DNA of 64,000 nucleotides from the human T2T-CHM13v2.0 reference genome, Homo sapiens: NCBI RefSeq assembly GCF_009914755.1, contig NC_060925.1; one strand, 5' to 3'. A program made the translations under genes and the position numbers. Under the pieces are notes generated by a model. That model was not told the DNA's origin, made no database searches, and was given only the letters and a program-made list of their open reading frames with translations. Positions 1 through 64,000 of this stretch are shown piece by piece (positions within the stretch are counted from its first letter, which is position 1; every line of letters starts with the position of its first letter).

Positions 1-82
1 TCTTGAACTCCTGACCTTGTGATCCATCCACCTTGGCCTCCCAAAGTGCTGGGATTACAGGCGTGAGCCACCTTGCCTGGCC
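1..82 (-). mobile_element. Alu, 5' end of left arm (truncated by window edge)
   Basis: ctcccaaagtgctgggattacaggcgtgagccacc...tggcc is the reverse complement of the Alu 5' end. Confidence 0.95.
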
Positions 83-124
83 CTGGGTATGTCTTTATTA
101 GCAACGTGAGAACAGACTAGTACA
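83..124 (+). mobile_element. THE1/MST MaLR LTR 3' terminus (interrupted by the Alu)
   Basis: gggtatgtctttattagcaacgtgagaacagactagtaca resembles the MaLR LTR end ...gactaataca. Confidence 0.75.
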
Positions 125-334
125 GCTTCCCAATGAACATCCAAATCTTGACGTGGTCCAGGTCCTCAGAGGACAAATTCAGAAGCATTTCTGGATCCCC
201 TAGGATGGGCAGAGTGGTGATCTTTGGGCAGGGCCAGGCTAGGGGGAGAGAAGGAAGGAAAAACAGTCACTTCTCACCGAACTAGTTTAAGAAGAGTTAT
301 AACCAGATAGAAAAGCCTCACTGGTCTCACTCTG

Positions 335-790
335 CTGGAGTTAGAGCCTAGCTCTGGGACTTAACCAGCTTTGGGGTCCTTCTGAGCCTTCCTATACTTA
401 TCCATAAAACGGGCTAAACCTACTTTATCAGATGTGTTCAGAGAATACATGACATAAAGCACTTCAAGCGCTCACAGCATTATGCCCTCATGCAGTAGGT
501 GTTCAACAAAAGGCAGATGTTATTATAGTTAGATTTCCTATAATGGCAGGCGGTGAGCTCTCCTGGGTGTGGCTTCCTGGTGACAAGCCCAGGTGTCTGA
601 CTTAAGGCACACTTGGCTCTGCACTTTCTAGCTGGGCGAACTTGTGTGTTTTCTGGTTTAAGTCATAATTTCTTTTCTGGTAACATGAGGATCGTACAGT
701 ACTTCCTCACAGGGTCTGGGGAAGGACCGGGCACTCAGAGCGTGCTCATTCGGTGTGACGATGGCTGCTCCTGTCATAGTCATTATAACC
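335..790 (+). mobile_element. Two degenerate MIR SINEs (~335-526, ~590-790)
   Basis: MIR-like core (ctgagcct...ccataaaacggg; gtaacatgaggat) and 3' ends (tagtaggtgttcaa...attat). Confidence 0.55.
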
Positions 791-2083
791 CACTGATGGG
801 GGGAACTAAACCAGCAGCTTCCCCATTCTGAACTTCAGCTTCCTTGTTCTATCTGGGAATCACAGTCCCTGCACCCGCAGCCACCCAGAATCACTGCAGT
901 CAGCAGATCCTATTGCTGACAAGCCTTCCTAAACTGTAGAGTGCTGGACCAATGTGGGCTCTGACGGTTAGGACCACAGAGGGTATGGAGGGTGGTGGTG
1001 GCCGTTCCTGGAGGCTGACTTGGCCTGCTCGAGATGGGAGGTGACTGTGATCCATGTACCCCCTGCATCCTGGAAGACACTGGGAAGTCATTATGGGTGC
1101 AGGGGACCAACTGTAGAGCTTTAGGCCTCTGTTCCTGCTGGGGCCTGGCCAGGGAATCTCTTGGGCCAGAGTTTGGCCTCCTTGGCCTGCACTTGAGATC
1201 AGCAAACTCCTGAATCTCAGGGGTCCAGGTAAGGAAAGAAAACCCCGTGACTCGGCCCTCTCCCGTTTTAGCACGGCCAGCCTCAGCCTCCTTTCTCCAC
1301 AGAGTCCCTACGGGGCCCTCCCAACCTCCACTGGCATGAACGAGAAGGGAAAGCCAGCATTCACACAATGCCTGCTGTATAGAGCAGGTGCTTCTCTAGG
1401 CACTATTACCATCCCCATGCCGCAGAGGAGCAAGCAGAGGTGGCTTGCGGGGATGGTGCTGTGAATGACCCTTGGAGATAGGTCACCAGCCCAGGCCTGC
1501 CTGATTCCAACATCGTGCCCTGTATTCTGAGCCTGCAAATGCCAGCTTGAGTCCCAGAACTCTACCCAGGCCACCAAAAGCCTTATTTACCTTCCCCCCG
1601 GCCCACTTTCCTGGGCTTATCAGGCAGAGGCCGAAGCAGCTGCTCACATTGCAAGCGCCCATTCCAAGTATCCCACCGGTGACAGGAGAACAAACAAGCC
1701 TGAACCCTCAGCAATCCCCTGGCTGAGAGGCCTGCCAGAGTTTTCAAAGGCGAGGAAAACTATGAAACGGGGTTAAACAAACACATGTTTGAAAGGAAAA
1801 CAGATGCCAGACAGATGTGCTCCCAACTTACACTGATACAGTCTCGCGTGGCGGTGGGAGGAGGCCAAATATTTATGAAGCATTTACTGCAAAAGGCAAA
1901 GCGGTGGAGCAAAGGCACAGAGGCTTGAAATCAAGCAGATGAAGCAGACCTGGGTTGGAATTCCAGATCCCCTTGGAGGGCTGTGTGACCTTGGGCAGGG
2001 CACTTAACGTCTCTGAGCCTCTGTTTTCTCATCTGCAAAAGGGGATCATCATACCCTTCCTATAGAGCAAACTTCTTAATATA

Positions 2084-2821
2084 CAGGTGGTCCCTAACTT
2101 ACAATGATTCGATTTCCTGTTTTTCTTTCTTTCTTTTTCCTTTTCCTTTTCTTTTTTTGAGACAGGGTGTCACTCTATCACCTAGGCTGGAGTGCAGTGG
2201 CATGATCACAACTCACAACTCACTGCAGCCTCAACTTCCCAGGCTAGGGCGATCCTCTCACCTCAACCTCCTGAGTAGCTGGGACTACAGGCACGTGCCA
2301 CCACATGTGCCTGTATTTTTGTATTTTTTTGTAGAGACAAGGTCTTGCCATGTTTCCCAGGCTGGTCTGAAGCTCCTGAGCTCCAGCAATCTGCCTGCCT
2401 CTGCCTCCCCAAGTCTGGGATTACAGGTGTGAGCCACCGCACCTGGCCCAATTTGCCATTTTTCTACTTTACGTTAATGGTGTGAAAGCAATAGCCATTT
2501 GGTAGAAACCATCCTTTGAATTTTGAATTTTGATGCAGTGGGAAACTCCCTAGCAGTGCCAGACAGCATTAGGGAGCTGCAGCTCCCAGTCACCCATGCC
2601 ATCAGGACAGTGATACACTGATACCCTGCAGCTTACTGTGGTGCAAAGTGGTTTTGCCCAATATATGCCGTTGTAAGTGTTCTGAGCACGTTTCAGGTCA
2701 GCTAGGCTAAGCTTTGATGCTCTGTAGGTTAGGTGTACTAAATACATTTTTGACTTAGGATATTTTCAACTTAAGATTGGTTAATTGGGATGTAACTCCA
2801 CTGTAAGTTGAGGAGCGTCTG
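2084..2821 (-). mobile_element. MER47B-like TcMar-Tigger DNA transposon (contains an Alu)
   Basis: TIRs caggtggtccctaacttacaatg ... ctgtaagttgaggagcgtctg; internal gctaggctaagct...gtaggttaggtgta typical of MER47. Confidence 0.85.
2119..2448 (-). mobile_element. AluJ
   Basis: T-rich tail, gagacagggt..cactctatcacctaggctggagtgcagtggcatgatc, cactgcagcctcaac (J-type). Confidence 0.92.
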
Positions 2822-4199
2822 CATATTAGGGACATAGCGTGGGGCCTGACATATGATAGGTGCTCAGTAAATGTTAGTTTCATTCCCTTTATTAGAGGGT
2901 TTAGCAAGCTGAGATATGAGACCGTATTCACCCTCTAAACCAGGCCAAAAGGAAGGAGCCGCTCTCCTGGGGACAATGATGGTAAGTGAGGTCCAGAAGG
3001 CAGAAGGGTTGAAACCCAGAGGAGTCTTTGGACTTGGGGGACCAGGATCATGTTCTGTGAACAGTGATGGTGTCACATTGGGGGTGGTAGACGGAGGGTG
3101 AGTTGGAGTTGGCCATGCAGGATTTGGACATGGGGAGGTTAAATTAATCCCCAGTCATTCTAGGGTGATTCTTCTGAATGAAAGATGTTTCCATGGGGCT
3201 TGGGGGCACAGTGGCAGAGGCCGGGTATCGTATTCTGGGGTTAAGACCTTGGACAAATCTGCTTCACTTCTGTGAGCCCGTTTCCTAAACTATAAAGGGA
3301 GAATCATGATATTTACCTTCTGGAATTGTTGGGCAAAAAAGAAAAAAAAAAGGCAATGTGGCAGGCCGGTGGTGACTACTCAGAATAGTGGTTGTTATTG
3401 GTGGTGGTGTTAATGTCGCAGGAGGAGGTATGGCAGATGGGGTGGTGGACAGAGGATGAGTTGCAGAAGGGATAAAAGAGAAAGAGGTGAGAGGGTGGAG
3501 GGAGGAGTTAGTGCAGGATGGGAGGATGGATGTATCTGCCTCTAAATCCCAATTTCTTTGGCACTTGCCGGGAGGCGGTTTCTTTTGCAAACCATGACAC
3601 ATTTGCACAGGGTTAGAGCAGATCCCCAAGGCTCTGGACAAGGCTGCACAGCTACATTTCAGGTACATCGGTCTCGGTTTCCCCAGCAGGAGACAAGGCT
3701 CCTGAGATAAGCCTATGCTGTCCTTTTCATCCACTCTATTTGTGCTAGAGACCTGCATTTTTCCAACTTCCCTGCAACCCCATTGGTGCAGCCAGCATTG
3801 GTGGGTGGGAAAAGGCCCCCCAAGCTCCTGCCCAGCGCCTCTTTGGGGTGGGAGAAGGGAAGGAACAGAAGTGCCCACCAATGTCTTCTCTGACTTCACT
3901 GTGTCTTCACAGCCTAGGGGCACTGATGGATTTAGCTAAGTGCTCATAACTTCCAAACCAAAAGTCAGAGCTCAGGATCTAACAATAACGGGTGTTTTCC
4001 AATTCCTGAAAAATGATTTATATGAAAAGGGAAATACCGTGATAGCCATCATTTATATGAAATGCAATTTAGTTACTGATTTGGTGAATTACTGGACCAC
4101 AATGAACGTGAAAAGAAGTAGAGAATCCACCAATGGGAGACTGCCCAGTGGCTGACACGTGGAGGATAATGATGATGACAAGAATGATAGAACAGCATA

Positions 4200-4363
4200 C
4201 TAGCTCCATCTGTATAGCATTCTACATGGCATGTATTATGACTGCTCCCTTGTACAGATGAGGAAACTGAGGCATAGGCAAGGTAAGTAACTTACTCAAG
4301 GGTTTAGGACTAATAAGTAGCAGAGTTGAGATTTCAGCCTGGGTTTGACTGACTCCAGGGCAC
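4200..4363 (-). mobile_element. MIR
   Basis: tacagatgaggaaactgaggc...aagtaacttactcaagg core. Confidence 0.85.
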
Positions 4364-4366
4364 AAG

Positions 4367-4550
4367 TTTTTCCCTTCCTTGCTCCTTCCCTCTCCCCTTT
4401 CCTTCTTTCTTCCCTCCCTCTCTTCCTTCCTTCTGACCCCCTTCTTTCCTTCCTTTCATTCTTCTCCTTACCTCCTTTGCTGTCCTTCCCTTTCCTGTCT
4501 TTCCCTCCCTCCATCCATCTTTCCTTTTTATCCTTTTCTCTCCTTTCTTT
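4367..4550. repeat. CT-rich polypyrimidine low-complexity tract
   Basis: ~180 bp of degenerate ttcc/cttt units. Confidence 0.9.
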
Positions 4551-4559
4551 CAATCGGAT

Positions 4560-4830
4560 ATTGATAAATTGCCCTCTACAGAGGTTGTACAATTTACGCT
4601 CCCCCCAGCAATGTTGGAGAGCCTCACCCTGTTCTCCCACAGGCTTGCCAAACACGGTGTCAGCAAACACACACCTTAGGAAATGTTGCCCGTCTGATCA
4701 GTGCAATTTTAACTGATCGTGAAGGAGGTTGAGCATCTTTTCATATATTGATGGGCAATTTGTATTTCTTTCTTCGCGATTATCTTTCATACTTTTTGCC
4801 CATATTTGTTCCTTTGTTGGTATTTTTTCT
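4560..4830 (-). mobile_element. Old L1 (L1M/L1ME) fragment
   Basis: ggttgtacaatttacgctccccccagcaatg...ggttgagcatcttttcatat, L1 ORF2 3' region in reverse. Confidence 0.75.
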
Positions 4831-5221
4831 TTTATATATATATATATTTATTATACTTTAAGTTCTAGGGTACATGTGCACAATGTGCAGGTTTGTTACA
4901 TATGTATACATGTACCATGTTGGTTTGCTGCACCCATTAACTCGTCATTTACATTAGGTATATTTCCTAATGCTATCCCTCCCCCCTCCCCCCACCCCAC
5001 AACAGGCCCTAGTGTGTGATGTTCCCCTTCCTGTGTCCAAGTGTTCTCATTGTTCAATTCCCACCTGTGAGTGAGAACATGCGGTGTTTGGTTTTTTGTC
5101 CTTGCAATAGTTTGCTGAGAATGATGGTTTCCAGCTGCATCCATGTCCCTACGAAGGATATGAACTCATCATTTTTTGTGGCTGCGTGGTATTTCATGGT
5201 GTATATGTGCCACATTTTCTT
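4831..5221 (-). mobile_element. L1PA (primate, ~L1PA3-5) 5'-truncated 3' end
   Basis: ttatactttaagttctagggtacatgtgcacaatgtgcagg, C-rich tract; ORF 5054..5260 gives the ORF2 C-terminus (MWHIYTMKYHAATKNDEF...WMQLETIILSKL). Confidence 0.95.
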
Positions 5222-5274
5222 CACAATTTCTAGGAACTTTTCATATGTTGAGGATAACATTCATAATAGGAGTC

Positions 5275-6275
5275 TGTATTTCTTGGCTAGGGCTGCCATA
5301 GCAAAATACCACAAACTGGGTGGTTTAAACAACAGAAATGGTTTTTCCCACAGTTCTGGATGCTGGAAGTCCAAGATCAAGGTGCTGGCAGCGTTGGTTT
5401 CTTGTGTGGCCTCTCTCCTGGACTTGCGGATGGTCACCTTTTTGCGGAGTCCTCACATGGTCTTTCCTCTGTGCATGGCAATTTCTGGTGTCTCTTGTGC
5501 CTCCAAATTATTTCTTCTTATAAGGACACTAGTCAGAGCAGATTAGGGTCCACCCTAACAGCCTCATTTTAGGCCAATTACTTCTCTAAAGGCCCTACAT
5601 CCAAACACAGTCACATTCTGAGGTCCCGGGGATTAGGGCTTCAAATAAGAATTTTGAGGGAACACTTCTCAGCCTGTAAAGAGTAAAGTAGAGGTTCTTC
5701 TTCAAAGACTTTCCTCCCCATCTAATTAAGAATAAATAGTAACTTCTCTTAGAGGCAAAATTTGTTCAAAGACCTGTGCTAACATCCTTAAATATCTGCT
5801 AGCCGTAATAAAGAAATCAATTGCACTTTATGTTCTTAGCTCCCACAATTTAGCCTAAATATTTGCCCTGGCATGTTTATACCAGTCCAAGCAAGCATTA
5901 AGTCATAGCCTGTTCCTCTTCCTTATTTAAAAGTGTTTTTATCTTTCTCAGCATTCCACAAGTTACTTCCTCCTTCCTTTGTTCTCTTCTGCTTTTGCCT
6001 CTTTTAAAAAGTTCTAAGTTGCTAGCCAATCAGGACAAATACAAAATGTGAGGTCCCATTCCAGCCAGTAGAAACCAGACACAGCAGTAAGGTAGATGTG
6101 TCAGGTTATAAACGACCCTGTCTCCTTTGTTCAGTGTACTCTCGTGGTAAAACTGCTAGCAAGTGTACCCTTTCTGCAGAAAGTAAAAATGGCCTTGCTG
6201 AAGAAATTAAATTTATGTTCAAGTGCTATTTCTTTACAGAACCAGGGAACAAGCATTCCTAACAAGCCACTAACA
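5275..6275 (-). mobile_element. MLT1A-type MaLR solo LTR (interrupted near one end by LTR10C)
   Basis: tgtatt...ggctgccatagcaaaataccacaaactgggtggtttaaacaacagaa...taaca; perfect 5-bp TSD GAGTC at 5270-5274 and 6276-6280. Confidence 0.9.
5675..6264 (+). mobile_element. LTR10C-like ERV1 (HERV-I) solo LTR
   Basis: TG...CA termini, 4-bp TSD AGCC (5671-5674 / 6265-6268), CCAAT and TATAAA motifs; start gtaaagtagaggtt..ttcaaagactttcctccccatctaatt matches recalled LTR10C. Confidence 0.82.
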
Positions 6276-6469
6276 GAGTCCCACATATCTTTTTTTCTGA
6301 GCTTGCTTTTAAAAAAAATTTTACCTTGTATATTTTCTCCCTACCCTATGCAGTATAGCCTCCTCAAGTCTCCAAATTTGAATATCTGAAATCAGCTTTG
6401 CTCCAGAAAACTGAGTGTTTATCTTTGCCTGGTTTCCCCTAATTTGTCTTCAGAGACAGCTTGATCCAG

Positions 6470-6720
6470 AGGAAAGGGTGTGATGGGCTTTGGAGTCACT
6501 TTGACCTCCCTGGCCTGAAGTCCTGGCAATTCGCACAGCCGCAGGGTGACCTTGGGCAAGTCACTCTATCTGAGACGCTGAGTCTCTTTTCTATAAACGA
6601 CACTAATAATAGCTAGCTGGCAGAGCTGCTGTGAGGACGAAATGAGATGATATCTCTAGAACGCGTAGCTCCGTGTCTGGCCCGTCACCAGGGTTCAGTA
6701 TGCTGCAACCATTGCGATTT
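6470..6720 (+). mobile_element. MIR
   Basis: gtgaccttgggcaagtcact...gtgaggacgaaatgagatgat. Confidence 0.8.
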
Positions 6721-7399
6721 TCTTTATGAATAACAGCTCGTATTTATCAAGCATCCATGGCACCGAGGGCCTGAGGGGAAGGGGGATGCAGAGTGGGGTC
6801 TGTCCAGGCATCTGCTCTCAGGGACTCATGGTCAGGACCATGACCTGGAATGCATGGGCCAGGCCCTGCTGTCCTTCAAAGCCCAAATGGGGAAGGGAGA
6901 CTCATATCTGAGCCTTGTAAGTGGAAGAGGATTTTCACAGGTAGGAAGGAGGGGTGTGGGAGAGGGCATTGCAGTGGGAAGGCCCAGGATGTCCCAGAGC
7001 AGGGAGGCAGGAAAGGAGAGATCACCTTCATTGGATCACAAGGCATCTCTGTCTACTCGAGAGTTTCTGGTTTGAAAGTGGGAGGCAGCGTGGAGACTCT
7101 GTTGTGGAAACAGGAACCGTCTTTACCTGAAACAGGCAGAACACACAAGTGTTTGATGGAGTTTGACTGTGAGGCCACAAGTGCTTGCAGAGGGAAGGGG
7201 CACGGGGTGAGCAGATGATGTTCACGCTACACATCGCTGGCTGAGCCTGAGCTTTCAGGGAGCAAGGGCTCTGCTGGCACGGATCGCAGAGGGCTTGAGA
7301 AGGGTGTATCTGAAGCAAGAGTGCTGGATGATCAGAGACATCCCCAAGAAGTGGGGATTGGTCCAAGGGCCCATGCTGGATAGAGGTGGCTCAGTGCCT

Positions 7400-7570
7400 G
7401 GCCCTTTACCTCATCTAATGCTAACTGCAAACCTGCAAGGTAGATATGACCGGCCTTATTGTACAGAGGAGGAAACCAAGACTTGAAAAGGTGAAATTGT
7501 TTACCCAAAGTCCAACTAGGAACTAGGTGGAGGAGCTGAGCTTAGAACCTGGGGAGCCTAAATTCTCTGC
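7400..7570 (-). mobile_element. MIR
   Basis: tacagaggaggaaaccaagact...tttacccaaagtc. Confidence 0.7.
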
Positions 7571-8789
7571 ATGCACCCCCATGCTGGTTAGAAAAGGGTC
7601 TTGGGTGGTGGTGACCCCAGTGAAAGTGATCCCTGTGGAAAGGCTTAGTGCCCTCCACCACCCACCTGCCTTGCCAAGTTCCCTCCTTTCCCACCGTGAG
7701 TGGATTAGGCTGAGAAGGCGTGGGGTTTATGGTGAGCCCACTCTAGAGAAAAGGGCCCCGTCCACCCTTTCCTTCTGCTGCTGGAACCTCATTGCATACC
7801 TCCACCCTCGTGATCTGCTGGGGTGGGGGAGCCTATTTGGGACCTCACCTCCATCCCCACTCCTGCTGTACAGGGGAGAGAAGGGTCCCCACTGAACACT
7901 CTCTGTTCCCCACAGCAAGTGCAGTTGTGTGGCCAGGGCACTCTCAGGTTCCCGGCGCCCTGGGTGCCACTCCGAAGTGTCTGGCTCCTCTCCACAGATC
8001 CCAGGGCCAGCTCCTCCTGCACGTTCCTCATTCTTCTCCCTGCTCCACGTGCGCCACAAACACCTTGATCACCTCTACCGCAGGAACACCTGCTCTCCTT
8101 TTAATGACCACATTCATGGAAGGAGAACAACCAGCTTAGCATCATGGTCCAAAATGTCCCCCAGGGGCTGGACAGGACCTTGGGAGTCCAGCAGGACCAC
8201 CCTGCTGCCTTTGGGGTGGGGGTGGGGTGAAGACACGTTAAACCCTCTGAACTGCAAGGAGGGTCTCTGTTGCTGCCAGAGCCCCCTCCTCGTCACTCTG
8301 CTCACCAAGGAAGAGCATCTGGCCATTAACTTATATATAATAACCCTTAAACGCTGCCATTAAGTCACCTCTCATTCTTTTAAACTACCCAGGAAGGGAG
8401 TTCAGGGTGATATACGGAGGCTTTTATGGCTGGTACTGGGCAGCTTAAGGACTTAGCAGCACACTGAACACACACATTGTTGCATAAATAAGAACCACTG
8501 TAATATCAAAGCATCACTCAGCTCCATGCCTGAGTTTCTCAGCAGCACAGAACCAACATCCTGCACCCTGGGTCATCGTCACTTAGACAAGGGGACCTGA
8601 GGACAGGGTCATTGCCTCAGAGCTGGACCACTGAATCCCATGATGTTACCACTGCTAGATGCACCAGGAGACCCTGTCACTTTATCGCCTGTCCCTCTCT
8701 CCTTCTTTCACTCAGCCTTCTCCTTAATTACGCCTTATGTTGCAAGGGGCAGGGGATGGAAGAAGAAAGGAATCGCTCCCTATCCGAAT

Positions 8790-8955
8790 TAACCTGCTGC
8801 ATGCCAGGCACTTTACACATATTATCTCATGAAATGCTCGATTGTACACAGTAGTAAAGGTGTTATTGCTCATTTATAGCTGGAGAGACTCAGTAACTTG
8901 TCCAAGGTCACCCAGCTTGTAAGTGACAAAGCTGGGATTTGAACCCTGCCTATGG
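8790..8955 (-). mobile_element. MIR
   Basis: tgccaggcactttacacatattatctcat...taacttgtccaaggtcacccagct...gggatttgaaccc. Confidence 0.85.
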
Positions 8956-10649
8956 CCCTTGCATATATGTCATTTGCAGTAAACACGGGGTTCTGGGGCC
9001 GGAGGGGAGCAGGTGCTGGTGCAGGTGGACAGCCCCGAGGGGCCCCGAAGAGCCCTGTGTGTGGAGGCTTTGAAATCAGGAGTAGGGGGCTCAGAGTGTC
9101 TGTCTGGGTTTGCAGACAAGGGCACAGCACTAACCTGTGGCTGCTCGCCTGCGTGGCTATGCTCACCTAGGAGCACCCACTTGGCAAATGGACAGTGTTA
9201 ATATTTAATGAGTGATGATGACTTTGGGGGAATTGCTGTTTACTCCCTCAGAGAAAGGCTCAGAATTCACATTGGGCCCCAATGGCCCAGGCAGAGACTC
9301 CCCAGATCAGATCCCCACCAGCTGGATCCGCCATGGAGGCCCATCTGCGAAGTAGCTTTGGCGAGCGGGATCCAGTGTCAGGTCCTGAGGGTGGAGGAAG
9401 AGCAGGGAACTGGGAAGTGGGGCCCCTGTGCTTGGGGAATTCCACTCATGCCTGGGAGTGGTTGAAGACGAAGCCCAGGCGTATTTCTTTCTTCCACCAT
9501 TCCTCTAACCCCCGTCTTGCCCACGCTAACTGGGATGCCAACCGTGGTGCTGGGGTCCTCTGCTCTTTCCAATTCACAAGGGTGGCCCAAGCATTCCAGG
9601 GCTAATTCCACTTCCTCATAAGACCCCAAGGAAATCACATACCCTGGCTGCTTCCGCCCCATGTGAGGATGGCGGCACAGGTGGCCGAGTTAGCGAGTGT
9701 CTTTGCTGATGGCTGAAGCCCCCTGCCCCCAGCCCAGGGTAGGGAGTTCTCACTGGCAGTCAGATGTGCCTGATTAACAGAAATGAAAGATGGGCTAATT
9801 GCTGCTGAATATGAGCCGCTTGTTTGGTAGGGAGAGCAGGGTTTTCAAATCATGGAGTCCTGGGGGTGCGGGGAAGGACTGTCCTTGGGGCTCCTGGTCC
9901 ACAGTGTGGTACTTGGCCCACAGAGATGAGCTGCCTGTTGATGGGGGAGGCAGACAGGCTGGAAAATGCGTGGACCATAAGACAGGAGTGGAGCAGGGTT
10001 TTTTGGCGGGGGAGGGGATCTCTTACTCTGCAGGAGATGGAACCGGGAGAAGTTCAACAGAGCAGCGGTGCCAACGAGGTATGGCAGGTGGCCATGAAGG
10101 CCACAGATCTTGGGACCAAGTGCATCTGTGTTCAAGCCCAGGATCTGTCACAAGCCCCAGCCCACAGCAGGCGCCCAGGAAGTGGTAGCTGTGAGTGCCC
10201 TCATTGTGGAGAAGGTAAGGAGGGCATTCCAGTTATAGGGAGCCACATGGGCAAAGGCATCACTGGACCTTGATGCTGCATTTGGGGGATCCTGTGCCAG
10301 GATTAAAGGATGCCAGTGGCAGGGGCAGGGGAGGAAGTGAGGTCAGAAAGAGAGATTCTTGGGAACCAGACAGCTAGCTAAGGAATGGGGTCTTATGAAG
10401 CCAGTGACCATTTCTGAGTAGGGATTCTAGAATCCAGATTTGTATAAGACAAATCGGTGGCTCCCAAATGGCCAACTTTGAACCCCTGCTGGCTGGCTAT
10501 AGGCCCCAAAGACCTCATTTGGATAATACATTAATATACAGAGTGCCAGGTCCCACTTCCAGAGAGTCTGATTCAATAGGTAAGAATGCCTAATATGTAT
10601 TAAATGTCTTCTGCTTGCTGATTTTATCCTATATATTTTACTTTTTTGT

Positions 10650-10840
10650 TTAACTAATGTAATCCTCACAAGAATCCTATGGGAATAGGTACTGTTATTG
10701 TCCCCATCTTACAGATGGAGGAAGTAAAGCACAGAGAGGTTAAGCAACTTGCTCAAGTTGGCACAGCAGCAATTGTCAGAGCTGGGATTTGAACGTACAC
10801 TGCCTGACTCTGGAGTCCATGCTTTAAAGCACACTGCTAT
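10650..10840 (-). mobile_element. MIR
   Basis: ccccatcttacagatggaggaagtaaagcacagagaggttaagcaacttgctcaag. Confidence 0.9.
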
Positions 10841-11579
10841 CCCGGTTCTGATGAAGGCTGAGGAAATCTCACTTGGCTGGGCACACGCCCTCCTGTCCAT
10901 GATTCTTCCAGGCTGCAGATTTGAGACTCATGATCATTGTCAACCAGTGGTCTTACATTCAGAGAAGACAGTGGTCAGGGTAGGTTGCACCTTCAGGAAG
11001 GGCTTCATGGAGCAGGTGGACTTAAGAGGGTCAGGTTATGGTGGATGCAGGGAATCAGAGAGGAGGACAATCTGGGTGAGAGGCACAGCATGAACAAAAG
11101 CAAGGAAACAGCAGACATGCAGGCCCGTCGGGGAGGCTGCCTGTGGAAGGACCTGGGAGTGAGACTAGGTGTGTGGAATGAGCTTGGAAGACACTGTCTG
11201 GAGCAAGTGTCTCGGTGTCTTGTAGCATGCTGGCCTCACTCTCATGCCAGTAATTGTAAGCCCTCAAGATGCCTTCATTTCCAGAGCCACCCTAGGCTCA
11301 GTGAGAATTGAGCCATGATTAAAAGGTCAGTCCAGAGAGGAGGCATTCACAGATTCACAATCCTCCCAAATGAAGACTCATCCTTAGGGCCTGATGGGAT
11401 CCCTGGGGTCAGAGGGCTGGGGTCAGAGGGCTGCAGGGCAGAACCAAGGCCAGGGCACCCATAGCAACCTGGAGGGGAAATCGCTCCCCTCTCTGCTCTG
11501 GAACAGGAAGTGCCTGAAGGTCCACGATTCCTGGCAAGGGCTAAGTAATAATAGGTAAGGAAATAGTCATGCTGAGGAA

Positions 11580-11790
11580 GGGGTGTAGCAGAGCAGCTAG
11601 GAACTCAGTCCCCAGCGTCAGAAAGTTTTCATTCTGGCTCTGCTGCTCACTAGCCACGAGTGACTTTTCCTCTCCAAGCCTCAGTTTCCTCTGCTGTAAA
11701 TCAAGAATTAATCATGCTAGAGTTGTCATGCAGAACCATTGAGATAATGCACAATGCTTATCACAAGCACTTAATAAACAAAAGCCTTCA
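11580..11790 (+). mobile_element. MIR
   Basis: gcctcagtttcctctgctgtaaa core. Confidence 0.75.
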
Positions 11791-11799
11791 TTCTTATTT

Positions 11800-12366
11800 C
11801 TGGCACAAACTCCCTTGGCCACCTACTTAGCAACCATTCTCTTCTAGCAAAACTTTAATTTTGTTGAGTAATTCCCCTTCCCCCATGTGGATATGGACTT
11901 CACGGGGGTGGCACCAACTCCAGAGCCAAGAAGTGAGTGATGATTGGTCTAAGGCTAAGCCAATCCTGGTTGACCTGTTCCCTCTAATAGTGATTGGTTC
12001 AACCATGGGCAGCTGATACAGTTCTGTTCAATTAGTGGAAATCTATAAAGGAGCTTCTGGGAAAGGTTGAAGAGGTACCTGGGAAGAAATAGTTCCTTTT
12101 CTTGTCCCCTGGACAGGATTGTGTCTGCAGTTGAGGGCTGGAACCACAGCAGCCACCTTGCAGCCATGCTTACAGGCTGAGGAGGGCAGGAAAGAAAGAT
12201 AGACTTGGGACTTTGATGAGGGCCTGGGCTGATTAATTCATCAGCCCTAGAATCCCCCTAGCTCAAGACTTCTTATGTGAGAGAATAATTTTCAACATTG
12301 TTTAAACCAAATTGAGTTTCCTGTTGATGTTTCCTGTTACCTGAGATGGAAGCATCTACCTAATAC
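11800..12366 (+). mobile_element. Old MaLR LTR (MLT1J/K-like)
   Basis: gattggtctaagg..gccaatc, gtgattggttc, gcagccaccttgcagccatg, gacttcttatgtgagagaataa, end cctaatac. Confidence 0.7.
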
Positions 12367-12474
12367 TCTATTAATTAAAGTTTGGTAAGAGTCTGTTTTC
12401 CTGGAGCAAGGCACTTATGTACATATTACTTCTTGTTACGCTCACACTAGTAGAGCAGAATTAATATCCCTATT

Positions 12475-12868
12475 TGTCTTAGTCTGCTGTGGCTGCCATA
12501 ACACATATCATAGACTGTGTGGCTTAAACAACAGAATTTGATTTCCTCACAGTTCTGGAGGCTGGAAGTCTGAGATCAGGCTGCCAGCAGGGTCGGGTTC
12601 TGGGGAGGGCTCTCCTCCTGACTTGTAGATGGCCGCCTTCTCACTGGGACTTCACATGGCCTTTCCTTGTTGCATGTGCAGAGAGAGAGAGAGAATGAAT
12701 CTTATCCTCTTCTTACAAATCCTCCAATCCTATCAGATTAGTACCCCACCCTTAGGACCTCATTTAACCTTAATTACTTTCTAAAACCCCTACCTGCAAA
12801 TGCAGTCACATTGGGGGTTAGGGCTTCAACATATGAACTTGGGAAGACACAATTCAGTCCATATCACA
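12475..12868 (-). mobile_element. MLT1A0-like LTR
   Basis: tgtcttagtctgctgtggctgccataaca...ttctggaggctggaagtctgagatcagg...gggttagggcttcaacatatgaa. Confidence 0.9.
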
Positions 12869-13108
12869 ACTGCACACCCAAGAAAAATTAAACTCACAGA
12901 TGTGAAGTGACTTGCCCAAATCACATCACTTGCAAGGGGCAGAGCTAGGCTTTGAACAGAAGTCTGCACTTTAAAGTGTGTGCTCTCTGTGCTAGTCAAG
13001 CATCCCCTCTGGTGTGTGTGTGTGACTCAATCCATAAGTCATCTTACTATCCTACTCTGGGAAAGATAATTAATATAAAATTTTTCACATTTTAAAAAAA
13101 CAGCTTTA

Positions 13109-14155
<1,047 letters not shown>

Positions 14156-14619
14156 TCTTTGAATTTTAAAATCATACTTTCCATACATGAATGTTCCGGG
14201 AAGCTCAACCTCATGTGTTCTGTGGCTTGCGGGGAATCACACCGCAAAGACAGAAACACCCAGATGGCTGGGCCTGCTGAGCCTGTACTGCTTTCCAACA
14301 GCCATCCTGGGATCTTTCATCTAAATAGCTCTAGTTCCCTCATATCTCCAGAGAGCTTGCACCCCACCCCCGAGGCGTTGCAGGAAGGAATTCCATGTGT
14401 TCCCCGAATCCGAGCAGCCCGTGTCTAAGCGTCTTCACAGATGGGCAGTTCTTCTTTTATCTAGTCTCAAGCTTTCATGCTTCATTACTATTCTTCCCGC
14501 TGCTGATGAAATGAAGCTTTGAAGTGAGGGAACTGCATGGATCTGAAGGCTCGAGGAAGAGGATGACGGGAAGGCCCAGGAGTCTCTCCCATGTCCCTGG
14601 TTAGACAAAAAGCTGCCTG

Positions 14620-15002
14620 CTCCAGGAGCTGATGTTGTCACGACCCACCCACATCCCCTCGCTCGCTCTTGTCACTTCAAGCGTGCCACCCGACTTCCCC
14701 CTGCCAGCTCTCTGATTTCTTTGCTTAGGGTTCTCTTTGCCTGGCAGGGCAGTTTTGCCCACCCGATTCCCATCGCCTTCTCCCCCCAGGGAAGGATAAC
14801 TCTGAGGCTCACGTCTGTTCGACACTGGCTCCCAGCGTTTCCCCAGGGCTTGAGCCCCGTTGCCCACTGGGGTAGCTGCCGACGACACACTCTGCCTGGC
14901 TTCTCCTGTGCCCTGACAGTGGTTCTTGACATAGTCTGCAAATAACTACCTGCACCAGAATCCTTGCCTCAGGTCTGCTTCTGGGAAGCCCATTCTGAGC
15001 CA
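14620..15002 (+). mobile_element. LTR16-like ERVL LTR
   Basis: 3' end aaataactacctgcaccagaatccttgcctcaggtctgcttctggg resembles the LTR16 terminus. Confidence 0.6.
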
Positions 15003-17446
15003 AATGGTAGCAGTGAGCACTGGAGGTCTCTGGGGCCCTGGGCTGGCTGCTTTATGCACTGCTTTCATCAGTACAGTCCCCTGAGGTGGGACCGTTCACT
15101 GCCATCTTGCAGATGATGGGTAACTTGCCTGAAGTCGAGCACTTAGTGGGTGGCCAAGCCAGGTTTCAGACTCCCAGCCTCTCCCCTACCCACCTCCACC
15201 CTGAAACAAACATATTCAAATGCCCGTGTGACCCTTATCTGGAGTTTGAGTAAAACTCTTGGGCTTGGGAGTCCAAAACTCAGAATTCTGTCTCTGCCTC
15301 TGTCACAGATGTGCTGTGTGGCCTTGGACAAGTCACTTCCCCTATCTGGGCTCTATTTCCCCTTTATAATCTGGAGGGACTGGATTGTGTGATGTAAACA
15401 GGCCCCTCTAGCTCTGACATTTGGTAGAAGCTAAGGTTGAAGGAGGTGATTTTAGGACAAATACTAGGCCTCCCTATCTTATCTAGCGGGGAGTGAACTG
15501 CAGAGTTAGCACCCGCAGACAGCCGGGAGGAAACGAGAAAGAGCCATTTGAAGGATTCAGAGGAAGATGCCATGGAATAACAAGGGCAGCTCCTTGAGGG
15601 ATGCTGCGGGGAGAGGGGTGCAGACATCCAAGGTTAAAGGCAGGAGGGGTCAGTCTGGAACCTCCTTGTCCCTTGCTCCTGGTGGGAAGTGACCCGGGAA
15701 GAACCTGGGGTAGCGGGGGCTCCCTTCCTCTGTCCAGTCCCTTATAAGGGGTCCCTTGGGCAGAGGCTGTTCTGAACCTTCCTTCCCACGAGGACTCTCT
15801 CACCAGGAGGTCACCTCCCCTAGCACAGGGGTGGCAGGACAGGGTGGAGGGAGAGCTAATGAGCCAGAGCCATGTTCCCTCCGCCTCCAAAAGCCCAGAG
15901 CAAGGCAGAGGGAAGAGCCGGGTGAATTATGCATGTGCCTGTTAATCACGCACTGATTAAAATAATTGTACTAATATTAATTCTTCCAGCCCTCTTGGAG
16001 GAGAGGGCAGTGCCTGTTCCCTGCTCCTGGCAGTAGATCATGCCCAGCAGACCTGTGGATTTGTAGGATGCTGGCTCTCTGCCAGTCCCTGGGCATGCCG
16101 CTGGATGTGAGCTCATTGTACCCTCTGCCTTGTGAAGGAGGGAAGGCCCGGTGCCTGGCCTGGATGTCTGAAACTGCAGAATGAGGTTCAGAGATGTCAA
16201 GGGCCTTAATTACAGACACACAGCAATGAGCCTGGTTGGGAATCAGGCTTCCTGCTCCGCGGGCTGTCGGCTCTGCCTGCAGGGTGAAAACAAGAAGGAT
16301 TTTCAAGGCAGTGTCACATGGTTGAGCTGCTTTTAGGCAGATAACTGCAGGAGGGGACACAGAGAGGCATCCTAGCTTAAAGATATCTGACTTGCAAATG
16401 ACGAGACACCTGGCTTCATTTTTCAGACACCTGAAGGCATTGTGGCAAAGTTAAGGAACGATCACAGGCTCTGGGGCCAAACAGACTTGAATTCCAGTCT
16501 GGTCTCCCCCAGGCTCTAGCCAAGTGATCTTGAGAGCAAGACTTTTCCTCCTTGAACCTTAGGGGTCCCATCTGCAAAAGGAGTCAGTCAAGCCCAGAAC
16601 TGTTGTCGAGATTAAAGGATACAATCTAATAAGTAGGGCATCTCTTGGCACATAGCAGATAATCCTCGGGAGCAGTTTTCCAAGGAGTAAGCCTTTTCAC
16701 ACTGATGTGCCGTTTTCACTAACTGGTATTTAAGAGTATCTGCGCCCCTGACCCTGTGACCTTCTTCCCACCATGGAAGACTTTCCTCCTCTTCCTTGGT
16801 GAGGTGGGAGGAGTTCCGGGGTCTCCACAGAGAATTTAGAATACAGAGCAATTCCCCAAGGAAACAATGTTACAAGTCATTGGTAACCACAAATGTAAAT
16901 AAAACGTTGTCAGCTCCCTTGGGGATTAGGGGGCTTTGGGGGCTACCCTGGGGCTTTAAGGACAACAGGCCAGCTGTGACTTTAGCAGTGCTATTAGTAG
17001 CCTTGCCCACTGCTTATTGAGCTTCTATTTGCTGGGCACTTGACATACAGCGCTTCCTATAATTTTTCTGGATGTATTTGAGGTTGGTGAGTATTTTTAT
17101 TTCCCCCTTTAACAGATGAGGACACAGAGTGGTTTAATTCCAGGCTAAAGTTTGCCATCCTCCCAGTCTGTGCTTTTAACCATGACTTTATTGTATCCAC
17201 TGACACTGTTTATCTGGGAAGATATATTGCTTGATCCAAGAAGCTGACTTAGAAGTGAACTTTACAGACAGATCCTTCCATAAGCTAAAGATTGCATAGA
17301 CTCTGGTGGCCTGGAGAATCCAGAGTCAGTAATAATCCAATAATGGGCACTTTCTGAAGGACTCAGACAACAGGGCAGGTGGTCCAGGGTCCAAGGTTTT
17401 TCCTTTGCCCCGAAAAGTCCACGCAGAGCCCTGAGCATGTACCCAG

Positions 17447-17532
17447 AGATGGCTGAGAAGGACTGTGGTCGTGTGTGGGGATGGGGTCAGATGGCTGAGA
17501 AGGACTGTGGTCGTGTGTGGGGATGGGGTCAG
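17447..17532. repeat. Perfect 42-bp tandem duplication
   Basis: agatggctgagaaggactgtggtcgtgtgtggggatggggtc x2. Confidence 0.97.
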
Positions 17533-17539
17533 TGAGGTA

Positions 17540-17570
17540 TGTGTGTGTGTGTGTGTGTGTATGTGTGTGT
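17540..17570. repeat. (TG)n microsatellite
   Basis: tgtgtgtg... run with one ta interruption. Confidence 0.95.
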
Positions 17571-18501
17571 ACATGGTTCTTGGTACATATGCATAAACCT
17601 ATCTATATTCATGTGCACATAAAACATAAACACAGGCCATTATCCAGTCTCAGGTTCTCTCTGATGATTTTTTTTTCTGCAGTTGATTATTGCCTTGTCC
17701 TGTCTCTTCATCTCTTATTTCTTATTCACAAACACACTTACTGATGTGGTGTGCATTTCCTTAATTTGCATGGGTTTGCATAGTGCCTGGGGAATGATCA
17801 AATGTCTCATCCCCTCTCTCCACTTGAACAAGGAATTCCCCATTTAGAGCAACGACCCTGTGGAAGGGGGAGTGGGTGTGTTTGGGTGATTGGATCGAGG
17901 AGGTGGCACATATATGTTAAAAAGTCATATTCGGTATGCCCGTTGTCTTCAAAATATATCCTATGGCAAACAAGCTTCTCAGTGAGTGGAGAAGATGATG
18001 AATTTGGATCTCCTAGGGGGTGGATGAAGAGGCGCCGAGATTGGTGAGTTTATCTGAAGGGGCAGGGGTGGGATGCAAAGGTGGGCACGATGGGGCGAGT
18101 TTCTTACTTTTTTTCTAGCTCTCATTGGCCAGTGCTTAAGCCATCACATAGATTTCAATCAGCTGTAACAGATATAACCTTGAAGTGTGAGGTTGTCAGG
18201 AAAAAGAAGAAAGGAAGGCGGGGAAGTGGGGAGAGAGAGAGAGAAAGAGGGAGCAGGCTGGAAAAGAGAGAAAGGGAGTGTCAGACACTGTGACAACAGC
18301 GTCATTCCCTCCATCGTGTCCTGTTGACCTGCCGCAGGCCAGCCCCAAAATGCATACAGCCAGGTCTTGCCCAATCAGATATTCTCGTTATCCCCTTAAT
18401 TATTCTTTACAATTAAGCTGTATGTTCTCCATTTACAGAAGAGGAAGTGAAACCATAAAGAGGTCCCTTGGCCACCGAAAGGGAGACTCGGGTTTCAGCC
18501 G

Positions 18502-18730
18502 AATGTCTTTCTTCCTGAGTTGAAATCCCTGATCCACCTCTTACCATAATAACCATGTGATATTGAACGAGTTATCTAACTTCATGTTGCCTCAGTTTCT
18601 GCATCTGTGAAGTGGGGATAATACTGCAGAACTATTAGGGTTGTATAAGCCTTAAATGAGTTAATGTACATAAAATGCATAGAACAGTGCCAGGTGCATA
18701 TTAAATCCTGTATAAGTGTTAGCTATTATT
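18502..18730 (+). mobile_element. MIR (left arm of high-identity inverted repeat)
   Basis: gcctcagtttctgcatctgtgaagtggggataata...ttaaatgagttaat...tagaacagtgccagg. Confidence 0.9.
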
Positions 18731-19509
18731 CTATTGTTATTATTCTACGAGCATAGATTGTTCAGTTAAAAATCTTGTCCCTCCCTCTTTCTCCCAGTGC
18801 CCCTTCCTGCCAGCTTCTCCTTCCTTTTAAGAGTTAAGCCCTGGGGTCGGCTTCTCCGGCCAGCAAGTGATGTCATCCCCCCTTCCCCTTCCCCCTACCC
18901 CACCCCAGGGTCTGGCCTCCCAGAGGACGGGTCTGTGCCTGTTTTCCAGACCCCCAGGCAGGCAGCAGTTCGGGGAGCGAGCGCAGGGATGCTTATTCTC
19001 CGCCCTTCCTCTCTTTGAGAATCTAAGGGCATAAGTTAGATAACCGTGACACCTGTTTTAAATTAGCCCTCAGAAGCCTCCGACAGCTGAGAAATTATTT
19101 AACAGGGAAAGAATTGAGTTCATGAATAAATATTAATATTAAATCACCACTTCCCTAGATTTAAGAGGAAGGGTGGGGGACTCACCAATAGATGGAGGCA
19201 GCAGGTGTCCTGGAGATGCCACTGTGCAGGGCTCAGAGAAGCCAGCTGTGGGGTGGGACTACGGAGCCACCGACCATTGGTCACCTCGTTCCTGTCCAAG
19301 CCGAGAGGGGACTCTGTCCATCAGGGAGGCTGGCAGGTGGCAGAGGCAACATCCAAGCAGCTCACGGCAACTCAACAGGTGCTCGTTTGAGCTCCAACCT
19401 TCCCAGGCTGCGGTCTTAGAGGGAGAGAGACTCCACCTGAGAGCTGCCCAAAGCATGGAGCAGACTCCCACCCCCATCCCTCAGAGAGGGGCCACTGTCC
19501 CAGCCCAGC

Positions 19510-19770
19510 CTGGCCCCATTGTGACTTTCATGGGTCCAGCACTGTTACCTCCGTGGGCCCCTGCCTCCATGTAAAAATGGTAAAATGTTTATTTTATGAC
19601 CACATTGGAATAAAGATGTATTCCAAAGATGTAATCCAGGCTGGATTTGTAATTCTATATTCATTATTATTTTATTCATTTTTTTCCCTGATTTTAAAAG
19701 GAATCAAAATGAAAACATATTTTGGGCCCTGGGCACGGTCCCTACTGGGCCTGATGGAGGCGGCAACTCT
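19510..19770. mobile_element. hAT-Tip100 MITE (ORSL-like)
   Basis: gggccc-bearing ends around an AT-rich core (aatccaggctggatt, ttttaaaaggaa); family recalled, not certain. Confidence 0.5.
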
Positions 19771-20069
19771 CTGGCTGGGGTCGGGGTGACGGATGCTTGA
19801 GCCAGGGAAGCAGGAACTGGTGAGGAGGGGTCGGCTTGGGGGTGAGGGTCTCCAGGGGATGGCAGAGCCACCCAAGGGATGTGAGGATCTGGAAACTCAG
19901 ATCCCATCCTTTAGGTCCAGATCACAGATTGAAATTAAGTAAGAATCATCAATTTCTATGAATAACAAAAGTAATAATAATGAGTATGAATGAATAGCAC
20001 ACTCTGCTTTGACTGTCCTGACCCCCTTGGCATTCTTCAAAAGCCTCCAAGCAAAAGGAAAAGAAACTG

Positions 20070-20460
20070 CCAAGCACATTCCAGGCTCAGGGCCTTCGCC
20101 TTAGCTCTCCTGGCCTGGCATCCTCTTTCCTGGTATTTGAGTGACTCGCTCTCCCTTCTTCTTGGGTCACCATCCTAGTGAGGTTCTTCCTGGCTTTTGG
20201 ATCGAAATAGCCCCTCTACTCCCTTTATCCACTGTTCTTTTCCCCTCCTTAATTTTCTCCATAGCACTTCCTGCTTCCTTATATTCCACTGCGTGACACA
20301 TGGAAACATAGGGTATAATAGAATATACGCTGCATGTGGCGAGGTGTAGATGTTTACCAGGTTGTAGGGACTTTGTTTCATTCTTCTTTGTGCACTTAGC
20401 ATCTAGAATAGTGCCTGCCATGCAGGGTGCTCAAAAAACCCTGAATGAATGAATGAATGA
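20070..20460 (+). mobile_element. L2 3' end
   Basis: ctcagggccttcgcc...tttctccatagcactt...tagaatagtgcctg...(tgaa)n tail. Confidence 0.8.
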
Positions 20461-20827
20461 AACATGTCTGGCACATACATGGCAGTTACAACCATCTTTG
20501 TGCCTAGCGCTTTGGGTTGCTGAGCCCTCAGCCTTCAGTGAGGAGGTATTGGCCTTCTTCCACCATTGCAGAGACTGAGGCCTGGACATACAAACAAGCA
20601 TGCCCCACAGTCATACAGTTAAGGTAGATCAATAGCTTCCCTGGATAAAACAAAGTGTAGACAGGTCCAAGGTTTGAGCAAAAAAGTGGTTTGGAAGGCG
20701 CAGTTATGGAAGGATGAGGGAATAAGGGGGCTGATGATTTCCCTTCCTACTCCAGGTTCAGCATTTCAGTTTCTGTCTGCACCAGAGCCTTCTAGGCTCT
20801 TTGTTGGAAACTGTGGATGTCACACTA

Positions 20828-21055
20828 TAGCTCATACTTACTTATACAGAATTTAATATGCACCTGGCACTGTTCTATGCATTTTACATATATTAACTCA
20901 TTTAAGGCTTATACAACCTTGATGAGTTCTGCAGTATTATCCCCACTTCACAGATGCAGAAACTGAGGCAACATGAAGTTAGATAACTCGTTTGATATCA
21001 CATGGTATTGTGGTAAGAGGCGGATCAGGGATTTGAAATCAAGAAGAAAGACATT
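20828..21055 (-). mobile_element. MIR (right arm of high-identity inverted repeat)
   Basis: cctggcactgttcta...tattaactcattta...tattatccccacttcacagatgcagaaactgaggc. Confidence 0.9.
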
Positions 21056-22299
21056 GGAGTTGGGGACACTGGTTTAAGTGCCTGCCCTGCAGAACCTAAG
21101 CAGATCTGTTTTCCCCTGGGCCTCAGTCTCCCCCTCTGTAAAGGAGGGAACTGGGCCACAGTCTGTGATCCCTGCATCGGGCAGGGCTGAGTGCTCCCTT
21201 CTTCTGCATCCAGGCTTCCCACCAGGGAAGGGAATGAGCCCTCCTCCTTGCTGCCTCCCCTCCTCCTAGTCCCCGGCTCAGGGCCTGATGCCTGCAGGTG
21301 GTGGTGGATCCTCGGTCGTGCGGCGGATGTGTTCTGGCATCATTTAACACCTGCCTCATATCTCCGAAGCCCCATCCTACACGTAGCTGTGAGCACATAG
21401 CTCTGCCGAACTCCAAATAGACATAAGCCACTGCCCTGCTCGGCTTCTTGTCTAATTATGGCTGCGACATTGATGTGACAGGGTGCGTTTAATTACAGGA
21501 CCATGCACACTGACCCAAACGCTGTTTTGGCCCAGAATTTTCCAGCTTGAGCAGCCCAAACGCTGTGTGTGATGATAATAATAAGGACCTTTAGATTGTG
21601 CTGGGGATTAAATGAGATAATACATGCTTCTGGCAGGGAGCAGGGCACCAGCCAGTGACCTGTGGTCAGGTCCCAGCTCCTCCTTCCCCTTCCTGCTCCT
21701 GACATGGATGCCCACTCTGCCTAGCCATGCCCTGGAAAGACACCCATCCTATCTTGGCTAGGCAGAATGTCAGCTCTGTCTTTTTTGAATTTGTCCTCCA
21801 AGGATTTGCAGAAGATGGGAACAGGGGAGGCCTTCTGAATATAGTGACTCTTCTCCCAGCTCCCAGAAGCACATCTGGCTTGGCAGCATCTTTGGGCCAC
21901 CCAAAGCCAGGGTCCCTTGGCCCAGGCAGCATTTGGGTCAGTGTGAGGGCCTTCAGTAAGCACACGTTCCCATCTTGACACCACTGCCATCACTAGATAA
22001 GACACTGAGAGGGACGGCGGGCTGTGTTCATTTTGTGTCTGATGAGCTCTGCTATAAAATGAGGAAAGCAGTTCAGAGAAATTAAGCAACTTGCCCAGAG
22101 TTGTCCAGCTAGGAATTTCCAGAGCTGTACTCAGATTCAGAACTCTGGGTGACTGCCCTATGCCAGGCACCCCCATTTGTTAGCCTTTAAATGGGATCTG
22201 AAACCTTTATTTATCGGGACAAGTCCTGAGTGTCCAGCAGACCAAGCTTTCCTTCCTTTCCTTCCACCACAAAGTGGAAAGTCTTGCCACCACTTCTGA

Positions 22300-22612
<313 letters not shown>

Positions 22613-23704
22613 CCCAGAAAGTGTCTTTTGAGGGTAACTTGTTTCTTCTTTTCCTGAACCTGTGGCATATGTCACAACTCTTAGCAGCTGTCCCAGCACT
22701 GGTTCTTTTCCCTCCTGGCAGTGACCAGAGCTGTCATTAAGTGACTCATTGTGAGAGCAGAGACTGTCTCTGTCACCACTGTTGAATGAATGAATGCATG
22801 CATGGATGAATGAATGAATGAAACATGAAACTCTTTCCTGAGTTCTGTCCTTTCATTGCTCTAGCATGCTGCCCTCTGAGCACTTCCCACCCCTCGAGGG
22901 GGGTCATCCGTATAGGGGTGGGAACAGAGCCAAGGTGCCTAATGGGGTCCGAAGCCTCTCCACCTGGTGAAATTGCCTGTAGATTCCATGTCTGTGTCTG
23001 TCCACTTGACCCATGCTCCAGGCCCCGCTGCCCTCATCTCTCGTTCCCCTGATGAATCACACGAGGCCTGGTGACACAGCATCATCACTCTCCTTATCCA
23101 GCAGACGCGACATCACCCTCCTTCACCCGCTGCAAACTGGCTGCCCAGGCATTACAGGAAGCCACCCTGCCCCCTCCTGGGCCTGGCTGCCCTCGCCTCT
23201 GTAATATCCTTTTTCTAATAGAGTGACCTGAACCCTATGTGCTGTTCTAAAAGCAGCCTCAGAAGCCCCTGAGACAGGCAGCCAGGTAATTCCCCTGGCG
23301 GAGGCACGATCTTACCTTGCCCTGCATGTCTGAACCTGCTGGCTGGCTGAAGAATGTCCGTTTTATAGAATATAATAAAATAAAACAGGTTCATTCCACA
23401 AATTTTGAGGCACCATCTAGCTCTGAGGTTTGGGGGCTCTTCCTTTCCATTAAGTTGTAAACTGCATGAGAACTGGACCATGTCTGTGAATGGGTGAATT
23501 TTATTTTATGTAAATTAAACCTCAAGGTAGCTGGTAACAATGAATGCAAGTAGATAGGATATATGGCAGCTGAAATAATATTCCAGGAACAATGATAACC
23601 TTGTGCATCTGGTACCCATGAGGAGGAGGTCAGAGGTGAGCCTGGAAAGCTGGCACAAGCCCAGGTCATGGATAGCCTTGAGCAGCATTTGACATCATGA
23701 GATA

Positions 23705-24155
23705 CGTAACAGCCATCGCTGTGTAACAGCCAGCCCAAAACTCAGTGGCTTAAATATAACCATTTATTCTCCTACCACAGATTTATGGTGGGTGGAGGTC
23801 AGCTTGCGTGAGTTGGGCTCAGCTGGGCCATTTAAGCTGCTGGTCCAGCTGGGCTTGGCTCCAGATGGTGGGTTGAACTGTGTAGTTCATTCTGAGGTCC
23901 CAGCTGAGGGAGCAGCAGCTCCCTCGGGTGGCGGGTGGTGCGGGGGGAAGCTCTTCTTGTGAAGGGGGCAGAAATGCAGAAGGGAGGGTCCCACTGGGCA
24001 AGCCTATTCCAAGCCATTGCTCAACCGAACATCCCATTGGCTAAAGCAAGTAACATGACAAAACCCCACAGTGATGGGATGAAGAAGTAGGTTCTGCCCA
24101 CAGAGAAGGGGAGAAGGGAGTGGGTATTTGCCGAACACCAGTTCAAGCATTCACA
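23705..24155 (-). mobile_element. Old MaLR LTR (MLT1H/I-like)
   Basis: gctgtgtaaca..cccaaaactcagtggcttaaa...catcccattggctaaagcaagtaacatg. Confidence 0.75.
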
Positions 24156-24999
24156 AGGTAACACAGGATAGTGTCAAGAGAATAGGTTCTGGAGTCTGGG
24201 TTCACATTTTGATATTCATCAGCCATGTGACTTCAGGAAAGTAACTTCCCCTCTCTGTGCCTCAATTTCCCCACCAAAAAAGCAGATATCAAACATAGCC
24301 CATTCAATGACATAATCTCCATCCAGCCTTCTAGCCTTGGGCTTCTCACAGAGTGAGCACTTATGTCCACCATGATTTCAAAGATGATGAGAGATATTCC
24401 AATTTCCTCTTTGTTATCCTTTCTGGTTCCCCGCATCCTCCTTTCTTTCTGCTGGGCCAAACCACCCTCCCTTCTCCCCCTCCCCAGGGCCTCCACTCTC
24501 TTCAAATATTTGGAAACGTCCCTGGGGTCCCCAGTCTCGGTCCTGGTTAAGCCAAGCTACACAGATTTCGTTCCTTTAATCTTTCCTCGTAAATTAATCC
24601 CTCTGAACCTTTAATCATTTTCCTCGAATGAGATTCAAATGAGACGCTTGTCTGGACTCCCACCGCACACGGGCTGCAGCCTGGTGACAGCCTGTCATGC
24701 TGACAGGTTTCTTGCCCTTTGGGGAGGGTGCACCAAGCTGCCCCAGAGATAAGAAGATTGTGGGTATCAGGAACTCATACCAACAAAACAACCCAAGCTT
24801 TTGTGGGTATCCTGCCTCTTTACCTGTGTGTTTCCTGAAGTAGGAATGGGTGGTTGATGACGTGCACCCTCCCTCCCCCAGCTCCTCTTGTGACCCACTG
24901 GCCACCAGTTATCCCTTATATGGAATGTGTGCCCTGTCTTTGTACTTGGCATGTCAAATCCTCACGATCTCCCTGAGAGGTGAGATGAGACAATAGTAA

Positions 25000-25300
25000 G
25001 ACCGTGAGTTCAAATCCCAGTCCAGACACTTCTGAGCTGTGTGACCTTGGGCATGTGTAACTTAACTGTTTTCTCACCTGGAAAATGGGTTCATAAGAGT
25101 ACCTGTATCATAGAGTTGTTGGAAGAATACAAGGGACAGCTTCAAGTAGTATTTGGCACAATAGTATTTGGTCTTGATGAATGTTGGTTGTTGTAAGTCA
25201 TAATTACTCATGCATGGCAGATGGAGAGAGTCATTCAGAGAGGTGAGGTGAGCTGCCCAAGTTATAGAGATGGGATTAGAACCCCTCTCTTAATGTAGGT
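25000..25300. mobile_element. Tail-to-tail MIR pair (+ ~25000-25195, - ~25210-25300)
   Basis: gagttcaaatcccag...ctgtgtgaccttggg; cagagaggtgaggtgagctgcccaag. Confidence 0.7.
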
Positions 25301-25734
25301 CCAACACTCTGGCTCAGCCTGGCAGAAAGGGTGCAAGGGATCCCCGCATAGTGGGACAATGAGTGGGATCCACAGACCTATCTAGGGACTAATGGAATGT
25401 CAGATACACGAACAGCTTGTCCTTCTCTTAGTCTCTGGGTTGTGGGTTTGGAAGCTGGCTGCTTGTTTCTATTACCTTCTAGGAAATATCCTTCTGACTG
25501 ATCTTCAAGTGGTTTCCAAGTATTAAAGTTAATGGTTGAGGAGAAACACTGGAACAAAACATATTCCCTCCCAGAGTTCCGCCAGGCAGCAGGATCCACA
25601 TGAATTTGTAATTCCTAATGGCATCACTCAGGCATTGCTCGGGCATTTAAGCTGCAGGTTGTGCAGCCTATAGACAGCTGGGGTATTGTTACACTGGGCA
25701 GATCTGAGTTGAATTTCTTCTTCCTAATTGTGAG

Positions 25735-26150
25735 AGCCTGGTGTTAAAGATAGATTTTGGAGTGAGACTTCCTGGCTCAGAATCCCAGCTCTGCCTCTTA
25801 CTCTCTGACCTTAGGCAAGCAACTTTACCTCTCCGTGCCTCAGTTTCCCCATCTTGGAAAAACAGGGATGATAATAATAGCACCTATGTCATAGGGTTGC
25901 TGTAAGGATGAATAAATCAAAATGTTGAAAGTGCCTCTGAGAGTACCCAGCACAGGAGAGCTGGTCATGTGTTTGTTGCTACTGTTGTTGCCATTTCACT
26001 GTATCCCTGCAGCTGGGCAAGTCATTGCCCCTCTCTGAGCCTCAGTTTCTATAAAATAGGTGCACTGGTCCTTGTCTCCCAGGAGCTGGGTGAGAATCTG
26101 GTGAAATAAAGTGGTGGAAAGTGCCTAGCCAAATGCCAAAGCGTTATGCA
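25735..26150 (+). mobile_element. Two MIRs
   Basis: gtgcctcagtttccccatc...gatgataataatagcacct; ctgggcaagtca..ctctctgagcctcagtttct. Confidence 0.8.
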
Positions 26151-26499
26151 TTTTGAGGGATTATTAGGGGGATGGCAACATAAGTGTGAGTGGCAGTGAG
26201 GTGAGTGATGAGCTGGGCTATTTAAATGAGAACTTTGAAGCTCCCCAGAAGCCTGTATTCCCTGTCCCCCAGACACTTGCTGTGTTGGAATATCTCGTAG
26301 TTTTCCACTTTCCACCTGGGAGACTGATTTGCTCAAAATTGGCTTGGGGAGGGCAAAGCTCTTAGGGGGTTGAGCACAAAGGGACAGGGAAATTGTAAAT
26401 CTTGCCCCCAACAGTGAGTTGCTGGATGATTGGGAAATGGATTGTTGAATCTCAATCTCTCTGTCTCCTGCTCTTCCTCCCTCCTCTAAAGCAATTGAA

Positions 26500-27130
26500 G
26501 AAGAAGATGGATACCATCTGTCTCAAAGCCGGGCACCTGGAAATCACTCCTCATACCTCCTTCTTCACCCTCCGTGGCTAGTCAGTCACCAAGGCCTAGA
26601 AAGATCCCTCCAGAATAGCACTTGGAGTGACCCAATCTGTTTCCCTGGCTGGAGAGCCCAGTGGCTCTCCCCTGAATGTCTACAATGACATCTAACTGCA
26701 TCTCTTACCTCCTTTCTTGTCCTTTTAGAATCCACTCTCCAAGTAGCAGCTTGCAGAGTATTTAAAAAACACTCATCTGATCGTCCCCCAATTCTTTGTT
26801 GGCTTCCCTTTTTTAAGAAAAATGTTCAAAATCCTATAAAGAAGGACCTGTTTTTACCTTATTTTGCAGAGGGGGTTCAGTCCAACTTCAGTGGCTTTGC
26901 ATATGCCTTTCCTGCCCCCTGGAATTCTCTTCCCTCCTCTCATGATCTCCCTGCCCTCACCTAACTTCCCTGGGGTAACTTCTGCTCATTCTTCAGGTTC
27001 CCGTTGCCTTGCTCACTGATGGAGGCCTTCCTGGCTGTGTCTGGGATCTATGCTCTCATAGCATCCTCTGTCTTTCTTCAACACACTTATTTTTGTAACC
27101 ATCATCCCTCCTGTGACCATCGTTTTAACC
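26500..27130 (+). mobile_element. L2 fragment (degenerate)
   Basis: aatccactctcca...ctttgcatatgcctttcctgccccctggaattctcttccc...ggaggccttcctg. Confidence 0.6.
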
Positions 27131-27149
27131 TCTCCTGGGGGAGTGGTAC

Positions 27150-27956
27150 CATAAAGGCAAGCTCGGGCTGCTATAACAAAATACTGTAAACTGCGTGGCT
27201 TCAACTATAGATTATTTTTTTTTTTCTCACAGTTCTGGGGACTAGGAAGTCCAAGATCAGATGGCGGAAGATTTGGTTCTTGGGGAGGGCTCTCTTCTTG
27301 GCTTGCAGATGGCTGCCTACACACTGTTTCTGAATATGGCAGAGAGAGAGATACAGAGAGAGAGAGAGAGAGAAAGAGCGAGTGAGCACACTCTGATCTC
27401 TCTCTCTTCCTCTTGTCACAAAGACACTAATCCCATCATAAGGGCCTGTATTAGTCCGTTTTCACACTGCTGATAAAGACATACTCAAGACTGGGTAATT
27501 TATAAAGTAAAAGAGGTATAATAGATTTGTAGTTCTACGTGGCTGGGGAGGCCTCATAATCATGGTGGAAGGTGAAAGGTACTTCTTACATGGCGACAGC
27601 AGCAAAGAATCAGAGAGCCAAGCAAAAGGAGTTTCCCCTTATAAAACCGTCAAATTTCACGAGACTTAATCACTACAATGAGAACAGTATGGGGGAAACC
27701 ACTCCTGCGATCCAATTATCTCCCACTGGGACCCTCCCACAACACATAGGAATTATGGGAGCTACAATTCAAGATGAGATTTAGGTGGGGACACAGCCAA
27801 ACCATATCAGGCACCACCCTCAAGACCCATCTAAACCTAATTACCTCCCAGAAATCCTACCTCCAAATACTGTCACATTAGGGATTAGGGCTAGGGCTTC
27901 AACATATGAATTTTTTCTGGGGGGGTGGGGGAGACATAAACATTGAGTACGTAACA
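27150..27956 (-). mobile_element. MLT1A/MST-like LTR interrupted by THE1
   Basis: gggctgctataacaaaatac...ggaagtccaagatc...gacactaatcccatcat | ccaccctcaagacc...gggcttcaacatatgaa. Confidence 0.85.
27447..27809 (-). mobile_element. THE1 (THE1B-like) solo LTR
   Basis: tgtattagtccgttttcacactgctgataaagacata ... gggacacagccaaaccatatca. Confidence 0.93.
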
Positions 27957-28353
27957 GGCAGTTATGTTCCTCTCTGGACCACTGATTCTGAGCACAGTCC
28001 TTGGTAGTAAGCGGACACTCAGAATGTTTGTTAAATGAATGAACAAATGGATAAATGAATGAATGAATGAACAAACAAGTGAATACATGAAAAAAATTAT
28101 AGTCCTGCTTGAACATTGAATCTGGAGGTCCCCCCTAGATTTTGGAGGAACCCTGTGAATCCACGTATGCCTCAAGAGGTCTTTGTGACAACAGGGGAGG
28201 CTGGATAAGACACTATTCAGCAAAGACTCTATCTTTTCTTAGCAGTGACCTAACTGGTAGCAAAGTTGTGGCTTGCTAGGATATTTTGACTTTTTCTGAA
28301 ACAAAAATAAATTTTCGAAAAAGAAGAAGAGGAAAAAGTCACGTGGAACTGCT

Positions 28354-28560
28354 CCGATCTCCCAGCCATGAAATATCCCTCTGGGATTAGATCCCCTGCT
28401 GTGAAGTATTGCCCCATGATTAGATCTCAAGCCATGAAATATAACCATGAATTTAGATCTCCTCCTTGGAAATACAGTTTGCTGATTAGATCGCCCCCAT
28501 AAAATATGGCCTTTGGGTTAGTGCATGCCAGTAAAATATGGCCTTTGATTAGATCACCGC
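28354..28560. repeat. Degenerate ~33-bp tandem array (~6.5 units)
   Basis: GATTAGATC-like cores at 28385, 28418, 28451, 28484, 28516, 28547, each followed ~17 nt later by an AAATAT-like word. Confidence 0.85.
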
Positions 28561-28789
28561 AGGGAAGGCTGAGGTGCTAGCTGAGACTAGGAACTCTCAC
28601 CACATCCTCACAAAGTAAAATATAAATATATGGAGAGGAAGAGAAAGCAGAGGAGGTAAATTAATAACGGTGACATTTTGGAACTTGGACTTTCTTGAAG
28701 GTTGTCAGCGTGAGGGAAGGGATGGGGACAGACCTGGGCGTGTAGACTCCTTCACTGGGTAACCTGGTGCTGGTGACAGCTGGTGTATG

Positions 28790-29005
28790 AGGCTCCCTGT
28801 GTACCCAGAACTGTGCAGAGCACTTCATGTGTGTTAGCTCCTCTAGCTCCCAAGAGGAAGGTGACATTATTATGGTCCCCATATACACATGGAAATTGAG
28901 GCACAGAGAAGCAAAGTCAGTTGATCAAGGACTCATAGCCAGACGTGTCAGAGCTGGATTTGAACTTGGCCCCTCTGCCCCTTGAGCCTTTACCCTTAGC
29001 CACTG
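28790..29005 (-). mobile_element. MIR
   Basis: ggaaattgaggcacagagaag...gagctggatttgaac. Confidence 0.8.
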
Positions 29006-29491
29006 CCCTTTGGTTGGCCCAGCCGATGCCACTCCTGACTTGCGGTGCTAGGGCAGTGTGGCTCCCACAAACCCTCTGCTGCTGCAGGGGTGAGGAGTGA
29101 GGATCCTTGTGAGAGTCAGAGATGAGCTGGCACTGCCCCTGGGCTCACCCTGGGTGAGGAACAGAACAGATAATCCCAGAGTCAGAGCCCAGGGAAAGGC
29201 CAGGGAGGCCCTTCCCCACACTTAACAGGAAGCTCAGGCCCAGAGATGGGCAGTGGCAGCAGGCCCAAGGCCTCATAGCGGGGTGCCAGCAGATCCAGAC
29301 CTTGAAGCCAATGTCGCCCGACTTTGGGGCAAACATCCCCTTCTTGCTATGTAGTTCTCTCTCTCGCTTGCTGAAAGGAGCAGAAAACTAAATTTGGATC
29401 ATGAGTTTATTCAGAGAGATGGCTTAGTGTCATCACCTCCCAGCTCACTTAGTAATCATGTGAGCTGGACATTGTGCTGGGCACCATGGTG

Positions 29492-30150
29492 CAGCCGTCT
29501 CCAACCTTTTTGGCACCAGGAACCAGTTTCGTGGAGGATGAATTTTTCCACAGACCAGGGCAGGGGCGAAGGTTTCAGGATAATTAAAGTACATTGCATT
29601 TCTTGTGCACTTTATTTCTATTATTATTACATTGTAATATATAATGTAATAATTATACAACTCACCATGATGGAGAATCAGTGGGAGCCCTGAGCTTGAT
29701 TTCCTGCAACTAGATGGCCCCACTGGGGGTGCTGGGAGACAGTGACAGATCATCAGGCATTAGATTCTCATAAGGAGCTCACAACCTAGATCCCTCACTG
29801 ATGCAGTTCACAGTAGGGTCCGTGCTCCTATGAGAATCGAATGCCGCTGCTGATCTGACAGGAGGTGGAGCTCAGGTGGTCATGTGAACAATGGGGAGTG
29901 GCTGTAAACATAGATGAAGCTTGCCTGCCATTCGCTTACTGATGTGTGGCCCGTTTCCTAACAGGCCATGGGCTGGTACCGGATTTGAACTTGGTTCCTC
30001 TGCCCTGGAGCCTTTACCCTTAGCCACTGCCCTTTGGTTGGCCCAACCAATGCCACTCCAGGCTTGTGGTATTAGGGAAGTGTATGGCTGCTGCAGGGGT
30101 GAGAAGTGGGGGCCAGTACCAGTCCATGGCCTGGGGGATGGGGACTCCTC
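29492..30150 (+). mobile_element. MER1A hAT-Charlie DNA transposon (with foreign insert 29981-30108)
   Basis: cagccgtctccaacctttttggcaccagg ... ggcctgggggatggggactcct; 8-bp TSD ccatggtg / ccttggtg. Confidence 0.9.
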
Positions 30151-31319
30151 CCTTGGTGGGCCACCCTCAGCCCCCTTCCTGGACAGAGACCCTGCTCACA
30201 GCTGATCCATGTCTGGGAATTGCCCTTGAAGGTCACCGCCAGACCCAAGGTGATGCTCTCCAGAGGTGGCCCCCATCTGTGCTGCTGGATGAGGACACAA
30301 AGCCCTGCCTCTTCCCTCAATTCAGGGAAAGCTGGTCTTAGCTTCAGAGCTCCCAGTGGATCCACAGCCAGCTCCCTCTTTGCCTGGTCTCCACTTTTCT
30401 GCAGAAGCTGTCTTGAGAGTACCGCAATCTCCTGCACACAGCTGTCTATCTCATGGTCTGTTTCCTAAGCATAGTTGTCCCTCTGCCCCTCCGATTCCAT
30501 CTGTGAAATGGGAATGGAACACCTAGCCAGAGGTAGTCTGGAGGCAAGCATGCCAGTGTGCGTGTGATGTGTGCACAAGATTCCTGGCACACACTAAGTG
30601 TTCATAAATATTTGCCAAAATCCCTGCCAGGTCATCTGAGAAAGTCACAGAGAAGGGATTCTTCACCTCTATTCATCTGCAACGTGGGGCCGATAAGCCT
30701 GTCTTATGGGTCATTGTAAACTCTGCTGGGCAGTGCTGGGGACAGTGGGGGTGAGTGGTTCCTCCTCAGACTTCATCTCTGGTCCCTCTTTCTTTCCCTG
30801 CAGGGTGCTCAGTGAAAGCCCCGGGCAGAAGGCTGGCCACTTCTTTATCTCACAGGAGCCAGCCACTGGCCAGCTGTTATCGGGGATTTGTGAGCTTGTA
30901 AAACATGGCCAGCTATCACGCCATCTCCCCAGGGCACAGTGCTTTCTCGGCTGGGCCTAATCACCGGGTGATCTTGGCCTGTGATTGAGGGGAGAGCTGG
31001 GTTACCCTGGGAAGGCAGCAGCCAAGTCCTCTGGAAAAGGCTGGGGTGGGTGGAGGAGCTGGGGGGCATCAGGGCCAGGCCTGCTGGGGCTGACACATCG
31101 CTGGAATGGACCATGGCAGATTCCATGCCCCACTCTTCCTTCTTCTCTTCCCTGCAGGGAGATGGTAGAGTGTGGGGGGACCCTGCGAGGCTCCAGGGAC
31201 CCAGAAGGAGATAATTCCAGAAAAAACATTCAGAACTGCATCAATGTCAGTGGCCCCCTCACCCATTCCTCGTTAAGCACCCACTCAGTGCCAGGCCCTC
31301 TGCTAGGCTATCCAAAGTG

Positions 31320-31480
31320 CTGGACTTTGCTGTGTGACCTCAGGCCAGTCACTTGCCCTCTCTGAGCCTCAAGTGTCCAATAGGAATAATAGTGCCCGTC
31401 TCACCAGGTTACTATGGGGATCCCTTGAGGCAGTGGATATGAAAGAATTGCCTTACAAACTGTGAAGTCCTGTGCCCATA
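31320..31480 (+). mobile_element. MIR
   Basis: ctgtgtgacctcaggccagtcacttgccctctctgagcctca. Confidence 0.8.
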
Positions 31481-33479
31481 AGGATGAGATCAAAGGATAA
31501 GCCTGCATGTGGATTACACACCTAGAGGAATGGCTTTAGAGGGATGAGGGACATCTCAGGGGGACCAGAGAAGGACTCCCGGAGCAGGAGATTATGTGAG
31601 GCTTTGCTGAAGACTCTGGGGGAAGGAGGGGTTGAAATAGAGAGGGCATTCCAGGCAAAGGGAATGGGATCCATACGGTCTGCTGGGCAGGGGATACACG
31701 GGGTGTGTATCCCCTGGCGCGGGAGCACACGGCTTGAGCTGTGTGGATCTGTGGCAGGCTTGCGGGTTGGGGAAGCCGGGCCCATCTGGCTCTGTTTTTC
31801 TGCTGTCATTTTGGATGCTTTTGTGCTGAATTCCCCTTTTGTCACTGTTTCCCTGCGATTTTCTTTTGAACCTGGCATCTGTTTGGGGCTTCATCCGGTC
31901 CCTGCCCCCTGCGTTCTGAGGCTCAGATCTGTTTGCAACCTGGGCATCTGCTCTTAGGGCAGTAGGTGGTTCCGGCTGCCTCAGCAGGTCTCAGAGCCAG
32001 GGTCCGGGATGGGTGGGGCAAGGGCAGATCTTTGTGGAAGGCGCTGGCCCTGCCTGACACAAACATGTGACATCTGCCCTCCTGAGAGTCCAGTAAGAAG
32101 CTTTCTTCCTCCCTCCAGCCCTCCTGGGCCGGGGAGGGCTGCCACGCTCTGTCATGCACACCTGTCTCCCCCACCAGGCTTCAGATGGCAGAAGAGCCCA
32201 GCCTTCCCCAGCACTGGCTTTGGAGCCACGCAAGCCTGGGTGGACTCTTGGCGCTGCATTTACCACGTAAGCATCCTGAGCTAAACCTCCAGAAGCCTCT
32301 GTTTCCTGCCTCTGTGAAATGGGGATCATGCTCCCACTTTGTAGTACCATAAGGATGCAACAAGATCAGTCTTGTCTAACACCTTCTTGCCTGTGGTCAG
32401 CAGACTGGGGCATGAACACGGCTCTGGGCCGGGTCTCTGGAGTCTGTATCTTGGTTCTTTCAAGGCATATTAGTGAATCTCTCCCTGTGCCTCAGTTTTC
32501 TCATCTGCAAGATGGGAATAAGACCTGCTTCATAGAATTAATGGAAGTACTCGAGTCTGTATATCTGCAACATACTTTGAGGGTGCCTGAGGCACAGTTA
32601 GTGCCATGTGGGTGCTCACATTGTCATCCCTACTGGTGTTGTCCTGTGACTTCACTGGGACCCATAGAGGGTAAGGCCATTGCCAGGCTTGCAGCTGGGC
32701 ATACTGGGGACCACAAGGTTCAGCATATGCACCGGGATCCTATGGCTGAGCTAAGATTTGAGTCTGTGTGCTGAGGGCTGGAGAGCAGTGCAGAGGGGTG
32801 ATCAGAAGGCCTGGGTTGGCATCGTTCCCCTGCAATGAATTATCTTGGTGGACAATAGCCAGTTGCTTCCATACTCTGAGTTTAATTTTGGTTTCCTTCT
32901 GCCAGAAAATTGGGATAATCTCCCTCCTGAAGTCTCTGTGAGAATTAAACAAGAAAATAAACGTGAATATCCTTTGAAAGACATAAAATGCAGTGGGCTG
33001 ATTCAATTCGTTTATTCGACACATATTAATTGAATATCTACTAAGTGGGAAGTGCAGCCCTGGCGCTGAGGATCTGGGGTGAATAAGGCAACACTGGAAT
33101 CCTGGTCCTCACAGGCCTTCACTCCAAATGGGCAGCAGGTAGCAACCCCCAAGCAGAGAGACAAGCACACCAAGTTCATGGGGCTGAGACAAGGGGAAAG
33201 AGAAGTGGCCCACAGGGAAGGGGGTGAGGGCTGTGTCCAGGGGCTTTTGAGGAAGGGCATTTGACACCGACAGCTGAGTGAAGAAAGAACAAGCCCAGAC
33301 TTGTGGGGCCAGGGGTAGTAGGCAGAGGGAAGAGCAGCATAGAGGCCCCTGTGGAGAAAAGAGGCAGTGGGAGAGCCAGTGTGGCTGGAGCTGTGGTCAG
33401 GGGCCAGTGCTTACAGGGCCCTGTGGGCCAAATTCAGAATCTGGAATCTAGTCCAAGGGAGACGAGAACCATGGGAATC

Positions 33480-33913
33480 TGTATTAGCCAGGGTTCTCTA
33501 GAGGGACAGAATTAATGGAATATATATATATATATGAATTTATTAAGCATTAACTCACACGATCACAAGGTCCCACAATTGGCTGTCTGCAGGCTGAGGA
33601 GCCAGGAGTGCCAGTCTGAGTTCCAAAACAGAGGAACTTGGAGTCCTATGCTCGAGGGCAGGAAGCATCCAGCATGGGAGAAAGATGTAGGCTGGGAGTC
33701 TAGGCCAGTCTAACCTTTTCATGTTTTTCTGCCTGTTTTATATTTACTGGCAGCTGATTAGATGGTGCCCATCCAGATTAAGGGTGGGTCTGCCTTCCCC
33801 AGCCCACTGACTGAAATGTTAATCTCCTTTGGCAACACCCTCACAGACTCACCAGGATTAATACTTTGCATCCTACAATCCAATCAAGTTGACACTCAGC
33901 ATTGACCATCACA
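33480..33913 (-). mobile_element. MLT2A1 (HERV-L) solo LTR
   Basis: tgtattagccagggttctctagagggacagaa..(ta)n..aactcacacgatcacaaggtcccacaa...caatccaatcaagttgacactcag..ccatcaca. Confidence 0.92.
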
Positions 33914-34451
33914 GAGGCTTTGGATGGGGCAGGGATGGACAGGGTGGGTGTTTGTCTATTATATGCTTATGTAACATACAAATATGGTTTAGCCTACAAT
34001 GGAACAAGCTGAAGGGGAGTTTCCCCCTGAGTGTGTGTCTGTGTGTGTGCTGGATGCTGCCACACTTGAGGACATTCAGGAATCAGAAAAGGGTTGGACT
34101 AGTCAGCCTCAGTAAGCCCTGTGACCTGGAGATTCTGTGGTTTTATGAAGAAATGATCATGTGGGCTGTTTCCTAAGTCCCCAGAGAGTGAAAGAGTGAA
34201 TGAGTGAATTTAGGATAATAGGAATTTAGGATGTGACTGGATGTGAGAGACGCTGGAGCAAACAGGTCAGTAGGGGAAGCCACTGGAATTCCCACTTCCA
34301 CAAAACAGCAGTTCTCTGCTTTTGGTAAAGGGAAGAGAAAGGAGACCCTCCTACTGAGTTAAAAAGGGAGGAGAGCGAACATGTTTCATGCAGGTACCAT
34401 GTGCAGGCTCTGTGCTGACCATTTTACAAACAATCCCCCTTTGACCCTTAT

Positions 34452-34890
34452 TATCTTAGCTTCCTAGGGTGCTATGACAAATGATCATAGACTGGGTGGC
34501 TTAGAACAACAGAAATGTATTCCTTTGAAGTTTGGGGACTGGAAATCTGAGATCAAGGTGTCGGCAGGGCCATACTCTCTCTGAAGGCTCCAGAGGAGGA
34601 TCCTTTCTGCCTCTTCCAGCTTCTGGTGGTTGCCAGAAATCTTGGTGTTCTTTGGTTTGTGGATGCCTTGCTCCAAGCTCTGCCTCTGTGGTCACACAGC
34701 CAACATCTTCCTGTGTGTCTCTGTCCCTTCTCTTCTTATTAAGACCCCAGTCATATTGGCTTTAGGGCTCACCCTCATCCAGTATGACTGCCTCTTAACT
34801 AATTACAACTGCAAAGACCTATTTCCAAATAAATTCACATTCTGATGTTCCAGGAGGACAGGGATGTTGTGGGGTTCACTAGTCAACCCA
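34452..34890 (-). mobile_element. MLT1C-like LTR
   Basis: ctgggtggcttagaacaacagaaatgtattc...ctctgaaggctccagaggaggatcc...gcaaagacctatttccaaataa. Confidence 0.85.
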
Positions 34891-34924
34891 GGAGACCCAC
34901 TCTTTTGACGGAGTGATAATGTCA

Positions 34925-35276
34925 CCCTCTGTTCTCAGACTGCTAATAAAGACACACCCAAGACTGGGTAATTTATAAAGAAAGGAGGTTTAATGAGCTC
35001 ATAGTTTCACATGGCCGAGGAGGCCTCACAATCATGGTGGAAGATGAATGAGGACCAAAGTCATGTCTTACATGGCAGCAGGCAAAAGACCTTGTGCAGG
35101 GGAATTCCCATTTATAAAACCATCAGCTCCCTTGAGACTTATTCACTGCCACAAGAACAGTATGGGTGGAACAGCCCCCATGATTCAATGATCTCCACCA
35201 GGCCATGCCCTTGACACATGGGGATTATTACAATTCAAGGTGAGATTTGGGTAGGGACACAGCCAAACCGTATCAC
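34925..35276 (-). mobile_element. THE1 (THE1B/C-like) LTR
   Basis: ctgctaataaagacacacccaagactgggtaatttataaagaaa...gggacacagccaaaccgtatca. Confidence 0.9.
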
Positions 35277-36699
35277 GCCCCCACTTCACAGAGCATCCAG
35301 AAAGTAAAGAAACTTACCTAAGGCCACAGAGCTAGAAAGTAGCAAAGCTGGATTTGCACCCAAGAGCGTCTTTGATGAGAGTCTTCACTCACTCTACACA
35401 GCCAAGCTGTCTCCAGGGGATGGAATGTCATGCCAACCTCGGAACAGCACAGGGAACTTGGGGTGCTCTGGGTGCCATCGATGGATTATAACGGCTGGAG
35501 CAGGCATGGAGACAGGTCAGTTGAAATGAAGTTGGAATGAGGATCAGAACAGGCTTGGAGGGGCAGAGGAACCCCTTCTTCCTCTTCCTTCTTCTCCACT
35601 TTCTGGAACCTTCTGAACCTAGCACAGAGACCACCATCCTCTAACACCTTCCCAGATTCCCCGGCTCTGTGTGAATGTGTTCCCTTGCTCTGAGCTGCCC
35701 AGCCCTGTTGTCTGTGCCTCTCTGGAATGAATTCCATTCTCTTTGCACCTGGCGTTCTCTTTGGACCTCCTCAAGACCAGGGCTTGCTCTTTTCTCCTGC
35801 ATTCCCTGCACCTAACACAGGCAGCGGCACACAACAGCTACACTGCGGATTCACTGATTCCACAGGAGTTTTTAAACACAATTATGTGTTCAAAGCAGAA
35901 AACACAGACCGGAATGAAATGAAAGACAGTCTGGTGGGGACCAAGACTCATAAACAGATGCTGGTCCCTAGGGCAGTGCATGGCAATAGTAGAGCCCAGA
36001 GAGAAGCCTGGTCCAGACTATGGTATGGGAGGGAGGCAGAGAAGGCTTCCCGGAAGAGGCAGCAGCCAGCGCAAGTGGCAGGTGCAGAGCCCTTGGGCAA
36101 AAGCGAGAGCTCAGCCTTCTGGAACTGCAAGCAGCTTGGTGATGCTGGGGGGTTGTGTGCAGAGAGACTTGGGAAGGGAAAATGTTGATGGAGAGGTCCA
36201 CATGAAGAGGCTGGGGCTTCATCCTGGGGTATCCCTTCTCTTGAGATTGACAGTAGGGTTGAGGAGGATTTGAAGAGTTTAATCAGGGGGCTGAATGTGG
36301 TCGGATCTCTGTCAGATATCCAGAGGCTGGAGGCAGGGAGGCCGGGGAGGATGCCACCTTATAATCCCCGAGAAAGATGCCAGCAGGCTGAATGGATTTG
36401 GGGTTACAGGGAAGGGAGGAGTAATTTGGGTTATTACTAAATGCTCGTTGAGCTGGATTCTGTATTGACCTGCAGGACTCCATCTGACCTAATGGCAGGG
36501 AGGAGAGGCCATGCCTTGGATACTTCCTGAGTCCCTGCAGGGCGCGTCTGCAGAATCCAAGTGTGCAGTGTGCAGCCAAGAGCTCAACAACCAACATACT
36601 TAGATGTCAGCAGGAGAGCCCAGGGTCTGTCCTCACTGCCAAAGCTTAGCAGGGGGCTCCACAGGGTCCTGAAGGTACCCCCTGAAAAATTATCCGTGT

Positions 36700-36935
36700 C
36701 AAGGCTGACCTTTATTGAGCACTGTCTAGTTGACAGAGTCTGTTAGAAGTGCTCTGTTTTATCTCATCGGAGCCACATAATGGCCCCATGAGGTGGTGCT
36801 CTTCTTATATCTGTTTGATAGACGAAGAAACTGAGGCTCCAAGCAGGGAAGTGACTTGCCCAAGGTCACAACCCTAGGCAGTGACGGAGCTGGGACTTGA
36901 ACACATGATCTTGAGCCTCTCAAGCCCAGGCCTCT
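36700..36935 (-). mobile_element. MIR
   Basis: gaagaaactgaggctcc..gggaagtgacttgcccaaggtcaca. Confidence 0.85.
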
Positions 36936-37769
36936 GCTGCCACCTCTGGAAGATGCTGTGTTCCCAGGAAGGTGATATCTCCAGTAAGACACCCTTCTAT
37001 GCAAGCCACAGAGACAAGTGGGGGAGCCGCCCCGTGCCCCTGTCCAGATGAGTGAAGGAAGACGGACGAGCTGGCTTCCTCTCTTTTCCCGGCTTCCCGG
37101 TACCAAGTATATATTTTTTCTAATCGGCCCGGCTGCTGATGGTTATCTGGCTTCGCTAGAGAGCGAAAGAGACTTTGTGTCAAATGCTGAAAAATGACTT
37201 TTCAGGCAGCCTCTCTGTCTCCTGAAAGGAGGTGACGTGCTCAGAGCATACAAATCACTCAGCATTCGGGTGTCTCGATGCGAGGAAGGAGTGTGTTTGG
37301 ATTGCTAAAGCCACTCCTGTCCCTTCACAAGGTCATGGGCGGGCAACCCAGTCTTGTCAGTGCCTGGAGAGCAGAGAAGCCTGGTGCTGAGAGGTGCTGT
37401 GGCCCCCAGATGGCAAGCCTGTGGGGTGTCTGGACCCAGGAGGGGTCCCTTGGATGCACAAGGTACAAGAGTCCAAGAGGGAGGCTGACCTCGGATTCTA
37501 GGTCTCCATCAGCCCACAGTAAGCTGTGTGACCTTGGATAAGTTACTTAACTTTTCTGGTCCTTGGAAATCTCGCTCCATAATTATCATCCCACAAATGC
37601 TGTTTTCAGCTAAGCCATTCACCCTGCTGGATGTTCTAATAACTGCATTTGTCTGGTGCTGACAAATCCTCAGTGATTCCCAGGCAGCAGAAACTTGCCT
37701 GGTACCTACAGAGAAGTCACTGGGTGTGAAGGACAAAGGCAGACGTTGGAATGCTCCAGAGAGGGCCTT

Positions 37770-37990
37770 GAATCCAGGCTCTGGAGGCAGCCTGTGGGTT
37801 CAAACCTTGGCTCTGCCACTCAACAGCTGGGTGACCTTGGGTATGTGACTTTATCTATCTGAGCCTAAGTTTCCTCATCTATCAACTGGGGAAATAACCA
37901 AGACTACCTCATATTGGGGCTATGGTGAAAGCCAAGGGCTTAGAATGATGCCTGGAACAAGAGTAAGTCTTCAGCCAGTGTCAGCTCCTG
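37770..37990 (+). mobile_element. MIR
   Basis: gggttcaaaccttggctctgccact..gctgggtgaccttggg..tctgagcctaagtttcctcatct. Confidence 0.85.
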
Positions 37991-40444
37991 TCACTGTGAC
38001 TGTGTCTTAGCTGTGCTGACGTGGCCACTGGCTTCTATAAGAATCCAGTGGATTCTTGGAAAGGTGTCGTAACCTCTCCAAGGCTTGGTTTCTTCATCTG
38101 TGTAGAGGGGATGGGGATTTAAAAATTCAATGTGCTTAAAATGCTTGGCACACAGCAGTTTCTTAATCACTTGTAGACATTTCTCTGGCTCTTTGCAGAA
38201 AGATATTTTAAATAAAATTTCAGTTTTCAAGTGTATCTGATATTTTGCAATCCTTTGAAAATTTATAAAGATGATGTACACAGTATAATCTGTCTCGAAG
38301 TGAACACGGGGTTGACTGGACAATGCCATTTTCTGAGTGGCCATACCAGAGTAAGAGCCCACTGGAGATCAGAACTTGGGGGAGAGTGCCCAGAGCCAGC
38401 TCCAGGGAGTAGGACCTGCCCAAGTCATAAGTGGCAGCTCTGGGTCCTGCCTGCCTCTCTTCCTGAGATGCCATTTATAGCTGCCGGGACCCACATGGGC
38501 CCGTAGGGTGGCCCTGCCCATGCAGAGAGGGGAGCAGCTGTCATTGTAAGAACTGAGTGAGCCCAGGAGCCAGGCTCCCAGGGTGCCAAGGGATCGTCGT
38601 CATTCATCTCCCCCGTTTTTATTTTCTTCACTATAAAGCATAGAAAAACCACATAGCCAGACCTTAAAAAATACAGACGGTCTCCAGATGAGTCTGTGAT
38701 GTTAGGCAAGGCCTGCCAGGCGCTTTCTTAATGCTGTAATAAAACTGGCTGGGGAAAAACTCTAAAATTACGGAGGAGGCCGGCAGTATAAAATGTATGG
38801 GATCAAGAGAGAGAGAGAGAGCAGAGTATTGCAGCAGTTCCACACTGGGCCCCAGGTGGAACTGGGCTGGGTCATCCGATGGCAGAGTGACGCCACTTCT
38901 GTCACCACCCCCCTGGCCCTACTTTACTGCTGGGGTGTTTTGAGGATCTAATAAGGTCGTGGGAGTAATAGGCTTTGTTATTTACAAATAATTCGAATAA
39001 AAGGACAATAGGAAGACCTCTCCCCTGCCCCCTCTGCCCAGATGCCCCCCCAAAGCAAGACTTCTTGATGGTGGCAGGTTCCATGGGCCAGATGAGGGTG
39101 GCCCCCTGGGACTCTCTGTCTTTCTCCCCTGCCCATCTCACTGGTCCCCCTTCCCCAGCGGGCCTTGGACTGGGGTGCTTTGGTGCCCGTAAATGGGTTG
39201 AATGAATTAGGCCCATGTCCTTCTAAAGCAAACTTTTAAAAAATACTCAGTTTTGCAAGGCCCCCCGGTACATTAAACAGATAGAAGGGAGGGTGGCTCT
39301 GGTGAATAAAGAGTGGGTTGGGGCCCCTGCACCCATCAGTGGCGTGCCCTGAGTTCAAATACTGTCCCTGCCACTCACCACCCAGGGGATGTGTTTCAGT
39401 GTTTCGACCTCTCCCAGCCTCTATCGCATCATCTGTAAAATGAGGATAGTGCTAGAACTCACCTCTCATGGTGGAGATTCAGTAAGACAAAAGATGCACC
39501 TGGCTCAGAGTAAACTCCTCAGATATCCCCATTACAACAACGGCTACTGTGATTTGACTGCTGTTGGATACACGGACATCCAGGCGCCCCTCGGATCCTG
39601 GGCACCGGCTCTTGAAGTGCCCTCACAGAGGCCCTGTCAATCCAGGCATCCGACTCCACAGTTCTCAGCTTCCCAGCCCTGGTGACTCCACTGCCTCCTC
39701 TTTGGCCATCTGCATGTGCCTGATGGGAAGCTGTGCCTGTGCCTCTCCTCGGTGGCTGCGGTAATAGAGCCCAGAGGGAGCAGGTGGCAGCCCCCCTCCC
39801 CCTTCCCTGGTCTCCCTCCCTCCCTATCTCTCACCTCGGCTGCAAAGCTCCGACTTTATTTAATCGCTTCCATTGTCTGCTCCACGCCTGGTAATCTCAG
39901 CTGGGAACACATGTTAACAAATGGGCAAAGTTTTATCGGGAGCTCAGAGCCCCTCCCCGCTTCGTCAGATAAGGTGCTCTTGCTTGGGGGCTCACACTAG
40001 GGAAGCTGCTCCCGGCCCCCCCCTACCCCCGTGAGAATCCATCCCTAGGCAATTGCATTGTGTGAGCAGGGTAACAGGAGGGATGGGTAGGAGCGGGTCC
40101 AAGGGGGCTCTGGGGATCCAGACAAAGACCCCAAGCCCCTGCTCCTTCCCCACTCATGGGTTCTGCTGCTTCTCCTGCTGGCTGGAAGACCCTTGAGATT
40201 CTGCCCATTGTGGGACAGTGGGAAGGCTTGCCTTAGTTCTTGGTTCACATCCGGGCTCTTGCGTCTTCCCAACTGCATGATGGTCACTTCCATTCTCTGC
40301 ATCTTGGTCACCTCGGTTATAAAATAAGAAACAAGCCTATCTGTCTCCTGACAAAGAGAGTTTAAGTGAGGTTATGTGAGTGAAATTATCTAGGGAAATG
40401 CCTGGGGCTTAGTAGGTAGACAGCGCCCCCCTTTGCTTCCTACC

Positions 40445-40878
40445 TGAATTAGTTTCCTAGGACTGCTGTAACAGTGACTTAAAACAGCAGAAGTTATTGT
40501 TTCACACTTCTGGAGGCTAGAAGTCCAAGATCGAGGTGTGGGTGGACCACACTCCCTCTGATTCCTGCAGGGAATAATCCATCCTGGTGCCTTCCTAGCT
40601 GCTGGTGGCTGCTGCAATTCTTGGTGTTCGGTGTTCCTGGGCTTGTGCCTGCATCCCTCCGGTCTCTGCCTCTGCCATCACGTGGCCTGCTCCCTCTGTG
40701 TCTGCTTCTGTGTCCAAATTCCGCTCTTCTTATAAGAACATTATATTCAATTCGGGCCCTTCTTCATCTTAACTTGATTATGTCTGCAAAGACCCTATTT
40801 CCAAATGAGGCCACAGTTACAGGTGTAGGGCTTAGGATTTCGATGTATCTTTTAGAGGGATATAGCTCACCCTACAAT
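40445..40878 (-). mobile_element. MLT1C-like LTR
   Basis: ttagtttcctaggactgctgtaaca...ttctggaggctagaagtcc...tctgcaaagaccctatttccaaatgagg. Confidence 0.85.
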
Positions 40879-42534
40879 GCTACCTTTTGGCTAAGCCTTC
40901 CTAACTTGAGTGGCCGGGATCCATGTTGCCCTTGGATCAGCCTCTGTCACTGAGCTGACCCTGCTTTGAGTTTCACGTGATTTATGTCGTTGATTTTACC
41001 CCAGCCCCATGAGGAGGGATAATGAGGAGGGGTCCACCTTTGCTCTTCTGCTGCGCTATCCTGTTCTGTGCTAGGGATGGATGTAAACAGATAATAGTGT
41101 TTACATGAGACAGGGGCCACACTAGGGAGATAAGCATTTATGGAAGCAAAGATAGTGTCCCTTTCTCACTAAGTGGAAGTGAAAATAGGAAGGCTCTCGA
41201 GAGACCCACTGAGCTGGTCCTGGAAGGGTAAAGAAGGCATTCTGGGTAGAGGAAGGAGCTTGAGCTGGGGACTGGAGGAAGGAGCGCCCCTGAGCTGTCT
41301 CAGCATGGGTGAGCAGCCCTGGGAGACTGAGTCAGGGACTGAGCGCGTGCTCAGGGAAGGATGGAGCTCCCTGGAGGTCAGGCTTTAAGGGCAGCCGGGC
41401 TGACACTCAGAATGGCCAGGCTAAGAAGTGCAGACTTGATTGTGCCAGCACTGGGGAGCCAGTGAAGATTGTGGAACTGAGACATGGTAGGAGCAGAATC
41501 GTGGCTCCAAGGGCTAATCCAGCAGCAAACACATTTCAAAGTTTTTGCTGAAGGAAAGCCTCACCACGGAGGGACACAACGAGCACTGGAATTTCAAGGA
41601 GCTGTGGAAGTCTATCATCCAGAAATTCCCCAGAGGAACCTCTAGCCTGGCTGGGTGGACAGCACCCATGTCAACTCAGCCTCCTGGTCCTGATTCCTCC
41701 TTCACGCTGGTGAGGGACACCAGGCATGGCCCCAGGATATCTGGGAGCTGGGACCCACCTGCTCTCCCTTCTCAGGGAAATAGCAAGGAACAGGTATCTC
41801 TGGACTTTGCCTCCTCTGCCCTCTCATTGGGGTGTGTGTCGGGGGGTCTGTCCGTTACTGGCATCCCTCTCCCATCCCATGCCGAAGATTTTGACCTTTA
41901 TAGCCAAGTCTGAGCTGTACTGATAGAACATCCACAAAGTCAACAGTGGGAAGGTTCCACAGGCCCAAGCATCCCTTCCTGTGCCTTACAAGTGGAATCA
42001 TTTATTTCTGTCCTCTAATCTTGATTAAACCCATCTGAAAATAAGTTAGATATCAAATCTGTGATTTCAGTCCTCCCTCCGTTCCTGACCCTCTTCTCCC
42101 TCTAGTTGCCCCAAAAGTGGCCAGTTTTGTTCAGGAGAGCACCAAGCACTTGGAAAATTCCATTCCCAGCCTTCCCAGCTCATTTCTGCTTCCACACACC
42201 CTGCTGCCTCCTGACAGTCTCACTTTTAACTCTATTTACATTCTGGAAAGTACATAAGATTTTTATCATGTACTTTCCTAATGTCAATTTTCCCCTGATG
42301 AGAATAAGGCTGTAAACACCCATATTTTCATAAGCCTGTTATAGTCCTCCATGTATTCAAAGTCGATGAGCAATGCAATCTCACATTCTCAGGGCTGGCT
42401 GGGACTGGCACAGGAGGACGGCTCAAGGCAAACTCTGGGAGCCAAACTCCTAGGTGTCTTCTTTGTCTTTCCTTGGGTTACCACCTTCATTACTTTTGGG
42501 GGCCCTTCTTTTATGCCTAAATCTGGGTGTTCCT

Positions 42535-42905
42535 TCTTTTTCACACTGCTATAAAGAAATACTCAAGACTAGGTAACTTATACAGGGAAGAAGTTTAATT
42601 GACTCACAGTTCCTCATGGCTGAGGAGGCCTCAGAAAACTTACAATCATGGCAGAAGGCCAAGGAGAAGCAAGCACCTTCTTCACAGGGTGGCAGGAGAA
42701 AGAGAGAGAGAGAGAGAGAGAGCCAAGGGGGAAGAGCTAATTGTGAAACCATCAGATCTCATGAGAACTCACTCACTATCATGAGAACAGTATGGGGGAA
42801 ACCGGCCCCATAATCCCATCACCTCCCACCAGGTCCTTCCCTTGATACGTGGGGATTACAGGTTGAGATGAGACTTGGGTGGGGACACAAAGCCAAACCA
42901 TATCA
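42535..42905 (-). mobile_element. MSTA/THE1D-like LTR
   Basis: ttcacactgctataaagaaatactcaagact...aaaccatcagatctcatgagaactc...gccaaaccatatca. Confidence 0.9.
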
Positions 42906-43422
42906 ATCAGTATATCTATTTTTGGTTGGAACCATCAAAACCTGCTAGACTACTCTTAAGCTGTGGGAATGGACAAACACCAAAAATGGCATCCAGAGAA
43001 GGCACAGACTATGCATCCCCTAAACCTTGTTATCCCAGGGAAAGGTGCCATGGGCCTGGTCCATTAGACCCATCCCAGTCTTGGCTTTGGGTGAGGGACA
43101 CCATTCGTGACACTCTACACACTTCTAAGGAAGTTGGGAGTGGCCAGGCTGCATCAGGCTAGCTGGGTAACACTGGGATTTGCAAGCCCCTGAGCCTCTG
43201 GGTGGTTGAGTGGGCTTTCTCTAGAGGACATCACAACTCAGTTACTGAGACGTTTTCTTATCAATCTAGTTTTACTGAAACCTCATGGTCCTTCCTGCTG
43301 AGCCCACTTGTTGCAAGGCTAGGTGGGGAAAGGCTCCAGGGATGCTGCAACAAGCAGGTCTTTGCCTCCTCAAGTTTAGGGACATGACTGGCTCCACCTC
43401 TGGCCCTTGATAACTAATTGTT

Positions 43423-43731
43423 TTTGTTTTGTTTTGTTTTGTGTTGTTTGAGACCGAGTCTCCCTCTGTCGCCAAGGCTGGAGTGCAGTGGCGCGATCTT
43501 GGCTCACTGTAGTCACCGCCATCCAGGTTCAAGCGATTCTTGTGCCTCAGCCTCCTCAGTAGCTGAGACTACAGGTGCATGCCGCCACACCTGGCTAGGT
43601 TTTGTATTTTTAGTAGAGACAGGGTTTCACCATGTTGGCCAGGTTGGCCTTGAACTCTTGACCTCAAGTGATCTGCCCGCCTCAGCTTCCCAAAGTGCTG
43701 GGATTACAGGCGTGAGCCACCGTGACCAGCC
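43423..43731 (-). mobile_element. AluS
   Basis: Full Alu in reverse; perfect TSD ccttgataactaattgtt (43405-43422 / 43732-43749). Confidence 0.96.
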
Positions 43732-43901
43732 CCTTGATAACTAATTGTTAATGAATGAATGAATGACTGTTTGTATATCCTTGAATCTGAAGTCACTTCA
43801 TTCACCAGAATGAGAGCAGCAGAGTCTGCTATGAAGGGGAACAGGTGGGGTGGGGGCGAGGGTGGTCAGAATCCTGCCTCCAGTATTAGTTCTTTCTAAG
43901 C

Positions 43902-44110
43902 CTGGGGTCAGCACATTTTCCTGTAAAGAGCTAGATGGTAAACATTTTAGGCTTTGTAGTCCACAGGGCAAAATCGAAACTGTTATGTGGGTATTTGTAT
44001 ATCATTTAAAATGTAACTATTTATAAATATGCAAATCATTCTTAGCTGGTGGGTCCTACAGAAACAGGCTGGCCAAGATTTGATCTGGGGCCATCGCTTG
44101 CCGAGAGCTG
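43902..44110 (+). mobile_element. MER58 (MER58C-like) hAT-Charlie MITE
   Basis: ggggtcagc..ttttcctgtaaag...aaacattttaggctttg; perfect 8-bp TSD ttctaagc on both sides. Confidence 0.88.
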
Positions 44111-44269
44111 TTCTAAGCCTTGTTTCCTTTATCTGTAAGATGTGACCAACCTCTGTTTCTGAGGGTGGTTGTGGGTATTCCATACACCAGACAGAATGTG
44201 CCTGGCAGCGCTTAGCACATGGTAACACCATAATCCTAAAAGCCCTATGGGATGGAGGGCTTACTCCCA

Positions 44270-44460
44270 GGCACTCCTCTGAGAATATGAACTCATAAGC
44301 TCCTCTGACCCCATAACATAGGTACTGTTCGGTCTCCATTTTACAGATGAAGAAACTGAGCCTTAGAACGATGCAGTCATTTGCCCAAAGTTACATGTTG
44401 GTTAAATGGCAGAGCTGGGATTTGAACACAGGGACTCAGACTTCAGAGCCTGTGCTCGCA
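44270..44460 (-). mobile_element. MIR
   Basis: ccattttacagatgaagaaactgag...ggcagagctgggatttgaac. Confidence 0.88.
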
Positions 44461-45221
44461 ACTTCAGTGATCAGCAGCTGCAGTAGTCATTGTTGCTGCT
44501 GTTAATTATCCTTCTCAGGGATCCAAAGGAATCTAAAACGAGCCAGGACAGGAACACTGCCAGAAAATGGATGATACAAAAATCTTCCTTCTTTGAGTGT
44601 GGCGTGCGCTGCTTGGTTTTATTTGGCCACCAGTTCACCTCTTGGGTTACCATGGCTTGAATCTGTTGGTTTGACGTCTCTGAATGTGTGCTCAGAGGTG
44701 GAGGGGAGATGAAGGGGAGAGGGGCTAGAGAAGGCTAGGTCAAGTAGGAGGGCCATCCAGTTTACAAACACACAAGGCAGTGTGTGTCTGATCTCCCTTG
44801 GAGCATGACAGCTGGCTTCTCTCAGTCCTGGAAAGAGAGATTTAGGTTGGGCAGGAGCAGGAACTAGAGAAACATCCTGAGAATGGATCACATTCAATTC
44901 ATGACCTGGTTTTAGCCCAGAGGCAGGGGGATGACTGAGTTGACCTTTCAGGGCTACATCCTGTCTTCCTGTTGGGCTTGGGAGTTTATGACTTGCAGAG
45001 AAAAACTACTCCATAGGTACAAATACCTTCCTTACAGTTCAGGTGTTCAAAACTCCCTTTTCGTTTTTTGTTTAAAATAAACTGATGTTGGACACACAGC
45101 CTCTGAGAGGATTTCCAAAAACTCCTGGAAAAGTTTTAGATCGTTATCATGTAGGACAGAGAGGGATTACATTTACATGTCAAAAGATGCAAAGGCCACA
45201 GAGTCCTGCTAAAAAGTTGAT

Positions 45222-45261
45222 GGGGAGAGAGAGGAATGGGGGAGAGAAGAAAGATAAGAAG

Positions 45262-45292
<31 letters not shown>

Positions 45293-45318
45293 GGAGAGGA
45301 GAGAGGAGGAGAGAGAGA
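45222..45318. repeat. GA-rich polypurine tract
   Basis: (ga)n/gagag degenerate run of ~95 bp. Confidence 0.9.
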
Positions 45319-46089
45319 ATTCTGCAATATTAACCATGGCTTTCTCTGTGTAGTGGTTTATAGGAGAAGATTTTTGTTTTTTTATGATTACCTGGGTTAT
45401 TTTTTATTTTCTACAATAAACATATATGATTCTTGAAATCACCAGAGAGAGATGTCATTAAAGATTAAAATATTGATAAGAGTGGGTCTGTGCCTCTTCT
45501 TCCAGAGCCAGGTAGGAGTAGGAAGCTACCTTTCCAGCGAGAAAAATCATCCTGTTTGTACAGGACACGTTTGTCATCCGGTGTTTCCTTGACTCCCTCT
45601 TATCTTGCTGACAAGGAGAAGGATGGAAAAGGGACTGTGATCGAGTGAGGCCCACGGAGCATGACTCAAACAACCCATTGTGAAGGAGGGTAATCGCAGA
45701 ATCAGCTTTGGAAATCAAATAAAATGCCATGTCTTGTAGCCAAGAGACACTGCCCAAGCGTTTGATTTTAAGCTCAGCTGAAACCCTGGAGTCTGTCTTG
45801 AACTGGGAGGAGGACTGACTCAAGGTGGGACTAAGGTGATCTATATGAAGAATTCTAATAAAAATGTAGATTGGAATCAGACTTAGGAGAAATTGTGAAT
45901 GATAACTGTCAGGGATTCGTGAGAAAGATTCAAAATTCTACCTACGGGGTTCTTTTAAATGCTTGCCCTGTATGATGATCTCTTTTAATGCTATGTTACA
46001 GAATGGTTGGGTTGATGTGTCATTTTCAAGAAGCAGTAGAAAGCACTTAACACTATGCCTACCTCATCATAGGCCTTATAAAATGTCAA

Positions 46090-46980
46090 CAATTCCTGGA
46101 TACTGTTTCTTCTGCTGGACACACTACAGTGAACAAAATAGACAAAACCCATCCCCTCATGGGGCTGACATTCTAGTCAAGGGGTAGATAAATTTTAAAT
46201 ATGGTGTCAGGCAAAGATGTAGTGCTGTAACAAATAAAGCAATTTTCAGGATAGAGAGAGAGGTTAGCTGGGAATTTTAGAGCATTTGAGACTGGGTAGT
46301 CAAGGCTTCTGTGGGTTATGACATTGAACAGAGACCAGAGCAAAGTGAACAAGCAAGCCATGTGCACAGCTGGCTCAAATGTGTTCTGGGGCTGGGTGCC
46401 GTGGCTCATGCCTGCAATCCCAGCACTTTGGGAGGCTAAGGTGGGAGTATTGCTTGAGCCCAGTAGTTCATGACTAGCCTGGGCAACATAATGACACCCT
46501 CATCTCTACAAGCAATAAAAAATTAATTGGGTGTGGTGGTGCATGCCTGTAATCCCAGCTACTGGGGAGGCTGAGGTGGGAGGATTGCTTGAGCCCACGA
46601 GTTCAAGGCTGCGGCGAGCCATGATCGCACCACTGCATTCTGGCCTAGGTAATAGAGTGAGACCCCGTCTCAAAAAAAAAAAAAAAAAGAGTGTTCTAGG
46701 AAGATGGAACAGTAAGTGCAAAGACCTTGGTGTGGGAATGAGCTTGGGATGTTTAGGAATGAGCAAAGAGTCCAATGTAGCTGGAGCAGAGTGGGCCTGA
46801 GAAAGTGGTAGAAGTGAGGCTGGAGTGAGAGCTGGGTGCCTCACCGCACAGGCTTCTGGGCCATGGAGAGGACTTTGGCTCTGACTGTTCAGTATGATGG
46901 GAGCTACCTGAAGGCTTGGCACAAAGGAGCAGCATGATCTGCTTGATGCTTCAGAGGACTGCTGCTATCTCAGATAAACA
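46090..46980 (-). mobile_element. L2 fragment split by AluJ
   Basis: acagtgaacaaaatagacaaaacc..ccctcatggggctgacattctagt; gaacagtaagtgcaaagacc...gtagctggagcagagtg. Confidence 0.8.
46390..46690 (+). mobile_element. AluJ
   Basis: ggctgggtgccgtggctcatgcctg...gaggattgcttgagccc..gagttcaaggctgc...poly-A. Confidence 0.93.
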
Positions 46981-46982
46981 TG

Positions 46983-47560
46983 ATGTATTGGTCTGCTATT
47001 GCTGTGTAACAAATTACTACACACTTAGCAGTTTACAACACCACCTGTCTATTTTCTCACAGTTCTGTAGCTTAGAAGTCTGAGTAGGCTACACTCAGGT
47101 CTCTACTCTGGGGCTCACAAGGTCAAAATCAAGGCATTAGCTGACTGGGCTCTTATCTGGAGTCTTAGGAGCAAGAATCCACTTCCAAACCCATTTAAGT
47201 TGTTGCAGAATTCAATTCCTTGTGGGTGTAGGACTGAGGTCCCGGCTTCCTTGCTGATTGTCACTCTCTTCTCCTGTAGACTGCCTGCATTTTTCTTCAA
47301 AGACAATGAGGGCATGTTGAATCCATCTTGGACTTTGAATCTCTTTGGCCTCCTCTCCCATCCCTAGAGGGAGAAAACTTCCCACTTTTAAGGGCTCATG
47401 TGATGAGAGGAGGCCCACTGGGATAATCTCCCTATCTTAAGGTCAAGGGTGTCATGTAACATTACATGATCATGGAGTGATAACCCATCATATTCATAGG
47501 TTCTGGTGATTAGGATGCAGAACCTTAGGGAAGGGGATCGTTTTTAGAATTCTGCCCACC
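46983..47560 (-). mobile_element. MLT1E-like LTR
   Basis: tgtattggtctgctattgctgtgtaacaaattactacacacttagc...gaatccacttccaa...gggataatctccctatcttaaggtcaa. Confidence 0.85.
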
Positions 47561-48495
47561 TCATGTGAGGCATGGTTTAGCTCTCCTTGCAGGAAAGGCA
47601 TCTGGGTATGTGGAAGACTCTCTAATATGGACCATGAAATCCAGGGTTACAAAGTCAGGACTACAATACCAGTCCTTATTGCACTCCCTCAAAGAGCATT
47701 TATTAAGCACTTCTGCATTCCTAAAAGTGTTTTGCATGATGAAGGATTTAAAACAACAGCAGACAATTGCATATCACTGGGGAGCTGAAACTAATGATGC
47801 AGAAAGCAAGTACTGGATTTGGTAAAATGCAAGGGAGCTCAGTGCTAAAGGATGCAAAGGCAGGAAGAATCTGGCAGGGGCTGGGATTCCCTGTTGACAC
47901 CTCTCCCACCAGACCAGTCCATGTTCTGGTCTGGTGCCTGGCTCAGAAACTAGCAGGTGTTTCATAAATATTTGTCCAGCCAGTGCATGAATCAATGTGC
48001 TTCAGTTTTCATACCAGTAAATAGGAGTATTGGCCTCCCCACATGTTTGTGGGAAGATCAGATACAGAAGGGCTGTACACTTGGAAGAAAAAAAACGGGT
48101 TCAAAAGTCAGTGTCATTATTTTTGTGAGTGGCAGGAATTCGCTTTGACATGCCCCTGGGAGAGAGATAGGAATTAACAACCACATCAAATGCATATCAT
48201 TGGCCAACAGGGGAGTTTTCCTAAGGGAAGATTTATCAGAAAAAGTTTGGGTTGGTGGAAGGAATAGCACAGATGCCTGAGGGCCCCTGGGAGGAAGGGA
48301 AGGGGCCCAGAGGCCTGGTGGGCATGCTGAAAGCAACCTTCACCTTCTTCATAACCCACCTGATCTCCTTGCCCAGAGCAGAATTCAGTTCCCCTGGGAA
48401 GGAATGTGCTGGGAAGCAATTTTTCCTTCCCCTGGGAAGGAAGGAAAATGCTGTCCAAAGGTTTCGGGTTTTGGGCAGTTCTCCTTCAGTTTAGG

Positions 48496-48852
<357 letters not shown>

Positions 48853-48869
48853 CAGTCTAGGAATAATAT

Positions 48870-49320
48870 CTTAATACCAATAACAGACTTTTCTCATAAT
48901 AGCCCCAAACTGAATGACCTTCAATAGTACGTGGAAGGAATAAGTGGATTGCAATATTTCACACAATGAGATACTAACCAGGACACATTTTTTTGAAAGC
49001 ACAAACTCCTGATAAATGCAACACATAGAGGAATGTCAGAAACATCATGCTGAGAACGTGTAGCCAGATGCAAAGGGGCACATACTGCAGGATTCCAGGT
49101 ATGTGGGCTCAAGAAAAAGCAAAGCTAATCTATATGGAGAAGCCAGCATAGAAGTTATCGTGGGGGTGAAGGTAGTGACTGGGGAGGAAGGAGAAGGTGG
49201 GAACTTTCTGGGTTTCTGGGAATGGTTGAGTGGTGTCTACATGAGTGTGCACATAAGTAAAAATGCATCGAGTTGCTCGCTTGAGCATTTGTGCATTTAA
49301 CTATAAATTATACCTACAAA
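48870..49320 (+). mobile_element. L1ME-like 3' end
   Basis: ttctcataatagccccaaactg...atgcaacacatagaggaatgtcagaaacatcatgctga...aaagctaatctat. Confidence 0.8.
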
Positions 49321-49485
49321 AAGGAATAAAATCATTACAATAGTGGTAGCATCAACCACATTTTGAGTGCTACATTAGCACTATACAGCTATTATCTCCA
49401 ACCTTGGGAGATAGGCATTATGATTCCTGCTTAATAGATAAAAAGACTGAAGCTTCCTGTGTCCAAGAGCATAGTTAGGAAGTAA

Positions 49486-49914
<429 letters not shown>

Positions 49915-50778
49915 AGGCCTGCTTTCTTTTCTAAATGGCACTGGACAGTTGGTGGAGTGTGCCCTGCCCTGGTCCTGTCATTTCTTGTCCCTGGAGACAA
50001 ACCTGCCCCAGACACAGTCCATGCATCCGTTGCCTTGAGGCCCCAGGCCTTTCTGTCTTCATGTAGAATCTGGCAGCCTGCAGATTGGGAATAAATGATC
50101 TTCTGTTCACCCCACCCCGGCCCACTTGCTCCTCACCCAACCCCTCCATTCAATGAGACGTCTACAGTCTGCACCTGGGCCTTCAGCAGGACGAAGTTAG
50201 ATGGTGTGTGAATCAGGTACAAATAGCCTTCGGGTGACATCCAGGCACTCTATAACCATGCAACTGTAATAGGCTGATGTTTCTCTTGCTGGATGTAGGA
50301 TGTATGCATTTAATGAAGTATTAATATGAAGACCGGATTGCTTCTCCTGTCAAGTGGAAGAACGAGATTAGAGAGGAGAGAGAAGCTGGGTGCTCCCCTG
50401 GGAAGAGGGATCCCCCCCAGACACTCTCCTTTGTGAGCCAGGACTCCTTTGCTTTGCAGAATAAATGCATCCTAACAGAGTGACTGTAAAGGGACTTTCT
50501 CATAGGATTTTTGCATTGCAAAATCAAAATATGTTCCAGAGAGCAGGAAAGATGCTCCCATGGAGTGAGTGGATCTAGTTTAGTGGCAAAGAAGTTTGGC
50601 TGAAAGTCAGGTGTTAGGCATAGCTAGTGTGGGGTAACGTTTGGGGAGAAGTTTTCCAGTAATCCATACTTCCAGCTTTCGACGGCCGGTCCTGGTGTTG
50701 GAGACTCTCTCTGCTGTGCTAGGGAACTCCTGAGTCCACGTGCATACCCCCCTGAAGTTTGTTTTCTTACCTTTATTG

Positions 50779-50996
50779 CAGGGTGTCTCAGCCTCAGAAC
50801 TTCTTGTGCTTGGAGCCAGATGACTCTTGGTTGTGGGGCTGTCCCCGCACTGCAGGGTGTTTAGCAGCATCACCGGTTCCTGCACACCAGATGCCAGTAG
50901 CGCAGCCCCCCTCCAGTTGTGATAGCAGAAAATGTCTTCAGACATTGCCAAGTGTCCCCTGGGGGTCAAAAATCACCCCTGGTTGAGAACCACTCT
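50779..50996 (+). mobile_element. MER20 hAT-Charlie MITE
   Basis: gtttagcagcatc..ccagatgccagtagc...aaatgtcttcagacattgccaagtgtcccctgggg...ggttgagaaccact. Confidence 0.92.
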
Positions 50997-51014
50997 GCTT
51001 TCTTGAACCATCTC

Positions 51015-51342
<328 letters not shown>

Positions 51343-53439
51343 TAACGGCTGCTAGAGTGGAGATGTGAAATCTCCCTGGGCCAGTCGGGCTGTTGCCCTG
51401 ATAACTAAGCTGCCCAGCTTGAAGAGTCTGAACTCAAGAGCTTTGATCCTGCAAGAAGAGTCCATTCCCTTGTTCTTCAGTGGGAAAACCCTGTCACCTG
51501 AGTTCATTTAAAACTGATGCAAATCCAGAGAGCAAAGCCACGCTGCATTCAGAACATGTCTTAAGACAATAGGTTCAAGGAAACAGCGTTGTTACTGAGC
51601 AAATTCCCTTTGCAAATTTCCAGGCCCTTCCGTGCCAAAGCAAGGTAATCCAGTTTAATGCGAGTTGCCTTTTTGGGAGAGAAAAATAAAAGGCAAAATA
51701 TTTAAGGATTCCTTTATTCTGCTTTTAGCTTCTGAGCCCAGCAATTAATTCTTATGTGCTAAAGGACTTCTGTGTTTATGAGGCATTATTATTTAATGTA
51801 GGCCTATTTTAAATTGTAATTTTTTTCATTAAGTTGCCTCTTTTCACTTATTAAGACCAGTTTTATAACCTAGCATAGACTGTATTCCTTGAGTAATAAC
51901 TATTTTTCTTTTAAAATATTCCTTAATAACCCATCATCCATATTTTAAATTTTATTCTGAGTCAGAGATGCCTCCCTGTTGCTCACACGTCTCTCCTCAT
52001 GATTCTGAGTAATGTTGGAGGATACAGGGCTGCCAGATCCTCTGCCAGCTTTGCTTTAAGTCTCAGTGCAGAAAGCGAAACAGCAGCCACTGGTGACTGC
52101 CCAGCCTCCACGCTCCTGAGGCCCATGTGGAGCAGCCAACAGGTTGGGCCATCTGCCTCACAGCTTCCCAGCAATGTTCCATAAGGCAGGCTTGCTGGGA
52201 GCAGCTGATGGGGGTGGAGGGGCGCAGAGAAGTGGGATAGCTGCAGGGAGCTGGAGCATGGCAGGGCAGTGAATCCCAGGTCATCTGCGGCAGCACGGCC
52301 CCCGGGTGCCGGGCACAGTGCTATGGTCCTTGCCTGGGCCATCTCTCTGCATCTCCCCTTGCCAGCCTTAAGAAGTAAAGAGAATTATCCCATTTTGCAG
52401 AAGTGGAAACTGAAGCTCAGAACAGTGGCGTGACTTATTCAGGGTTGCAAGGCTAGCTTGTGATAGAGTCAGAAGCTGTCCCCAGGTCTGTCTGATTCCC
52501 AAGCTCAAAGTTATAATCTCTCAGCACTAGTGGTCCTGACAATTCTCCTACAAGCAATGAGACCAACTTCTCCAATAGAACATTTCAGAACACCTTCCCT
52601 GCTGTTCTCATCTTGGCATCACCATTGTCCTGAGAAATAAGCGCCATGAGCCCATTTTTCCGATGAGATAGATGACTGAGGCCCAGAGAGGAGTAGGGAC
52701 TTGCCCTTTGTGTCCATGGCAGAATGAGGGCTAGCCCGGGGTCTTCTGCTTCAAGGTCTGGGCTGCTTTCTTTTCTTCCTGCCTCAGCCTGTGGTTTCCC
52801 TATTGCTGACTGCACCACCAGCCCAACCCAGGGGGGGTCCTGGCCCCTCTGCTCAACATGCCCCTGGCCCTGGAGAGGGCACTGCAAAGACAGCCATGGG
52901 CTGTCAGGGCACCTCACAAGCATCCTGTGGTCACATTGGTCTCAGCCCTCCTCCCTGTCAGCAGTTTCAGCTGTTCCTTGGATGCAGGATTGACCCAGGG
53001 TTAAGAAAAAGGGGAATTCCCCTCACCCACCACCAAGGACATGGAGAAAGTTCCAGAGGGTGACCACAGGCTGTCAGATGAAAGACGGTCAGGGAAAAGA
53101 CACTAGTATGGTAGAAAGGTCATAGGACTGTGCTTTAGGAGACAGGGGTCCTGGTCTTGAGTTGCCTGTTAATTGGCTCTGTGGCCTTGGCCCGGGGCTT
53201 TCTCTTCCCTGGGCCTTGATTTATCCATCTGTGTAACAAAAGGGTTTCAATTCCAGATCCTTAAGTCCCCTCCCTCTGATATCCTGCCATGGGAAACCTC
53301 CTTTGGGATGCCAATTCAGCAACAGTATGGCCAGACCCACTGATTTATTTTGTTGCTTTTTCATTCATCTTATTCATTCATTCACTTTTTTTCCACCAAG
53401 AACGTTATTGAATTCCCACTGTATGCAATGCATTGGTGG

Positions 53440-53790
53440 AATGTAATAGTAGACTAACTGCTGTAACAAACCAAATTTCAGCAGCTTAACACAGTGGTAT
53501 TTTATATCTTATTCATATCAGGGCTTTTGGGGACCATAGGAGGACTTGGCTCCATACAGTCATTCAAGTACCCAGGTTTCTTTCATCCTTTCATCTTATG
53601 ATCCACCCTCTGCCAAGTCCTCAGAGCCCTCCCCACCCTGGTGATGAATGGAGAGAGAGGGTGTGCAGGCAGCATGGGAGGTTTCTAGGGGCCAAGCAGG
53701 AAAGTCATATTCCCCTGGCCAGGATATAGTCACATGGCCCTGCCAAACTGCAAGTACTGCCTGAGTAGCTAGGAGGGAAAGGAAATGGAG
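53440..53790 (-). mobile_element. MLT1J-like LTR
   Basis: ctaactgctgtaacaaaccaaatttcagcagcttaacaca...tagtcacatggccctgccaaactgcaag. Confidence 0.7.
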
Positions 53791-54677
53791 TGTGGGGAGC
53801 ACACGGCCATCTTCCTGGGTCTGGGCAACACACACACAGCACAGAGCAAGGACCATGTACAAGACAGAAGCTTCAGATCCCAATTTGAGCTCGGGTGAAG
53901 GAGTCTGGGACAAACACAAGAACGTGAGGTCCCAGGTGGACCCGGAATTGGCAGGCCCAGCATTGCATCCCACAGGAATCCCTCTCATCAGCCCAGGATC
54001 TGCTGCCTAAGGAAGCTTTTCCCTAGTCTCATCACCTTCCCTGCCCAACACTTCAAAGGCCTGAGGACTGACTGAGCAAGTCCTGCCCTTCTCTGGCCTC
54101 ATTGTCACCCATCCATAAAATGGGAAGAAAAATGACCAACATTAGCTTTGCAGGGAATTGGAGGAGCATCAGGTGTCTACAAAGGGCCATAGAACAGCCT
54201 TCCCAAGTCTTATTAATAGTATAAGCATATCATTATCAATAATGAAACACATATTAATAATAAATAAACAAACTAATGATAAATAATACATACATCATGA
54301 ATAATACATTAATCCTACAAGTTTTTGAACATCTATTGCCTCTGACAGAGGGGAATTTGATTAGTTTGCTGGAGATTAGAGAGGGGGAATATTTCAAAAG
54401 AGCCCGGGAGGTCGGGGCAGGGGATGGATGCCAGAAAGCACCGGGGACTGCTCCCTGCAAAGGCTGTAAATCATTTGAGGTCCCTGGTGGCCCAGAGCTG
54501 AGCTGACCTGTTAGGGGAGGTGAGAACCAGGAATCTTGAGTGAGATGCTCCCCCTCTGATGTTCTTTCATGGCCCAAATTTAGGATGGGAAATCTATAGC
54601 TCAATAAGGCAAAAAGTATCCAGCCGCAGCAAAATTAGAGTTCATGGTCCAGGCTGGGCCAGTTGAACATACCTATT

Positions 54678-55348
54678 ATATTAGTCTGTTTTCACACTGC
54701 TATAAAGAACTACATGAAACTGGGTAATTTATAAAGAAAAGAGGTTTAATTGACTCACAGTTCTGCATGGTTGGGGAGGCCTTGGGAAACTTACAGTCAT
54801 GGAGGAAGGTGAAGGGGAAGCAACGTATATCTTACATGCAGGCAGGAGAGAGAGAAAGCGGCAGAGAAAGTTCCACAATTTTTTGTTTTTGTTTTGGTTT
54901 CTGTTTTTTGAGACGGAGTCTTGCTCTGTCGCCAGGCTGGCCAGGCTGGAGTACAGTGGCGTGATCTCAGCTTACTGCAACTTTGCCTCCCGGGTTCAAG
55001 CAATTCTCCTGCCTAGCCTCCCAAGTAGCTGGGACTACAGGTGCACGCCACCACACCAAGCTAATTTTTGTATTTTTAGTAGAGACGGGGTTTCACCATG
55101 TTGGGCAGGATGGTCTTGATCTCTTGACCTCGTGATCCGCCCTCCTCGGCCTCCCAAAGTGCCAAGATTACAGGCGTGAGCCACTGCGCCTGGCCAGTAC
55201 CACACTTTTAAACCATCAGATCTCATGAGATCTCACTCACTCACAAGAACAGCATGGGAGAAATCTGCCCCCGTGATCCAGTCACCTCCCACCAGATCCC
55301 TCCCCTGACACGTGGGGATTACAATTCAGGATGAGATTTGGATGGGGA
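54678..55348 (-). mobile_element. MSTA LTR interrupted by Alu
   Basis: ttagtctgttttcacactgctataaagaactac ... cacacttttaaaccatcagatctc ... aaaccatatca. Confidence 0.9.
54879..55195 (-). mobile_element. AluS (small internal duplication gccaggctg x2)
   Basis: Full Alu in reverse inside MSTA. Confidence 0.93.
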
Positions 55349-55386
55349 CACAGAGCGAAACCATATCACCTGTAGAACTTATTAGT

Positions 55387-56800
55387 TCATTCATGGATTC
55401 ATTCATAGATTCATGGATTCATTCATTCATTCAATGTGTCCTCAATGCCAGTAGTGTGGCCAGCAACATGCAAAGCACTAAGAATGTAGTAACAGAGACA
55501 GGCATTTGGCCCGTTAGAGGCTCCCAGTCTGCTGTGGGAAACAGACTGGCAAAAAGAAGTGTCCTCATGCAATGAGTTAGGGCTATGGTAGATGCTGTGA
55601 GAGGGCCACCTAACCCAGATTTGGGAATGCTGGGCATGGGGTAGGTGAAGCTGGAGTGTACATCAGGAGTGGTCTTTGGGGTAAATGACATCTAAGCTAA
55701 GACCTGAAGGACATAGCGAAGTGATGGGGGCAAAGTGACGGTCTTCCAGGCCAAAGGAACAGCAGGTGCATAGACCCAGTGGCCCGATGCAGCCTGACAT
55801 ACTTGGGGAGCTCTAAGTAAGTCAGGATGGCTGTGGCTCAGGGTGCAAAAGATAGAAGGGCAAGAGATGAGCAGAGCAGGAGGAAGACCCATGAGTGGTT
55901 TTGTATAGGGGTCAGGGGTTTGGACTTCATCCCAAAGGCAACAGGGAGACAAAGAAGAATTTGGATGCAGGCCAGGACATGAGCACCCTGGGCTACAGCA
56001 TAATCCACATTGTTCCAGGGCTCCATGGCTCACAAATCCCCGTAAGGTACAGTGTTCATGTCTTGGTTCATTCATTACTTTATTTGTGCAGCACACTCAC
56101 TGAGCACCCATCCTGTGTCAAGCATTATGCAGAGGTGCATACCGGGTCCCTGGGCTTGAGCGCTAGTCTGATGTCTGAGACAGACACACGAAGAACCACA
56201 TGTTATATTACAATGGAATGTGTTTGGGCTGTGACTGAGATGTTTACAAAGGTCTATGAGCTCAGGAGAGGGTGTATCAGACTCATATCAGTCAAGGAGG
56301 GGGTGACCATCACATTGAACCTGGAAGGATGCAAATTACCCTAGGTGAACTCAGAGGAGAAGGGTGTTCCAGGAAGAGGAAACAGCACAGGGAAAAATAA
56401 TTGGAGGGGTTTGGAAGGGCTGATGAGGGTGCTGCAAGGTGGGCAAAGGCACAATGTGAGACTGATTGAGTTGGAGGGGCAAAGAGAGGCAAGCTCATAA
56501 GGGACTCAGTTGGCCATGACAGTCTGAACTTTATCCTGAATTGGAAGGCAATGGGGCAGGGAAATTGAATGGCATTAACCAGAGAGGTGGCATCATCATA
56601 TTTGCATTTTAGAAATATCATTGAGATTTTAGGGGGCTGGGTACCTTAGAGGGACAAGTTTGGGGGCCAGAGACCAGTGAGCTGGCTATTGCAGAGTTCC
56701 ACCAGGAGATGTGGAGGGTCCAAACTGAGGCCGGATTGGTGCAGAGTGGAGTGAAAAAGACAGTTGTGAGAGTTATTGGAGAAGCAGAATTGATCCGTCT
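55387..56800 (-). mobile_element. Cluster of degenerate L2 fragments
   Basis: (ttca)n tails at ~55387-55433 and ~56067; L2-like gggtgttccaggaagaggaaacagca, tttgcattttagaaa. Confidence 0.6.
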
Positions 56801-57741
56801 TAGAGACTGATGACCTGTTAGCTTTCCCCCTCTTTATGGAGTGGCTTTCTTTTCTTAAAGGCACTGCCCACTCCTGGCCCCACCTCTCACCCTTTTTTCG
56901 GCCAACAAGGAGGTAGATGGTTGGGAGTGCCCATTAGTCCAGCATGGAAGAGTGTATTTCACAGAACTCTCTGTACCTGCCTAGAAGATATGGTTGCAGT
57001 AATTGGTTTGTTGTAATAATATTTATTACAATAGTAATTATGTAGCACTGGAACCCAGGGAGGATGTCCTTAGTGCCAAGATAGGGTATTTGTCTTCATG
57101 AGATAGGGGTGACCTCTTTTCTTCATGAGTGGTAGTGCGTGGAGCTCCTGTTATCACATGGAGATAAATTCCAGACCCACAGCAGGGGGAGGGTGGTGCG
57201 AGGAATTTATGTGGCCCTGACTGTCATGGTCCATCCCAGCAAGACCTAAAATCCAGCTAGTGGAGCTGCTGCCAACCACCTGACCACCCGTCTGCCCCAG
57301 GTCAAGTTGTGGTGTGATCCACAATGGTTCTCTTAGGAGATAAGGGTCCTTGAATTCTTGTCACCACTGCTGCACTTCCAGATGCAGAGTGGGCTGAGAA
57401 CCTGTCCCTGCTCTCAGGAACTCCTAGTCCAATGGCAGACATACCCGCTGCCCCCTGAGGAAAGGATGGATGACCCATGTTGCTTTTCAGTCTTCACTAA
57501 TTACTTGCTATCAATAAGTAATGGTTTGGGTGATACACGGCAGACACTTCTGGGCCAAAATAACTGGTCCTGAGCTAGGTTCAGAGGACTGTGTGTCAGA
57601 GATGTGGCGGAACAAATTGGCCAGCCCAGCCACAAGTCTCTTACAGTTCCAGAGACGTTCTCAGTCAAACACAACTTCCTGGCCCTCCTTGCAGACTTTG
57701 CTGGCTTTGAACTTGAAAATGGCCTCAGCCATCTGTCTTCC

Positions 57742-57760
57742 TGCTGCCACCTTGTGGATG
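57742..57760 (-). promoter_or_regulatory. Candidate CTCF-binding site
   Basis: Minus strand reads CATCCACAAGGTGGCAGCA, close to the CCASYAGRKGGCRS core. Confidence 0.5.
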
Positions 57761-58197
57761 CATTGTGTCCTGTGACTATAGCAGGGTGCTTGACCCTGCT
57801 ACACTCCAGCAAGACTTCTTGTGTCCTTCCTAGCCCGTAGTCCCACTACCCACTACCCACTCCTGTTTTCAGCTTCTCCATTTAGAAGCAAGGGGGAGTG
57901 GGTTGCCATGAGGTGGTGGGAAGAGTGTTGGACTCAGAGTCAAAGGGCCTGCCTGCCAAGCCTGGTTCTCTGTGATGGTGAGAAAGTCACTCTGCATCTA
58001 TGAGCCTCAGTCTCCTCACCTGTAGAATGGGGACACTATCCGACAGGGTTGCAATGGTAATCAATGAGCTAGTAATTACAGAAATCCTTTGAAAACTGCC
58101 AAGCACTGGTCACATGTTCATTTTTTCATTCCTTCAACAATTATTTATTGGGCTCCTACTAAGTGCCAGGCACTGTTCTAGATTCTAGGGATATAGT

Positions 58198-58574
58198 AGT
58201 GTTAGTCCATTCTTGCATTGCTATAAAGGACTGCCTGAGCCTGGGTAATTTATAAAGAAAAGAGGTTTAATTGACTCAAAGTTCTGCAGGCTGTACAGGA
58301 AGCATGGCTGGGAGGCCTTGGGAAACTTACAATCATAGCAGAAGGTGAAGGGGAAGCAGGCACATCTTACATGGCTGGAGCAGGAGAAAGTGGGGGAGCT
58401 GCTACACACTTTTAAACAAGCAGATCTCTTGAAAACTCACTCATTATCAAGAGAGCAGCAAGGGAAAAGTCTGCCTCCATTGCCCAGTCACCTCCCACCA
58501 GGTCCGTCTTCCAACACTGGGTATTACGATTCGACATGAGATTTGGGTGGAGACCACAGAGCCAAATCATATCA
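58198..58574 (-). mobile_element. MSTA/B LTR
   Basis: ttagtccattcttgcattgctataaagga..ctgggtaatttataaagaaaagaggtttaattgactca...ccaaatcatatca. Confidence 0.9.
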
Positions 58575-58629
58575 AAGTAGTAATTAAACAACACAAAATC
58601 AAGGACTTCCAGCTCTGGTGAGATGAAGT

Positions 58630-59215
58630 GAAGACAAGCCTCATTTCATCTTTCACTAATTCAAATATAAAACCTAGGCAGAATATATGGACATCTATTT
58701 GAAAAATCTGAAAAGTAAATACTAGCAGATGGATTGGGGAAAACACTAGAATCAAGGTGCCACATAAAGAATGAAGATAAATAAAACCTACAGTCTTACT
58801 GGGTAATACTTAAAAAGTGCAGAATACAAATGAAAATCACTTGATACACACACACAAAAAACCCATGAAAATCTCAACTCACATGGGGAAAGAAAATCAG
58901 TAGACTACAATGATGAGATGGCACAGATGGTTGAAGTATCTGACAGAGATTTTGAGGCAGCTATGAAAATGCTTGAACAAGTTATCAAAAACAGTCTTGA
59001 AACAAATAATGAAATAGAAAGGCTCAGCAAAGACATAGAAGATATAAAGAAGAGCCAGTTGAAAAAGTAGAGCTGAAAAATACAATAACCAAAATAAAAA
59101 ACTCACTGACTAGACTCAGTAGCAGAATAGAGATGACAGAGGAAAGAATCAGTGAACTTGGAGGTAGATCAATAGAAATTATCCACTCTGAATAACAGAG
59201 AAAAAAGTATTGAAA
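58630..59215 (+). mobile_element. Old L1M 5'/ORF1 fragment
   Basis: A-rich ORF1-like gagatggcacagatg..tatctgacagagatttt...gaggaaagaatcagtgaacttg. Confidence 0.75.
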
Positions 59216-59219
59216 CTCA

Positions 59220-59810
59220 CACACACAGTCTCATGGGGTGTACAGTCTAGTTGGAGGTCAGGGATGTCAACAGACAATAAACAAGTAAGTATATGTAGGC
59301 AGTGATAAACGTCTAAGAAGGAGTAAAGCAGGGTAATAAGTCAGAGAGTGACAGGGGTGCTATTTACATGGGGTAGTCGCAAGAGTCTTCTCCAAAGTGG
59401 TGACATTTGAGCAGAGAAAGGATTGAGGGATTGAGCCATGTGGGTATCTAGGGAAAGATTGTTCTGGAAGGTGGGAGCAGCAAGGGCAAAGGCCCTGAGG
59501 TGAGGATATTCTTAGGAAGCTCAGGGGCCAGCAGCGTTCATTGTGAGTAGAGAAACTGAATGAATTCAGAGTGAGGGGAGCTGAAATCAGAGAAGTAGGG
59601 AGGACACAGGGCCAGGTGAAGGCAGAACAGGTGGGCCAGTGAGGAGATGGAGCAGTAGGTGAGGAAACAAATGATGGTGGCCAGGTGCAGAGAGATAGCA
59701 GCGGAGGGGTGAGCTAGTTGGATTCTGCATATATTTTATAGAGCTTACAGGTCTTGCTGGCTGCTTTGATGTGAGCATGAGAAAAAGAGGAGGTTCCAAG
59801 AAGTAGATTG
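59220..59810 (-). mobile_element. L2 fragment
   Basis: gtggtgacatttgagcagaga...agcaagggcaaaggccctgaggt...ggattctgcatatatttt. Confidence 0.75.
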
Positions 59811-61402
59811 GTGTGCTCTGAGCTCCCTGATTGGCAAATAGGGGAAACATCACATCATTGTAGGGCCTGTTTCCTTGTGGTGCCTGGAGACAACCAAGAG
59901 GTGCATCAGGCAGTGATGGACTGCCTTACAGCAGGGTTCCCTACCCAGGACTTAGGCACGGGCATGGAGGATGTTTGCATTTCTAAGTGTGAAGTTTCCT
60001 GGCTAATCTGAGTCCATGCATCTGGGCTTGTGAGATAGCATGAAGAACCACACCCTCATCTGCTGCAAGCTCCTTTGTTAGCTCCCCTCATGGCAAGGAA
60101 ATGGGAGAAGCCAGGAAGATAGGACAAAAGCTCAGCTCACTGTGACCAGGAGAAGCAGGATATTGTTCAGGATGCAGCAGCAGCTCCTCTTGCAGCCCTG
60201 AGTCTGCTGGTTCTGGCACTCACCTGCTGAGGTGGGCACCAAGTTTCTTGCTCGAGGGCCTTGTTGTTATGGTGGTTCAGTTAAGTGCCACTACCTGTAG
60301 ATTTGTCTGCCTTACAGTCTCTCCCTTACCACCGTGCTGTCTGCTGACGCATGGTTAACGTCTCATATCCTACCATCCTGAGTGAGAGAACCTGATAGGG
60401 TGGCCACTCACCACTCAGTGCTGATTTCCTCTGTTGGATGCAGTTCTGATGCTTGGTTTCATGGGAGGCTGTTGGATACTCCAAGCTGGCAGCAGCACCA
60501 ATCCAAGCAGATGTGGTCAGAGAAGCAGGTTCAGAACACACCTGAGGTCGGGGGAGACTTTGGCTCAGGCTGCTTAGGGAAAAGCCCATTAGAAACAGGT
60601 GCCTCTGTGAGGGCCCTCCTGGGAATTATAAAACAGTCAAGGGAATGAGTAGAATCCATTTGTTTCTTTCTTCAACACCATCTTTGATCCAGGTGCTGTT
60701 CTAGGCACCTGGGGACCATAGCAAATAGAAACAGTTCATGGCCTGTGTTGAGGTGAGCATACCCTGAATATGTCATTACAAGTAATTTTCGGTGTCCCAA
60801 GCAGTAGGAGCAGGAGAGGCAGGAGTGCTTTGAGGACTATGGAAGTTTGAGGAGTTGTTTTCTTGAGGAGGTAACATTTTTGTGAATCCTTGAAGGATGC
60901 CCAGGAAATATCCAAGTTACCCAAGTGAGGGAGAGGGCTTAGGGCAGAGGGACAGCCTGTGTTCAGGCCCAGAGGTTAGAGGAGGCTGTGTGTGCAGGAG
61001 AGCAGAGGCAGCAGGCCCTGGATGATGAGTGAGAGGTGCCAGAGGAACCTGAGAGCTAGGCATGGGCCAGATCTCCCTGCTGGGAGGATGTGCAACTTTT
61101 CCTATGGAGCAATGGGAAGCTCCTGGAGACCCTAAAGAAAGCCAGGGGCGTGCATATTAGAGAAATGATCAGGGACCATGAATGGGTGCAGGAAGCCCAT
61201 GTTGCATACTTTGTCACCACCACCACCACCACCATTGTCTGAGAACCCAAGAGCAGCCATGCTCTGAGGAGGGGATTACCATTCACTTTCCTTCAGCTTT
61301 ACACCGAGTCAAGGGAGGCATCGTTACCCCTATTATCCAAATAGGCACAGAGGTTTAAGTGAATTAGCCAGGGCCATCCATGGACCACGGTGAAGTTATA
61401 AC

Positions 61403-61518
61403 AAGGGTGAAAACTCATCTCGGTTTGCCAGAAACATTGTCAGTTTTAGGTGCTGAAAGTCTCTCGTCCCAGGAAACCCCCTCAGCCCTGGGCAGATAGG
61501 GACATGTGGTGACTCTAA
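61403..61518. mobile_element. MER81/MER94-like hAT-Blackjack MITE
   Basis: agggtga...cggtttgcc...tgctgaaagtc..gtcccaggaaaccccctcag...ggtgactcta with degenerate TIRs. Confidence 0.65.
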
Positions 61519-62119
61519 CATAATTTATGTCTCTTTTCAGAGACAGGCCCATATCCCTCTCATGGAAGCCCTCGCTGACCCCGTCCCCTGGGGCCAGGCC
61601 TGAGCCAGCCCTCTGGACACATCCCCTTGGAGCTGGGAAAGGGCGGGGAGTGATGTCGGGATGTTGCCAGGAGAGTTCCTGGGTGTAGGAGCTATTTGTC
61701 ATCACCTCATTAGAAGGGTGCCAGGTTCCTAAATATTGCCCGCGATTTTGCTAAATGTATCTGAACAGGAGTGGTGTAAACGCTGTCAGAGATAGAGGGG
61801 AGAGTGATGGCACCATCCAGGATAATGAACTGCTTAGTTAAGATGGATCCGTCTCCACTCCTGATCCACTTCTCGATACCGCGCTTAGTGGGGCTCACAC
61901 ATCGAGGCTGATTGGTGGCAAATTTAATGCCCTGAAAGACAGAGCTCCGTCTTCAGCTGGTGGCTGAGTAATTGGTGGATTTGCTTCTCTAAGGAATGGT
62001 GTTGAGTTGTACCCAAAAGGAAGGTGGGAAGGTGGCCTCTGCTTCTGGCCTCCCAGGTTCAGGCTCAGTTAGCATCTGATACGGGGTTAGTTGGAGCAGG
62101 AAGACCCCCAAAATCAAGC

Positions 62120-62230
62120 TCCCTTCTCATTTTACAGATGAGGAAACTGAGGCCCAGGAAGAGGGAAAACTTGCCTGAGGTCCCAGCGCTGGGTGGCAGT
62201 GTTGCTGAGACCAGAACTCACCTCTCCTCT
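62120..62230 (-). mobile_element. MIR
   Basis: cattttacagatgaggaaactgaggcccagg..aacttgcctgaggtc. Confidence 0.85.
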
Positions 62231-64000
62231 GCTCTTCACCGCTGTGCTCCTGGCTTCCCCCACCCATGCCTGCTCAGCTGTGCCTCCTCATTCCCAGGGG
62301 CTCCATAGGAGGGATGAACCCCGAAGTGCTTCCATTCAGAAACCTCTCCAGGAGGGTCCCCAGCAGAAGCCTTCTTGAGCCTCCTCTCTAGTTTTATGTC
62401 CTCTGCCTCGGGGGAGGATCTCACTTTGTGGGTCTCCTGACTTTGACCCCAGCCTGGATGAGATGTCTGGCTGAGCTAGTCATCTCTGAATCTTCTCTTC
62501 TCTCCAGTCAGCTTCCAGATGCCAGTCTCTGTTCTTTCAACCTCTACCTTGGAGCTGTCTTTCCTAGACTGGAGAGTGGAATGCTGGAGGGAGTGCAGGC
62601 AAGGGAAGGGGGTTGGCGGGAAGCATGGTGCCACCTCGCCCTGATCCAGGATGTCCTGTTTGGGTAGAGCTTGTGTTGAATGAAGCCCTGGACCATGCTT
62701 TACCACTTTGGACCCTGTGATTATTCCTGCATCCACATTACACATGGGGAAACTGAGTCCCATGGCAGTCCCATAACTTGCCCAGGTCGCTACTGAATGC
62801 TAGAGTGAGAAACTCGATTCTATCGACAGACTTCAAATTCTGGGGAGGTACATGGGTGGAGAAGAGCCAGGAAGGATGGGGAGGAGATTTTCAGGAAAAG
62901 AATCCGTGCAGGGTATGTGGAAGATGATGGAATTTTGTGAGATCAGGGCTGGGGGAATATTAATTGGACCTAGAGGAGAACTTTTCCTGTGTTTTTCTCT
63001 TGGAAACAGCTCCCTTGCTATATGAACCCTTGCCATCTCCTCTCCTGTGTGTGTCTGTGTCTCAGAGGTGTTTTCTCACCTGTGATCCAGGTGTTGATTG
63101 GTGCTGTCATAGCCTTGCCTGGCACATCTGTTGGAAAATCACCTTGCTTTCCACCTTCTCCCTCCTCACCCCAGCCAGAGAGCCCACCTCCAGACCTGAG
63201 ACTTAGACCCCACACATCACCTGATGTTTGTCCTGGCCTTGGATAAGAAGGGTGGAGCCCACAGCTCATTGCCAGGCTCTGACCTCAAGCCCTGAGGCAG
63301 TAGGGTCTCCCCTCTGCCCACCATCTCTCACGTGAGCCTGGCCCCAACCCCAGGTCTCTCTGTTTATGGTTCCTATCATTCAGTGTGTAATTCTGGGTCA
63401 GTCCTTTCCCCACTCACCTGGCCCAGCTCCTGCACTGGCTTCCCTGCCCTGTCTGAGAGCCAGGCAGCTGGTGAAGACTCAGTGGCAATCGATGGAGCTG
63501 CAAATTGGGGGATACCACCCAGAATTCCCAAGAGACCCCATCAAGTAGTATGTTCTGCTCCAGCCAGTAGCAAGAAGTGGTAGAAAGAAGTTGGCTTTGG
63601 AGCCAGATAGCTCTGGGTTCAGATCCCAGCTTGGCTGCTCTGTCCATGAGGCATGGAATGAGGTGCTCCATAGCTCTGAACAGTAGCTCGTTCCTGTCTG
63701 TGACAGAGGCATATTTACAGGAGGGTACGAGGACCCAAACTGCCTGTGCCCATGAACGCTCAGAATGCATCGCTTATTGTATTCATATTTTAATACTCTA
63801 CTGATATTAATGGAATTCATATTCCAGAAGGAGAGGCAGATGTGCAAACAGACAATTGCACTCCAGTGTGACATACTCATGGTCGTGGCATCGTACAAGG
63901 CACTGGTTGCTGCCTGAGCTGCTGAAAAAATGGGAGTGAGAGTGCTGGGAAAACTAAGTGACACATGCTCAGGCAAGGAGTTTTAGTCCTTAGAGCTAAA

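What the first reader, a model, noticed from the sequence alone, without database searches (positions are those of the whole stretch)
18502..21055. Near-identical inverted MIR pair bracketing a 2.1-kb segment (homogenised inverted repeat / candidate invertible or RNA-looping unit)
Seen: 18502-18717 (+) aligns to the reverse complement of 20840-21055 with about 13 substitutions and 2 single-base indels over ~217 bp (~93%, hand count). This includes a 68-bp perfect block and many shared non-consensus bases (e.g. cgagttatctaacttcatgttgcc). Two differences are CA/TG pairs (tatTGaa vs tatCAaa; taCAtaa vs taTGtaa), consistent with independent decay of a shared CpG. Established: MIRs stopped moving roughly 100 My ago, and independent copies are far more diverged than this. 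Inference: the similarity is confined to the MIR body, so one copy was probably overwritten by the other (gene conversion or template switch) in primate times, or the arms are kept paired. Such arms could mediate recurrent inversion of the 2122-bp loop, or form a >200-bp dsRNA stem in a transcript (ADAR editing, exon looping, back-splicing).
Basis: partly seen in the sequence, partly recalled or inferred. Interest (0 to 1): 0.82.

Follow-up and report, generated by a model that had tools for sequence, protein, structure and literature searches.

The report
Inverted MIR pair from local copying
Two ancient MIR repeats facing each other 2.1 kb apart in an intron of IGSF21 are 93% alike, most likely because one was copied onto the other roughly 20-30 million years ago, which looks like an ordinary by-product of DNA repair or replication with no sign of function.

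Summary
18502-18717 matches the reverse complement of 20840-21055 with 202 matches, 13 substitutions and 2 one-base indels (93.1%), including a 68-bp perfect run. Both arms are MIR SINE copies. Ordinary MIR pairs are about 51% alike in profile columns, with a maximum of 74%, so the pair is an 8-SD outlier. Each arm is the other's only close relative in the genome. Similarity stops sharply; the flanks are unrelated.

The best reading is one local inverted copying event, followed by neutral decay. The event could be repair-mediated duplication, homeology-guided conversion or a template switch. K=0.063 gives about 29 My at the rate used by Pace et al. 2009. Only 0.33% of random 216-bp windows fall inside a MIR, so the receiving site probably already held an inverted MIR.

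Nothing supports function:
- transitions show no wobble bias (6 vs 5);
- there is no Rfam match;
- no annotated exon lies in the loop.

The class is common. The 264 kb sampled around the window holds two more low-copy inverted pairs and three direct ones. This is a new member of a known kind and of low interest. Outgroup genomes, which would settle timing and direction, were not available.

The parts
18502..18717 (+). Arm 1: MIR SINE copy in + orientation. The MIR profile aligns 18513-18727 to model positions 37-247.
   Evidence: 93.4 bits to the arm-free MIR profile. 73.3% identical to the majority consensus over 210 columns.
20840..21055 (-). Arm 2: MIR SINE copy in - orientation. The MIR profile aligns 21043-20839 to model positions 38-238. 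It is 93.1% identical to arm 1.
   Evidence: 81.2 bits. It is the only genomic match to arm 1 above 83%.
18718..18748 (+). MIR 3' tail continuing from arm 1 in register. GTTAGCTATT corresponds to model 238-247, followed by an AT-rich tail. It lies outside the 93% block.
   Evidence: 3 of 18 other copies that reach the model end show a similar ATTATT-type continuation, so this is weak evidence.
20827..20839 (-). Fuzzy extension next to arm 2. It contains AGCTAT in register with the MIR tail, plus a 4-nt ACTT tandem duplication and substitutions. It is either a remnant of arm 2's own older MIR tail or an error-prone junction.
   Evidence: nhmmer with arm 1 as query extends the match to 20827.
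18718..20839 (.). 2122-bp spacer ('loop'). It is unique in the genome except for one old interspersed repeat. No annotated exon lies in it.
   Evidence: the only full-length match is to itself, and the other 40 matches all fall in loop positions about 780-1040 at 68-83%. The exon statement rests on the annotation supplied with the finding.
19497..19757 (.). Old AT-rich interspersed repeat inside the loop. The family was not named here.
18404..18500 (-). Degraded older MIR in the opposite orientation, abutting arm 1 on its outer side (model 43-171).
   Evidence: 17.3 bits, E 3e-6.
21035..21151 (+). Degraded older MIR in the opposite orientation, abutting arm 2 on its outer side (model 5-139). 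Its first 21 nt overlap the end of arm 2.
   Evidence: 25.7 bits. Without 21035-21055 the score falls to 18.8-19.0 bits and only model 98/99-139 aligns.

Best explanation
This is a one-off local copying event followed by neutral decay. Two MIR SINEs, both more than 100 My old (age recalled, not from a call), lay in opposite orientation about 2.3 kb apart in IGSF21 intron 1.

Roughly 20-30 My ago, about 216-226 bp of one was copied in reverse-complement orientation onto the other site. The process could have been break repair by synthesis-dependent strand annealing (SDSA) that used the nearby inverted MIR as an ectopic template. It could equally have been a replicative template switch between the two imperfect inverted repeats.

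That event made the arms identical. Since then each arm has gained about 3% private changes, CpG decay included.

Shown: the identity, its uniqueness, its sharp ends, the MIR nature of both arms, and the neutral-looking pattern of differences.

Inferred: the date, the mechanism, and that the receiving site already held a MIR. I put about 0.55 on that last point, against 0.3 for a de novo insertion of the copy into non-MIR DNA.

The direction of copying is unresolved. The pair can form a 216-bp duplex in the IGSF21 pre-mRNA intron, but I see no evidence that this matters.
For: 1. The arms are 93.1% identical against a MIR-pair background of 51.4% (SD 4.8, maximum 70.4%; 6332 far pairs).
2. There are only two copies in the genome.
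3. The arms share 47 non-consensus bases, against 13 differences between them.
4. There is no similarity in the outer flanks (z=1.3) or the inner flanks (z=1.0), so this is not a decayed larger duplication.
5. Confinement to the MIR body is unlikely for a randomly placed copy: 0.33% of 216-bp windows qualify. Both arms also carry MIR-tail-like sequence in register just beyond the block. This favours a homeology-guided event between two existing MIRs.
6. No poly-A/T tract and no target-site duplication is visible at either arm, which argues against retroposition.
7. The differences look neutral: 11 transitions and 2 transversions, similar private loads in the two arms, and no wobble bias (6 vs 5).
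8. K=0.063 gives 28.7 My at the pairwise rate of 2.2e-9 used by Pace et al..
9. Size and spacing fit the published class of proximal repair-mediated duplications: 824 cases in human, donor within 5 kb, mean 162 bp, maximum 619 bp, no poly-A, neutral divergence, and a rate highest before the ape/Old World monkey split (PMC2671141, sections read).
10. The class is common locally. There are 6 low-copy local pairs in 264 kb, 3 of them inverted. Three of the six have K of 0.059-0.065.
11. Neighbouring MIRs are not homogenised in general: 250 other near pairs have a mean of 51.6% and a maximum of 66.4%. This points to a single accident, not a standing process.
Against: No outgroup genome could be consulted, so the date, the direction and 'single event' all rest on one genome.

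Ordinary homologous recombination should not work between sequences only about 50-70% alike. The mechanism must therefore be microhomology- or homeology-tolerant (SDSA capture or a template switch), and that is inferred.

The outermost 12-21 nt of the shared block fit the head of the neighbouring + strand MIR at 21035 better than the arm's own MIR (+6.6 bits). That suggests the copied unit crossed a MIR boundary and that the right side was the donor. The well-preserved MIR tail next to arm 1 suggests the opposite, or else a pre-existing MIR at the left site.

Neither arm can be shown to interrupt an older repeat, which is the diagnostic Pace et al. used.

The 68-bp perfect run is borderline long for uniform decay (P=0.044-0.089). 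A second, younger conversion patch is not excluded.
Confidence: 0.8

Rival explanations
1. De novo repair-mediated inverted duplication. A break at a site that held no MIR was patched by copying 216-226 bp from the MIR 2.1 kb away, so one arm is a pure insertion. This shares the 'one-off neutral copy' core of the best explanation and differs only in the state of the receiving site.
For: It fits the published class in size, distance, two-copy status and lack of poly-A. The shared block's outer 12 nt are not MIR-like in the arm's orientation. A unique-sequence inverted pair of the same age lies 70 kb away (141 bp, 93.6%, 849 bp apart), which shows that such captures happen here without repeat homeology.
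Against: Only 0.33% of random 216-bp windows lie inside one MIR. MIR-tail-like sequence lies in register beyond the block on both arms. Excising either arm in silico does not rejoin a split older repeat.
Confidence: 0.3
2. A micro-inversion of the 2.1-kb segment with duplication of one breakpoint, by staggered breaks or an inter-strand template switch with spacer inversion. The arms would be the scar of one ancient inversion.
For: [quoted passage not shown] This would reconcile the two conflicting donor hints: the head of the right-hand neighbour MIR is inside the block, and the MIR tail lies next to arm 1.
Against: Reconstructing the pre-inversion junctions gives no gain in MIR profile score (16.2 to 16.8-17.0 bits on the left, 18.8 to 19.0 bits on the right). 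Published short template switches are tens of bases long, not 216 bp at 2.1 kb.
Confidence: 0.07
3. The arms are actively kept alike, either by recurrent gene conversion or by selection for a paired intronic dsRNA stem or an invertible segment.
For: The predicted duplex is very stable: -349 kcal/mol for the + strand RNA, against -63 +/- 8 for shuffled arms. Both arms lie in one intron of a transcribed gene (supplied annotation). The 68-bp perfect run is borderline long (P=0.044-0.089).
Against: Identity is 93%, not the greater than 99% of palindromes maintained by conversion. There is no wobble bias (6 vs 5) and private decay is similar in both arms. There is no Rfam family. No annotated exon lies in the loop. 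Other local pairs show the same divergence (K 0.059-0.065), as expected if all simply decay neutrally.
Confidence: 0.05
4. Two independent MIR insertions that happen to be similar (same source gene), or an assembly artefact.
For: None beyond both being MIRs.
Against: The pair lies 8 SD above 6332 far MIR pairs. The arms share 47 non-consensus bases and shared indels. No third copy is above 83% anywhere in the genome. The two arms differ at 15 columns and are separated by 2.1 kb of unique sequence in a telomere-to-telomere assembly.
Confidence: 0.01

Closest known systems
Proximal repair-mediated duplications (RDs) of Pace, Sen, Batzer & Feschotte 2009 (PMC2671141; abstract, introduction and four result/discussion sections read). 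The paper cites the 'doublets' of Thomas et al. 2004, which I saw only as a citation inside it.
   Same: Short local duplicate (216 bp; their mean is 162 and maximum 619). The donor lies within 5 kb (2.1 kb here). There are exactly two copies in the genome and no poly-A. The divergence is consistent with neutral decay since an event in the catarrhine or anthropoid ancestor, when they found the rate highest. The pair is intronic, as many of theirs are.
   Different: Their diagnostic, an insertion splitting an annotated repeat, is not met here. Here the copy coincides with a repeat body, which points to homeology-guided overwriting and not capture at an arbitrary break.
Template-switch mutations and quasi-palindrome correction (Ripley model; four-point model of Loytynoja & Goldman 2017, PMC5453318, passages read).
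   Same: An imperfect inverted repeat is turned into a near-perfect one by copying one arm from the other in reverse complement. No long perfect homology is needed.
   Different: Published events involve tens of bases and nearly adjacent arms. This one is 216 bp across 2.1 kb. The ancestral state was not observed.
Inverted Alu pairs forming intronic dsRNA, and genome-wide predicted dsRNAs (dsRNAscan preprint, 10.1101/2025.01.24.634786, passages read).
   Same: An inverted SINE pair within one intron, predicted to form a long duplex. That catalogue scans 10-kb windows and lists 5,134,754 predicted dsRNAs, over 90% of them repeat-derived.
   Different: The arms are MIRs that are alike only because of a secondary copying event, not because the family is young. 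At 216 bp the pair is below that paper's 'long, highly paired' class (over 300 bp and over 96% paired). Editing was not checked.
Large palindromes maintained by ongoing arm-to-arm gene conversion (for example Y-chromosome P6; PMC3723533, search listing and abstract start only).
   Same: Inverted arms made alike by non-reciprocal copying.
   Different: Those arms are kilobases long and over 99.9% identical through continuing conversion. These are 216 bp, 93% identical and apparently decaying.

Membership tests
MIR (mammalian-wide interspersed repeat) SINE | Significant alignment over most of the element to a MIR profile | tested here: met
   The profile was built from 58 other copies with the arms masked. 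Arm 1 scores 93.4 bits over model 37-247 and arm 2 scores 81.2 bits over model 38-238. That the profile is MIR rests on my recall of the consensus, because no Dfam or Repbase library was available.
Repair-mediated duplication (Pace et al. 2009) | The insert has exactly one other copy in the genome, on the same chromosome within 5 kb | tested here: met
   the only match above 83% is the partner 2.1 kb away.
Repair-mediated duplication (Pace et al. 2009) | Length at least 50 bp and in the observed range (up to 619 bp), not tandem | tested here: met
   216-226 bp with a 2122-bp spacer.
Repair-mediated duplication (Pace et al. 2009) | No poly-A/T tract, that is, not a retroposed copy | tested here: met
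   Read directly at both ends of both arms. No A or T run and no flanking direct repeat was seen.
Repair-mediated duplication (Pace et al. 2009) | The acceptor interrupts an older transposable element whose two halves flank it in register | tested here: not met
   In-silico excision of either arm does not extend the flanking MIR alignments (16.2 to 16.3-17.0 bits; 18.8 to 18.9-19.0 bits).
Repair-mediated duplication (Pace et al. 2009) | Empty site in an outgroup, and junction microhomology, filler or deletion | not testable with these tools
   No other mammalian genome is held. Junctions about 29 My old are too decayed to read microhomology.
Template switch / quasi-palindrome correction | A pre-existing imperfect inverted repeat converted to a near-perfect one | tested here: inconclusive
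   Indirect support only: confinement to the MIR body (0.33% of random windows) and MIR-tail-like sequence beyond the block on both arms. The ancestral state was not observed.
Palindrome under ongoing concerted evolution | Arm identity near 100%, and within-species arm identity above between-species ortholog identity | tested here: not met
   Identity is 93.1% with 15 differing columns spread over both arms. The between-species half of the test was not testable.
circRNA / exon-looping flanking inverted repeats | The arms lie in introns on either side of one or more exons | tested here: not met
   The supplied RefSeq table has no exon between 16138 and 48810. Both arms lie in the same intron.
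ADAR-edited intronic dsRNA | Both arms in one transcript, a stable long duplex, and A-to-I sites in RNA-seq | tested here: inconclusive
   The first two are met (annotation; -349 kcal/mol). Editing is not testable here. A literature search for IGSF21 plus RNA editing gave 3 papers, none on this by title (listing only).
NAHR-invertible segment | Inverted arms with long uninterrupted identity, and both orientations found in populations or species | not testable with these tools
   The arms are inverted, but the longest perfect block is 68 bp. My recalled figure for efficient mammalian recombination is about 200 bp or more. Orientation polymorphism cannot be seen in one genome.

The most novel reading that the evidence does not exclude
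Homeology-guided copying between ancient SINEs or other old repeats kilobases apart is a recurrent primate mutational process that creates new long intronic dsRNA stems. Two such cases (this MIR pair and a 352-bp old-repeat pair) lie within 264 kb of one neuronal gene. Under this reading the IGSF21 stem is actually used, for example as an ADAR substrate or a modulator of intron processing, or the loop flips between orientations.
Probability: 0.05. Interest if true: 0.5.

Novelty: new member of a known kind. Interest (0 to 1): 0.17.

Why it matters
On present evidence this matters little for biology. It is a clean, datable example of how repair or replication errors can re-homogenise two very old, diverged repeats and so create a long perfect inverted repeat where none should exist. 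It is useful as a caution: high identity between ancient repeats reflects secondary copying, not young age or selection. It also hints that small local duplications are frequent, about one low-copy pair per 44 kb in the 264 kb sampled. If the stem were edited or the loop polymorphic, it would become a primate-specific structural feature of a synapse-organising gene, but nothing here points that way.

Tried and rejected
- Larger decayed palindrome. The outer and inner flanks show no similarity (z=1.3 and 1.0).
- Mobile element with long terminal inverted repeats. The loop is unique apart from one old repeat, and no other genomic copy of the arms exists.
- Retroposed copy. There is no poly-A/T tract and no target-site duplication.
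- Either arm as an insertion splitting an older MIR, and loop inversion reconstructions. Profile scores did not rise.
- Known RNA family. There were 0 Rfam matches at E<=1 in 18000-21500.
- General homogenisation of neighbouring MIRs. The 250 other near pairs are no more alike than far pairs.
- Selection for pairing. The wobble test gave 6 vs 5.
- Recent conversion patch. The 68-bp run gives only P=0.044-0.089.
- The identity-to-consensus table was mis-registered (246 columns against a 248-position consensus). It was discarded and redone.
- LIRBase would not list this pair, because it requires arms over 400 nt.
The base rate therefore rests on 264 kb around IGSF21 only and may not be representative.
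- Complex prediction, the structure tools and the protein tools were not relevant and were not used.
Full report
**What is there.** I read 18300-21300 and aligned 18502-18717 with the reverse complement of 20840-21055. The alignment has 202 matches, 13 mismatches and 2 one-base indels, which is 93.1%. BLASTN and the repeat finder, in three collinear pieces, report the same pair. The longest perfect run is 68 bp. The differences are 11 transitions and 2 transversions, and they include two adjacent TG/CA doublets.

**Both arms are MIRs.** No repeat library is on hand, so I built a profile by iterating nhmmer from arm 1 over the window and eight genomic loci. I then rebuilt a full-length profile with both arms masked (58 copies, 248 positions). 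Its consensus is the MIR sequence as I recall it. Against this arm-free profile, arm 1 aligns at 18513-18727 (model 37-247, 93.4 bits) and arm 2 at 21043-20839 (model 38-238, 81.2 bits). The arms are 73.3% and 70.1% identical to the majority consensus. That places them in the upper part of the 56-89% range of 46 copies, but they are not exceptional. They share 47 non-consensus bases and several indels.

**Is it more than chance?**
- Among 1122 MIR pairs with at least 100 shared profile columns, the mean identity is 51.8% (SD 5.6). The next best pair is 73.8% and the arm pair is 90.5%.
- In a larger 264-kb sample there are 6583 pairs. Far pairs average 51.4% (SD 4.8, maximum 70.4%). The 250 other pairs within 5 kb average 51.6% (maximum 66.4%).
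- Genome-wide, arm 1's only match above 83% is arm 2.
- 0 of 4 well-preserved control MIRs from the window has a comparable twin.
- Within the window the pair is more alike than any pair of Alus, whose maximum is 85.4%.

**Edges and surroundings.** Similarity ends sharply. The outer flanks (z=1.3) and the inner flanks (z=1.0) are unrelated.

At the tail end there is a fuzzy 10-nt continuation. AGCTAT lies in register, with a 4-nt ACTT tandem duplication in arm 2. Arm 1 runs on into a well-preserved MIR tail.

At the head end, the outermost 11-12 nt of the shared block do not align to the MIR model in the arm's orientation. On the right side they fit the head of a neighbouring, degraded + strand MIR (21035-21151). 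That neighbour scores 25.7 bits with them and 18.8-19.0 bits without them. A second degraded MIR in the opposite orientation abuts arm 1 (18404-18500, 17.3 bits).

These two hints about which side was the donor conflict, and I could not resolve them. In-silico excision of either arm, or re-inversion of the loop, does not rejoin any split repeat.

The loop is unique in the genome apart from one old repeat at about 19497-19757, so the unit is not a mobile element. No poly-A/T tract and no target-site duplication is visible. Rfam finds nothing.

**Mechanism.** The data fit a single copying event followed by neutral decay. K=0.063 gives 28.7 My at the pairwise rate of 2.2e-9 used by Pace et al. 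Without the five CpG-type differences the figure is 17.8 My.

Only 866 of 263,570 random 216-bp windows (0.33%) lie at least 95% inside one MIR. A randomly placed duplication would therefore rarely coincide with a MIR body. Together with the MIR-tail-like sequence beyond the block on both arms, this favours the view that both sites already held inverted MIRs. One would then have been overwritten using the other as template.

Background identity is only about 50-70%, so classical homologous recombination is implausible. Two processes that need only microhomology fit better:
- synthesis-dependent strand annealing with an ectopic nearby template (PMC2671141);
- template switching between imperfect inverted repeats (PMC5453318).

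I give 0.8 to 'one-off neutral local copy'. Within that I give about 0.55 to overwriting of an existing MIR, 0.3 to de novo capture, and less to a micro-inversion with breakpoint duplication.

**Function.** The predicted duplex is very stable: -349 kcal/mol, against -63 for shuffled arms. Both arms lie in IGSF21 intron 1 according to the supplied annotation, so a dsRNA stem can form in the pre-mRNA. Several points argue against any role:
- The transitions split 6 vs 5 between the two strands' wobble-compatible types.
- Private changes are similar in the two arms.
- No annotated exon lies in the loop, so back-splicing has no substrate.
- The 68-bp perfect run is only borderline unusual (P=0.044-0.089).

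A published genome-wide scan predicts 5.13 million dsRNAs, most of them repeat-derived. This stem is below that paper's 'long, highly paired' class (passages only).

**Base rate.** In the resulting 264 kb, a self-comparison found 12 local pairs (within 10 kb, at least 85% identity, at least 80 bp). Six of them are low-copy:

| Pair | Orientation | Length | Identity | Spacing | Note |
|---|---|---|---|---|---|
| the MIR arms | inverted | 216 bp | 93.1% | 2.1 kb | two copies in the genome |
| unique-sequence pair | inverted | 141 bp | 93.6% | 849 bp | two copies in the genome |
| old interspersed repeat pair | inverted | 352 bp | 88.9% | 474 bp | other genomic copies 73-83% |
| three further pairs | direct | 104-176 bp | 93.8%, 88.5%, 86.7% (BLAST; the last is 81.6% over 179 columns) | 0.5-1.5 kb | |

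Three of the six have K of 0.059-0.065 (27-30 My). That is in line with the higher duplication rate Pace et al. report before the ape/Old World monkey split.

The finding therefore belongs to a common, published class. The sample is one gene region and may not be representative.

**Verdict.** The functional and inversion ideas are unsupported or untestable here. This is a new member of a known kind and of low interest. The decisive test is orthologous alignment in primates and outgroups, which these tools do not allow.

Noticed in passing
L013:5571-5711 and L013:6560-6699 (G000:C1:18069571-18070699): A second inverted pair in the same gene, made of unique, non-repeat, GC-rich sequence. It is 141 bp at 93.6% with the copies 849 bp apart, and these are the only two copies in the genome. 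K=0.059, about the same age as the MIR pair.
   Followed up: partly
L014:6674-7025 and L014:7499-7828 (G000:C1:18080674-18081828): An inverted pair of full-length copies of an old interspersed repeat family (1173 first-look candidates). The pair is 352 bp at 88.9% with the copies 474 bp apart, whereas other genomic copies are only 73-83% alike. This is the same 'similarity confined to the repeat body' pattern as the MIR pair. The family was not named.
   Followed up: partly
L018:2829-3004 and L018:4506-4681 (G000:C1:18116829-18118681): A direct low-copy pair, 176 bp at 93.75% with the copies 1.5 kb apart. Only its first roughly 57 nt match other loci (82-88%).
   Followed up: partly
window 28956-29059 and 29981-30083: A direct low-copy pair inside the window, 104 bp at 88.5% with the copies 922 bp apart (K=0.115, older than the MIR event). 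A further direct pair lies at L012:3313-3447 and L012:3983-4117 (86.7% by BLAST; 81.6% when extended).
   Followed up: no
whole window and flanking 200 kb: MIR density is very high: 63 profile hits (E<=1) in the 64-kb window and 172 hits (E<=1e-3) covering 9.7% of the 264 kb. Several MIRs sit directly next to another MIR in the opposite orientation, for example 44108-44224(+) with 44266-44428(-), and 25006-25132(+) with 25199-25284(-).
   Followed up: no
window 18404-18500 (-) and 21035-21151 (+): Each arm is abutted on its outer side by a degraded MIR in the opposite orientation, head to head. The whole structure therefore reads MIR(-) MIR(+) ... MIR(-) MIR(+). The two outer MIRs show no specific similarity to each other and have different internal deletions. 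It is unexplained whether this symmetry is chance or helped the copying event.
   Followed up: partly
window 19497-19757: An AT-rich old interspersed repeat inside the loop, with 40 other genomic matches at 68-83%. The family was not identified.
   Followed up: no
window 20446-20462: A short (GAAT)n run directly after a MIR 3' fragment (20397-20477) inside the loop.
   Followed up: no
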